From the NCBI GenBank assembly GCA_951406725.2, contig OX597822.1, positions 14,260,001-14,324,000 on the forward strand: a DNA stretch of 64,000 nt, written 5' to 3'. Under the pieces are notes generated by a model. It was not told where the DNA came from, searched no databases, and saw only the letters and a program-made list of their open reading frames with translations. Position 1 is the first letter of the stretch. The number at the start of each line of letters is the position of its first letter. Of the stretch, positions 1-64,000 are shown piece after piece. A program made the translations under genes and the position numbers. The stretch is from Octopus vulgaris (taxonomy: Eukaryota).

Positions 1-289
1 TTTTTACTCACTTATTTTCATCTTCAGTGTAGTATTTCAATTGTAAATTTGAGACTACTAATAATTACCTGCGTGAATTAGGAATATTGCTGTCTGGGAG
101 ATATTTTATGGTAGAGGAATAGCATTTAACTGCTATTTCTAAATTTCGGTATGTGGTGAAGCAATTTGCTGAACCCTAATTATAATTATACTTATAATTA
201 TAGAATTTTTTGTATAAGGTTACAGATTATGGGTATTTTAACATACCGAACTACTTGGTAACATTATTAATTATGAATTAATTAATTTT

Positions 290-475
290 ACCATTTATTA
301 TTATTGAAAGAATATATATATAGGTAGCTCCTTGTTTTTCCTGTGTCCCTTTCTGTAGAAGAGCGTAGGCTCGAAACGTAAAAGACTTTCTATTCCTGAA
401 CGTTATACTAATACATCTGTTTGTTTTGTACACCCCCTGTCTTTGTCTTTTGTTTTTTTTTCGTAAACTCTCCCT
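290..475 (+). mobile_element. Putative Penelope-like pseudo-LTR remnant with a degenerate hammerhead-like motif
   Basis: GAAGAGC-GTAG-GCTC-GAAACGT at ~358-380, followed by a T-rich tail ending at (TA)n. A related GCTCGAAACGT motif occurs at ~31508-31520. Confidence 0.35.
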
Positions 476-1515
476 ATATATACAGGTAGATGTCGAAAGA
501 AGAAAATGAGTGCTCAACACAGCATTGGTGGATAAAATTTCTTTATTTGTGAATTAAAGCTACCGTTGCTTTCATGTTAAGAAAAACAGGAAAATAGCTT
601 TGTATCTTAATGATTTTTGAAGCCGATAACATGGAGGAATAGTGTTTGTCTCTATTTCGGAAAACACAAAAAGTCTCGTTGAATTCGCGGAGATTCTTGT
701 GGAGAAAACAATGAATCAAGTGGGCGCTCCTTGGCTGACACCTGAGTGGTTATTTCCTTTGGATTTGACTTTTGGTCAAACAGTTATATGGTAAATTTGT
801 TTGAATTATCCTCTGGGTGTATGCGGTGTTTGTATGCTTATGTACTGAGGTAGTTCATCCAGGGGGAATATAGAGTTCGTGTGCTATGCATTCACGGGGC
901 TATTCTGGAGGAATTAGCAGCGCAGGTAGGGTTCCTCTTTGAGATGTTTGAGTGTGAAATATTGCTTGTGTATGCAGGGAGAGAAGATTTCATCCCTAAT
1001 AATTAGGATGAAATCTGTTGACTGTATGATATTTAGTTTTTCTCATTTGGTACCCCGTTCTCTACATTTTTGGGTTTAGCAATGATGTTTCATTTTATCT
1101 GGGGGTTGCTTATACACACACATATATATATACATACACACACACATATATATACATATGTGTGTGTGTATACACGTCTCTGTGTATACACGCTCTCACA
1201 CTCATTCACTCTCACACTCATTCACTCTCACACATATTAATACACACACACATGTATATTAATTTTCAAAAGGAGAACTTTGGAGTGACTTCTACCTTGT
1301 CAATATATATTCTATTCTACCCATAAACCTTTTTGCTTGGCGCTAAATTAATTTTATCTCTATAAACTTGTCATAAAAATAAACATTCATAAACTCGCTT
1401 TGCAACCGCTTGGTTTCGCATTCAGTCCCACTGCTCAGCACTCTGGGTATGTGTTTTCTATTATAGTTCTGGTAGACGGAAACTGTGAGGAAGCCCGTCG
1501 TATATATATATGTAA

Positions 1516-1967
1516 GACACGAGGGATTGGAAGCGGTTCGATGGGTTCGGGTGGCCGAGGGGCAACGTTGTTCGGTGTTTGACGGGTTAGGACAGGCGCA
1601 TGCTACACAAATCCAAGCAGATATCTGCGGAGTAGTGAGTCAGAGATGTGTCAGGATTTTACCTCCAGCTTCGGCGGCATGTCACGCCATTCAGCCAAGG
1701 ACGCGGAGTCTGCGAAATTCCGATAACAGCCGAAGACATCGGGATGCGATGACTAGCTGCACAAGGTTGAAGTCTCCGGGGTTCGATGGTCTGCCCTTCG
1801 TGCTTTATTTTCATATGCCAGATTTGTTCGGAGAATTTTATTATTCGATTTTTTATTGTTAATTGTTATTTTTTTTACTCTCTACAGGTACTATATGTAG
1901 AACCTCACTAACCTTCGTCTTGTATCGTCCTTTGTTTTTGTCTGCAGCCCTTGTGGCCAATAAAAAA
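1516..1967 (+). mobile_element. Internally deleted Tx1-clade LINE fragment (mid-ORF2 piece fused to a 3' UTR)
   Basis: Encodes KSPGFDGLPFVLYFHMPDLFG, matching KSPGLDGLPYEFYRSMPNLFG of the ORF2 at 43880. Ends in GCCCTTGTGGC-CAATAAA like the other Tx1 3' ends in the window. Confidence 0.75.
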
Positions 1968-2004
1968 TGGATTGTTATTGTTGCTGTTGTGGTTGTCATT
2001 GAGG

Positions 2005-2192
2005 ACGGTGATCTGGCAGAATAGTAGACGCCAGACACAATACTTTCGTCTGTCATTGCGCTCTGAGTTCAAATTCCGCCGAGCTCAACTTTGCTTTTCA
2101 TCCCCTTCAATGAAATAAGGCCAATGAAGAACTAGAGTCGATGCAATTGACTAAGCCCCTCACCCAAAATTTCATGCCTTAGTGGAAAGGAT
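2005..2192 (+). mobile_element. Degenerate SINE family B (non-Tx1 tail)
   Basis: CTGGCAGAA head, CTGAGTTCAAATTCCGCCGAG B-box region and TTTGCTTTTCATCC body. Confidence 0.7.
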
Positions 2193-2809
2193 TATTATTG
2201 TTGTCAGTGATGCTGTTGTGAATATCATGCAGGGACACGTGATTCTTTTTTATTCGAAACTGATTGGTTATAAATCGAACAGGATTTCGCTTTATTGTTT
2301 CCTCCCTTCTTTATGCTAACAAAGCCTTTTCTTTCCACTTTCTTTGTTTCTTTCTCTACAACTAAAATATTCGACACCTCTATTGCTTGGCTGGTGCCGA
2401 ATTACGCGGATATCCTGACGAAAGTGTAATACGAACTCGGCACCTGAATGTCCTTCCACACTGTTTAAACTCCCTCCCTACCATCACCACCTTTCAAACG
2501 AGAAATTAACCATATTGTATGACCTCTTATGAGATCTAATCAGCGTTGCGCCCTCATAAGCGTTTTCATTGTTTGCTATTGTCTTTCATTGTTGTTTGTT
2601 TTGTAGTATTTGTGGTTGTTGCTCCGCCCCGAGTCGTAGTTTGTACGAACAGACATTTAATCAAAGATACTTCAGCTGTGGCCATTCCGCGTTGCCTTTT
2701 TTTTTAAAATTAAAATTTATTTATTTATTTATCTTTTGTGCGAAGGAAATAATATACAACCCCCCCCCCCAAAAAAAATACAGTAGAAAAGAATTTTAAA
2801 AAGTAAGTA

Positions 2810-2981
2810 AAGGCTGTGTAGTAAGAAGCTTGCTTCCCAACCACATGGTTCTGGGTTCAGTCCCACTACGTAGCACCGTCGGCAAGTGTCTTCTACTATA
2901 GCCTCGGGTCGACCAAAGCCTTGTGAGTGGATTTGGTAGATGGAAACTGAAAGAAGTCTGTCGTATATATACACATATATG

Positions 2982-3031
<50 letters not shown>

Positions 3032-3094
3032 AATAATGAGGGGATAAATTGAATATTAATTTAATTAATATCAATTTAAAACCAGGCTACTGGT

Positions 3095-3133
<39 letters not shown>

Positions 3134-3362
3134 GTGTGTGTTTGTTTTTTGTGTCTGTGTTTGTCCCCCCAACATCGCTTGACAACCGATGTTGGTGTAT
3201 TTCCTTCCCCGTAACTTAGCGGATCGGTAGAAAAGACCGATAGAATAAGTACCAGGTTTACAAAGAATAAGTTCTGGGGTCGATTTATTCGACCAAAGGT
3301 GGTGTTCCAGCATGGCCGCAGTCAAATGACTGAAACAAATAAAAGAATAAAGGATAAAAGAA
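2810..3362 (+). mobile_element. tRNA-derived SINE family A with ~70 bp of extra sequence in its internal (TA)n
   Basis: Head GGCTGTGTAGTAAGAAGC...GGTTCAGTCCC, body GAGTGGATTTGGTAGA and tail CAGCATGGCCGCAGTCAAATGACTGAAAC plus an A-rich repeat. Confidence 0.9.
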
Positions 3363-3364
3363 TA

Positions 3365-3471
3365 CAGGGTTGGCCAAAAGTCACCTGACAGTAAATCAAA
3401 ACCATTTAATTCCAGGATTTATTGCTGTTCAACAACTGAATGAATTTAATAAAAACAACTAAATGCGAAAC
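3365..3471 (+). mobile_element. Tc1/mariner-type terminus (TA-CAGGGTTGGCCAAAAGT)
   Basis: TA followed by a CAGGG-start motif resembling a terminal inverted repeat (TIR). No partner TIR was found. Confidence 0.4.
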
Positions 3472-3483
3472 ATCAGGAAAATT

Positions 3484-3973
3484 TAGTTCTATATTTAAGA
3501 GATGAGGAATTATGTAAATTATTTAAATTATTTACATGTGACAGATATTTGTCCTCATCTTGTTTATTGTTACACGAGGAGATACTGATAAATCGGGTAT
3601 AGCTGACCATGTATGGAAAAATGGAGACCATCTCCCTCTGTGGGATGAAGTTAAAATAATAGACAGAGAACACCGCTGGAAAATACGAAAGCTAAAAGAA
3701 ACAGCACATATGCTAGGACACAACAACCTCCTAAGCAGACCGAGTGCAGATAAGAATAGCATATGGGAAGCGATATTTAGGAAGGATAGGAGAATATTAG
3801 AATTATAAGCCCTAAAATTCACTTCGTAATTGCCCCCGGACATATGGCGTAGTGGTTAAAAGCACGGGCTACTATCCCCAAGATTCCGAGTTCGATTCCA
3901 AGCAGTGACCTGAATAATAACAATAACGTTAGGAACAAGATGAGGACAAATATCCGTCAAATGTAAATAATGT
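3484..3973 (+). mobile_element. Truncated Penelope-like element: GIY-YIG C-terminus, tRNA-like segment and 38-bp inverted repeat, flanked by a 12-bp direct repeat
   Basis: ORF 3560-3808 reads SGIADHVW...WDEVKIIDRE...RKLKETAH. Inverted arms 3527-3564 and 3934-3971 (2 mismatches). ATCAGGAAAATT at 3472-3483 and 3974-3985. Confidence 0.8.
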
Positions 3974-4194
3974 ATCAGGAAAATTGTTTAAACTGAAGTC
4001 TTTCTTGAGTGACACATTTTTTCTATACAGATAGTATTCATGGAATCTTGATTTAGTGTCGGTTGATTTTCAGTATGTATTCTGTCCACCAAAATATGTG
4101 CTGCTTTTTTCTATGAAGGGAAGGGTGAGATTTCAAGATTAGGTTGCTGTCTTTTGTCGATCATCGGCCTGCTGCCGTTATAGTCATTGTTGTG

Positions 4195-4440
4195 AAGGCA
4201 TCTGTCTTAGGGGTTAAGGTATTTGGTTTACGGTCATAAGGTCGCGAGTTCAATTCCTTGCAGCGCGTTGTGGCCTAAAAGAAAAACACTTTATTTCACG
4301 TTGTTCCAGTTCACTCAGCTAGCATAAAATAGGGTTGCACCTGTAATAGAAAAGGGCCGGCCTTGTTGCATCTTGTATCATGCAGAATCTCCCTAAGAAC
4401 TACATTAATGGTAGGGGTGTCTGTGGAGTACTCAGCCACT
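4195..4440 (+). mobile_element. Degenerate tRNA-derived SINE family C
   Basis: GAGTTCAATTCC B box and CACTTTATTTCACGTTG...CAGTTCACTCAGCT body, shared with 28349, 50120 and 58290. Confidence 0.7.
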
Positions 4441-4497
4441 TTTGTTACTATATTTCTGTGGAGATGCTCAGTAAAATATTTTTGTTATCATTAACTA

Positions 4498-4664
4498 TAG
4501 GCGCAGGAGTGGCTGTGTGGTAAGTAGCTTGCTTGCCAACCACATGGTTCCGGGTTCAGTCCCACTGCGTGGCATCTTGAGCAAGTGTCTTCTGCTATAG
4601 CCCCGGGCCGACCAATGCCTTGTGAGTGGATTTGGTAGACGGAAACTGAAAGAAGCCTGTCGTA

Positions 4665-4723
<59 letters not shown>

Positions 4724-4928
4724 ATATGTTTGTGTGTGTGTTTGTCCCCCTAGCATTGCTTGACAACCGATGCTGGTGTGTTTACGTCCCCGTCACTTAG
4801 CGGTTCGGCAAAAGAGACCGATAGAATAAGTACTGGGCTGACAAAGAATAAGTCCCGGGGTCGACAAAAGGCGGTGCTTCAGCATGGCCGCAGTCAAATG
4901 ACTGAAACAAGTAAAAGAGTAAAAGAGT
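4498..4928 (+). mobile_element. SINE family A, young subfamily, full length
   Basis: Near-identical to 48179-48594 and to the split copy that hosts the Tx1 LINE. Confidence 0.92.
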
Positions 4929-5199
4929 AGTGTTAGGAACATAAATTGTGACTCAGGTTTGGTGGAAGATTTTAAATCAGAACTTTTGAAAACAAGACAT
5001 TTGTACTACAGAGCCAGAAGCGTTTTCAGGTGTGTTGGTATCAAAAGAGTTAAACGTTACTTTCACGAGGGGCTGCTCCATTGATCGGATCAACTGGAAC
5101 ACTCATCGCCGACACCGACGGAGGGCCAGTTTTTATCATTGCCGTTGCAAACTGTTGTTGCTGTTGCTATATACTTTGTTGCGAATATTTTTGTTTACC

Positions 5200-5540
5200 T
5201 TTTATCTTTTCCATGTTTCAGTCATTGATTGTGGCCATGCTGGAGCACATCCTGGAAGGGTGTAGTCAAACAAATACACTCAGTACATATTTTTATTCTT
5301 AAATTCTGGTACTTATTCTAACGTCTATTTTGCCGAACTGCCAAGGTACAGGGACGTAAACAAACCAGTGCCGGTTGTCAAGCAGGTAATGGAGACAAAC
5401 ACTCATACATATATACATGCAAACACACACAAACACACATTAACGACGGGCTTCTTTCAGTTTCCGTCTGCCTAATCCACTCACAAGATGCCGCGCGCGG
5501 TGGGACTGAACCCAAGGCCTCATGGGTGGAAAGCCAACTT
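5200..5540 (-). mobile_element. SINE family A, degenerate
   Basis: Reverse-complement head, body and tail motifs of family A. Confidence 0.8.
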
Positions 5541-6145
5541 CTTAACCCCGCAGCCACACACTTGTTTTAGTTCTTGATTCGCCCCATCCAGAACTTGATC
5601 AAAAAAACCTACAGTGAAAGGCATTTCGAGTGGGAGCTTTCCCCTTTTCTAATGCATACTGTCTCCCACCCCGACTCCATTATCATTTGAGACGCGAGAA
5701 TAAGATTTGAGGTAGATTTAGTTACTATTTCTCGCAGGACGTCAACTTGCTGCTGTTGTTGTTGGTAAAACTACTATTGTGACCCATTTTATCTGTTTAT
5801 TTCCTTGTCGTTGTTTAACCCCAGGTCAACTCTGATTGAGCTGACCAATACTCAAAGACATTCCACCCCAACTCAACCCACCCCGATATCTGTATACAGA
5901 GCATATTATCAAATTTTTTCTTGCTTAAAAAAAAGCACACCATGAGATGGGATTTAAGAGAGTTTTGGCATCTATATCGAGCAGATCAATCAACTCATGA
6001 TGTAATGTACCTCTCCGGTCACCTTGTTGTTTTGTTGTTTTGTTGTTGCTATTGCTGTTAGTGACACAGTTGCTGAAGTTGTTGCTGGTGTCGTTGACTG
6101 GAGAGCTTTCTGTAATTTTACTCTCCGTTTTCTTTTCCCGAAACA

Positions 6146-6263
6146 TTTTCTTTCTTTCTTTCCTTCTTTATTTCTTTCTTTCCTTCTTTCTTTCTTTGTT
6201 TCTTTCTTTCCTTCCTTCTTTTTATTTTCCTTCTTTCTTTCTTTCCTTCTTTTTTACTTTCCT

Positions 6264-6299
<36 letters not shown>

Positions 6300-6595
6300 T
6301 CCTTCTTTCTTCCTTTCCTTCCTTCTTTTTATTTTCTTTCTTTCTTTCTTTCCTTCTTTATTTCTTTCTTTCCTTCTTTCTTTCTTTCCTTCTTTCTTTC
6401 TTTCCTTCTTTCTTTCTTTGTTTCTTTCTTTCCTTCCTTCTTTTTATTTTCCTTCTTTCTTTCCTTCTTTTTTACTTTCCTTCTTTCTTTCCTTCTTTCT
6501 TCCTTTCCTTCCTTTCCTTCCTTCCTTCCTTCCTTCCTTCCTTCCTTTCTTTCTTTCTTCCTTCCTTCCTTCCTTCCTTCCTTCCTTCCTTCCTC

Positions 6596-6679
<84 letters not shown>

Positions 6680-6700
6680 TTCCTCCCTCTCATTTTCCAC
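6146..6700. repeat. (TTTC)n/(TTCC)n polypyrimidine tract
   Basis: Directly visible, with an internal ~190-bp higher-order repeat. Confidence 0.95.
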
Positions 6701-6759
6701 ATTTTTGTATCCATTTTCAACTTTTCCTCCCTCTCTCCCTCTAATTAATCAATAATTAA

Positions 6760-7933
6760 TCAATAATGTATTCGCCCTTGTTGTTTACAACTTCTTTCCA
6801 CGTTCAACAAGATTTTCAATACCTCGTTGGTAGAAATCACCCGATTTCGACTCAAAAAATTGATATAACCAAGCTTTCAATTCTGCGTCATTATTGAATG
6901 AAATTCCGCGCATAGCGTTTGAATGAGGTTGAAAGAGGCGGAAATTCGTTGGTACCAAATCAGGAGAGTACAGCGAGTGTGGCAGCACTTCCCAGCCATG
7001 CGTTTGAATGGCTTCTTTGGTCATATTGGCGATATGAGGGTGGACGTTGTCGTGCAGCAGAAGAACTCCATGATATAGCCATGTTGAGTCGTTCCATCTG
7101 TTGAACATAGAGTTCGGCGTTGACCGTTTGGTTCCGTTCAAGCAATTCCTAATGGATAATCCCTTCTCAGTCCCACCTTACGCACAACATCTTTTTACGC
7201 GGATGAAGATCTTGTTTCACGCTCGGCGTCGCTCGTTTACCGGGGCTAAGCCATTCCTTGCGCTGCTTCATATTGATGTACAGGCACCATTTTTCGTCGT
7301 TAATTCGATAAAGAAATCGTTGCTTGTGTCCATGAGTTGAGCGGTGATGAGCAAGCAAACCAGCGGAGATTGTGGCTCACTGATTTTGTTGTTATCACTT
7401 AAACCATGCGGAACCCATGCTCCATACTTCTGAACCTTTCCTATCAAGTGAAGATGCTTCTTTATAGCACTATGGGAGCATTCCATTTTCTCTACCAGTT
7501 TCCTTGTTGTTTGACGAGAACTTTCGTGCAAAAGTTGGTTTAATTGCTCTTCATCGAACTCAACTGGACGGCCAGAAAGAGGTGCGCCTTCGAAGTCAAA
7601 ATTTCCATTTTTGAACTTGGCATAACAATCACGAGCGGTTCTTTCAGCCATGGCACCCTTTCCATACAACTCACAAATGTCGTGAGCAGCTTTTGCGGCC
7701 TTAGAACCTTGATTAAAAGCAAAAAGAGGGTGTCGAAAATGCTCGTTTTTCTTAACTTGACATTCCATTTTAATGATCTGAAAATAAACAAAAATTAAGT
7801 AAAATTAACTAGAAAAAAAAAATTCCAAAATGATTCAAAAATAGAATTCTCGAAAAAAATAGATTTCAAAATTTAAAAACACGATAAATTCCAAAATTTA
7901 AAAAAACGGCTGGAACTTAGTTGCCACCCCAAT
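6760..7933 (-). mobile_element. Mariner element with frameshifted transposase pseudogene
   Basis: Minus-strand pieces read FKNGNF...GRP...WVPHGL, DEKWCLY...HPRKKML and HDNVHPH...YSPDLVPTNF. A mariner-like TIR TATTGGGGTGGCAACTAAGT lies at ~7914-7933. The other end is lost in the CT tract. Confidence 0.9.
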
Positions 7934-7989
7934 ATCTCCCAACCCTTCCGTTACTCCAATACACCCACGTACTTACTCCTCTCTCTCCT

Positions 7990-10140
7990 TCCAGCTTTTC
8001 ACCACCCAACCACCCCTTCCACGTCTAACTCATCCATCCCTCTCCACTTTAGTCTTCTCCTCTCTGAGGCGGAGCGCTCTCTTCTCATTTGGGGGTTTGC
8101 ACTTCACCCCGCTCACCCCATCCAGTAACGAATTTCAGACCCGAGCTGATATTCATTGCTTTGTGTGCCGTGTCAGACTACATGCACTATTCCACAACAC
8201 TCCACCTGCATCTGATGAAGAAGATCGCTACACCGACCTGGGCCGTCGACCATTCCACGGGACGCCAGCTCCTTGCCAGTTTCAAGCAGTTGATCATTCT
8301 GAAAGCATCTGCCAACTTGTTGTGGACCAGTTTAACTTACGCAGGAGTCCCCGACATCTCAACATATCCCCGGCCGAACTCTCGGTCCTTTGATGTCTCC
8401 GAGGCTGCAAAGACATCATCATAAAACCGGCCGACAAGGGTGGAGTCATGGTGGTGTGACGCGCAGACCTCTACAAGGCTGAAGCTCTCCGCCAGCTTCA
8501 AGACACCTCCTTCTATTGCCTTCTGCCTTCCAACTCCACGCATAGCTACCAATAGACTGTGCCCTCCATTATACATGACCTCATCTCCTCCTCCTACCGC
8601 CTTCAACCTCATTGTCCGCACTCCGCATCCCACCATTTACTTCCTTCCCCAAATCCACAAATCCAACAACTCTGGCCGCCCCATCGTCTCCACCTGTAAC
8701 TGTTCCACGGAATTGATCTCAAAATATCTCGACCATGTTCTTGCCTCCAAATGGCTTCCCCTCCCACATCCACGACACTAACCATGCTCTCTATCTTTAC
8801 GACTCTTTCTCCTTCCCTCCTGGCTCCTCCAAACTTTTCTTCACTCTTGATATCAAGAGTCTATATACAGTGATCCCACACAACGAAGGACTTCTTGCCC
8901 TCAAACACTTCCTAGACCTTCGACCCAACCCTCAACCTGACATGTCCACACTTAATCTTCTGGCCATTTATTCTCTCATTCAACTGCTTCTCGTTCGCGG
9001 GGGATTTTTTACTAACTATTACGGAAGTGGCCATGGGAACGAGAATGGGCCCCAACTATGCAAACCTGTTCGTTGGTTACATTGAGGACCAAATATTTTC
9101 AAGATTCACTGGTCCCACTTCCGAACTATACGGTCGTTATATTGATGACTGTATCGGTGCGACCTCACTCTCCCGCGAATAACTAGACTCCTTCATTTCT
9201 TTTGTCCAATCCTTCCATCCAGCTCTGGAATTCTCCTGCACTATTTCCGACACTTCCGTCGCTTTTCTCAACATAACTCCGCTCTCACTACCTCCATCCA
9301 CTACGAACACCCCGACTCACATTCATACCTCAACTTCTCCTCCACCTGCCCTATCCACACCAAGCTCTCCATTCCCTATTCCCAATTCCTCCGTCTGTGC
9401 AGGCTCTGCAGTGATAACCATGACTTTGAGACTCAGTCTCAACTCATGACTCGCCACTTCATTCTTGTGGATATCCGCTAATCACTATCCACGTGAACCT
9501 TGTGGACCTTGTCTCTGCTCTCTCTCCCCGCACCCACCCGACCGCTGCCCGTCTCCTTTTTCCCTTCATCTACCACCCCTCTACCCTGCCCCACCAACGC
9601 ACCATTCTCCGAGCCTTCCGGCGTCTCCAGTCCGACCCCCCAATTTGCACATCTTTCCCAACCTACCTCTTCCCTCCTTCAAACGAGCCCACAACCTACG
9701 TGACCTGGTCCACAGTTTCTTCCCTAACCCCACTTCCCAACCTGCCCACGCTGCCGCACTAGTCCCTACCTCTCCAGCACCACCATCCTCACAGGCAACC
9801 ATCATCATCCCTATCATATCACTGACTCCTTTACCTGCATTTCTAGCAACGTCGTTAATTGCATCTCCAGCTCTTTCTGCCCTTCTCTGTACTTCGTTCA
9901 GACGGGTTGCCGCTTGGCTGACCGGTTCGCGGAGCACCTCCGAAACATTAGACTCGGTAATGACATCCCGGTCTCACGCCATTTCCGCTCTACCTGTTAT
10001 TCATTACAACACCTGTCTGTGTTCGGACTGTCTTTGCACAGGAGCTATCCGGACTTCCGTCTTCGCCGTGAACAGGAATTAATTGTCTCTTTGCTCCTTT
10101 GCGCCACATGGGCTCAACTCCCCTTCCCTCTTCATCTGAC
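7990..10140 (+). mobile_element. Penelope-like element, degenerate RT plus GIY-YIG endonuclease
   Basis: Across frames: KPADKG, IYFLPQIHK..GRPIVS, FTLDIKSLYT, VAMGTRMGPNYANLFVG, RYIDD and LADRFAEHLR. Many frameshifts. Confidence 0.88.
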
Positions 10141-10496
10141 TCCCCTCCTCTCCTCTCTTCATCTGACACCTACTTCTTCTCTTCACTCATACCTACCTTT
10201 TCTCTTCATGAATACCCCCTCCATCTACAACTCACCCTACACCCCCTCTCCCACATACCCCGCTCCTACCCCCACACCTTCATCCCTACACTCTCACCCC
10301 ACCACATATCCTCACCCCACACCACACCCCATCCTCACATCCACACACACTCACACCGCTACACCACACCACAGAACACCCCGCCACACACCACCACACC
10401 ACATCATACCACCCCACACCACTCCACACACACACTAGCACTGACCCCTTCCCAGCACCCTCACCACACACCATCATCCACACACCCACGGTCCAA

Positions 10497-10735
10497 GGAA
10501 CTTTTCCAGTAAATCCTGTAGTTGGTACCTTGTTCTTTTAAGAACCATATATAACAGGATATGTGGATAGTCTTCCGTTTATTCCAGTGTCTGAATCTTA
10601 AGGTGTGATTGTTGAATCTTGCTCTGAGATTTCCCTCTGTGAGACCCACATATCTCTTGGGTAAAACTGTTCTTAGCATTCGTAGAATTTACGGTGGCTT
10701 CATAAATAATGACCTTAGTCATACAGGCTCCGAGT
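10497..10735 (-). mobile_element. Penelope-like GIY-YIG fragment from a second family
   Basis: YVGLTEGNLRARFNNH...YIWFLK...YRIYWK. Confidence 0.7.
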
Positions 10736-10819
10736 ACTATAATGAGAAACTTTTATTGATTGTTATAAATTATAACATATAAATAATAGTCAATTATCTA
10801 ATATCGAGGTCTCATTCTT

Positions 10820-10912
10820 TTGTTGTTACTTATTATTTTTATTATTATTATTGTTATTATCATTATTATTATTATTATTATCATTATTACTATTATTATT
10901 ACCATTATTATT

Positions 10913-10953
<41 letters not shown>

Positions 10954-10990
10954 ATCATCATCATCATCATCATCATTATTATTATTATTA

Positions 10991-11042
<52 letters not shown>

Positions 11043-11082
11043 TCTATTATTATTATTATTATTATTATTATTATCATTATTA

Positions 11083-11174
<92 letters not shown>

Positions 11175-11193
11175 ATATATATATATATATATA
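10820..11193. repeat. (ATT)n/(ATC)n then (TA)n microsatellites
   Basis: Directly visible. Confidence 0.95.
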
Positions 11194-11440
11194 TCTTGCA
11201 CTGTTGGTCGTTCATCGAGAAGCGATGCCTACCACACGTTGATAATAGGCAATACACCTTGAAACCTAGGTCTGTGTGTGGTATCCGCTTCTTGGTGAAT
11301 GATCTCCCTTTGCAAGATAGAGGACGCCGTGATGGTGTCGGCCTATCTGGTGACGTTGATGTTCGCCTGGGGCTAAATGCAACAGTGACACCCCCACCAC
11401 CCTGCCCTGTCCCTAGCCATATTCAGTTGGCTAATATCCC

Positions 11441-11479
<39 letters not shown>

Positions 11480-13273
11480 TACATTATGCATACACATATA
11501 CATAGAAAGAGAGTGAGGGAGAGAGAGAAAGAGGAAGAGAGGGAAATGGAGAAGGTAAGAGATATAGAAGAATTCAAAAACCTATTTTTTTAAATGACAT
11601 TCGGTGGTGGGATCAGGACTGACCGAAAGAGTTGATCTCTGAGAGACGCAAACAAGTCTTTTCTTTTCTTGTTTTTTTTTTCTTCTTCATTCTTTCACTG
11701 CTGTCACGCGTTGGGTCACAGTTTTGAAAGATTTTGTCGAAACAGATCGAATCCAGATCGAAGCAGATCGAATCCAGTGCTTGTTTTAAACATCATACTC
11801 ATACTGTTAGTCCCTTTTTTACTGAGCCATAATGTTACACTGACGTAAACAAACCAACACCGGTTGCCAAGTGCTGGGGGGTGGGGGTGGCAAACACAAA
11901 GACGCGTATACATACGAATACATACTTGCTTATATATACATACATATACACGCATCTCTCTCTGTTTCTGTCTGTCTCTCTGTCTCTTTGTCTCTCTTTG
12001 TCTGTCTGTTTCTCTCTGTCTCCCTCTGTCTCCCTCTCTCCCCCTCTCTCTCGCTCTCTCTCCATCTCTCTAAGTATATCTATCTGCAGACATATTTAAT
12101 GAGTATCCACCCAATTTTCGTGACCAAATTCATTCGCAGGTCATTTGTTGGCTCGGAACTATAGGGAAAGTACTTACTCAAGATGCCACGCAGAGGGACT
12201 GAACCCGAAATGTCGGAGCTGCAAAGCGAGTTCTAAACCATACAGCCACGTGTGATTTGTTTTTGTAAATAAGACAGACCAACCAAAACATAGAAAATGA
12301 AAGCTACCCAGTTGATGGCTTCCCTCAATTTATCTTATACATGTGAGGTATATAAGCTGTAATATCAAAAAAAGGCAAAAGCTGCTTTAATAACCAATGC
12401 TCTACTGAGATTTAAAGATCAAAGTTAATATTACATCACGTTGTTAAGCTGTTAAGCTGCTAAACCGATGAATGATATAAAAGACATGATTTGACTTTGA
12501 TTGATTGCCGGCACATGATTATTCAAAATGGCGTATCGACAACTGATTTCCGGTCGCATTCTTTTATGAATTAACAACTGTCTGGAATCTCTGAGTGTTT
12601 GTCTGCGCGTCTGTCTTTATTATATCCGTCTGCTTGGCTCGGGACGCTGTGGAAGACGTCTCGCATTTCACTGAACGCAGACTCGGGCGCGTAGGTGTGA
12701 CCAACGAAATACAACACCTGTACTAACCTAAGCCACGCGTATGCGTGTGTGTGTGTGTGTGAAATAAACGTTTTTATCGTACAGACGATGGAAGAAATTA
12801 CGATTGTATCTGTGGAGTAGTTTCGATTAATTCTCACCTGACGAAGTCATATTCTAAAAAGTGCTGTGGCCAAAGGGGGCTCTTTAAAGAAGTTGCTGCG
12901 CCCAAACGTCTCACCCCATTAGAGCTGGACATCGAAATACAGCATCTCTACTAGAATATTAGTAAAGCCATAATAAATGTAACAAGATAACGCAACTCCA
13001 CCTCAGCTACGTTGATGGAAACCTGAATTTATAAGTTCGAACTGTATCCGGGGAAATGCGACATGTATTTTAAACGTAACTGTGTCTAAGAATTATCCTG
13101 AACAAAGCCTTGTGAGTGGATTTGGTAGACGGAAAATGAAAGAAGCCCGTCGTATATATAAATGTATATGTTTGTGTGTCTGTGTTTGTCCCCCCATCAT
13201 TGCTTGACAACCAATGTTGTGTTTCCGTCCCCGTAATATAGCGGTTCGCCGATAGATTGAGTACGAGGCTTAC

Positions 13274-13373
13274 NNNNNNNNNNNNNNNNNNNNNNNNNNN
13301 NNNNNNNNNNNNNNNNNNNNNNNNNNNNNNNNNNNNNNNNNNNNNNNNNNNNNNNNNNNNNNNNNNNNNNNNN
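13274..13373. other. Assembly gap (100 N)
   Basis: Run of n that interrupts a family A SINE (13100-13273). Confidence 1.
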
Positions 13374-13376
13374 TTA

Positions 13377-13531
13377 TGTAGACCTAGATGTACTAAGCTT
13401 TAATAAAAGGCGAGAGGAATATAGTTGCAACTGTTCGAACGGATCATAAGTTTCTAGCATCAGGCCAGACCTAGGGCTAAATAAAAACAACACCAACAAC
13501 AACGACGACAACGATAACAACAGCAACAAAC
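13377..13531 (+). repeat. ~155-bp copy of 19646-19800
   Basis: About 5 substitutions between copies by eye. Confidence 0.9.
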
Positions 13532-13534
13532 TCA

Positions 13535-13657
13535 GTCATGGTCCTTGATATGGTAGCTCCCGACAAACCAAATAGTTCGGCTTTTCTGGTGACAGTTGCT
13601 TCTGCCGTTCGAGCTCCAACAATTTGCCCTGTTTTCGAATTCAGTGAGGTCACAGAT
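13535..13657 (-). mobile_element. Tc1-like transposase N-terminal fragment
   Basis: Minus strand reads DLTEF then, after a frameshift, GQIVGARTAEATVTRKAELFGLSGATISRTM, typical of a Tc1 N-terminal HTH. Confidence 0.6.
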
Positions 13658-13841
13658 CTTAACTTAATTTATAATATGATCTGGAAAAAGATCGAAATAA
13701 TAATTAAATTAGATAAATAAAACCATCTACAATACAAAAAAATAAACACTCCGCGAAATTTGGATGAATATTCGTAATATAATGGCTCATTGAAATATTG
13801 GAGTTAAATTTCTGTTGTTTTAATTATTTTGGCCAACCCCT

Positions 13842-13881
<40 letters not shown>

Positions 13882-14337
13882 ACTTGAGCACACGCGCGCT
13901 CGCGTGCCTGTGTACGAATACATAAATGCACGCACAACCGTATATAATGTAAATCTCGCTATGGGTTTCCGATATTCTGTGTGTGTGTGTTGGGGGTGGG
14001 TCGATGGCTGTATGTGTGTGTGCGTGCATGTTTGTGTGTGTATGTGTGTTTTTTATTCGCGTTTTATGAGGGTCTTTTTTCTTCTCTAGCCTCGTCTCCT
14101 TGCAATAAGTCTGCCGAAAGATTATATATAAAACTGCAGTAATGAAAAATCACGTACACACACGCACACACACACACACACACACACATACACAGACACA
14201 TACACGCACTCATACACATACGGACCAGAAACACAGAGAGACACACACCATAACACAAACGCGAGCACACACAGCACACACAGGTATACACGCTCGGCGA
14301 CAAACACAATTCCCCCTAGCACGCGTGCACATGCACG

Positions 14338-14394
<57 letters not shown>

Positions 14395-15214
14395 ACACAC
14401 ACGCACACACACATTCACTTCACACACACGCTTAAGCACACGCCATTGCTAAGGTGTGAAAGAAGGGGGTGGTAGCGGTGAATTTAAAAGCAAATTTAAG
14501 CAAATAGGGTGGAGGAGGAGTAAGAGGAAGAGGAGAGAGAGGTGGTTAGGGAATTATGCTACTCTGTATGTGTGTGTGTATGTGTGTGTATGTGTGTGTA
14601 TGTGTGTGTATGTGTGTGTGTGTATGGGTGTGAGTGTGTGACTATAGCCAAAAGGAATCAGTAATCAACAGTTAATATGAGAAATTTAAAGGAATAAAAC
14701 ACAGACGCACACACACACACGTACACACACACACACACGCACTCATACACACACACACGTACACACACACACACACACGCACTCATACACACATGTACAT
14801 ATATATAAATACAGAGGCGTATGCATGTGTTTGTGTGTGTGTGTGTGAGAGCGCGTGCATGTGTGTATATGTGTGTGTGTGTTTATATGGCGTCGCATTG
14901 ACAGACGTGTTTGTGTGTCAGGTAGCAAACCTTTTATTTGTTCAACCATTGGACTATGGCCTTGCTGGAGCAACCTGCTGTTTTAATCGAAGAAATCGGT
15001 CCCGGTACTTACTTTTTAAAGTCTGATAATTTTTCCATCGATCTATTTCAACGAACGGCTGAATTACTCGAGCGAAAACAAACCAACATCAGTTGTCAAC
15101 CAGTGGGGGTGGGGTTGAGGGGACAAACACAAGCACAAAGTACTCACACGCAGGCTTCCACACAGTTTCCGCCTACCAATTTCACTCACAAGTCATTGAT
15201 GGATCGGGAACTAT

Positions 15215-15633
15215 ACTCTTTTACTCTTTACTCTTTTACTTGTTTCAGTCATTTGACTGCGGCCATGCTGGAGCACCGCCTTTAGTCGAGCAAATCAATC
15301 CCAGGACATATTCTTTGTAAGCCTAGTACTTATTCTATCGGTCTCTTTTGCCGAACCGCTAAGTTGAGGGGACGTAAACACACCAACATCGGTTTTCAAG
15401 CGATGTTGGCGGTGAGGGATACACAGACACACAGACATACACACACGCACACACATATACATATATACGACGGACTTCTTACAGTTTCCGTCTACCAAAA
15501 TCCACTCACAAGGCTTTGGTCTGCCCGAGGCTATAGTAGAAGACACTTGTCCAAGGTGCCACGCTGTGGGACTGAACCTGGAGCCATGTGGTTCGTAAGC
15601 AAGCTACTTACCACACAGGCACTCCTACGTCTA
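15215..15633 (-). mobile_element. SINE family A, full length (further degenerate copies at ~14940-15200 and ~16035-16445)
   Basis: Reverse complement of the family A sequence, including the (GAGTAAAA)n tail. Confidence 0.9.
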
Positions 15634-16252
15634 TAGTTGAAGTTTCTTATCCAAGGTATTGCACAGTGAGACCGAACCTAAAACCACGAGGTTGCTAAGC
15701 GGGTTTCTGAACCCCAGACCAAAGTGTTTGCGTAAGACTGGTAGTTTTCGATGCATGCAAATATCTCAGAGCAGTGGATTGGCAAATCTGTGAGAGGGTC
15801 AGTCAAGATGCACAAAATGCACTTTAGTGCACATACTGATACGTTCTGGTGGACATAATGCACATTTTGCCCAGGATGCTCTTTGGTGCATATAATTCAT
15901 ACGATGCTCTCTGAGGCCCTTAATACAGATGAGAACAGATGATAAAAATAGATAATTCCTTTACCAAACTGTCAGCCTCGCTACGTTCCACAAACCAACA
16001 CAATATCATGAGCTGTGATACCAAATATCTTTCACTTTTTTCAGTCATTAACTGCGGCCATACTGGAGCACTGCCTCGAAGAATTTCAGTCGAACAAATC
16101 GACTCAGTACTTATGTTCATTTAATTTTTTTTTAAAGTTTGGTACTTATGCTATCTTTCTCTCTTGTGCCGAACCGTTAAGTTACAGAGACGGAAATGCA
16201 CCAACACCGGTTGGTAAGCACTGGTGGTGGAGGAAGAAACACAGACACAAGG

Positions 16253-16294
<42 letters not shown>

Positions 16295-17024
16295 CTTTCT
16301 AGTTTCCGTGTACCAAGTCCACTCACAAGGCTCTGGCCAGCCCGAGGTTGCAGAAGAAGACTCTCACCCAAGGTGCCACGCTGTGGGACTGAACCTGGAA
16401 CGATGTGGTTGGGAAGCCAACTCCCTACCACACAGCCACCCCTGCATCTGGTTTGGATTCGCAACTTTCCCAGAAGAGAACTTTACATTCTGAATTCAAA
16501 GCCTATTAAAGTCATCATTCTTCTAGGGTCATCGATAAAACAGAGTACCGCTCAAGTACTGTGGTTCAATGGTACCGACTAGCTACCTCCCACCCCGAAA
16601 TATCTGGCCTTGTGGCAAACGATTATTTTTAAGAACACTGGATAAAAGAGACGACGGTTGAATTAAAATGGTTTTACGGTATTTATGAATATCTATATTA
16701 CTTTTTGAGTTCAAACTCCGCCGAGGTCAATCCATCCCACACAAATACTTGGGTGTGTAGAGAAGGTGAGTGTGGGAAGGGAAGGAGGCTAATGGGTAAA
16801 TTGGTTAGTGCGCTTGACAGAATGCCCTTGTAATGTTTAGTCAAAACCTCTGAGCTCTGAGTTCGAATCCCATCAGATCAACTTTATTTTTCATCTCTTT
16901 GTACAAGTGCAACACCGGCAGGGATGATTCCTCTGCTGCTGTCAGCTGCCAAACCGTTAAGTTACGGTGACGTAGACACAACACCAGTTGTTAAGTGGTG
17001 GTGGGAAAACAAAGGCAGACACAA

Positions 17025-17092
<68 letters not shown>

Positions 17093-17276
17093 CAGAGGGA
17101 GACGAGTTCCGTTAGGTTTAAATAGTTAAAATAGACAGTAAGTTAAAATGACGCTCTTGTGATTCCATCAAGAGCGGAGGGCTGAAGACAAATCTAAGTA
17201 CACACACATGCCCACGTATGGATGTGTATGCATGTATATATATACATATGTGTGTGTGTGTGATGATCACATATAC

Positions 17277-17390
17277 GTCGAGTTAGTCTCTTGCTACTCT
17301 GAGTTTCGCCTGTCGGTGCATAGGTTTATCGGGTGTATCGTAAATGTTCACCGACAAAGGAGGGTCAGAATAGCAAGGAACTGATTTGAC
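17277..17390. other. Long imperfect hairpin (41-bp ungapped stem)
   Basis: 17278-17318 pairs with 17349-17389: 35 of 41 positions pair, including G-U. Confidence 0.75.
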
Positions 17391-17477
17391 CAAAGCATCA
17401 ATATTAATTTCTTTACCGGAATCGAATGCTCTTTCTTCTGATAGTCATCGCTAAGCACGTTGCATATGTTTATATAT

Positions 17478-17891
17478 ATTTCTTTATTGCCCACAGAGGG
17501 CTAAACATAGAGGGGACAAACAAGGACAGACAATGGGATTAAGTCGATTGCATCAACCCCAGTGTGTAACTGGTACTTATTTAATCGACCCCGAAAGGAT
17601 GAAAGGCAATGTCGACCTCAGCGGAATTTGAACTCAGAACGTAGCGGCAGACTAAATACCTATTTCTTTACTACCCACAAGGGGCTAAACACAGAGAGGA
17701 CAAACAAGGACAGATAAACAGATTAAGTCGATTATATCGACCCCAGTGCGTAACTGGTACTTAATTTATCGACCCCGAAAGGATGAAAGGCAAAGTCGAA
17801 TCGGCGGAAATTGAACTCAGAACGTAACGGCAGACGAAATACAGCTACGCATTTCGCCCGGCGTGCTATCGATTCTGCCAGCTCGCCGCCT
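17478..17891 (-). mobile_element. Two joined SINE family B units, both with Tx1-type tails
   Basis: Full unit 17891-17661 is followed by a headless unit 17660-17478 that starts at GGTATTTAGTCTG. Confidence 0.88.
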
Positions 17892-18177
17892 GTATATATG
17901 TATATATGTATATATGCATGTAAGTATGTATGTATGTGTGTAAACACACGTACGTAGGCGCACACACACACATATGAAGGAGGCTGAATAAAAAAAGCTA
18001 AAGCGCTGGGCATTGTGCCTCGCGCGTTGTGTCATGCGGTATTTGCTCAGCCATTTAGCCTTTTATATAATGAGTTCAAATCCTGCCGAGGTTGTTGAAA
18101 TAAAGTAGCACTCAACATGCAGACCATTTAAACAACAGTTCACTCGTAGCAAATTATATCAAACTCTGTTTTATTAT

Positions 18178-18213
<36 letters not shown>

Positions 18214-18214
<1 letters not shown>

Positions 18215-18568
18215 GGCGGCGAGCTGGCAGAAACGTTAGCACGCCGGGCGAAATGCGTAACCGTATTTCGTCTGCCGTTACGTTCTTAGTTCAAATTCCG
18301 CCGATGTCAACTTTGCCTTTCATCCTTTCGAGGTCGATAAATTAAGTACCAGTTACGCACTTAATCCGTTTGTCTGTCATTTTTTTGTCCCCTCTGTGTT
18401 TTGCCCCTTGTGGGTAGTAAAGAAATAGGTATTTCGTCTGACATTACGTTCTGAGTTCAAATTCCGCCGAGGTTTTTTTTTTTTGTCAATAAGTACCAGT
18501 TGAATACGGGGGTCGATATAATCGACTCATCCCCTGCCCCCCAAATTGCTGCCTTTCTGGCAAAATTT
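18214..18568 (+). mobile_element. SINE family B with Tx1-type tail joined to a headless family B unit with the alternative tail
   Basis: Unit 18214-18427, junction GAAATA|GGTATTTCGTCTG, then remainder 18428-18568. Confidence 0.88.
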
Positions 18569-18868
18569 AAAACCAAAATTATATTTTGTGTGTGTGTGTG
18601 TATATATATATGTATATGTGTGTGTGTGTGTGTGCGTATATGTTTATGTGTGTGTATATATATATATGTATATGCACACACACAAACACACACACCAAAT
18701 TACGGGGCTTAAAAAACCGCCAACAACTGATGAAGGGTCGTTCTTTATGTTGCTTGTTTTGTTTTCCATTTGTGTCTTTCGTTGTTCAAAGGAATAGTTC
18801 CTGTTCCATGTACTCGTGTTTCGTATTTGTTTTGTTGTACACCTTTCGTGACGTCCTGTGTCCACATA

Positions 18869-18932
<64 letters not shown>

Positions 18933-19002
18933 GATGTAAGTATGTACATATACGTATGTATGTATGCACATATATATATATATTATTTATATTATATTAT
19001 AA

Positions 19003-19037
<35 letters not shown>

Positions 19038-19456
19038 TTATATAGAGTCTAGGGGCTGAGAGTAAAATATCGAAGTATTTTAGTGACAGACAAACAAACA
19101 GGTAGACAGATATGGAGCGTGCGAGGTAGAGGGATGTGGGTGGAGAGGGCTGGAGAATAGACTGGCGTGAGGCACGCAGGTAGGTCGACTGACAGGTAGA
19201 AGGAGTACAGGTAGGCAGCTTCGTAAGTTGTAGTAATAACAGTAGTAATAGTGGTGGTGGTTGTGGTGGTGGTAGTAGTAGCCTTGTAGAGTGTTGACAC
19301 CACCACCACCACCGCCGCCGCCACCACCACCACCACCACCACCACCATACCACCACCACCACCACCACCACCACCATTATCGTAGCCCCACGGCAGGTAA
19401 AATGACAAGCAACAGGAGAGAAGCGTGCCAGACCCGGCGACCAGCCAGACAATGGA

Positions 19457-19493
19457 CCAATCAAACTCAGAGCCAGTCTGTAGATCAACCAAT
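19457..19493 (+). promoter_or_regulatory. Tandem CCAAT boxes 32 bp apart, upstream of the bHLH gene
   Basis: GACCAATCA and AACCAATCA in unique, relatively GC-rich sequence ~1.35 kb upstream of the ATG. Confidence 0.4.
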
Positions 19494-20451
19494 CAGAAAA
19501 CGAACCACGAAACCACCGGCAACAATTACGATGACACCACGAATGTCTCAAGGAGTCTCTCAATCTGCTAGAAATAGCAGCGAACGGTTTTTTTATTTTA
19601 AGTCAATCCTTATTTCAAAAGAAGTACGGACATATTGGAAAATGTTGTAGACTTAGATGTACTAAGCTTTAATAAAAGGCGAGAGGAATATAGTTGCTAC
19701 TGTGCGAACGGATCATAAGTTTCTAGCATCAGGCCAGACCTAGGGCTAAATAAAAACAACACCAACAACAACGACGACAACGATAACAACAACAATAAAC
19801 ATTACTGTAGCTGCAAGTGCGTCACGAAAGGCTCCCGAACCCTCCTACGAAGTAAATAACACCTATACTACCACCTCCACCCCCACCACCTCATTACCTC
19901 CACCGCCATGGCCGTCGTCGTTGCTATCGCAATCACCCTAACTACCTCAACTACAACCTTACACCCTCGTCTCAATCTCCCCCCCCCACCCACGAGTCAC
20001 TTTTTGAAACTTCGGCGCTATGCCATACCGCCGGTCCGGCACGCCCCATTCTCGCCCCTCCGCTACCATCACTACCATAACCATTTGAGGCACACTTCAA
20101 GCTAAATGTAAGCCCACCCTGTTATCCTTTCTTCTTCACCACCACCACCACCACCACCATCAAAGCTTCTCAAGCAAAACACACACACACACACTTTGAA
20201 AAATACTACCGTAAAATTTCACCTCATACTTCTACTCCTCCCCTTCCTCACCCCAACATTCACACCGCCGCCGCTGCTACCACAAACATCACAACTATTA
20301 CAACTGCAACCACCACAATTAGGATACCTGTAGACACTCACCTTCTTTTTCATCACCCCCACTTCTCCTCTATCGCCACCCGTCTCATCTACCTCCTGCC
20401 CCTTCCTCCTCCTCCTCCTCCATCTACTTCACCGTCACCTTTCACTGTTCA

Positions 20452-20458
20452 TATAAAA
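20452..20458 (+). promoter_or_regulatory. Candidate TATA box (TATAAAA)
   Basis: Lies in a C-rich context ~390 bp upstream of the ATG. Motif match only. Confidence 0.25.
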
Positions 20459-20839
20459 TACAACCTTCACCACCAACCCATCACCTCCACCACAACAACA
20501 ATAAATACCACCACCTCTACTACTACTACTACTACTATTATTATTTAACATACTACTGCTGCTGCTGCTGCTGCTGCAAGAACCAACAAATATTCAACAA
20601 ATATCATTAATACCACCCCTACTACCATCACCACCACTACTACTAATACCACCACCACCACCACCACCACCACCACCACCACCACTACTACTACTACTAC
20701 ATATAAGCCTTCTCTCACCGCCACTCGCAACACACCTACACACACACACACACCGATAAACATCGACACACGCAAGCTCGTACAGAACCCAAACTTAAGA
20801 GAGAAGCGATCGTTTGCAAACCAAGGGTCTGTATGGTTC

Positions 20840-22288
20840 ATGCAGGCTTTGGCAATGGAAGTACATACGTCGGAGGCCGCACGGAGCTATTTCGAACCAC
20901 ACCATGATTTAACTCCTTCACTGGCGCTTGTGTCTGCATGTCAGCCTTACGGGACTGTCGTATCGGAAGCTTATAGTGACGTGTACAACTGCTTGAATTT
21001 CGCCCCAACGGCTAACGTCAACGTCGTCGGCGTAAACAGCGAAGATGGTGGCAACGTGTTGTCAGCCAGCAGCGACCAGGAGAGGGCAAACGCGCTGTCT
21101 TCGGCGTCGTCGACGTCGGTAACTTCGGCGGCGTTATCGTCATCGACGCCATCATTGTTAACGTCCACCTCAACGTCGCTGTCATCGTTGGCCTTACCCA
21201 CATCGCAGCGTTCCGAGGTTCTGGCCAGCGTGGTCGTCAACCCCAATGAGGAATTAAGTTCGATTGTCCAACAACAGGATTACCGTTTAGCGATTTTGGG
21301 AGCACCGACAACGAAGTCTTCTTCTATAAACGTCAACTGCGGGAGTTTAACATCACAGATGGCGCAAACAGCAACGAACTATTCACAAAGGTCCAGTCCA
21401 GTTGTGTTAGTAAACGCGGACAATTCGAGTTGGCAGAGCCAGATTTTAAACCCGGGAATTAGCAACGCCAATCTCATCCACAACCAAAACAACAACATCA
21501 TAAACGCCTCTAATATCATCGACATGAACAGGACAATTACAGCCGTGTCTGGCTATCCCCAGCATCACCAACACCACCTCAGAAGTAATAATAGCAATAA
21601 TAATAATAACAATAATAATAATAGTAACCACAACAATCACAACAACAACAACAACAAAAGCAGCAATAACCGCCACCATCAACCACATCACAATTACCAT
21701 CATGATGGGGGCCGATCGCTAAATACGGCAGAACATTGCAATAGTAATAATCTTAATAGTAATAATAATAATAATAGTCATAATAGTAATCACAATTATA
21801 GTCATCACAATAATAGCCATCATCATAGCCATCATCACAAACCAAAGCGAAGACGGGTACAAACTCAAGCGCAACGCAAGGCGGCCAATGTAAGGGAACG
21901 GCGTAGAATGTTCCATCTGAACGAAGCATTTGACGAGCTGCGGAAACGTCTGCCGGCGTTCAATTACGAGAAGCGACTGTCACGGATCGAAACGCTGCGG
22001 CTGGCCATGACTTATATCGGATTTATGCGAGAAATAACCAGCGGCAAAGACCCGTGCAGCGTCGAGCTGCAGAAGCACAGAAACCTCACCATTTTATCGT
22101 CGTCGACGTCGTCGTCGCCGACGTCGGCGCGATGTGATATGGATGACGACGAAGACGACGACGACGAAGATGAAGATGACGATAACGACGAAGTGGACGA
22201 CGTTGACGATGGTGTTGTTGTTGTTGTCGGCGGCGGCGTCGTCGGAGGGGCTGACGACGACGACGACGACGATGAGAAGATGACTTAG
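20840..22288 (+). CDS. Fer3: Fer3/FERD3L(NATO3)-like bHLH transcription factor (PTF1-related), 482 aa, apparently single exon
   Basis: b[66 protein letters not shown] carries the [14 protein letters not shown] signature of Fer3/FERD3L. CpG-rich open frame with poly-S, N/H and D tracts. Exact orthology and start codon are unverified. Confidence 0.9.
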
Positions 22289-22394
22289 AAAGAGTCGCAA
22301 CTTTGCTTCTCATCGCTCACCTTTACCAAAACGGATCTTTCTTTTGCACCAAAACATTTACAAGGCCCCAACACAATACAATTGCCCCTTCATT

Positions 22395-22466
<72 letters not shown>

Positions 22467-23052
22467 GTTATTGATATTATTATTATTATTATTTCGTTGT
22501 TGATATATGTTTTTTCCAAATATCTTTCTGCCATTGCAACAAGATTCCCATAACGCTTCCAGTCTTCGCAGTCAAAGGCTGAGCCAGACACTGCACGTTC
22601 GCAAACCACAAAATAACATCATTCACCCCGACCCTTTACAAAAAAAAAAAAAAAATTCACGCAAAACAAAGAAAATACGAAAAACAAAAATCCGAGACAT
22701 ATTTTAAAAAAGAAATAAAAAAACAAAAAACGAACAAGCTAAGCAAAAGAAAAGAAAAAAGAAAACAAAAAAAAGCAAACAAAAATGAAAGAAAAAGTAG
22801 ACAATATGGATGAAATATGTGGATTTTACAATCAAATGGTATTGTATCCAAACTCGCAGACATACAGAATATATTATATAATATTATATACGCAATATGT
22901 CTATACATACACAATATATATATATGTGTATATATATATGTATATAAATATATATGTATATATATATGTACGTGGAGGTAAAGATTACACTATTTGTCGG
23001 TCTATATGTTTACCTACCTACCTGTCTATCTATCTGTCTCTCTATCTATCTC

Positions 23053-23111
<59 letters not shown>

Positions 23112-23112
23112 G

Positions 23113-23188
<76 letters not shown>

Positions 23189-23523
23189 ACTTTCTCGTCC
23201 AACTTTCTCACTCTTTGTATACATAAATACACAGTCACATGAGATACATACATAAATACACACAGACGCACAGGTGTTTGTAGATATTCGTGTCTGTACT
23301 TATGTATGTATGTATGTATGTATATATATATACTTGCTTTAATTCTGTGGAAAAGAAAATAGCAATGCTCAAAAATTGTTTCCTAAAACAAGTTCATACC
23401 AACAAAATATACATTCGCAAAACATTCTCCTCTATCCTTGCTATATATGAATCTATATACTTTAAGTTCCAAGCATATGTGTATATACATATACCTACAT
23501 ACATACATGTATACATACATATA

Positions 23524-23573
23524 TATGTATGTTTGTACGTTTGTATGTACGTATGTAGGTATATGTATATACC

Positions 23574-23618
<45 letters not shown>

Positions 23619-23684
23619 GTCTATATTAGCCCCTTGTGGGTAGTAAAGAAATATATGTATATATATGCATATATATGTGTAAAT

Positions 23685-23742
<58 letters not shown>

Positions 23743-23793
23743 GTATGTATACATATATAGGTATACACATATGCACATATATATACATACATG

Positions 23794-23844
<51 letters not shown>

Positions 23845-24086
23845 TACATATCTACGCACACACACACACGTACATTTATATCATATCTATATATTCATGC
23901 ATTCGTGTGGTTGTGTGCGTGTGAGAGAGAGAGAGATAGAGAAAGAAAGAGAGAGAATATATAAAGATGTATAGTCAAGTAATTGTTGACATGTTACAGA
24001 TGGACGCCATTATATAATAAAACTATATCGCATAACTGAACACTTTTGTTCGTCCAACTACCTTTTAACTATGTGTATGTATGTAT

Positions 24087-24117
<31 letters not shown>

Positions 24118-24127
24118 CATATATATG

Positions 24128-24182
<55 letters not shown>

Positions 24183-24236
24183 ATATGTATATATGTATAT
24201 ATATATATAAATATATATACATGCATTGACATATAC

Positions 24237-24296
<60 letters not shown>

Positions 24297-24453
24297 AATG
24301 AAATACAGAAGGTAGAATATACGAGAATATATTATTAATCTGTAACTCTACAGCCTATTGTTTCGTGCTACAATACCTACGTACGTACATACATACAAAC
24401 AAACATACATACATATACCTACATACGTACATACAAACGTACAAACATACATA
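23524..24453. repeat. Perfect 45-bp inverted repeat (arms 23524-23568 and 24409-24453)
   Basis: TATGTATGTTTGTACGTTTGTATGTACGTATGTAGGTATATGTAT and its exact reverse complement. Confidence 0.85.
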
Positions 24454-25229
24454 CTTGCATGCATATATTCGCATACACGCACACTTACATATTAATGTTT
24501 GTTTTTTATGTCAAATTATAAATAAAAACCAATTTGAAATGAAACGGGAGGATTACTTCATACTTCTTAGCGGAGTTCATGCTTGTTAAATCTTTGAAAA
24601 GTAAACGGTTGACAGGGATTTCGAAGTTTCGAAAGCGAAACTTCAAAATCACTATTAACCATTTCTTGTACGCATACAAATATATATATGTGTGTGTATG
24701 TGTGTGTGCGTGAGTGTGTATTGTATATACATCTGCGCGCGCGCGTGTGTGTGTGTGCGTACATATATACACATACACACACATAATATATACCATAGAT
24801 GCAACTAGTTTTTTCATGCACAAATATACACTCTCAAATACTTACACACATACACATATACACACATGCATACACATATGCATGTATGCGTGTTGGGATT
24901 TGTGCATGTATTATATATGTATTATATATGTATATACATGTATATGTATGTGCGTGTGTACACAAACACTCACATATTTACCCATATTTTATTTAAACGA
25001 TTCCACGACAATGCTGTCGAACCTTGGATGTTCTGGGATGTGTATCGAAATGCCGAGCGTAGAAGCAACAGGTTTCTGCTTCAACGTTTCTAGAGAGCAT
25101 GGCCACATTCGGACAAATTACCTTGCTCTTCAACAGTCAAAACAAAATTATGAGCACGTGATATTTGTTATGAAAATCCCGCACCTTTAAAATAGTTACC
25201 ATGAGCAAATGATGCGCGCGTGCACACAT

Positions 25230-25508
25230 ACACACACGCATATACACACACATATATAAACACACACTTTGTAATATCCAATTACATACACCAAAATCTG
25301 AACCATAAATATGCTGTGTCCCCTCACTGCCCACTCTACCGCTACTATAATGGCTTCTGTTCTTCAGAACTAACTAGCTGCATTCGTACCAGCTTCTCTC
25401 AGGCACAGCTATTCGACCGTCTTTTCTCCTCTCATTAACTTGGTCCGTGTTAATTACCGGAGCCAGTCCGCCTTCCCGAAAATAATTCTTGCTTCGGGCT
25501 TTCTGAAA
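25230..25508 (+). repeat. ~280-bp segment duplicated at ~27320-27592, containing a LINE ORF2 C-terminal relic
   Basis: The copies read LYRYYNGFCSSEL and LFYRYYDGFCSPE, resembling a Jockey/CR1-group C-terminus. The flanking CA-rich sequence is also shared. Confidence 0.75.
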
Positions 25509-25633
25509 TATTGGAAACTTCTCAGCTGTGAATGTCGATGAGAATATGAAATTGATGTCCGTTGAGTTTGTGGTGGTGCGTTCAATACACACAAGCATAC
25601 ATACATACATACATACATACATACATACATACA

Positions 25634-25667
<34 letters not shown>

Positions 25668-26111
25668 CATGCATGCATGCATACATACATACATAATACA
25701 TACATACATACATGCATGCATGCATACATACATACATACATACATACATACATACATACATGCCTGCATGCATACATACATGCATGCATACATACATACA
25801 TACATACATGCCTGCATGCATGCATACATACATAACAAACTTACATACAGGCATACAAATACATACATACTTATACACACAAATATATAGCTGGTCTACA
25901 GACGTTGATAAAACAGTATATATAACTGTATGTGATCGAATGAATGTGTGTATATATATATATATGTTCACACCTATTTGGGTGTGTTTATACACACACA
26001 CGCACATGCATATATATATATTTATTCACTCGTATATTATTGGTATAACTATCTTCATCCATCCATACGCACGTACATACATATGTCGATACATTTAGCT
26101 GGACACATACG

Positions 26112-26154
<43 letters not shown>

Positions 26155-26810
26155 TTATATATATATACATACACACATATGTAGATAGATTGATGTAGAG
26201 ATAGATACATACATGCATACATACGTATATACACACATATATACATGCATACTTACATACATACATATGCACAAACATGTTTATAAATATGGACATGAAT
26301 TACGGATAAGTCACAAGTCACGCATGGGTTGACTTGCATTTATCCACGTAAAAATATTGTGTGAAATTATGCCTACACAAACACGCATGAACGGCTACAG
26401 TTTCACATCACACACACACACATACACACACACACATATATACACACAAACAGATACACAAACATAAAGAAGTCAATGGTCATGAGTCAGTTTCGACGAT
26501 GACTACACAGCTGATGGATCAATAACTACATAAATGTTAAATTGTAAATGGTTGAGTATTCCAAAGAGACCGGCTGACGTAGTTCTCAAATAGACTCGGC
26601 ATGATTCAATATGTGAAGAGACTGGATTTTTAAAGTTCCGGGTGCATTCCACCCGACACGCTTACATACAATTTCTGTTGACAAAATTTTATTCAAAAGG
26701 GGTAGATCATCCCTAGGTTAAGTTAAAGTACATTTGCCCGAGAATTCATATGTAGCGCGGTTAATGTCATTCGCTTTGGCTGCTACACCCCACCTACATA
26801 CATACACTTG

Positions 26811-26881
<71 letters not shown>

Positions 26882-26883
26882 TA

Positions 26884-26936
<53 letters not shown>

Positions 26937-26953
26937 GTGTGTATATATATGTG

Positions 26954-26984
<31 letters not shown>

Positions 26985-27004
26985 ATATATATATGTATAT
27001 ATGC

Positions 27005-27055
<51 letters not shown>

Positions 27056-28348
27056 TATATGATTCTTACATGTATACATACATTTGTATATGTATATATA
27101 TATGTATATATATATATTTATATATATTTGTGTGTATTAAATTCACACACGCACACTCACACATAAACAAAGGCATATTGACAAACATACATACTCCGAT
27201 ATGCACATATACACACATATATACTGTAGCCTTAGCTTTTCCCACGCTTCATGGCGCATCTGGCTACACCCATACACATATGTATACTCAGAGATTCATC
27301 TCTCACACACACATACATACGCACACGCATATACACACACATATATACACACACACTTTGTAATATCCAGTTACATACACCAACATCTGAACCATAAGTA
27401 TGCTGTGTCCCCTCACTGCCTATTCTACCGCTACTATGATGGCTTCTGCTCACCAGAACCAGCTACATTCGTACCAGCTTCTCTCAGGTACTGCTATTCA
27501 ACCGTCTTATCTCCTCTCATTAACTTGGCCCGTGTTAATTACCAGAGCCAGTCCGCCTTCCCGAAAATAATCCTTACTTCTGGCTTTCTGAAGTTATTGA
27601 CTTCCATCAGATTAAGCGGAACGTAAACTCCATCAATTCCACAGCTCTCCCGACTCTCTGCGATGAGGCGCTTGATCCTTCCTACAGAGTAAACTTAACA
27701 AAAAAAAAACATAACAAAACAAAGAAAACCCACAAAACCAAAAGGAATCCATACACACCCGCACACATGTGATGTGCATACCTACAAATAGATATAAGTT
27801 CTTTTATTCATTTATGTGCTTCAGTTCAAATGCTGTGGCCATGCTGGAGCACCGCCAGTGTTTTCGCCTCCTCAATGGCGATTCTGTTGTGATTGGTTTT
27901 TAAAGCAGTCCGATATTGCTGTGCCTTTCTTGCAGTGATGTAGGTTCACCTGCGACCTTGGACAGCCGCACACACACAAACACACACACACACACACAAA
28001 CATATGCCTGCGCGTGCGTAAACACATTACCATATAAAAACAACATACACAAAACAAATTAATTCGAGAAAAACCATATAAATAACAAAATATACTGACA
28101 CACAGATATTTACGATTGCACGGCAACGACATTTATAAGACACTCTCTACCTCTCTCTCTCTCTCTCTCATTCTTTCTCCCTCTCTCTCTTTCTCTCTCT
28201 CTATATATACATACATACATATACATATATATATATATACACGTACATATACATATACATATGCATATATATTTATATATATATACATAGATACACACAC
28301 ACACACACACACACACACACTCATATATATATGTATATATACATATGT

Positions 28349-28600
28349 GGAGGCGCGTGGCTTAGTGGTTAGGGCGTCAGCATTACGATCGTAAGATTGT
28401 GGTTTCGATTCCTGGACCGAGCGACGCGTTGTGTTCTTGGGCAAAACACTTCATTTCACGTTGCTCCAGTCCACTCAGCTGGCAAAAATGAGTAACGCTG
28501 CGATGGACTGGCGTCCCGTCCAGCTGGGGAACACATATGCCACAGAAACCGGGAAACCGGGCCCATGAGCCTGGCTAGGCTTCAAAAAGGGCGCATTTAT
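28349..28600 (+). mobile_element. tRNA-derived SINE family C
   Basis: A box TGGCTTAGTGG, B box GTTTCGATTCC, conserved body and T-rich tail. Confidence 0.85.
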
Positions 28601-29156
28601 TTTTTTATTTATATATACATATAATGCTTTACATGCATGAAAAAGAGAAATGTTAACAGAATGAAGGACTCAATAGAATGTAAAGACTGATATTTCAAAA
28701 TACATTATGTCTATAGCAAACATTACTCTGTCTATCTCTCTCTTCCTCTCTCTCTGTCTCTCTCTTCCTCTCTCTGTGTCTCTTTCTCTCCCTATATATA
28801 TATATTCATGTTTGTATGTATAAATATACTTATATATATATACATATATATAATATAATCAGTGGTATATATAATATATACAGGTACATATTATGTAATT
28901 ATTTTGTTACACCTCTGTATAAATAATACACACGCAAACACATGAGCATACAGCCCCCACCCCGCCACACACACACTTATATAATTCCGATGTCATTCCA
29001 CGCATTGTCCTCATCGATTACATCAACTCATTTTATTTATTTAAACCTTTTTCAAAGCGTTTATATATTTGTGTGTGTATATGCCTGCGTGTGTACATAC
29101 ATACATATATATGTATAAATATGTATAAATCTCTCTTTCCCCCTCTCTCTCCCCCC

Positions 29157-29241
<85 letters not shown>

Positions 29242-29679
29242 CATACATATACACATGGTCAGCGTGAAGGCTAAATCAAGCCAATTATGAAGTTAACAAA
29301 ATACAACACATCCACATAAAGTTATACATACATGCACACTGATCTATATACATACACACGTATATATATATATATATATATGTACATATATGGACATGCA
29401 GACAAATATACTGTATCATTGCAGCCATGTGCCTTACATGTTTTTGAGTGACGTTTTCAAGACATCAACGTCATATAATGTCATGAATCTCTTTTGTATT
29501 ATATATATATTAATTGAAAAAATGTTTAAAAATTGTAAAATTTATAAAAATGATATAATCGTCATAAAAAAAAACAACAATAAAAGTACATGTTTCAGCA
29601 TGGAAAAATAAATGCATATTGTGTTGTGTTCCTATATATTTACCTTCATACATGCACACACACACATACACACACATAT

Positions 29680-29729
<50 letters not shown>

Positions 29730-29731
<2 letters not shown>

Positions 29732-30100
29732 CCTTAAATCCTTAAACATGTTTTAGCCCGAAGGCCGCGGCCATGCTGGGGCACCACCGCTGAATGAGCT
29801 ACACTAATTTGTGAATCCACGTGGCACTTGATCAACAAGGGAGTTCGATGCTGCTGCCCGCATCCGCGTCTCCTGTCGTGAGGTAGGTTCATCTGGGACT
29901 CCCAACAAGAAGAGATCCAGTTTAGTTTTAAAGAAACCCACATCCACGCCATGTAAGTCTCTCAGGCATTTAGGGAGGATGTTGAAGAGCTGTGGTCCTC
30001 TGAAACCCAAGCTGGACCTGTATTTTGATGGTGATGTTGGAATCCTTGGCACCATGCAGTGGCGCCCCGTTCTGCGGTTGGAGTAACTTTGAATGCCAAA
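29730..30100 (-). mobile_element. CR1-like LINE 3' fragment
   Basis: SLGFRGPQLFNILPKCLR...FKTKLDLFL..VPDEP...RAAASNSL, a 3' UTR with GGTGCCCCAGCATGGCCGC and a (TTTAAGGA) tail. Confidence 0.85.
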
Positions 30101-30101
30101 G

Positions 30102-30134
<33 letters not shown>

Positions 30135-30142
30135 CATACATA

Positions 30143-30511
30143 CAGGGTGATTCAAAAGTCTCCATACACGAGAAAAATGTATTTTCTTAATAATGGTTTA
30201 TAAGATTTCCTAGGTTCCCTGATCTGACTGACTCCTCTTAATTTCTATCTTTGGGGCCATTTGAAAGGCATGGTGTATCGCAGAAAGATAAAAGACATAA
30301 ATCATTTGAAGGAACGCATCACCAACTCCTTTGCACACGTATTACCAGATGTGCTATTACGAGTTCCCAATGAGTGGGGTAAACGTATTGCAATGTGTAT
30401 TCAAAATAAGGGTACCCATATAGAGCCTCTTTAAAAAAAAACTGTTCTTATAAACTGTTTCTTATTAATAGATAAATTGCTCCTATGTATGGCGCCTTTT
30501 GAATCACCCTG
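30143..30511 (+). mobile_element. Internally deleted Tc1/mariner-superfamily element (MITE-like)
   Basis: TIR CAGGGTGATTCAAAAG at both ends and TA on the left. The interior encodes a transposase C-terminus (PDLT...NFYLWGHLKGMVY...GTHIEPL). Confidence 0.85.
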
Positions 30512-30849
30512 TTTATATTGATATTATTAAAGGAATATAATTATATAAGTGTATATACATACATACATGCATGCATATATATACATATATATTTATATAT
30601 ATATATATATATATTATTATTATTATTATTCAGTTCTATTATTCGGTTCTAATCCAGAAACGAGTCGTCTATAATTAATCCATAGGCTGGGATTTCGTTA
30701 TTTTCTGCCTTTTTTGCCATATACAGCTTACAAATTCTGTTTGTTTGTGGAGACTTTTTAATAGTAGAGGAAATGGTGAACAATTTTGGCTGCTATTTCT
30801 AATATTTTCGGTATGCGGTTTTGAGCAACTTGTTGCATTTAACCCTTAT

Positions 30850-30906
<57 letters not shown>

Positions 30907-30924
30907 GTATACATATTCATTCTT

Positions 30925-31147
30925 TCTCTTTTATTTCTTTTACTTGTTCCAGTCATCTAACTGTGGCCATGCTGGAGCACCACCTTTAGTCGAACAAATC
31001 GACCGCAAGACTTATTCTTTGTGAGCCTAGTACTTATGCTATCAGGTGTCTTTTGCCGAGCCGCGAAGTTATGGGGATGTAAACACACCAATATCGGCTA
31101 TCAAGCGATGGTGGGGGGACAGACAAAGAAACACACAAATGCATAAG

Positions 31148-31231
<84 letters not shown>

Positions 31232-31380
31232 ACGGGCTTCTTTCAGTTCCCGTCTACGAAATCCACTCACAATGCTTCGGTCGTCCTGGGTCTATAGTAG
31301 AAGACATTTGCCTAAGGTGCCATGCAGTGGGACTGAACCAGGAACCATGTGGTTGGGAGGGAAGCTTCTTACCGCACAGC
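30925..31380 (-). mobile_element. SINE family A
   Basis: Reverse-complement family A head, body and tail. Confidence 0.88.
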
Positions 31381-31397
31381 ATACATACATACATACA

Positions 31398-31429
<32 letters not shown>

Positions 31430-31826
31430 CTGTAACCATATGTGAATCGTTGGCGATGTTTTATCTCCGTCTTCCTTACTATTAGACTTTCCTGTGTTGG
31501 AGGGCATTGCTCGAAACGTTAAACCTGCTTTCTTTCGTTCCCTGAGTGTCTGCTAATACTTTACATGTAACACGTCCTCGCGTTAGTGTGCTTTTTTGTT
31601 TGTTGTTTTTTGGGAGATGTACGATATATGCAAAGCGGCATTACTTGAGGCTAGCCTGAGGTAGGGTCCCTTCAACATATTCAAGATTGCATATTCGTTG
31701 ATCTTTCACACGGTGTCATTTAGGTGCGATGCAGTTATGGACGAAGTGTTACAGAAACAAATGAAACGAAAACGGAAGTTGTGCTTAATTCATTTTTGTC
31801 TTCTTGTTTAGCTCATGTTTATTTAC

Positions 31827-32605
<779 letters not shown>

Positions 32606-32616
32606 TATCTATCTAT

Positions 32617-33325
32617 CGGGAAGGAAGAGCTATTTTCATCATCCTTGTGGCTATGGCGAAAGAATGTATCTGGTGGACGCGTCTGAAAGGATTGGAGACA
32701 AACACTTTCCTCTCTGGTCAATCTCTCATCAACTTCTTCAAGTACCACTTGGAAAGGAATGTGAGAGTAGAGAGGCAAGTTTTGTCTAGCGAATGTTTTA
32801 AAAAAAGATGGGTGAATGTAGCAAGGATGGCACGTATGAATGACGAAGCCACCTTGAGCATAATCCTATGAACCCAGAAATTGAAAACAGAGAGTTACCC
32901 ACTTGCAAACAAATGTGGTAACATACAACAATATTGACCAAGGTTACCGTGGTCTTTTTCGTAGGCTTTTCTTCCCACGGATAAACCTTACTTGCTTTCC
33001 CCTTTACACCATATATCATAACACTGTGATACACGATCCCTATTGATCGTTATTTTTCCTCTTCCCCTTTTTTCTTCTTTTTTCATTTCTCTTTTCTTTT
33101 GTTCCTTTTCCTTTTCTTTTTTTTTTTTTTATTTTTTCTTTTTTCTTTTATTTATTTATTTTTTTTGTTCTTTTCTTCCCTTTTACGATCCCTCTTGATC
33201 GAAAACCTACGCCACCCCTTTTTTTTTGTTTCTTTTGTTTTTTGTTTTTTTCATCCCCCAAAAGAAAAGCTCTACCTTGTAATTTGTCCCATCTGTGTGC
33301 AGCCCTGTGTGGCCAATAAAGAAAC
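32617..33325 (+). mobile_element. 5'-truncated Tx1-clade LINE inside (TATC)n, copy 2
   Basis: Same start point as copy 1, with a diverged 3' UTR ending AATAAAGAAAC-(TATC)n. Confidence 0.88.
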
Positions 33326-33447
<122 letters not shown>

Positions 33448-33473
33448 ATCTACCTACCTACCTACCTACCTAC

Positions 33474-33524
<51 letters not shown>

Positions 33525-33533
33525 CCTATCTAC

Positions 33534-33595
<62 letters not shown>

Positions 33596-33622
33596 CTCTA
33601 TCTATCTATCTATCTATATCTA

Positions 33623-33660
<38 letters not shown>

Positions 33661-33765
33661 CCTACCTATCTATCTATCTATCTATCTTTCTATCTATTTA
33701 TCTATCTATCTTTTTTTCTATTTACACACGTGTTTCTGTTCAATTTACACACGTGTTTCTGTATG

Positions 33766-33806
<41 letters not shown>

Positions 33807-34315
33807 CTTCAGTATCAATCATTCTAAAGTTGAGTGATATGTAATCGGTGGAGAAGAAGAATCTATAGCGCGTCGAACAAAATGTTTTAAATATTTTAAC
33901 ACCGATCCTTTAGCTTCTGAGTTCTCCTCCTGCGGATCAACAAAACTAAGTTTGGTTCAGTCGACTGACTCTGCTATTTCCAGTCCACACCCTTATACAC
34001 CTCTTAGTTTAGCGCTCCTTTTACTGTTTAAAGGGTAAATTATTATGTTGTGTGGAATCAGAACACCACTGTTTGGTTGGCTGCTAATGGACTTTGCCGC
34101 TATATATATCCACATGCGTAGAGAGTGTGGTGGGGAGTGTGTAAGATGTATAAAGCCGAGAGTTGCATATTGTCAAGTGTAATTACAAGTATTTTGTATC
34201 TTGAGTAGAACGATTTGCGACGACGTTATTTATTGTCCCGTTGTATCGTACATCGAACGTGCGATACAGCATAAACTCAAAGACATGCTGCGTTTTTTTT
34301 TTTTGTCTTAGAGCA

Positions 34316-34534
34316 GAAATCTTTTCTACTCTAGGCACAAGGCCCAGAATTTTGGGGAAGGGGGCCAGTCGATTAGATCGAACCCAGTACGCAACTGGTA
34401 CTTAATCTATCGACCCCGAAAGGATGAAAGGCAAAGTTGACCTCGGCGGAATTTGAACTCAGAACGTAAAAACAGACGAAATATGGCTAAGAATTTCGCC
34501 CGGTGTGCTAACAATTCTGCCAGCTCGCTGCCTT
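34316..34534 (-). mobile_element. SINE family B, alternative tail (other copies at ~34570-34790 +, ~37000-37205 -)
   Basis: Family B head and body with a tail GGCCTTGTGCCTAGAGTAGAAAAGA. Confidence 0.85.
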
Positions 34535-34827
34535 ATTGTCGAGCATAAATCGTGGTAAGATTAACTGTGGCAAGGCACCGAGTTGGCTGACACGTTAGCA
34601 CGTCGGACAAAATGATCAGCGGCGGTTCTGCTGACTCGTTACTCTTTGAGTTTAAATTCCGCTGGGGTCAACTCTGCTTTTCGTTCTTTCGGGGTCGATA
34701 AAGCTACTACCAGTCATATACTGGTGTCGATGTAATCGATAATCCCATCTTCCTAAAATTACTGGTTTTGTGCCAAAAGCTGGAACCGTTACTAACTTTG
34801 AAAATATTGTGATCTGGCAGATTCGTT

Positions 34828-35230
34828 AGATATGGAGCAGGAGTAATCGCATGGACAGTAGACGAACTAAACAGCTTAGACAGATAGACAAGGAAGTTGC
34901 TAACTAGCTATGAGTCACTCTACCCAAAACGTGACACAGACAGACTGTATGTACCAAGAAAAAGAGGGGGAAGAGGACTTATTGGATGCGAACACAGCAT
35001 TAAAGCAGAAAACAACATAGCATGGTATATAAAAATGCTACAGAACCACTATTATTGGAAGTAAGAAGGTCAGGCTTGCGTAGGATGAAAGATTGCAAAG
35101 ATAAACACTGTACAAGCACTTGAGAATGAATGAAACTGAAAATAGATGGATAAAGAAAAGAATGCATGTACAATTTCATAGGGACGTTGAAGATAAGACA
35201 AAGAAAAATGATGGCTATGGATGACTAAAA

Positions 35231-35233
<3 letters not shown>
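34828..35233 (+). mobile_element. Dong/R4-clade LINE fragment (RT thumb region)
   Basis: RYGAGVIAWTVDELNSLDR and HPK-like YPKRDTDRLYVPRKRGGRGL. Confidence 0.8.
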
Positions 35234-35874
<641 letters not shown>

Positions 35875-35891
35875 TGATAATAATAATAATA

Positions 35892-35947
<56 letters not shown>

Positions 35948-35954
35948 AATGATG

Positions 35955-36663
<709 letters not shown>

Positions 36664-36664
36664 A

Positions 36665-36969
36665 AGAAGAAGAAGAAACCGTTGGTTCACAGATGTGCTG
36701 CTCGAAGCTATCAAAAGATGGGTCTTGGAAAATAGCAGCAGAGATAACGATGAAAATACATTCCTCACTAATAAGTGTAATCTCATAGCACAGGAAAGGA
36801 GCAGTGGTAGTTTACTTGATGAGAGACATCTGAAAGATGATCTGAAAGAAGACGATAAAACTAATAGCGACATGACAGATGAACAAAAGGCAATCTATGA
36901 GAGAATAAAGACAAAGTGCACAGCTGACACCGTGGTACATCTCCAGCGTTAGAAGCTGTGCAAAGGCAA
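36665..36969 (+). mobile_element. Internally deleted Dong/R4-like element within (TAA)n
   Basis: Its 3' end CAGCTGACACCGTGGTACATCTCCAGCGTTAGAAGCTGTGCAAAGGC-(AAT)n matches the 3' UTR of the element at 51966-52308. The upstream part is coding-like and of uncertain origin. Confidence 0.7.
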
Positions 36970-37257
36970 TAATAATAATGATGATCATTTCAAATTTTTG
37001 CACAAAGGCAGCAGTTTCCAGTTTCCGGGGAGGGGACTAGTCGATTACATCGACCCCAGTGTTTCACTGGTACTTAATTTATCGACCCCGAAAAGATGAA
37101 AGGCAACGTAGCCTTCGGCGGAATTTGAACTCAGAGCATAGCAACAGACGAAATACTGCTAAGCACTTTGTCCAGCACGCTCACGATGCTGCCACCTCGC
37201 AGCCTTTGTGCCAGCTCAATAGCAACAGCAACAATGACGATGACCACACTACAAATC

Positions 37258-37324
<67 letters not shown>

Positions 37325-37379
37325 TAATAATAACAAGGATGTCGCCTTCTTTTGATGTGGAAACCTTTGTCTAGGATTA

Positions 37380-37900
37380 TTAGTGAAATATGTTTTCATC
37401 GTTTGAAGTGGAAACTCTATTGCCAGGGAAACAAAAAGGGGTTGTCACAGGAAGATCTGAGGTATTAAAGACCAATTTGTAATAGACAAGATAATATTGA
37501 ACAGTTGTAAGAGAAGGCATGAACTTGGCAATGGTCTGGTTATATTCAAAAGAAAAAAATATGAAAAAAAAATGTTTGGTTCGATTTGGAATGACAAACT
37601 GATTTCATAGGATATAGCTTAACTGACTGGAAGTTTGAAGTGAAATCTTCAAAGTTGAAATAAATAGAGAAATCTGTTAAGAAGACATTCTAGCATCACT
37701 ATTGTTTGTTTAATGTTGAATTTACGAAAAATAGGTTATTGGATACGACTTAAAAATAAAAAATAGAGTCTAAAACAAAGCTAGTATTCATGGGAAAATG
37801 CAAAGATCGACTAGAAGAAGTAATAAATGCTGATGTTATGTTCCGCAAAAATATAGGAATAATTTGCGAAAAATAACTGACCGTTGCGAAATCTAACAAT
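37380..37900 (+). mobile_element. Highly degenerate Dong/R4-like RT fragment
   Basis: LLPGKQKG, then after a frameshift GIKDQFVIDKIILNSCKRR and LAMVW, resembling R4-clade RT motifs. Confidence 0.55.
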
Positions 37901-38459
37901 ATATTTATATGCATGCATCCATTTATTCATTCACAGGGCATTTTATTTATAGTAAAAGACATTTATCCAAAGTGCTGCACAGGGGATCTGACGCACGAGA
38001 AGGCTACTGTAACAATTTAGGATTGAAAGGCACACAGCGATGCCTTCCCCTGTGTTAAAGATCAATAAAAAGGAAAATTAAATCCTACGATGTCACTAAA
38101 ATCACTGAGAGCCACAGGAATGTCCGATTTCAGTCCATAGAGAAAGCGTGAGCCCCAACACAAGTACAACGCGACGGCAGAATGCGAACCTCTGTGGCCA
38201 GTATTTAACTAGGAGGATAGTATATTAAAACGGCCAGGTGCGGCCATCGATATCTCTCCTTGCTTGCTCTACTACACAAGTCGGCAAAAGATTAAAAAAC
38301 ATAAAGACTCTGGTCGATTAATCCTGCATAAAGCGTACACCCTAACATCACTTGATCTTTGATTCTTATCTAAACACCTATTTGTGCAAAGGTTGATAGC
38401 GGCTTATTATTATTATCATCATCATCATCATCATTATCATCATCATCATCATTATTATT

Positions 38460-38549
<90 letters not shown>

Positions 38550-38553
38550 GTTA

Positions 38554-38600
<47 letters not shown>

Positions 38601-38619
38601 GTTGTTGTTATTGTTGTTA

Positions 38620-38675
<56 letters not shown>

Positions 38676-38857
38676 GTAGTAGTTGTTGTTGTTGTTGGTG
38701 GTGGTGGTGGTGACATTGCTGTTAATTTAAATGTAGTTGTTTTGCTTTGTGTAGTGTTCAGATGTTGAAGAGTTTGCATACACATCATTTTCATTCTCAT
38801 GTGAGGTACATATTTTGTAAAGATAGGTAAATACTCATATGCACACACACACACACG

Positions 38858-38909
<52 letters not shown>

Positions 38910-38970
38910 CTTTCCCCTAACATTACCACGTGTAGTTTCTATTTTCTTTTTGTAACATATTTCTATTATA

Positions 38971-39052
<82 letters not shown>

Positions 39053-39087
39053 CATGTACATACATACATACATGCATGCATACATAC

Positions 39088-39228
39088 ATAACACACTACC
39101 TAAGTACCAATCTTGAGAAATTAGGCTTCTCAAAACCAGAAAGGAGAAAGCAAATTCGAAGACTACAGATCCAATCCATCACTGGAACTGTAAAAATCTG
39201 TAAAACTTTTCAGAAGTTTAGCATTTAA
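39088..39228 (+). mobile_element. 3' tip of a restriction-like-endonuclease (RLE) LINE, R4-like
   Basis: NLEKLGF...IRRLQIQSITGTVKICKTF* resembles the LQK.ALLGT..ILR terminus of R4/Dong elements. Confidence 0.5.
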
Positions 39229-39421
39229 ATATATATGAGCATGTCTAGATATGCAACTATATGCATGAAAATACATATATAAAGCAAAACATACAAATGT
39301 GCAACTATACATAGAAACACACATGCATACACACACACACACACACACAAATACACACACACACAAACACACACACAGACACACATACACATACACATAT
39401 GCACACACACACATACACACT

Positions 39422-39460
<39 letters not shown>

Positions 39461-39834
39461 GTATATATCAAAATAAGCAACAGGATATCAAGAAGAGATT
39501 CAGTACGACCGTGTCAATCAGCTCCATTTGATTCAACAGTGCAATCATTACAACAGTTTAAATGCAGGGCTATCATCAGTTGCACAAATATATAGCATTT
39601 TAATCAGTTGGACACATTAATATAATTTTACTCAAATACTTAAACAGAGCAAGAAAATTGAAGAAATCCATCTTGTCGCTAATGTAGCTAAGAATATACT
39701 ACACTCCAAGACAGGCATGAAGCTTACTGGGGTCATAGTTTGTAAAGGATTGTGGTTCATTTCTAATTTAATTCCCTTTTTATCAACTACTAAATTTAAG
39801 ACTAAAGGACTGTGTCTGTTTGGAATGAAGGGCT

Positions 39835-39889
<55 letters not shown>

Positions 39890-40052
39890 CTTCCCTTCAC
39901 TAAATATATAAAACTTCAATTATCCGCGCTAAGGCACGGTTGCGACACCCCATGGTCGTAACCTCAACCGTGTTTTTTCTGTTGTGATTTTTGCTACCCA
40001 GGTATCGGTTAAATTTTAGATTTTGAATAATCCGTAATTCATTTATCCATTT

Positions 40053-40128
<76 letters not shown>

Positions 40129-40891
40129 TTTCATCATTTCATCGAGTTTCAGTTCACGAGTTGTGGCCATGCTGGGGCACCGCCATTATATATATAGTAC
40201 ATCTTTTGTGCGCAGTTTAATGCATGACAGCTGGAAGTAAGCTTATTTAGATAGCTACTTGCATCCACTACTGAGGATGCAGATATTGACCATGGCGAAA
40301 CACGTAAGGAAAAATGATACAAAAATCATATAAACTCCATCTTGTGTTTATCATAATTTGGCATGTCTACACATACAGACATATATACACACACGCAAAC
40401 ACATATACATACACACACACTCACACACAATTAGTGGATGTTGTACTGAATGTCATGCACAATAAAATATTAATTTATCAATATTTCTGTCTGAATTGGC
40501 GACAGGAAACCATACTCTATTGGCAAATGTTAGCGACTCTTCGCAAGAAGTTAGAATTAATTTAAGAATAATTCTATTGAATTAATTTATATGTTTAGGG
40601 AATTGCTAGTCTGATCTTTGTTTGCAGGTACAGCTCACCATGGACATAAGTATCGGTCTATTTGACCTCGTCGACATGTTATAGGTCAGCCAAGTAGAAT
40701 TTTTACACTTAGAAAAACAATTACATGTATTTTAGACCGAATGTGCGTGTGTATTGTGTATGTATATGCATGTGTGACTATACGTATATATACACGTACA
40801 TATATGTGTGTGTGTATATATGTATATATTTATATATATATATATATACACACACACATATATATGTATATATATGCATATATATGTGTAT

Positions 40892-40928
<37 letters not shown>

Positions 40929-41089
40929 CACACTGCATATAGTTCAAATTTAAAGAAAAGAAAAGACGAAAACAGGTCAAGGAATAACAAGCAGATGTAT
41001 TATTTTGGCGCTCGAGAAGAATGGAAAATTCTTTGACGGAAGGATTGCGTGGGAAAAAGGAAGAGAGAAGGAAAAAAAGACCGGAAATC

Positions 41090-41486
41090 CTGAAAGGTCT
41101 AGCATCCAACATTGGGATTGAAACCTATACCAGTAACCGGACTCAACACCATTACATAATACCAATGGTCTCGCCGTCTCCGACCAGAATAAGGACCTGA
41201 CATTGTAACAATTTAGGATTGTAAGGCACACGCATTTTCGATAGGTTGCTGAGAAGCGTCGGAAGACTACGAGGTGTAGACAGGGATCTGTTCAACAATA
41301 ACTGAACAAATTTTTACCTTATAAACCAGATAAACCTACATCAAAACAAGAATCGCAAGGAAGAGCAGTTGAGTCCAACTCGCTACTTTATCAGGACCGA
41401 TTACTGAAAGTGACTCCAAAAATAAACAGATATTAGGGTTTACGGCAATGCCCCAGCACGGCCACAGCCTTTGGATGAAACTGATG
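41090..41486 (+). mobile_element. Degenerate CR1-like 3' fragment (related piece at ~37980-38330)
   Basis: LNKFL...PDKPTSKQE...RAVESNSL and a tail TGCCCCAGCACGGCCACAGCC. Confidence 0.65.
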
Positions 41487-41530
41487 GTAAGGTAGCACAT
41501 ACATACATGTATATGCTTGTAATATATACA

Positions 41531-41624
<94 letters not shown>

Positions 41625-41897
41625 ACTATCTATCTATCTCAATTAACACTATTTTTCCATGTGGCACTCAAAACTCAGAATCGGATTTAAATCCTGCATT
41701 TTTCTGTCTTTACATATTCTATTCCCGTCTGTGTGTGTGTGTTCACACACCCATGTATAAATATGTATATACGTAATTGTGCGCACTTTTGTGTGTGTAT
41801 TTGTGCAGGAATATTCGCTCATACCTTTGTATCTGATACAGATGCATGTCAACATCTGTCAACACACACACACACACACACATACACACAGATATGC

Positions 41898-41968
<71 letters not shown>

Positions 41969-42032
41969 TTTATATATATACATATATATATACATATATA
42001 TATTTACAAATATATATATACATATATGCATA

Positions 42033-42072
42033 TAGGCGCAGGAGTGGCTGTGTGGTAAGTAGCTTGCTAACC
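42033..42072 (+). mobile_element. 5' part of the host SINE A (tRNA head), ending in the left TSD (42057-42072)
   Basis: TAGGCGCAGGAGTGGCTGTGTGGT-AAGTAGCTTGCTAACC. The SINE resumes at 47510. Confidence 0.93.
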
Positions 42073-42461
42073 TCACTGACAGAAGAGTGACTTTGCCTAC
42101 CGTACTACGGTTTGGACGCGTTTTCTTCCCGGTAAGAGTTTTGCTGTGTTGTTAATTGTTGAATTCCTACTACTGAAAATTTGCCTTTAAACGTTGCTGA
42201 ACTGTCTTGTTCTCCGGTTTTACCGGGAAATAATTGAATAATTTCTTACCGTTGAACTGTTAGCCACTGTGGCTTTTTATTTACGTGACTATATATAGTC
42301 CTGCCAGACTATTTTCGTGCCCCTCCCCCGAATGGGGGTGGGAATTGGAATTTTTGAACTGCTTTTTTGAACTACTTTGGAAGAAAAACTTTCTATAGGT
42401 TTCCCAGTTTTGTGGGAAACCAATATTCGTAATTTTTGTGTTGTCTAATTTCAACAGAATA

Positions 42462-43863
42462 ATGTCTGTTGAAATTATTCACGAAAGTAGTGCTCTTGAG
42501 GAGAGCAATGTTAAAAAATTTTCTGAGGTAGCCGCAGTGGCTACCGAGAAGATTGACATCGATGTCAACCAGCTCGTCGAGCTATTTAAAAGAATGCAAG
42601 AGGAGGGTGGTGATGTTAAAATATCACCCTCCGCCAGTATCGTGGAGACCGAGAAGCGGACCGTAGTGTTTAAAACTTTCTGTCCACAAAGCAGAAGGTT
42701 CAAACACTTTGAAAAAAGCACCATCGAGAAATGCCTGTCCCCGATTTGGAAGGACATCGTGTACGTCGCCAGGGGACGGGCATATGGCACTGTGGATGTC
42801 CGCTTCTCGGGGGAAGAAATGGCCCGCGGGCATTCTGTGAACCCCCTAAAAACCAAGGAGGTGGTACTTTTTCCAAGCTATAGGGGACGCAGGTCGTCCC
42901 GGGTCAGGATTGTAGAAGCCCCGCCGGACGTAGATCCGGTAGAGGTAGTGGCCGCCCTGTTATATAAAAGGGCGGACAAAATAAAAATACTAGAAGTAAC
43001 ATGCTCTACCCCTCGAATTTGGCTCGGGCGTAACATTAATATATTAATTCAAGGAACAGCGGAGGACCTGCAGCTCCTTCCTGAGAGGGTGCTCGTGGGC
43101 GAGAACGTAGCCCTCAGGGTACAGGTCGAAGGCCGAAAACCCACCTGTTACGCCTGCAACAAAAAGGGCCACATTCGTGTAGACTGTCCAGACAAGCAAA
43201 AGAAACCGCAGACACCAGGCCCCTCAGATAATAAAAAAGTCCCTACCCTTGCAAACACACCTACCCCTACAAAAACAAAAAATCCCACTCCTGCTGTTAC
43301 GGTGCCAACCCCAAAACAGACTGAAGAAAAACCCAGCCCTCGCACTCACAAACCCCTACACTATTAAAACCTCCCACCCCCCTAAAAACTGCGGCGCCTA
43401 CCGAACAAACTATTGCTACCACAGACGATACCATGGAGGTATCAGAGGGGGATTTACACCAGTTCGTAAAAGAATTCGTGCAGCATCCCCGTCCACATCC
43501 CCTACAAAAAATAATAAAAACAAAGACACACCACAGACACGGAAAAAAAAATCCCGCTCAACTGGCCCAGAAAAAGAAGACAAAAAAGAAAATGAACTCA
43601 TATTAATTGAATTCGACACACAAGACAAATACATAAACGATATTGTGGTTCAGCATCAGTCAGCAAGACTGTACAACAAATACAAAGATCGAAATAGACA
43701 CGCGTGGATTGCGGAAACAACGTTCAAACAATTAAAAGACAGACACCCAAACGCCATCCGGCATATCGCGAACTTGCCGGACTATCTGAAGAAAGAGGAG
43801 AAAGAAGGGGCCCACAAACGTGTGGTGAGGTCGGCCCCCACCTCTCCAACGAAATGTAAGTAG
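42462..43863 (+). CDS. Tx1 ORF1 (gag-like CCHC zinc knuckle), interrupted by two apparent 1-bp deletions
   Basis: CYACNKKGHIRVDC knuckle. Adding one A to the run at 43327-43331 and one G to the run at 43447-43451 gives one 467-aa frame ending 16 nt before ORF2. Confidence 0.8.
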
Positions 43864-43879
43864 AACCTTTACTTTTGTA

Positions 43880-46800
43880 ATGGCTTCGCTTAACCTTGGT
43901 TGTTTAAATGTGCGTGGTCTGAGTTCGAAGTGGAAGCAGGCTTGTTTCCTCGACGACCTCAGATCACATGATATACATGTGATGGTTGCTACAGAGACCA
44001 AGCTGGACAGCCTACAAACCTTCTCGCCTCTCCTGAATGGCTACGAGAAAATCATGTCTCCTGGCCAGACCGGAGGGCGAGGGGGCGTAGTGGTACTGAT
44101 CCGTAAAGACTTGGCTCTACAGACAAGTACAGTCTATGTAGACCCAGAAGGTGGGCTGGTCGTCCTTGATGTGACATACAGCAGTAAGGCCTTCAGGTTA
44201 ATCGGACTCTATGCACCTTGTGCTAGAGGTTTCCAAACTGATTTTTATCGGCGCCTAGAGGGCTTTCTCGTGACGTCGAAGACTTTAGTGATATTAGGGG
44301 ACTTTAATGCTATCGTTGACGTACACATCGATAGCGTTGGCTCGATCTATAGGAAAGTGAACTCACGTCTCGTGGATCTGCTTAAGCGGTTTCAGCTAGC
44401 AGATCGTTACAGACTTGACCATCCGAACGTCCCAGAGTGGACCTGGATGAGTGGCGACGGAAGGTTCAAGTCTTATCTAGACAGGATAGTGATAAGAACT
44501 AGAGATAAGTCTAGTTTTAGTTGTCCACAGCTCGTCCAGGTGCCCTATACTGACCATAGAATGGTCACGTGTAGACTGGACATAGATAGCACGCTTAAGA
44601 TAGGAACCGGCTACTGGAAGCTGAACAAGTCTATTTTGACACGCGAGGCATACCGTAGCCGGATTAAGGTGTTAGTGCAGAGGGCGTTAACCGGAGCCGT
44701 GGTTAATAACCGGTGGTGGTTCACCCTCAAAAGAGCCATTCGATTCGAGTCCATTAGATTTAGTAAACAACTAAGACTAGATAGGGCTAGAATAGAAGGG
44801 CAACTAGTTAAGAACTTAGAGGAGGCGTTGAGGTTGGGCTCTGCATCTCACATTTTAGCGGCGAGAACGGCATTAGACCGTCACCTCAAAACCAAACATG
44901 AGGGATGTAGAGTCCGGGCTAAAGTACGAGCATTGGGCCGTGAGGGAATTAATGTTGCCGGATGGGCCCGTACGATAAAAACACAGCGTGGAAACGATGC
45001 CACAATTGGGTCTCTTGTTGATGAAAACGGATGCACGATCAAGAAGCGGGACGAGATGTGTGAGGCACTCCACAAGCACTTCGCCGAGTTGTTCGGGAGG
45101 TGCGGGACGCTGGATCATGGTGAGGCCCTTAGGGACTCCCTGTCTGGTGGCCCGCGCCTCTCGACACGAGAGGCTGAGTGCTGTGAAGGGCCAATCACAG
45201 CCGAGGAAGTAATCGAGGTGTTGGGCAAGTGCCCCGGGGAGAAGTCGCCGGGTCTCGATGGTCTGCCCTATGAATTTTATAGAAGTATGCCAAACTTGTT
45301 CGGGCACCTGCTGGCTAGCGTCTACGCCAACTGGCAGCAGAATGGGAGAATTCCCAAGTCTGCGAGCCGGGGGGCGGTGACCTTGATCAGGAAGGACCCG
45401 AACAAGGGGGACGAGATAGGGAACTTCAGGCCCATAACTCTGTTAAACACAGAGTTAAAGATTCTGGCCAAGGTGCTAGCAAAAAGGTTGGCGCGGGTCG
45501 TGGACAAACTTGTCGGGGAAGCGCAAACGTGCGCTATCCCCGGCAGAACGATCCACGACAATCTCCACCTTATACGCTACTCCTTAGAGAGGGTGGGGAA
45601 GCTTTCTGGCGCAGGGGGAGCACTGGTACATTTAGACCAGTCCAAAGCATTTGATAGGGTCGACCATCGGTACCTGGCGGCGGTCCTCGGAGAGGCTGGC
45701 CTAGGCCCGACCTTTCGAGGTTGGATCGCTGCTTTGTATAGCGACATCGAGTCTGTAGTCAAGGTGAACGGTTCCTTTTCGAAGCCGTTCAGGATCGAGC
45801 GTTCAGTTCGTCAAGGGTGTCCCCTGTCCTCGCTCCTATACGTATTGGCTCTTGAGCCTTTGCTGCGGAAGTTGGAGGCACTAGGGGGCGCGCCGCATGA
45901 TCTATGGTGTGGAAGAGGAGCTACGGCGTATGCGGATGACACCTCCATCATCGTGGCAGACGAAGGCCAGCTTCCAGTGGTGGAAGAGGCCATAAAAAGC
46001 TACGAGGCGGTGGCAGGAGCAAAGGTTAACAAGGACAAGTCGGTCGGTTTGCAACTCGGCACCTGGAGGGGCAAGCCGATGCCGTCCAATAACGTCGTAG
46101 GGCGTTGGACGGAAGGTCCTGTTAAGCTGCTCGGAGTCTGGTTCGGGCCAGACCTCCAGATTGAGAAAAATTGGAGTGAGGTGGCCAACAAGGTGACCGC
46201 TCTAACCCAGACCTGGTCTGGGCGGGCGTTATCCCTGCTAGGGAAGGCGGAGGTGGTGCAGATGTTTATAGCATCAGTAATCACCTACCGTCTGACCGTG
46301 GTGCCTTGCCCCGATTTGTGGCTGAACAAGTTGGAGAGAATCCTTTTCCGATTTTTGTGGAAAGGAGGAAAGCCACTTGTAAAGCGCTCTGTCTGCTGCC
46401 AGAAACCGCTAAAGGGTGGGCTAGGGATGCCTTGGCTGAGGATGCGAAAACTCGCGTTAAGGTTGAGGCACCTCTGGCTTTACCTGGATGGAGAGCAGGT
46501 GTGGTCGCCGCACGTCCGGTTCTACCTTCCCCAGTTAACATCCCTAACGGACATCGGTGCATGGATCAAGCGGAGACCTAAACTGAGTGAATGGCATTTG
46601 GAGTGCCGTCAGGCGCTCCAGCTACTATCTCGGGTGGGCAACGCCGGCAACAGGAGTTCCACCACGGATTTCTATAGCGGGTTAGTGGAGATTAAGTCCG
46701 AAGACGCCTTGGGGGAGACCCTGGGCTACGATGAAAATCAGTTGATCAACCTGTTCCGGAGGACGTTCGGACCGGGGTATCTGGATAATTACCAGAAATC

Positions 46801-47281
46801 CCTAGCCTGGCAGTGTTTCCGTGCGGCTTTACCTGTTCGCGACAAGCTGTCAAGGCACGGTAGTGCCGTCTCGCCGACATGCCCGCGATGTGAGCAGGAT
46901 AGGGAGACCGTCTTGCACGCATTCGTGGAGTGTCCGGAGTTATCGGGACTGATAGCTTTTGTAGAACAACTGTTGTCAGTGATGGGAAGAGTACAGCTAT
47001 CAGCTGAGTCTATCATCGAGATTGTGCCGCCCCCTTTCCTTAACAGGGAAAGAAAGGCTTGTTTTTTCTGTGTAGTAGCCATACTGAAAGAAACAGTATG
47101 GAAGACGCGTACGAAAGGTATAGTGACAGGCACCTTTGTCTCCGGCCAGGGGTTGATTAACTTTTTTAGTTACCACCTCAGTAGCAAAATCAGGCTGGAG
47201 AAGAGGTGTCTGTCACGAGATATGTTTGTGAAAAGATGGAAGCCTGTGGCATACAAGATGGGTATGTTTGGCACCAGGTAA
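43880..47281 (+). CDS. Tx1 ORF2: APE endonuclease, reverse transcriptase and C-terminal CCHC, 1133 aa, uninterrupted
   Basis: LNVRGL, ETK, GDFN, YLDRI, TDH (APE). KSPGLDG, FRPITLLN, DQSKAFD, RQGCPLS, YADD (RT). CPRC-x8-H-x4-C. Confidence 0.97.
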   Translation: MASLNLGCLNVRGLSSKWKQACFLDDLRSHDIHVMVATETKLDSLQTFSPLLNGYEKIMSPGQTGGRGGVVVLIRKDLALQTSTVYVDPEGGLVVLDVTYSSKAFRLIGLYAPCARGFQTDFYRRLEGFLVTSKTLVILGDFNAIVDVHIDSVGSIYRKVNSRLVDLLKRFQLADRYRLDHPNVPEWTWMSGDGRFKSYLDRIVIRTRDKSSFSCPQLVQVPYTDHRMVTCRLDIDSTLKIGTGYWKLNKSILTREAYRSRIKVLVQRALTGAVVNNRWWFTLKRAIRFESIRFSKQLRLDRARIEGQLVKNLEEALRLGSASHILAARTALDRHLKTKHEGCRVRAKVRALGREGINVAGWARTIKTQRGNDATIGSLVDENGCTIKKRDEMCEALHKHFAELFGRCGTLDHGEALRDSLSGGPRLSTREAECCEGPITAEEVIEVLGKCPGEKSPGLDGLPYEFYRSMPNLFGHLLASVYANWQQNGRIPKSASRGAVTLIRKDPNKGDEIGNFRPITLLNTELKILAKVLAKRLARVVDKLVGEAQTCAIPGRTIHDNLHLIRYSLERVGKLSGAGGALVHLDQSKAFDRVDHRYLAAVLGEAGLGPTFRGWIAALYSDIESVVKVNGSFSKPFRIERSVRQGCPLSSLLYVLALEPLLRKLEALGGAPHDLWCGRGATAYADDTSIIVADEGQLPVVEEAIKSYEAVAGAKVNKDKSVGLQLGTWRGKPMPSNNVVGRWTEGPVKLLGVWFGPDLQIEKNWSEVANKVTALTQTWSGRALSLLGKAEVVQMFIASVITYRLTVVPCPDLWLNKLERILFRFLWKGGKPLVKRSVCCQKPLKGGLGMPWLRMRKLALRLRHLWLYLDGEQVWSPHVRFYLPQLTSLTDIGAWIKRRPKLSEWHLECRQALQLLSRVGNAGNRSSTTDFYSGLVEIKSEDALGETLGYDENQLINLFRRTFGPGYLDNYQKSLAWQCFRAALPVRDKLSRHGSAVSPTCPRCEQDRETVLHAFVECPELSGLIAFVEQLLSVMGRVQLSAESIIEIVPPPFLNRERKACFFCVVAILKETVWKTRTKGIVTGTFVSGQGLINFFSYHLSSKIRLEKRCLSRDMFVKRWKPVAYKMGMFGTR

Positions 47282-47509
47282 GTGTGACCGGATCAGAAAG
47301 TAAAGGTTCTACCCGGATGGCTGGGTGTCCGTCCTTCGACATGATCATTAATATTTTTAAACATTGCCTTCGTAAAATTCATTGTTTATAATCTTATCCG
47401 TAATTTCATTCGAAAATTGTAACTGTGTTAAGCTACTTCACCCTTTATATTTGTCTGTCCTTGTTTGTCCCCTCTTTGTAAATGCCTAAATGGCAAATTA
47501 TATGAAATA

Positions 47510-47647
47510 AAGTAGCTTGCTAACCAACCACATGGTTCCGGGTTCAGTCCCACTGCGTGGCATCTTGGGCAAGTGTCTTCTGCTATAGCCCCAGGCCGAC
47601 CAATGCCTTGTGAGTGGATTTGGTAAACGGAAACTGAAAGAAGCTTG

Positions 47648-47700
<53 letters not shown>

Positions 47701-47933
47701 TGTGTGTGTATATGTTTGTGTGTCGGTGTTTGTCCCCCTAGCATTGTTTGACAACCGATGCTGGTGTGTTTACGTCCCCGTCACCCAGCGGTTCGGCAAA
47801 AGAGTCCGATAGAATAAGTACTGGGCTTACAAAGAATAAGTCTCGGGGTCGATTTGCTCGACTAAAGGCGGTGCTCCAGCATGGCCGCAGTCAAATGACT
47901 GAAACAAGTAAAAGAGTAAAAAGAGTAAAAGAG
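47510..47933 (+). mobile_element. 3' part of the host SINE A, starting with the right TSD (47510-47525)
   Basis: Continues the family A sequence exactly from the duplicated 16-mer. Confidence 0.93.
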
Positions 47934-48178
47934 TATATATATATTATATATATATATACATATACATATATTATATTAAATTAGAGATAAAACCACTATT
48001 AGGCAAATCAAGCAGTGAAAATCATAAGCCAATACGTAGAAAAAAATTAATTAAAAAAATATAAAGTATAAATATAAAAAATATAAAATATGAAATTCCA
48101 AATTAAAATATTTAAATTAAAGTTAAAATTTTAAAAATTATTTAAATAATTTAAACTTATAAATTTTAAATATATATA

Positions 48179-48594
48179 TAGGCGCAGGAGTGGGTGTGTG
48201 GTAAGTAGCTTGCTAACCAACCACATGGTTCCGGGTTCAGTCCCACTGCGTGGCATCTTGGGCAAGTGTCTTCTGCTATAGCCCCGGGCCGACCAATGGC
48301 TTGTGAGTGGATTTGGTAGACGGAAACTGAAAGAAGCCTGTCGTATATATGTATATATATATATATATATGTGTGTGTGTATATGTTTGTGTGTCTGTGT
48401 TTGTCCCCCTAGCATTGCTTGACAACCGATGCTGGTGTGCTTACGTCCCCGTCACTTAGCAGTTCGGCAAAAGAGACGATAGAATAAGTACTGGGCTTAC
48501 AAAGAATAAGTCCCGGGGTCGATTTGCTCGACTAAAGGCGGTGCTCCAGCATGGCCGCAGTCAAATAACTGAAACAAGTAAAAGAGTAAAAGAG
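48179..48594 (+). mobile_element. SINE family A, young subfamily, uninterrupted (shows the empty site)
   Basis: Contains a single GGTAAGTAGCTTGCTAACCAACCAC. Confidence 0.93.
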
Positions 48595-48811
48595 TATATA
48601 TATATATATATACATACATATATATGAAATGTGATAGTTGGGTAGAGAGATACATATACAAGATAACAGGTAACATGTTTGCGTATGAAATCATATGAAA
48701 GAGCACTCAGTTCTTTTTAGTGGAGAGAATAGATTTATACACACATATACATTACTAGATACATGCTTATATATATAGATATATGTGTATGCATGTGTGT
48801 GTGCATTTATG

Positions 48812-48845
<34 letters not shown>

Positions 48846-48847
48846 TG

Positions 48848-48884
<37 letters not shown>

Positions 48885-49126
48885 CATATATATATATATA
48901 TATATATATGTGTATATTTATACTCGTATAAACACATATACATATATATATATATGTGTATATTTATACTCGTATAAACACATATACATTTAAATACATA
49001 ACCATGACGTTCAGCTTGCTGCATGGATGGGTGAGAAGTCAATAATCCGATACCAGTGGATATTTAGATAAACGTAGAGTTAAAAAGGTTAAATGAGTTG
49101 TATATATGTGTGTGTGTATGCATATG

Positions 49127-49186
<60 letters not shown>

Positions 49187-50119
49187 TTTTCGTATGTATG
49201 TAAGCATGTATATGCATGTACGTATATATATTTGTGTGTGTGTATTCATAATTGGTCACTTTAGTCACGGTTATTTGAAAACGAGAAAAAAGGTGTTTAT
49301 TCTTGTTTCATCTCCCTCTTTAACCCAGGTAACAATCGTCGGTCACTGATTGGGAGATAATTATCTTTGTGGTCCATTAATCAACAATTAGAGTAATTTA
49401 GATATTGAATCCATGCAAAATCCCCTCAAAACCTAACGGACCCACCTGGATTAGTAAATAACGACGGTTCACCTCAAGTCCTTTTTTTATTATTATTATT
49501 TAAATTTTTTCTGTCTGTAGTGATTTTTTTGTATTTTTTTTCTTCGTTTTAATGTGTTTCTGCTTTGTTAAGTTCGTGATATTGGATAAGGTCATAGTCC
49601 GTGGAGAGAAAATTAATTTAATCTCTCCCTCTCTGTTTTTGTTCATCTCTGACTATCTACCTCTCTCGCTCTCTGTGTGTCACCCTCTCTCTCTCTCGCT
49701 GTCTCCCTCTCTTTATCTGTATTTCTCTTTCACCCTCTCTAACAAAAGGTCAGTGCTTAAAACATCGGGCTACAATCTTACCCAGCCATTTACTCAATCT
49801 CACAAACATCACCGACGCGGTCCACCACTTATTTCCCGGTCTACCGTTTTCAGTAAGCATCTACGAGGTCACTACACCTGTTAGAAATAGCAACCAAATC
49901 ATATAATTTTCCGCCCCAAACTTAAGGGAAAAAATCAAGTTATATTGGAGAGCGTGGGTTGAAGGTACTCTGCTCATAGGGAAAAAATAGGGTGGTCACG
50001 GCTAGAAAGATTTTGTTCGTAGATTTGGCTGGTTAAGGCTCGACCTGGGTTTAAGCATGAACAAAAGCAACCTGTTACTTCGCTCTTTGTCTTTTATCAG
50101 TTTAGCTAGCCAAGTGATA

Positions 50120-50440
50120 GGAGGCGCATAGCTTAAGGGTTTGGGAATTCGGCTTAGGATTGTAAGGTCGTGAGTTCGATTCCTGGCGTCGTGTTGTGTC
50201 CTTGAGCAAGACGCTTTATTTTCACGTTGCTCTAGTCCACTCAGCTGGCAAAAATGAATCGTTCCTGTATGTCAAAGTGTCAAACCAAATCACATTCTGA
50301 GTCACACTGAACCTCCCGGAGAACTACGTTAAGGGTACGCGTGTCTGTGGAATACTCAGCCACTTTCACGTTAATTTCATGAACAGGCTATTCTGTTGAT
50401 CGGATCAATTGGAACCCTCGTCATCGTAAGCGACAGAGGG
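50120..50440 (+). mobile_element. SINE family C (long-tail variant)
   Basis: tRNA head with GAGTTCGATTCC. Body shared with 4195-4440. Confidence 0.8.
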
Positions 50441-50815
50441 CCATTTATATTTAAACAGACACACACGAACACCAACATATATGGGGCGAGGGAAGGAAAA
50501 AAGTTAAGGCTTATGGATGGGGGATTTGAACACAGGCTGTGCAGGGCCGCAACTAAATACCGCAAAAAAGTTCTTTAATTGCTTCTACAGCTGGTGCAGC
50601 AGTTACCTATAGTTCAAATCTTTCTCCACAAATAACGAATTTCTTTCTTACATCGAGATAAAATAACTCTACACAAGAGGAGAATATAATCCAGCCTCAA
50701 TATATTGCAGCTAGGCTTTTCTTTTATTGAAAAACAAGGTTATCTTCGGCAGGATTTGAACTGAGTATTTCAAAGGATGTTAGCTATGCTAGATTCCATT
50801 CTCTATGTTGCCCTT

Positions 50816-51031
50816 AAGGCGGCGTGCTGGCAAAATTGGAGCACGCCGGGCGAGATGCTTAGCGGTATTTCGTCTGCCGCTACGTTCTGAGTTCAAATTC
50901 CGCCGAGGTCGACTTTGCCTTTCATCTTTTCGGGGTCAATAAATTAAGTAGCAGTTGCGTTCTGGGGTCGATCTAATCAACTGGTCCCCACCCCCGAAAT
51001 TTCAGGCCTTGTGCCTAGGGTAGAAAAGAAT
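50816..51031 (+). mobile_element. SINE family B, alternative tail (another copy at ~55495-55710)
   Basis: AAGGCGGCGTGCTGGC head, GCGGTATTTCGTCTGCCGC and GCCTTGTGCCTAG tail. Confidence 0.88.
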
Positions 51032-51096
51032 TGTTAGCACGTTGGATGAAATGTTTAGCGGTGTTTCGCTTGTCCCTACGTTCTGAGTTGAAATCG

Positions 51097-51183
<87 letters not shown>

Positions 51184-51756
51184 TCTCTCTTTTTGAACAA
51201 ATTTTTGTTACATTTAGTATCTTATCAAAATTAGGACGGTAGGTGTTGCCAGTAACATAAATATATGGAGTCTTTGATTTTAGGAAAACCGCACCAGGAT
51301 TCCACCGTGTCTGAGAACATTTACTCATGGGTATATCTTCCACATATAGAATGCATTTACTTACATGGGCACTTGTTGAGCAAGTGGAGAATTATGGGCA
51401 CCTGATACTATTCTAAATGTCAAATGCTTATTGTTGGTCTTCTACAGCCATCTCTGTCTTGATCTAAGACTCTGGTAAGTATTTCTGATAAATGACGACT
51501 CAGTGTTTGGTTATCGAGTATAAGGAACAATAATCGTCATTTTTATTGCGGCTGTGAGTGGGGAGGGGTTTTGTTGAGAACATTTTCTCCAATACGCGAC
51601 TGTTATTAGTTATAGGGTCTCAGAAGAAAGAAAGGCGCGGACAGATCTTGAACTTAGAACACCTGTACTTTGCCTTATTTTGTCACGGATCTTCAACTCT
51701 TGATGGAATCGTGGAAGCATCGTCATGATATATGATGTCCCGGGTATTTTAGTTCT

Positions 51757-51826
<70 letters not shown>

Positions 51827-51896
51827 TATCATTATTATTATTATTATTATCATTATCGTTATTATTATTGTTATTATTATTATTATCATTATCATT

Positions 51897-51965
<69 letters not shown>

Positions 51966-52308
51966 GCCTTTGCATAGCTTCTAACGCTGGCGATGTACTA
52001 CGGTGTCAGCTGTTCACTACCAGTGAACTAAGGTAACACCTCTTATTTTTCGTGCACCATCCGGAGTATTCGAGCGGTTCCAAGCAGTGCTATTTTCTGC
52101 AAGTGCTACACCCTTATTGCAGCTCCTATTTGTTCCATGTATTTCTCAAGATTTTCACTCACTGTTCCCAGGGTCCCGAAAATTATTGGTACTACTAATA
52201 CCTTTTTCATCGACCACAACTGTTTAGCCTCCCAAGCTAACCTTTCATATTTATCGACTTTTCTTTCTTCCTTATCATATAACCTTGTTGTCAGTTGAGC
52301 ATGCTACT
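51966..52308 (-). mobile_element. Dong/R4-clade 3' fragment ending in (TAA)n
   Basis: KVDKYERLAWEAKQLWSMKKVLVVPIIFGTLG...LQKIALLGTARILR. The 3' UTR abuts the (ATT)n tract at 51760-51965. Confidence 0.85.
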
Positions 52309-52472
52309 CTCCCAGAGTATCGTTACATTTCCATCCTCCTGCAAATCTTTACTTGGTACATGCTCATACCAGTTCTCTGTTACTTCATATTAGTATTTAC
52401 GGCTTAAGAGCCAATGAAGATGCACAGACACTTCATCCTGGTGGCGCTTGTATTCCTTTTGTGCAATTATTA

Positions 52473-52545
<73 letters not shown>

Positions 52546-53942
52546 CATTCAGTAGTTTTATTTTTATAACGTGCTTTCACTTCACTACCGAGCGCAGCTC
52601 TGTGTGCCTTGGGTATGTGCTGTTTTTTGTTGTGATGCTCTGATGGTTACTGTATTGAAAGTGTTCTGCGTAGGATGTGTGCAGTGCCTAGTAGTGCAAT
52701 TTTCTGTATGTTATATGAGTTTGTAAGTCCTGGTGTTTTTGTTATGTATTTGTCTGAATATTTTTTTATCATGCCCAATGCACCTACTATGATAGGAATT
52801 ATTTCTGTTTTTAGATTCCACATTCGAGTTACCTCTATTTCCAGGTCTTTGTATTTTGAAAGTTTCTCCATTTCTTTTAGAGACACGTTGTCATCTGCTG
52901 GTATTGATACATCAATTAGAAAGCATTTTTTTCTTTCATGATATCTGATAACTATATTTGGTCTGTTGGCCTTAATTTCTCTATCTGTGTGTATTGGCAT
53001 ATCCCAGAGTATGGTTGCTTTCTCGTTTTCTGTGACCTTTTCTGGTGTGTGCTTATACCATCTTTTTTCTGTTGTTATTCCATAATGTTGGCATAACTTC
53101 CAATGTATGTAGGTTCCAACTCTGTCATGTCTGTGAATATATTCCTTCTTAGCCAGGACTGGGCAGCTAGAGATAATATGATTTATTGTTTCTTGTCCAT
53201 CTCCACATATTCTGCAGTTACTTGTTATATTTCTTTTCATTACATGTTTTTGGTAATTTCTGGTGGGGAGGCTTTGGTCTTGTGCTGCAATTAAAAATCC
53301 TTCTGTCTCTGCTTTGAGTCCTGAGCTTCTCAACCACTGCTGAGATTTTTCTTTGTCTATTTCTTTTGCATTTGGTTTAGTCTAGTACCTGCCATGAAGG
53401 GGCTTTTCTTGCCATCATTTTATCATGGTCCGTTGCTGTTCTAGTTTTAGTTTTGATTTCATTTGCTTTATAGCTTTTGCTGTGTTTTCTTCGTCTTCTT
53501 CTTCTTCTTCTTCTTCTTCTTCTTCTTCTTCTTCTTCTTCTTCTTCTTCTTCTTCTTCTTCTTCTTCTTCTTCATCTTCTTCTTCTTCTTCATATTTGTT
53601 AGGTGGTATGATTTCTTGTTTGTATTTGTCAGCTTCCTTAAATACTGAGAACAATTTTTTGTTTTACTCGTGTTTTGCCTCTATTTGTATCAGTTTTCCT
53701 TGCTTCTGAAGTAGATATTTTTGCAGTCCTATGGTGGTTATTTTATAGTAGTTTTCCAGCTTCTGCCACCTTCAATACGTTGTATATATAGCCTTTCTGT
53801 CAGATTTTGGATGATGCATCCTAGATCCTGTCATTATTTTTCTTGTTTTCCTATCTATTTTGGTTAGTTCATTTAGCGTCCAGTTAAGGATATTGTAGCT
53901 GTAACTTATAACTGGGACGGCTAAAGTGTTAATACCTATTAC
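52546..53942 (-). mobile_element. Dong/R4-clade 5'-truncated element (RT end, CCHC, restriction-like endonuclease) ending in (TAA)n
   Basis: ORF 52647-53333: ETEGFLIAAQDQ, CRICG..ETINHIISSC, RHD, ILWD, RPNI (catalytic PD changed), IDVSIP, EKLSKY, PIIVGALG. Confidence 0.92.
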
Positions 53943-54359
53943 CAACAGTATGTGCGCGATATGCTGATCTCATATCAAGATAAACAGCACATGACCTTGC
54001 AGGTGGGGCCCAGTTAGAATTTTCTTCTGGTTGAGTAGCCCATCCCACTCAAAAGGTCCCTGAATAAGGGTTGTTTAAGGATGTTGAACGAAACACCCAT
54101 GTTTCCAGAGGTGAATTATTCACACCCCAAAGAATTCCTCACAACACATGGCTATGATCAGAGATGCACATATCGTCAGCCACTAAGGGACATGCTCAAC
54201 TGGTTAAGGTCAAACAACTGACAAGCAAATCTGTGGTATTGAGCAGAATATTTGCTGTAGATCACCTTTTATACCAAGACAAAACAATGTACATGATAAC
54301 ACTTCCAATTAGTTAAGATCAGAAGCCACGAGAGCCACTGCCTGGTATTACATCAGGGT
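53943..54359 (-). mobile_element. Non-coding (TAA)n-associated element, copy 3 (5' part fused to a Dong ORF)
   Basis: Reverse complement of 36001-~36441. Upstream flank is (AAT)n(AAG)n. Confidence 0.88.
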
Positions 54360-54411
54360 ATTTCTTCTTCTTCTTCTTCTTCTTCTTCTTCTTCTTCTTC
54401 TTCTTCTTCTT

Positions 54412-54473
<62 letters not shown>

Positions 54474-55909
54474 TAATAGTGGTGGTAGTATTAGTAGTAG
54501 TAGTAGCAGTACCCCAAATATTAGTACTTTTTTTATTAGTAGTATTGACAAGTGATGGCCCAGCTGGTTGTAATAGTAGTAGTAGCAGTAGCAGGAATGG
54601 TAGTATACCAGATGTAAGTAGTACTTTTACAACTAGTAATCGCAGAAACAGTAGTAAAGGCCTGGCTGGTAATAGTAGTAGAGGTAGTAGTAGTAGTTGT
54701 CGCGGTTCTTGTACTTGTAGTAGGAATGACAGTAAAACGCTGGAAAAGGTGATCGGTGATGGGTGGCGGTGGTGGTGGTCGATGAACATGTAAGTGACAA
54801 ACGAATTAGTAGCGCAGTGTGGGGCCGTGAAACAGCTGGAGTCAGGGTCGACACACGACCAAGTATGGTGGAGGGCAGCGGGGGGTGGGGTGGCTGGGGC
54901 TGTGGCAGGTTGGGATAGGAATTAGACGGGGAAGAATGGGGTGGTCACGGTGGTGGGTTTTGGGGGGAGAGAGAGAGTGAGGGGAAGGGACAGAAGGATA
55001 GAGGAGAGAGAGAGAGAGAGAGTGAAGGCAAAAAGGAGGAGGAGGAGGAGGAGCAGAGAAGAAGAAGAAGAAGAAGAAGAAGGGAAAGAAGAAGTGTGGG
55101 TGAGATAGGATGAGAGGGAACGAGGTGTTCCATGCGAAATAAGACGGAAGAAAGAGAATGAGCTTAGGATGGGTGGATGGGGTGGAGTCTATGTAATGGT
55201 ATTCGTGTTGTTATTATTGTTTTTGTTGGTGATGGTGGCAGCATTTATTAAGTGTCGTACCATCCTGGTGGTTAGGTAGCAAATTTTAGGGACGTGCGGG
55301 TGGTCGATTACATCGACCCTAGCGGCTTCATTTGGCACTTTGTATTATCGACGCCAAAATGATGAAAGAGAAAAAGAATAATGATATTCATAACCTAAAT
55401 TATGTGTAAATATATGGATGCAATGTATAATTAGAAATACGATTGATTAACATCAAAATGCCTAGCATTTTAATACCAATATTTGTATTGAACGAAGGCG
55501 CCGAGCTGGCAGAATCGTTAAGACGCCGGGCAAAATGTTTAGAGGCATTACGTTCGTCTTTAATGTGCTGAGTTCAAATTCCGTCGAGGTCGACTTTGCT
55601 TTTCATCCTTTCGTGGTCGATAAAATAGGTACCAGACTAGAACTGGAATCGATTTGATCAACTTACCCACGCCTCCTCCAAAATTGCTGGCCTTGTGCCA
55701 ATGTTTGAAACTAGTGTTCGTATCGAAATGCATTTTGCATATAAACTCGCGTATATATCTATATCTATGTGTGTGTATGTGTGTGTGTGTGTGTGTGTGT
55801 GACGAATAGAAAGGGGTGTTCAACAGAGAAAGGCTTTTCTATAAATGGAGCTGCGATCATCAGCGTCTACCATAACAAAATATGTGTATATGTATATATA
55901 AGGTGTATT

Positions 55910-55951
<42 letters not shown>

Positions 55952-55954
<3 letters not shown>

Positions 55955-56098
55955 CTGTGTGATGAGTAGGTTGCTAACCAGCAACATGGTTCCCGGGTTC
56001 ACTATCACTTCGTTGCACCTTGGGCAAGTGTCTTCTATTATAGCCTCGGGCTGATCAAAGCCTCTTTGATTGTTAGACGGAAACTGAAAGAAGCCCGT

Positions 56099-56145
<47 letters not shown>

Positions 56146-56240
56146 ATGTATGTATGTATGTATATATTTGTGTGTCTGTGTTTGTCCCCCACCACATCGC
56201 TTGACAACTGAAGTCGCTGTTTACGTCCACGTAACTTAGG
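55952..56240 (+). mobile_element. SINE family A, truncated at the mariner-derived element
   Basis: Head and body present. The tail is missing after GTAACTTAG. Confidence 0.8.
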
Positions 56241-56246
56241 GGACCA

Positions 56247-57088
56247 CTCTTCCTGTGCAAGCGACAAAATTTTCGTGCCGGTAGGCAGCGTTAGTTGACA
56301 ACTAGAGTACAGATGAAAGCAGCGAGTCCAAACGTTGCATCAAATTTTGCCAAAAGCGTGGTGATGCTCATCCAGATGTTTCAGCGTGCCTTTGGCGATG
56401 ATGCCATGGGCAAAAATCAGATCAAGGAATGGTACAGCCGCTTCAAACATGGCCCCCATCCTCAGTGGAGAGCGAGGCACGCTCAGGTAGGCTATCCACA
56501 AGCCGAAATGAGGAACCGATTGAGAAGGTTCGGCGAATGATCGTGGAGGACCGCCGTGTAACAATCCAGGAAATAACTCACGAAGTGGGAATAAACACAG
56601 GAGGACTGCATTCCGTTTTAACGGAGGATTTGTGCACGCGGAGAGTGTCGGCAAAATTCGCCCCCAAAGAACTTGCAGGACACCAGAAGCAACTTTATAT
56701 AGAAATCGGTCAGAACAGACTGGACTGTGCAAACCAAGACCCAAACTTTACGAAGACCCTTATCACTGGTGATCAGACATGGGTTCCTAGTCTCTGCTCA
56801 ACGCGTTCGATGATCTTGCGTAAAAACGAAAATCCGATGAATGAGCATTACGCATGTGGATGGCCTACCTGAGGATGGGGGCCATGTTTGAAGTGGTTGT
56901 ACTATTCTTTGATCTGAGTTTTTGCCCATGGCATCATCGCCAAAGGCACGCTGAAACATCTGGATGAGCATCACCACGCTTTTGGCAAAATTTGATGCAA
57001 CATTTGGACTCGCTGCTTTCATCTGTACTCTAGTTGTCAACTAACGCCGCCTACCGGCACGAAAGTTTTGACGCTTGCACAGGAAGAG
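56247..57088 (+). mobile_element. Fold-back mariner derivative with ~235-250-bp inverted arms
   Basis: Transposase N-half (AFGDDAM..WYSRFK, RSGR.STS, EDRRVTIQE, RVSAKFAPKEL, ITGDQTW). Arm 56247-56499 is repeated in inverted orientation at 56855-57088. Confidence 0.88.
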
Positions 57089-57314
57089 CGACTTCAGTAG
57101 AATATCACCTGATGAACTGGCTGGTGGAGAACAATTCGAATTTATTGTTGCCTTATAAAATATCTAACGGACTCGTATTCCAATTAAACCCCTCTATGGA
57201 AACGTGTGTAGTAAACCATTTGTCTTTCTGTAGTGTATATATATAAAATTAAAACCAGTGGCCTAGCATATTTTTAAAACATCCGAAGATTAAGAATTTT
57301 CTTACATAAAACAT

Positions 57315-57554
57315 TTAGAGGACTGACCACTAAAAGTGGACAGCCTGTATGTTAGATATAGACACAAAATCGCCATTTTCCACAAAGAATGTACTCGTTT
57401 TCTATTTCGTATTTTTTCATTTGTCTTGCTTATTTTTAAACTTTGGTTTTTTGCTGAATTTTTTCTTGATAACACATTCTTCGTGGAAAATGGCGATTTT
57501 GACGTTTATATCTAGCATACAGGCTGTCCACTTTTAGTGGTCAGTCCTCTAAAT
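57315..57554. repeat. ~77-bp inverted repeats around an ~85-bp T-rich spacer
   Basis: TTTAGAGGACTGACCACTAAAAGTGGACAGCCTGTATG...AAAATCGCCATTTTCCAC and its reverse complement. Confidence 0.85.
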
Positions 57555-57564
57555 TTTGTATATA

Positions 57565-57612
<48 letters not shown>

Positions 57613-57783
57613 ACAAAATATTAAGGAAAGACCCTTACAGGTCATTCGACTCACTTGAAAAGAGCAGCCCAAACTCAAACCGCAAAAATAGTAGTAATTC
57701 TGAAAGCTAAAGGAGAAATAAAAACGTTTATTCTTTTCAACTTTGTACCCTGCAAGGTTTCAACAATTTTTACGCAATCGAAC

Positions 57784-57830
<47 letters not shown>

Positions 57831-58289
57831 TATATGTATATATATATATGTGTGTGTATGTGTGTGTGTATACACCCGCACGCACACACACACGCATACA
57901 TATATATTTGTCCCTACCTTCGAAACGCGGAGTAGATAGAATAGGGGACAACTGATGAAGGGAATGTTCTTTATGTTGCCTGTCTCGTTTCTCTGTTTCA
58001 TTCGTTGTTCGAAAAATGTTCGTTTTCCAAGTTTTTGTTTTTTTATGTTCTCGTTTTTCATTTTGTTAACGTTTTTTGACGTCCTGTACCCATATATGCA
58101 TGTATATATACATATATATATATGTAGGTATGTACATATATATATATGTGTATATGCATATATTTATATATCATTTATATTATTATATGATCGAACGCCA
58201 CGCATCCATTTCCAACTAAGTTATATCTTATATATTTATATATATATACATATATACATATATGTATGTACATACATACGTGCATACGT

Positions 58290-58652
58290 GAAGGCGCATG
58301 GGCTCAGTGAAGGCGCATGGCTCAGTGGTTAGAGCATCGAGCTTACGATCGTGAGGTTGTGAGCTCGAATCCCGGACCGGGCTGCGTGTTGTGTTCTTTG
58401 AGCAAGGCACTTTATTTCACGTTGCTCCAGTTCACTCAGCTGTAGAAATGAGTTGCGACGTCACTGGTGCCAAACTGTATCGATCTTTGTCTTTCCCTTG
58501 GATAACACTGGTGGCGTGGAGAGGGGAGGCTGGTATGCATGGGCGACTGCTGGTCTTCCATAAACAACTTTGCCCGGACTTGTGTCTAGGAGGGTAACTT
58601 TCTAGGTGCAATCCCATGGTCATTCATGACCGAAGGGGGTCTTTACCCTTTT
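58290..58652 (+). mobile_element. SINE family C variant with a duplicated 5' end
   Basis: GAAGGCGCATGG(G)CTCAGTG occurs twice. tRNA A/B boxes and a (CTTTAC)-like tail. Confidence 0.8.
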
Positions 58653-58660
58653 ACCTTTAC

Positions 58661-58735
<75 letters not shown>

Positions 58736-58842
58736 CACGCAAAGACACACACACACAAACACACTTATTTATATACATACATATGCACACACTCATACAT
58801 ATATATTTACAAGCCTGCCATATCTATCTATCTATCTATCTA

Positions 58843-59304
58843 TGTCTAGCGAATGTTTTAAAAAAAGATGGGTGAATGTAGCAAGAATGGTACGTATGAA
58901 TGACGAAGCCACCTTGAGCATAGTCCTATGAACCCAGAAATCGAAAACAGAGAGTTGCTTATTTGCAAAAAAAAAAAAAAGAAATATAAAATGTGACATC
59001 ATTGACCGAGGTTACCGTGGTCTTTTCCGTAGGCTTTTCTTTGCACGGGTAAACCTCACCTGTCCTCCCCTTTACACTTCATATTGACATTTCTGTGATA
59101 ACGATCCCTATTGATCAATTTTTTTTCCTCCCCCCTTTTTTAAACCCCCTTTTTTTTGTCCTCTTTCTCTCCTTTTACGATCCCTTTTGATCGAAACTCC
59201 CCCTTCCTTTTTTTTTTTTTTTTTTTCTTAAACCTTCAAAAGAAAAGCTCTACCTTGTAATTTGTTCTATCTGTGTGCAGCCCTGTGTGGCTAATAAAGA
59301 AACA

Positions 59305-59305
<1 letters not shown>
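58843..59305 (+). mobile_element. 5'-truncated Tx1-clade LINE inside (TATC)n, copy 3
   Basis: Near-identical 3' UTR to 31981-32605, with TATC repeats on both sides. Confidence 0.88.
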
Positions 59306-59359
<54 letters not shown>

Positions 59360-59813
59360 ATCTCTACCTATCTATCTAAACACACGCACACACACATTTA
59401 TACGCTTGCGTGTGCACTTAATGGCACATGTGTATAAGGGAACACGTGAACGGTGGTGACACCTGGGTGTAAGTATGTCTCCCTATTCGTCCCCTTGTTT
59501 TTGTTCTTACGCTTCATATTCTTGATATCATCACTGGGTGTTAGTCTTTGTTCCATTTACCCTAGGGTTAAAGGTAAATACGATCAACAACAACAACAAC
59601 AAAAGCAATAGAAATGTTAGCATCGACAATAACGAAATTAAGAACCACAGCAACAACAAGAACAACAACAGATATAACGATAATAAAGTATTTAACGTAA
59701 TAAAAAAATGGAAGGGAAACACAACAAAATATAACAACGATATATATACAACCCATACAATACTCTGTGTGAGTGTGCGTTTATTTGTGTGCGTGAGCGT
59801 TTATTTGTGTGCG

Positions 59814-60018
59814 CTAGCACGCCGGGCGAAATGCTTTGCAGTATTTCGTCCGCCGCTGCGTTCTGAGTGCAAATTCCGCCGGGATCGACTTTGCCTTTCA
59901 TCCTTCCGGGGTCGATAAATTAAGAACCAGTTATGTACTAGGGTCGATGTAATCGACTTAATCCGTTTGTCTGTCCTCGTTTGTCCCCTCTGTGTTTAGC
60001 CCCTTGTGGGTAGTAAAG

Positions 60019-60023
<5 letters not shown>
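59814..60023 (+). mobile_element. SINE family B with Tx1-type tail followed by (TA)n
   Basis: Tail TTGTCTGTCCTCGTTTGTCCCCTCTGTGTTTAGCCCCTTGTGGGTAGTAAAGAAAT. Confidence 0.9.
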
Positions 60024-60076
<53 letters not shown>

Positions 60077-60086
<10 letters not shown>

Positions 60087-60186
60087 TTATTACTATTTAG
60101 AAGAAGCAAGACAGTGACTCAAGGTCCGAGAGTCTCGGCCACTGAGTCACTCTGTTGCTTCTACTAAATAGTAATAAATACACACA
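60077..60186. repeat. ~110-bp near-perfect palindrome
   Basis: GTATTTATTACTATTTAG..AGAAGCAA..AGTGACTCA..CCGAGA is mirrored around 60132. Confidence 0.88.
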
Positions 60187-60240
60187 TATACTCATATTTT
60201 GAGTTTTATTTTCCCTCACATTTTCCTATATATATATATA

Positions 60241-60275
<35 letters not shown>

Positions 60276-60278
<3 letters not shown>

Positions 60279-60480
60279 CACTTGTTTCAGTCATTTGAAT
60301 ACGGCCATGCTGGAGCACTGCCTTGAAGGATTTATTAATGGAATGAATCGACCCCACGACTTATTTTCTTAAGCCTAGTACTTATTCTATTCCTTTCTTC
60401 TGTCGAACCGCTACGTTACAGGGACGTTAACACACCAACACGAGTTGTGAAGCGGCGATGGGGCGACAAACACAGACACA

Positions 60481-60524
<44 letters not shown>

Positions 60525-60685
60525 TAGAACGGGCTTATTTGAGTTTCTGCCTACCGAATCCACTCACAAGGCTTTGGTCGGCCCGAGTGTGTAGGAGAAG
60601 GCAGTTGCCTAAGGTGCCACGCAGTGGGATTGAACCTGGACCCATGTGGTTGAGAAGCAAGCTTCTTACCGCACCGCTACGTCTA
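60276..60685 (-). mobile_element. SINE family A (further degenerate copies at ~60760-61345 + and ~62520-62810 -)
   Basis: Family A motifs in reverse complement. Confidence 0.82.
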
Positions 60686-60894
60686 TATATAAGTAAATAT
60701 GTGCAATGGCATACAGAAAAATTTAGAGGGTAACTTGTACTTTGTTTAAGGATGTTGCAAGGTATGGCTGTGTGGTTAAAATGCTTGGTTTGTAACAGGT
60801 GGTACCAGTTTCAATTCCACTGCGCGGCACCTTGCGCAAGTGTCTCCTGCAATATCCCCGGATTTGGTAGACGGAATTCGAAAGAAGCCTGCCA

Positions 60895-60965
<71 letters not shown>

Positions 60966-61046
60966 TTATCCGTCTTTTTGTCTGTCTATACACACATGCT
61001 TATAGGTACATATATGTATATTTATATACACATAAATATATATATA

Positions 61047-61079
<33 letters not shown>

Positions 61080-61087
61080 GTATAACG

Positions 61088-61126
<39 letters not shown>

Positions 61127-61923
61127 ATAACGTATATATATATATATATATATATATCTTTGTGTTTGTCCCCAGAACCGCTAGATAATCGGTGGTACTT
61201 GGTTTACTCTTTCATAAAGTAGTGGTTCGACAAAAACGAACGACAGACTTAAAATCTACTGCTGTGGGTTTATTCAACCGAAACCTTTGAAGACGGTGCC
61301 CCATTATAATCGCGCTCTAATGACCGAGGCAATTAAAAGATAAATAACCAGAACAATATACAATCAAATACAGATGGATCCTTGATGTAGTCGTTCGATC
61401 TGTTAAAGACAACAATTAAATTGGTCTTTAGATCTTGTCGTACCGTTATAGAAAAGGAGATGACACATGAGAAAAACTAGGGACAGACACTAACTGAATA
61501 ACGAATGTATAAATGATATTGTGAGCTGGTCATGGCCGGAACGCTTCTGTTGATTCTGAGCGAAACAGCAACAAAACGAAAGAGCAACAACAACAACAAC
61601 GTCAGCAACAACGACATCAACAACAACAACGAAAACAAATTCATCGCCCTAGCTACAGCAACCTCCGTCTTCGTCACCATTGTCGTCGTCGTCATTGTCA
61701 TCGACAGTGTTGACAATGTCGTCATGACGATGACAACAATACGTATACCAGCAAAGCAAGATAGACATTTTAGAAAAATCGATCGGTATATTAACACCCA
61801 GGCCCCACTCCCCCATCAGACCACCTAAATTACAAGCCGTTACCCCATCCTAACAGACACGGTGACAGCTGGTCAGGTAAACGAACTGCGCATCAGAATA
61901 AACCGAGATCACCAGATGTGATG

Positions 61924-62027
<104 letters not shown>

Positions 62028-63810
62028 ACACACACACACACATACACACACACACACATACACACACATATGCATGTATCTATGTATATGGACTTATGCA
62101 TGAAAATATTTATTCTCAGGTACATATATATATGTATGTATTTATATCTATGTATTTATAATTAGGTATATATGTGTGTGTGTGCGCGCGTACGCGTATG
62201 CGTGTGTTTGTATGTGCACACATTCATACAAACATATGCATGAACGCACACACATACTCACGCATATAGATAAATTCATAAATTAAAAAGGTTCTCATTG
62301 AATTGTTGCATTTTTCGATTCTTACTTTTGGTTTCATAAAATCTCTTCGAATGAAATAATCCAGACTAAACGTCCTTGACCAATAAGAATCGATCTGATT
62401 AAATTCTTCTAAGGAGCGGCTTTACTGGTGAATTTTAGTTTCCTTCCATTTTCAAGGAATCGCATCGCAGAAATCACAGACGCATTTTGAGAGGGTGTGA
62501 AGCCATCTACTGCCTCTTACGTGTTTCGGTGATTAGCCAGCGGCCATGTTGGGACATCGTCTTGAACAAATTTTAGTCGAATGACTCAACCCCAGCACTT
62601 ATTTTTTAAAAAGACCTGTTGCTTTTCCTATCAGTCTATTTTGCCGAACCTTTAGATTACAAGAACGTAAACACACAAACACCGGTTGTTAAACGGTGGT
62701 GGTGGGGTAAATGCAGACACAAACGCACACATATATAAACGACGGGCTTCTTGCAGTTTCCGTCCACCAAATCCACTCACACACAACCAGACCTGCTCCT
62801 GCACTTTGCAAATTTATCCAATACGATATCGTGAACTTTTGTTCAGCTTTTTGAAAATGACATCGTTTGAAAATCCTGCACTTCGGAAAATAATTCACAA
62901 CAGTTAGTGATCTAAGTACTAGAGTAGTGAAAAACCATGAACACTTCTTCTGGGTTAAACAGAACAGTAATCCACAGATCGGCTTTATCATGGAGTTCAC
63001 AATACATCTTTTACACAGCCTCTTTATCAACGGCTGTATTACAATTGTCAAACTCCATCCACTTGTCCATCTAGTGGATCATGCCTCTCTTCAGGCCTAG
63101 TATCGCCCTGATAAAGAATTTAGAGGACGTTATAATGGACAGCTGTACACATTTAATATTAAGAATAAAGAAAATCCAGTTTTAAACCTCGATTTATGTA
63201 AAACCATAGGGACCTAGAACACGAGCATCCTACTGCATCTTGGAATATTTTCGGCAGGGCCACTCCATATTCCAACAATCACATATATGTACCTAAAATC
63301 GCATGATTTCCCAAAATAGACAAACCGTCTAAAAGTTTTCCAGAAGGAATATCTGTTCGTAGAGGAGATTCTGGCAGGAGAAATTTCAGCATTACGAGAT
63401 AAGTCACTTGAATTTGAGAAAGTGTTGAATATAAGAAACGAGAGATGTTACTTTATCAATGAATATATTACTCCGACGTAGTAGACACCTGAGAGTTTAA
63501 TGGTCGGGATGTAAACTTGTTGCACTTCCCGACACGTGATCGGTCTTGATTAATAAAATTTAACCTTACTGAAGACCCAATGAGGAGTAGGATGAGGTTG
63601 TTCTACCAGAAACTCGTGATTAAATCTCCTTTGATGGATCGCATTTGAAAGATCAGGCTTGTACTACTTTCTATGAGTATCAAACATTTTCTATGACTTC
63701 AACAGCAACGACTGGCTCTACGTCACTATTAGTGGCAATCATTATCTCTTCTTTTTGGCAAAACATTGCAAACTGCTTTATGTTTTAATGTTACACACAC
63801 AAATACACAC

Positions 63811-63923
<113 letters not shown>

Positions 63924-63943
63924 TTATATATATATATATATAT

Positions 63944-63986
<43 letters not shown>

Positions 63987-64000
63987 ATGAAATGGATAAA

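What the first reader, a model, noticed from the sequence alone, without database searches (positions are those of the whole stretch)
42033..47933. Full-length, potentially active Tx1 LINE inserted in the tRNA head of a young SINE: candidate SINE/tRNA-targeting retrotransposon
Seen: a 5.44-kb two-ORF element splits a family A SINE between its A and B boxes. It has a perfect 16-bp TSD (AAGTAGCTTGCTAACC, 42057-42072 and 47510-47525), and the empty site is visible in the sister SINE at 48179. ORF2 is uninterrupted with catalytic motifs present. There is no poly(A): AATAA runs straight into the TSD. Known: Tx1-clade APE elements are often sequence-specific (Tx1L in a DNA transposon, Keno in U2, Dewa in tRNA spacers, Kibi/Koshi in microsatellites). 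Inference: this family may use the very abundant SINE as a safe-harbour target, disabling its Pol III promoter. One insertion cannot prove specificity in a SINE-dense genome.
Basis: partly seen in the sequence, partly recalled or inferred. Interest (0 to 1): 0.85.

Follow-up and report, generated by a model that had tools for sequence, protein, structure and literature searches.

The report
LINE guild homing into one SINE
A young jumping gene, in what is likely an octopus genome, lands at the same base of an abundant short repeat in nearly every copy examined; it likely rebuilds that landing site at its own front end, and hundreds of enzyme-less hitchhiker elements use the same spot and stack up there, while its closest relative in the genome inserts at varied places.

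Summary
Observation confirmed and targeting shown genome-wide. Of 116 exact 3' ends of this L1/Tx1-type LINE, 107 were inspected: 106 run into AAGTAG and 105 sit at the SINE-head site or its regenerated copy. Its sister LINE in the same genome has 12 of 12 different flanks.

Two corrections. (1) The 16-nt 'TSD' of full-length copies is partly element-carried: 74 of 75 5' repeats end in TAACC, whereas 34 of 98 3' repeats are TT-type. (2) ORF1 of the window copy has two 1-nt frameshifts, possibly assembly errors.

New here: about 2-kb ORF1-only elements (211 and 38 hits for two 3' ends; 1,142 such junctions in all) share a 3' hairpin and the same site. They stack in arrays far above chance.

Likely mechanism: a sequence-specific APE nick at T^AAGTAG, then R2-like annealing of target-derived cDNA at the 5' end. 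Tx1 elements that target other transposons are known; I found no SINE target in the papers searched, and Repbase was not searchable. This scan's unchecked notes report few-copy SINE-targeting LINEs in other genomes. Verdict: new variant of a known kind.

The parts
42035..42056 (+). 5' piece of the tRNA-derived SINE head, with the A-box-like motif at 42045-42055; inferred nick between T42056 and A42057
   Evidence: head best matches tRNA-Lys(TTT) among 35 tRNA genes sampled
42057..42072 (+). 5' repeat AAGTAGCTTGCTAACC: regenerated target site, with its last bases likely carried by the element RNA
   Evidence: 74 of 75 5' junctions end in TAACC; 12 of 12 do so where the 3' repeat is TTA-type
42073..42461 (+). 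5' UTR; nine runs of four or more T, so unlikely to be read through by Pol III from the SINE head; no Rfam ribozyme match
42462..43863 (+). ORF1 (CCHC zinc knuckle); 466-467 aa in intact copies, cut at 301 aa here by two 1-nt homopolymer deletions near 43326 and 43446
   Evidence: contigs of public runs carry the extra bases
43880..47281 (+). ORF2, 1133 aa: APE endonuclease, reverse transcriptase (YADD), C-terminal zf-RVT; L1 clade
47282..47509 (+). 3' UTR ending GAAATA, no poly(A)
   Evidence: same end in nearly all copies listed
47483..47495 (+). 3' hairpin TGCC-N5-GGCA shared with the ORF1-only hitchhikers; likely the RNA signal bound by ORF2p
   Evidence: 13 of 13 distinct 3' ends pair; two pairs show a change on both sides
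47510..47525 (+). 3' repeat: the locus's own target sequence
   Evidence: varies with SINE subtype across loci
47526..47933 (+). rest of the SINE (B-box-like motif at 47541-47550, internal TA/TG repeat, AAAGAGT tail)
48179..48600 (+). intact sister SINE showing the empty site

Best explanation
This is a young, target-specific L1/Tx1-type LINE family that sits at one nucleotide (GGT^AAGTAG) just 3' of the A box of a tRNA-derived SINE; it likely gets there by a sequence-specific nick and likely carries part of the target on its RNA, so that each insertion rebuilds the site.

Shown: the site specificity; independent insertion into different SINE copies; the family-fixed end of the 5' repeat; ORF1-only elements with the same 3' hairpin and the same site; an excess of stacked arrays; a sister LINE with varied flanks.

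Inferred steps: (1) the APE domain nicks the bottom strand at the AAGTAG motif and RT copies the RNA by TPRT. (2) The top strand is cut up to about 16 nt downstream. (3) The RNA 5' end includes target-like letters, so the cDNA end anneals to the upstream overhang, mismatched terminal bases are replaced, and precise full-length 5' junctions result, as postulated for R2. (4) ORF2p binds the 3' hairpin and so moves the ORF1-only (HAL1-like) RNAs in trans to the same site. (5) The rebuilt site is hit again, far more often than empty SINEs, which gives arrays. (6) The SINE's A and B boxes end up 5.4 kb apart, so that copy would be silent.
For: Specificity: 106 of 107 inspected 3' ends (out of 116) run into AAGTAG. 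All 75 of 75 5' ends found by an independent pattern are preceded by the repeat, 65 after a SINE head and 10 after another element.

Independence: LINE copies differ by 1.2% on average (0.09-2.5%, 29 copies), while the SINE bodies behind them differ by 5.7% from the commonest letter and belong to two subtypes. 5'-truncated copies also sit at the site, two with locus-specific 16-bp TSDs (L041, L123).

Sequence recognition: non-AAGTAG heads make up 8 of 22 empty but 1 of 68 occupied sites (P=3e-5); by-eye counts are 18 of 100 against 3 of 238.

Element-carried repeat: A at position 13 in 74 of 75 5' repeats against 64 of 98 3' repeats (P=5e-9). Other families carry their own variant (CTTCTTACC) over different targets.

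Hitchhikers: 24 of 24 units of 1.5-2.4 kb have no ORF2 similarity, and several keep a 402-415 aa ORF1. That ORF1 is 29% identical to the LINE's over 196 aa. For 3' end B, 100 of 100 listed (of 211) are at the site; for C, 38 of 38 run into AAGTAG.

Control: the sister LINE S (ORF2 65% identical; sister in the RT tree, SH-aLRT 99) has 12 of 12 different flanks, none at this site, and 14-15 bp TSDs in 4 of 6 copies tested.

Literature parallel: passages of PMC3774820 on R2 5' junctions, including the earwig 22-bp downstream duplication carried by all elements.
Against: No biochemistry, and no RNA ends were seen, so where the transcript starts and ends is unknown. The counts come from exact-match patterns and favour young copies. 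Several counts were made by eye from listed rows (100 of 111, 100 of 211, 100 of 49,394). Occupied SINEs are slightly younger than the empty sample (2.1 against 2.9 mismatches in 40 nt), which could explain part of the AAGTAG excess. In some loci a locus-specific letter is kept in the 5' repeat (L109, L135, L062, L126), so the repeat is a mixture and not wholly RNA-derived; one of 75 5' repeats is TT-type. Some truncated copies have no TSD or a small deletion (L002, L033). The reason for the stacking excess is not established. The RT tree is the quick search without bootstrap and holds no named Tx1 element.
Confidence: 0.82

Rival explanations
1. Composite or hitchhiking spread: one LINE-in-SINE unit was copied as a whole (read-through, segmental duplication or gene conversion), so the shared flanks reflect one event.
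For: Almost every copy has SINE sequence on both sides.
Against: SINE bodies vary more than the LINE and fall into two subtypes; flanks beyond the SINE are unrelated; truncated copies have their own 5' junctions and locus-specific TSDs; other families with different bodies use the same site.
Confidence: 0.03
2. Targeting by tethering: ORF2p is brought to SINE heads by Pol III factors (TFIIIC or TFIIIB), as TRE5-A is brought near tRNA genes, and the endonuclease has only loose preference.
For: The site lies next to the A box of a Pol III type-2 promoter. Tethered targeting is a known mode (PMC3706591 passages).
Against: Single-base precision; AAGTAG conservation at occupied sites; insertions at AAGTAG motifs outside SINEs (L123, L111); heavy reuse of sites that have lost their B box; none of 107 inspected 3' flanks is a tRNA gene.
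Confidence: 0.1
3. Arrays arise by template jumping in one reaction: after copying one RNA, RT jumps to the 3' end of a second RNA by way of the shared AAGUAG homology, instead of hitting an occupied site again.
For: 26 of 38 C-type 3' ends (21 of 33 loci) lie directly upstream of another element. Neighbouring units are often of matching age. Units in the C5 array are as close to a unit on another chromosome (0.2-0.8%) as to each other (0.1-0.8%), so they are not simple local duplicates.
Against: A rare locus variant (GGTAACC) is present in all three junctions of L109, including the SINE-side one. The array L035/L070 runs from young to old, 0.4% to about 2% to 5.3% from young copies. Both point to successive insertions.
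Confidence: 0.3
4. The 5' repeat is an ordinary TSD throughout, and the TAACC bias reflects target choice or later mutation.
For: 13 of 31 loci have identical repeats; truncated copies give real 16-bp TSDs.
Against: 12 of 12 loci with a TTA-type 3' repeat have TAACC at the 5' side; 74 of 75 against 64 of 98 overall.
Confidence: 0.04

Closest known systems
Tx1L in Tx1D (Xenopus) and Tx1-Mar in Mariner-N4_AMi (crocodilians), with the SINEU passengers (PMC4494074, passages and part 3 of 5 read)
   Same: APE-type LINE that uses another mobile element as its landing site; non-autonomous passengers share the target.
   Different: The target here is a tRNA-SINE head, at one base, in about 98% of inspected copies (Tx1-Mar and SINEU show a preference for two regions). 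The passengers are ORF1-coding 2-kb elements, not snRNA-headed SINEs. The target is rebuilt and arrays form.
Keno (U2), Dewa (tRNA-Leu spacer), Mutsu (5S), Kibi/Koshi (microsatellites) (named in passages of PMC4494074 and PMC3706591)
   Same: Sequence-specific non-LTR elements in multicopy targets.
   Different: Their targets are host genes, spacers or microsatellites. None of 35 tRNA genes sampled here holds AAGTAG.
R2 elements with upstream-cleaving ribozymes, especially earwig R2 (PMC3774820, passages)
   Same: Uniform 5' junctions explained by target letters on the RNA; a 'duplication' of downstream target sequence is inherited with the element.
   Different: R2 has a restriction-like endonuclease, one ORF and a 28S target. 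No ribozyme match was found here.
HAL1 (half-L1) (PMC5753468, passage)
   Same: Non-autonomous L1 derivative that encodes only ORF1p.
   Different: Here the ORF1-only elements are site-specific, have ORF1s only about 29% identical to the helper's, exchange 5', ORF1 and 3' modules, and stack in arrays.
Dada DNA transposons in tRNA A boxes (PMC3706591, passages)
   Same: Insertion at the A-box region of a Pol III type-2 promoter.
   Different: Dada is a DDE transposon in real tRNA genes; this is a retrotransposon in a SINE.

Membership tests
L1 clade non-LTR retrotransposon | ORF2 with N-terminal APE endonuclease, RT and C-terminal cysteine-rich zinc motif | tested here: met
   Pfam PF03372, PF00078 and PF13966 over cut-off; best PDB match human L1 ORF2p, E 4e-67, against 8e-20 for R2
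L1 clade non-LTR retrotransposon | Separate ORF1 upstream of ORF2 | tested here: met
   467 aa in L034, L038, L046 and L063; 466 aa in L061 and L065; frameshifted in the window copy
Tx1 clade | RT groups with named Tx1 elements (Tx1L, Keno, Dewa, Kibi, Koshi) | not testable with these tools
   No named Tx1 sequence came back; the tree has none
Tx1 clade | Type I ORF1 with CCHC knuckle | tested here: met
   zf-CCHC 23.1 bits against a cut-off of 20.8; consistent with Tx1 per passages of PMC5203782; RRM not detected by Pfam
Target-specific LINE (Kojima criterion: one sequence type in over 20% of flanks) | Shared flank type across independent copies | tested here: met
   105 of 107 inspected 3' ends at the SINE-head site or its regenerated copy; criterion from PMC4494074
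Target-specific LINE | Endonuclease cuts the target in vitro | not testable with these tools
   needs biochemistry
TPRT insertion | True target-site duplication and 5' truncation | tested here: met
   locus-specific 16-bp TSDs in truncated L041 and L123; none in L002 and L033; mixed origin in full-length copies
R2-like 5' attachment | Self-cleaving HDV-like ribozyme at the 5' end | tested here: inconclusive
   No Rfam ribozyme match up to E 5; divergent ribozymes can be missed
HAL1-like non-autonomous elements (the hitchhikers) | ORF1 only, no ORF2, 3' end related to the autonomous partner | tested here: met
   24 of 24 units without an ORF2 hit; shared 3' hairpin and terminus; trans-mobilisation itself is inferred
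tRNA-derived SINE (target) | Head alignable to a tRNA gene with A and B boxes | tested here: met
   Best alignment to tRNA-Lys(TTT), z about 5.9 against shuffles, among 35 tRNAs of 7 isotypes; identity with the published octopus OK SINE is recalled, not tested

The most novel reading that the evidence does not exclude
A self-renewing landing pad: a LINE recently evolved single-base specificity for a SINE's promoter, carries the target on its own RNA so that every insertion makes a new and much hotter target, and thereby supports a guild of over a thousand ORF1-only parasites that queue at the same base in telomere-like head-to-tail arrays. The non-specific sister LINE in the same genome gives a natural before-and-after pair for how APE specificity arises.
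Probability: 0.55. Interest if true: 0.8.

Novelty: new variant of a known kind. Interest (0 to 1): 0.66.

Why it matters
It extends the known targets of sequence-specific APE retrotransposons to a SINE, on about a hundred copies rather than a few. The pair of a specific LINE and a non-specific sister with 58% identical endonuclease domains makes the question of how APE endonucleases gain single-site specificity directly testable by domain swaps. The many loci with different target letters record, base by base, how the 5' end is joined, which is the least understood step of LINE integration. The ORF1-only guild and the strong reuse of occupied sites are unexplained. A precise, mostly full-length inserter aimed at a dispensable repeat is also a candidate scaffold for targeted gene insertion, as R2 is.

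Tried and rejected
- ARAGORN found no tRNA gene in the window.
- Rfam gave only sub-threshold, mostly microsatellite-driven matches, with no ribozyme or tRNA.
- No named Tx1 reference was found in two homolog searches, one representative search and two cluster look-ups, so no Tx1/Keno/Dewa tree could be built. The careful tree did not finish; the quick tree was used and P0091 was dropped.
- Expression: no RNA holder listed on record. The four runs laid were contigs only and cannot show RNA ends. Joints that skip the element come from other SINE copies and say nothing about polymorphism at this locus.
- Christensen 2000 was not held. It, Kojima and Fujiwara 2004, and Ohshima and Okada 1994 were seen only as cited by other papers.
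- No paper reporting a SINE-targeting LINE or an octopus site-specific Tx1 turned up in ten searches (listings read). Repbase, subscription journals and supplements were not seen and may hold it.
- Whether the RNA reaches upstream of the nick: heads at occupied sites differ less from the reference over 14 nt (11 of 644 letters) than empty heads (28 of 308), but age and target choice confound this, so it was left open.
- Simple local tandem duplication as the source of the C5 array: not supported. It remains possible for the three-unit LINE array on C9, whose units are closer to each other than to the window copy.
- No earlier scan note exists for this genome.
Full report
Observation. The window holds a 5437-bp element at 42073-47509 between two copies of AAGTAGCTTGCTAACC (42057-42072 and 47510-47525). 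It splits a SINE between its A-box-like and B-box-like motifs, and the neighbouring SINE at 48179 shows the empty site. ORF2 (43880-47281, 1133 aa) is open and has APE, RT and zf-RVT domains. Its best solved relative is human L1 ORF2p (E 4e-67). ORF1 has a CCHC knuckle but stops at 301 aa, while six other copies read 466-467 aa. The window copy lacks one base in each of two homopolymer runs. Among 29 aligned copies, 77 of 95 one-base indels are in homopolymers, mostly deletions. Contigs of three public runs carry both extra bases and a fourth carries one. These breaks may therefore be assembly errors, which I cannot settle for this locus. Both ORFs are open in 3 of the 38 fetched copies scanned, some of which are truncated.

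Host. The genome is 2.8 Gb. The closest named ORF2 relative is from Argonauta hians (64% over the RT region), so the host is inferred to be an octopod. The SINE head aligns best to tRNA-Lys(TTT) among 35 tRNA genes sampled, none of which contains AAGTAG. That this is the published octopus OK SINE is recalled, not tested. At least 49,394 empty heads exist.

Target specificity. A 20-mer at the element's 3' end, containing no flank, has 116 exact matches. I inspected 107 of them: 100, 4 more, and 3 fetched. Classed by eye, 95 continue directly into the SINE body from the same base, 8 run into the repeat and then another element, 2 are SINE sites with a rearranged or lost body, and 2 are outside SINEs. 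One of those two still sits at an AAGTAGCTT motif with a 16-bp TSD (L123); the other is an old 89%-identical fragment. An independent pattern for the 5' end gave 75 matches, all preceded by the repeat: 65 behind a SINE head and 10 behind another element. The chance of one random hit at this base is about 1e-5 to 1e-4. The copies are independent insertions: they differ by 1.2% on average, while the SINE bodies behind them vary more (5.7% from the commonest letter) and include two subtypes. The first six target bases are more conserved at occupied than at empty heads (1 of 68 against 8 of 22 non-AAGTAG, P=3e-5; by-eye counts 3 of 238 against 18 of 100), though occupied heads are slightly younger. 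This, and the hits outside SINEs, favour direct sequence recognition over tethering.

Internal control. A sister LINE, S, was found in locus L106. Its intact ORF2 (L198) is 65% identical overall and 58% in the EN domain, and it is the sister of this family in a quick RT tree (SH-aLRT 99). Its 12 copies examined have 12 different 3' flanks, none at this site, and 4 of 6 tested have 14-15 bp TSDs. Specificity was thus likely gained on this branch or lost in S; the targets of the outgroup elements are unknown.

The 'TSD' is partly element-carried. In 31 full-length copies the 5' repeat ends in TAACC every time, including 12 of 12 whose 3' repeat is TTA-type; only 13 pairs are identical. Genome-wide, position 13 is A in 74 of 75 5' repeats and in 64 of 98 3' repeats (P=5e-9). 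Other families carry a different fixed variant (CTTCTTACC) over varied targets. Yet truncated copies show true locus-specific 16-bp TSDs (L041, L123) or none (L002, L033), and some full-length loci keep an internal locus-specific letter (L109, L135, L062). The best reading (inferred) is a staggered cut of up to 16 nt whose overhang anneals to target-like letters at the cDNA end, with mismatched terminal bases replaced. This parallels the model for R2, where earwig elements carry a 22-bp piece of downstream target at their 5' end (PMC3774820 passages). No ribozyme match was found.

Hitchhikers. The elements found next to this family at the same site are 1.5-2.4 kb long. None of 24 units has ORF2 similarity, and several keep an open 402-415 aa ORF1 with a weak CCHC knuckle, 29% identical to the LINE's ORF1. 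ESM Atlas look-alikes are CCHC and ZCCHC3-like proteins. They end in the same ...AAATA and share a hairpin TGCC-N5-GGCA that pairs in 13 of 13 distinct ends, with two double-sided changes (only four pairs, related sequences). One 3' end has 211 matches (100 of 100 listed at the site, 98 directly in SINE). Another has 38 (all AAGTAG). A looser pattern that includes the target counts 1,142 junctions, with 0 in the reversed control. These are HAL1-like (PMC5753468 passage); their movement by this family's ORF2p is inferred.

Stacking. With at most about 2% of heads occupied, second hits should be rare. Yet 10 of 75 LINE 5' ends have another element upstream, and 26 of 38 C-type ends (21 of 33 loci) lie upstream of another element (binomial P below 1e-3 and below 1e-26 even at 4%, treating array units as independent). 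Arrays reach six or more units. A rare locus variant shared by all junctions of L109, and a young-to-old order in L035/L070, favour successive re-targeting. The matched ages of many neighbours leave template jumping open. Possible causes (prompt re-nicking by the same protein, open chromatin at the resident 5' UTR, loss of TFIIIC shielding) are untested.

Comparison and novelty. Tx1 elements that target DNA transposons, LTR elements, U2, 5S, tRNA spacers and microsatellites are known (PMC4494074, passages and part 3 of 5; PMC3706591 and PMC3747384, passages). A 2026 annotation of Octopus vulgaris lists 13 recently active L1-Tx1 families, and its main text has no occurrence of 'target' or 'nested' (PMC13282606 passages). 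PMC4758252 and PMC5203782 were read as passages only. Ten searches found no report of a SINE-targeting LINE, but Repbase and supplements were not seen. Unchecked notes of this scan describe similar few-copy cases in other genomes; they are leads, not support. Membership of the L1 clade is met; Tx1 membership fits the domains but could not be tested by phylogeny. Verdict: a real, strongly supported new variant of a known kind, interest 0.66.

Noticed in passing
G000:C1:223694733-223706800 (L211) and G000:C5:78746000-78758400 (L103, L104): Head-to-tail arrays of seven ORF1-only C units on one LINE copy, and of at least six C units on a B unit.
   Followed up: partly
G000:C9:2664500-2680900 (L071, L042, L043): Three full-length LINE copies in tandem inside one SINE, 0.44-0.94% apart.
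   Followed up: partly
L039 (G000:C4:127352300-127359000): Chimera: the 5' UTR and ORF1 of a B element fused to the LINE at its nucleotide 1672, giving a LINE body with a swapped ORF1.
   Followed up: partly
L100:2800-8500 (minus strand), L200, L201: Second autonomous subfamily, about 85% DNA identity, open ORF2 in L100, same target, hairpin with a C-G for T-A change.
   Followed up: partly
L136 (G000:C5:104814800-104818100): A 33-nt SINE-head unit is repeated three to four times upstream of a B element, resembling the tandem upstream-target duplications reported at R2 5' junctions.
   Followed up: no
G000:C1:111116892-111116967: Two element 3' ends in opposite orientation about 25 bp apart; the fetched stretch shows no ORF similarity.
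   Followed up: partly
L167, L176, L168: Sister LINE S has inserted inside ORF1-only elements twice, and once inside the SINE at a different position.
   Followed up: no
L099:2338 onward: An unidentified sequence follows the repeat behind a C unit, possibly a further family using the site.
   Followed up: no
P0202 cluster: Eleven clustered ORF2 proteins of Patella caerulea with near-consecutive locus tags and the same longest-contig length: possibly a tandem array of another site-specific relative.
   Followed up: no
window 1403-62781: The same SINE family has about 15 pieces in this 64-kb window, amid very dense microsatellites.
   Followed up: partly
L058:66-2935 (minus strand): Decayed remains of an unrelated APE-RT LINE next to the array.
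   Followed up: no
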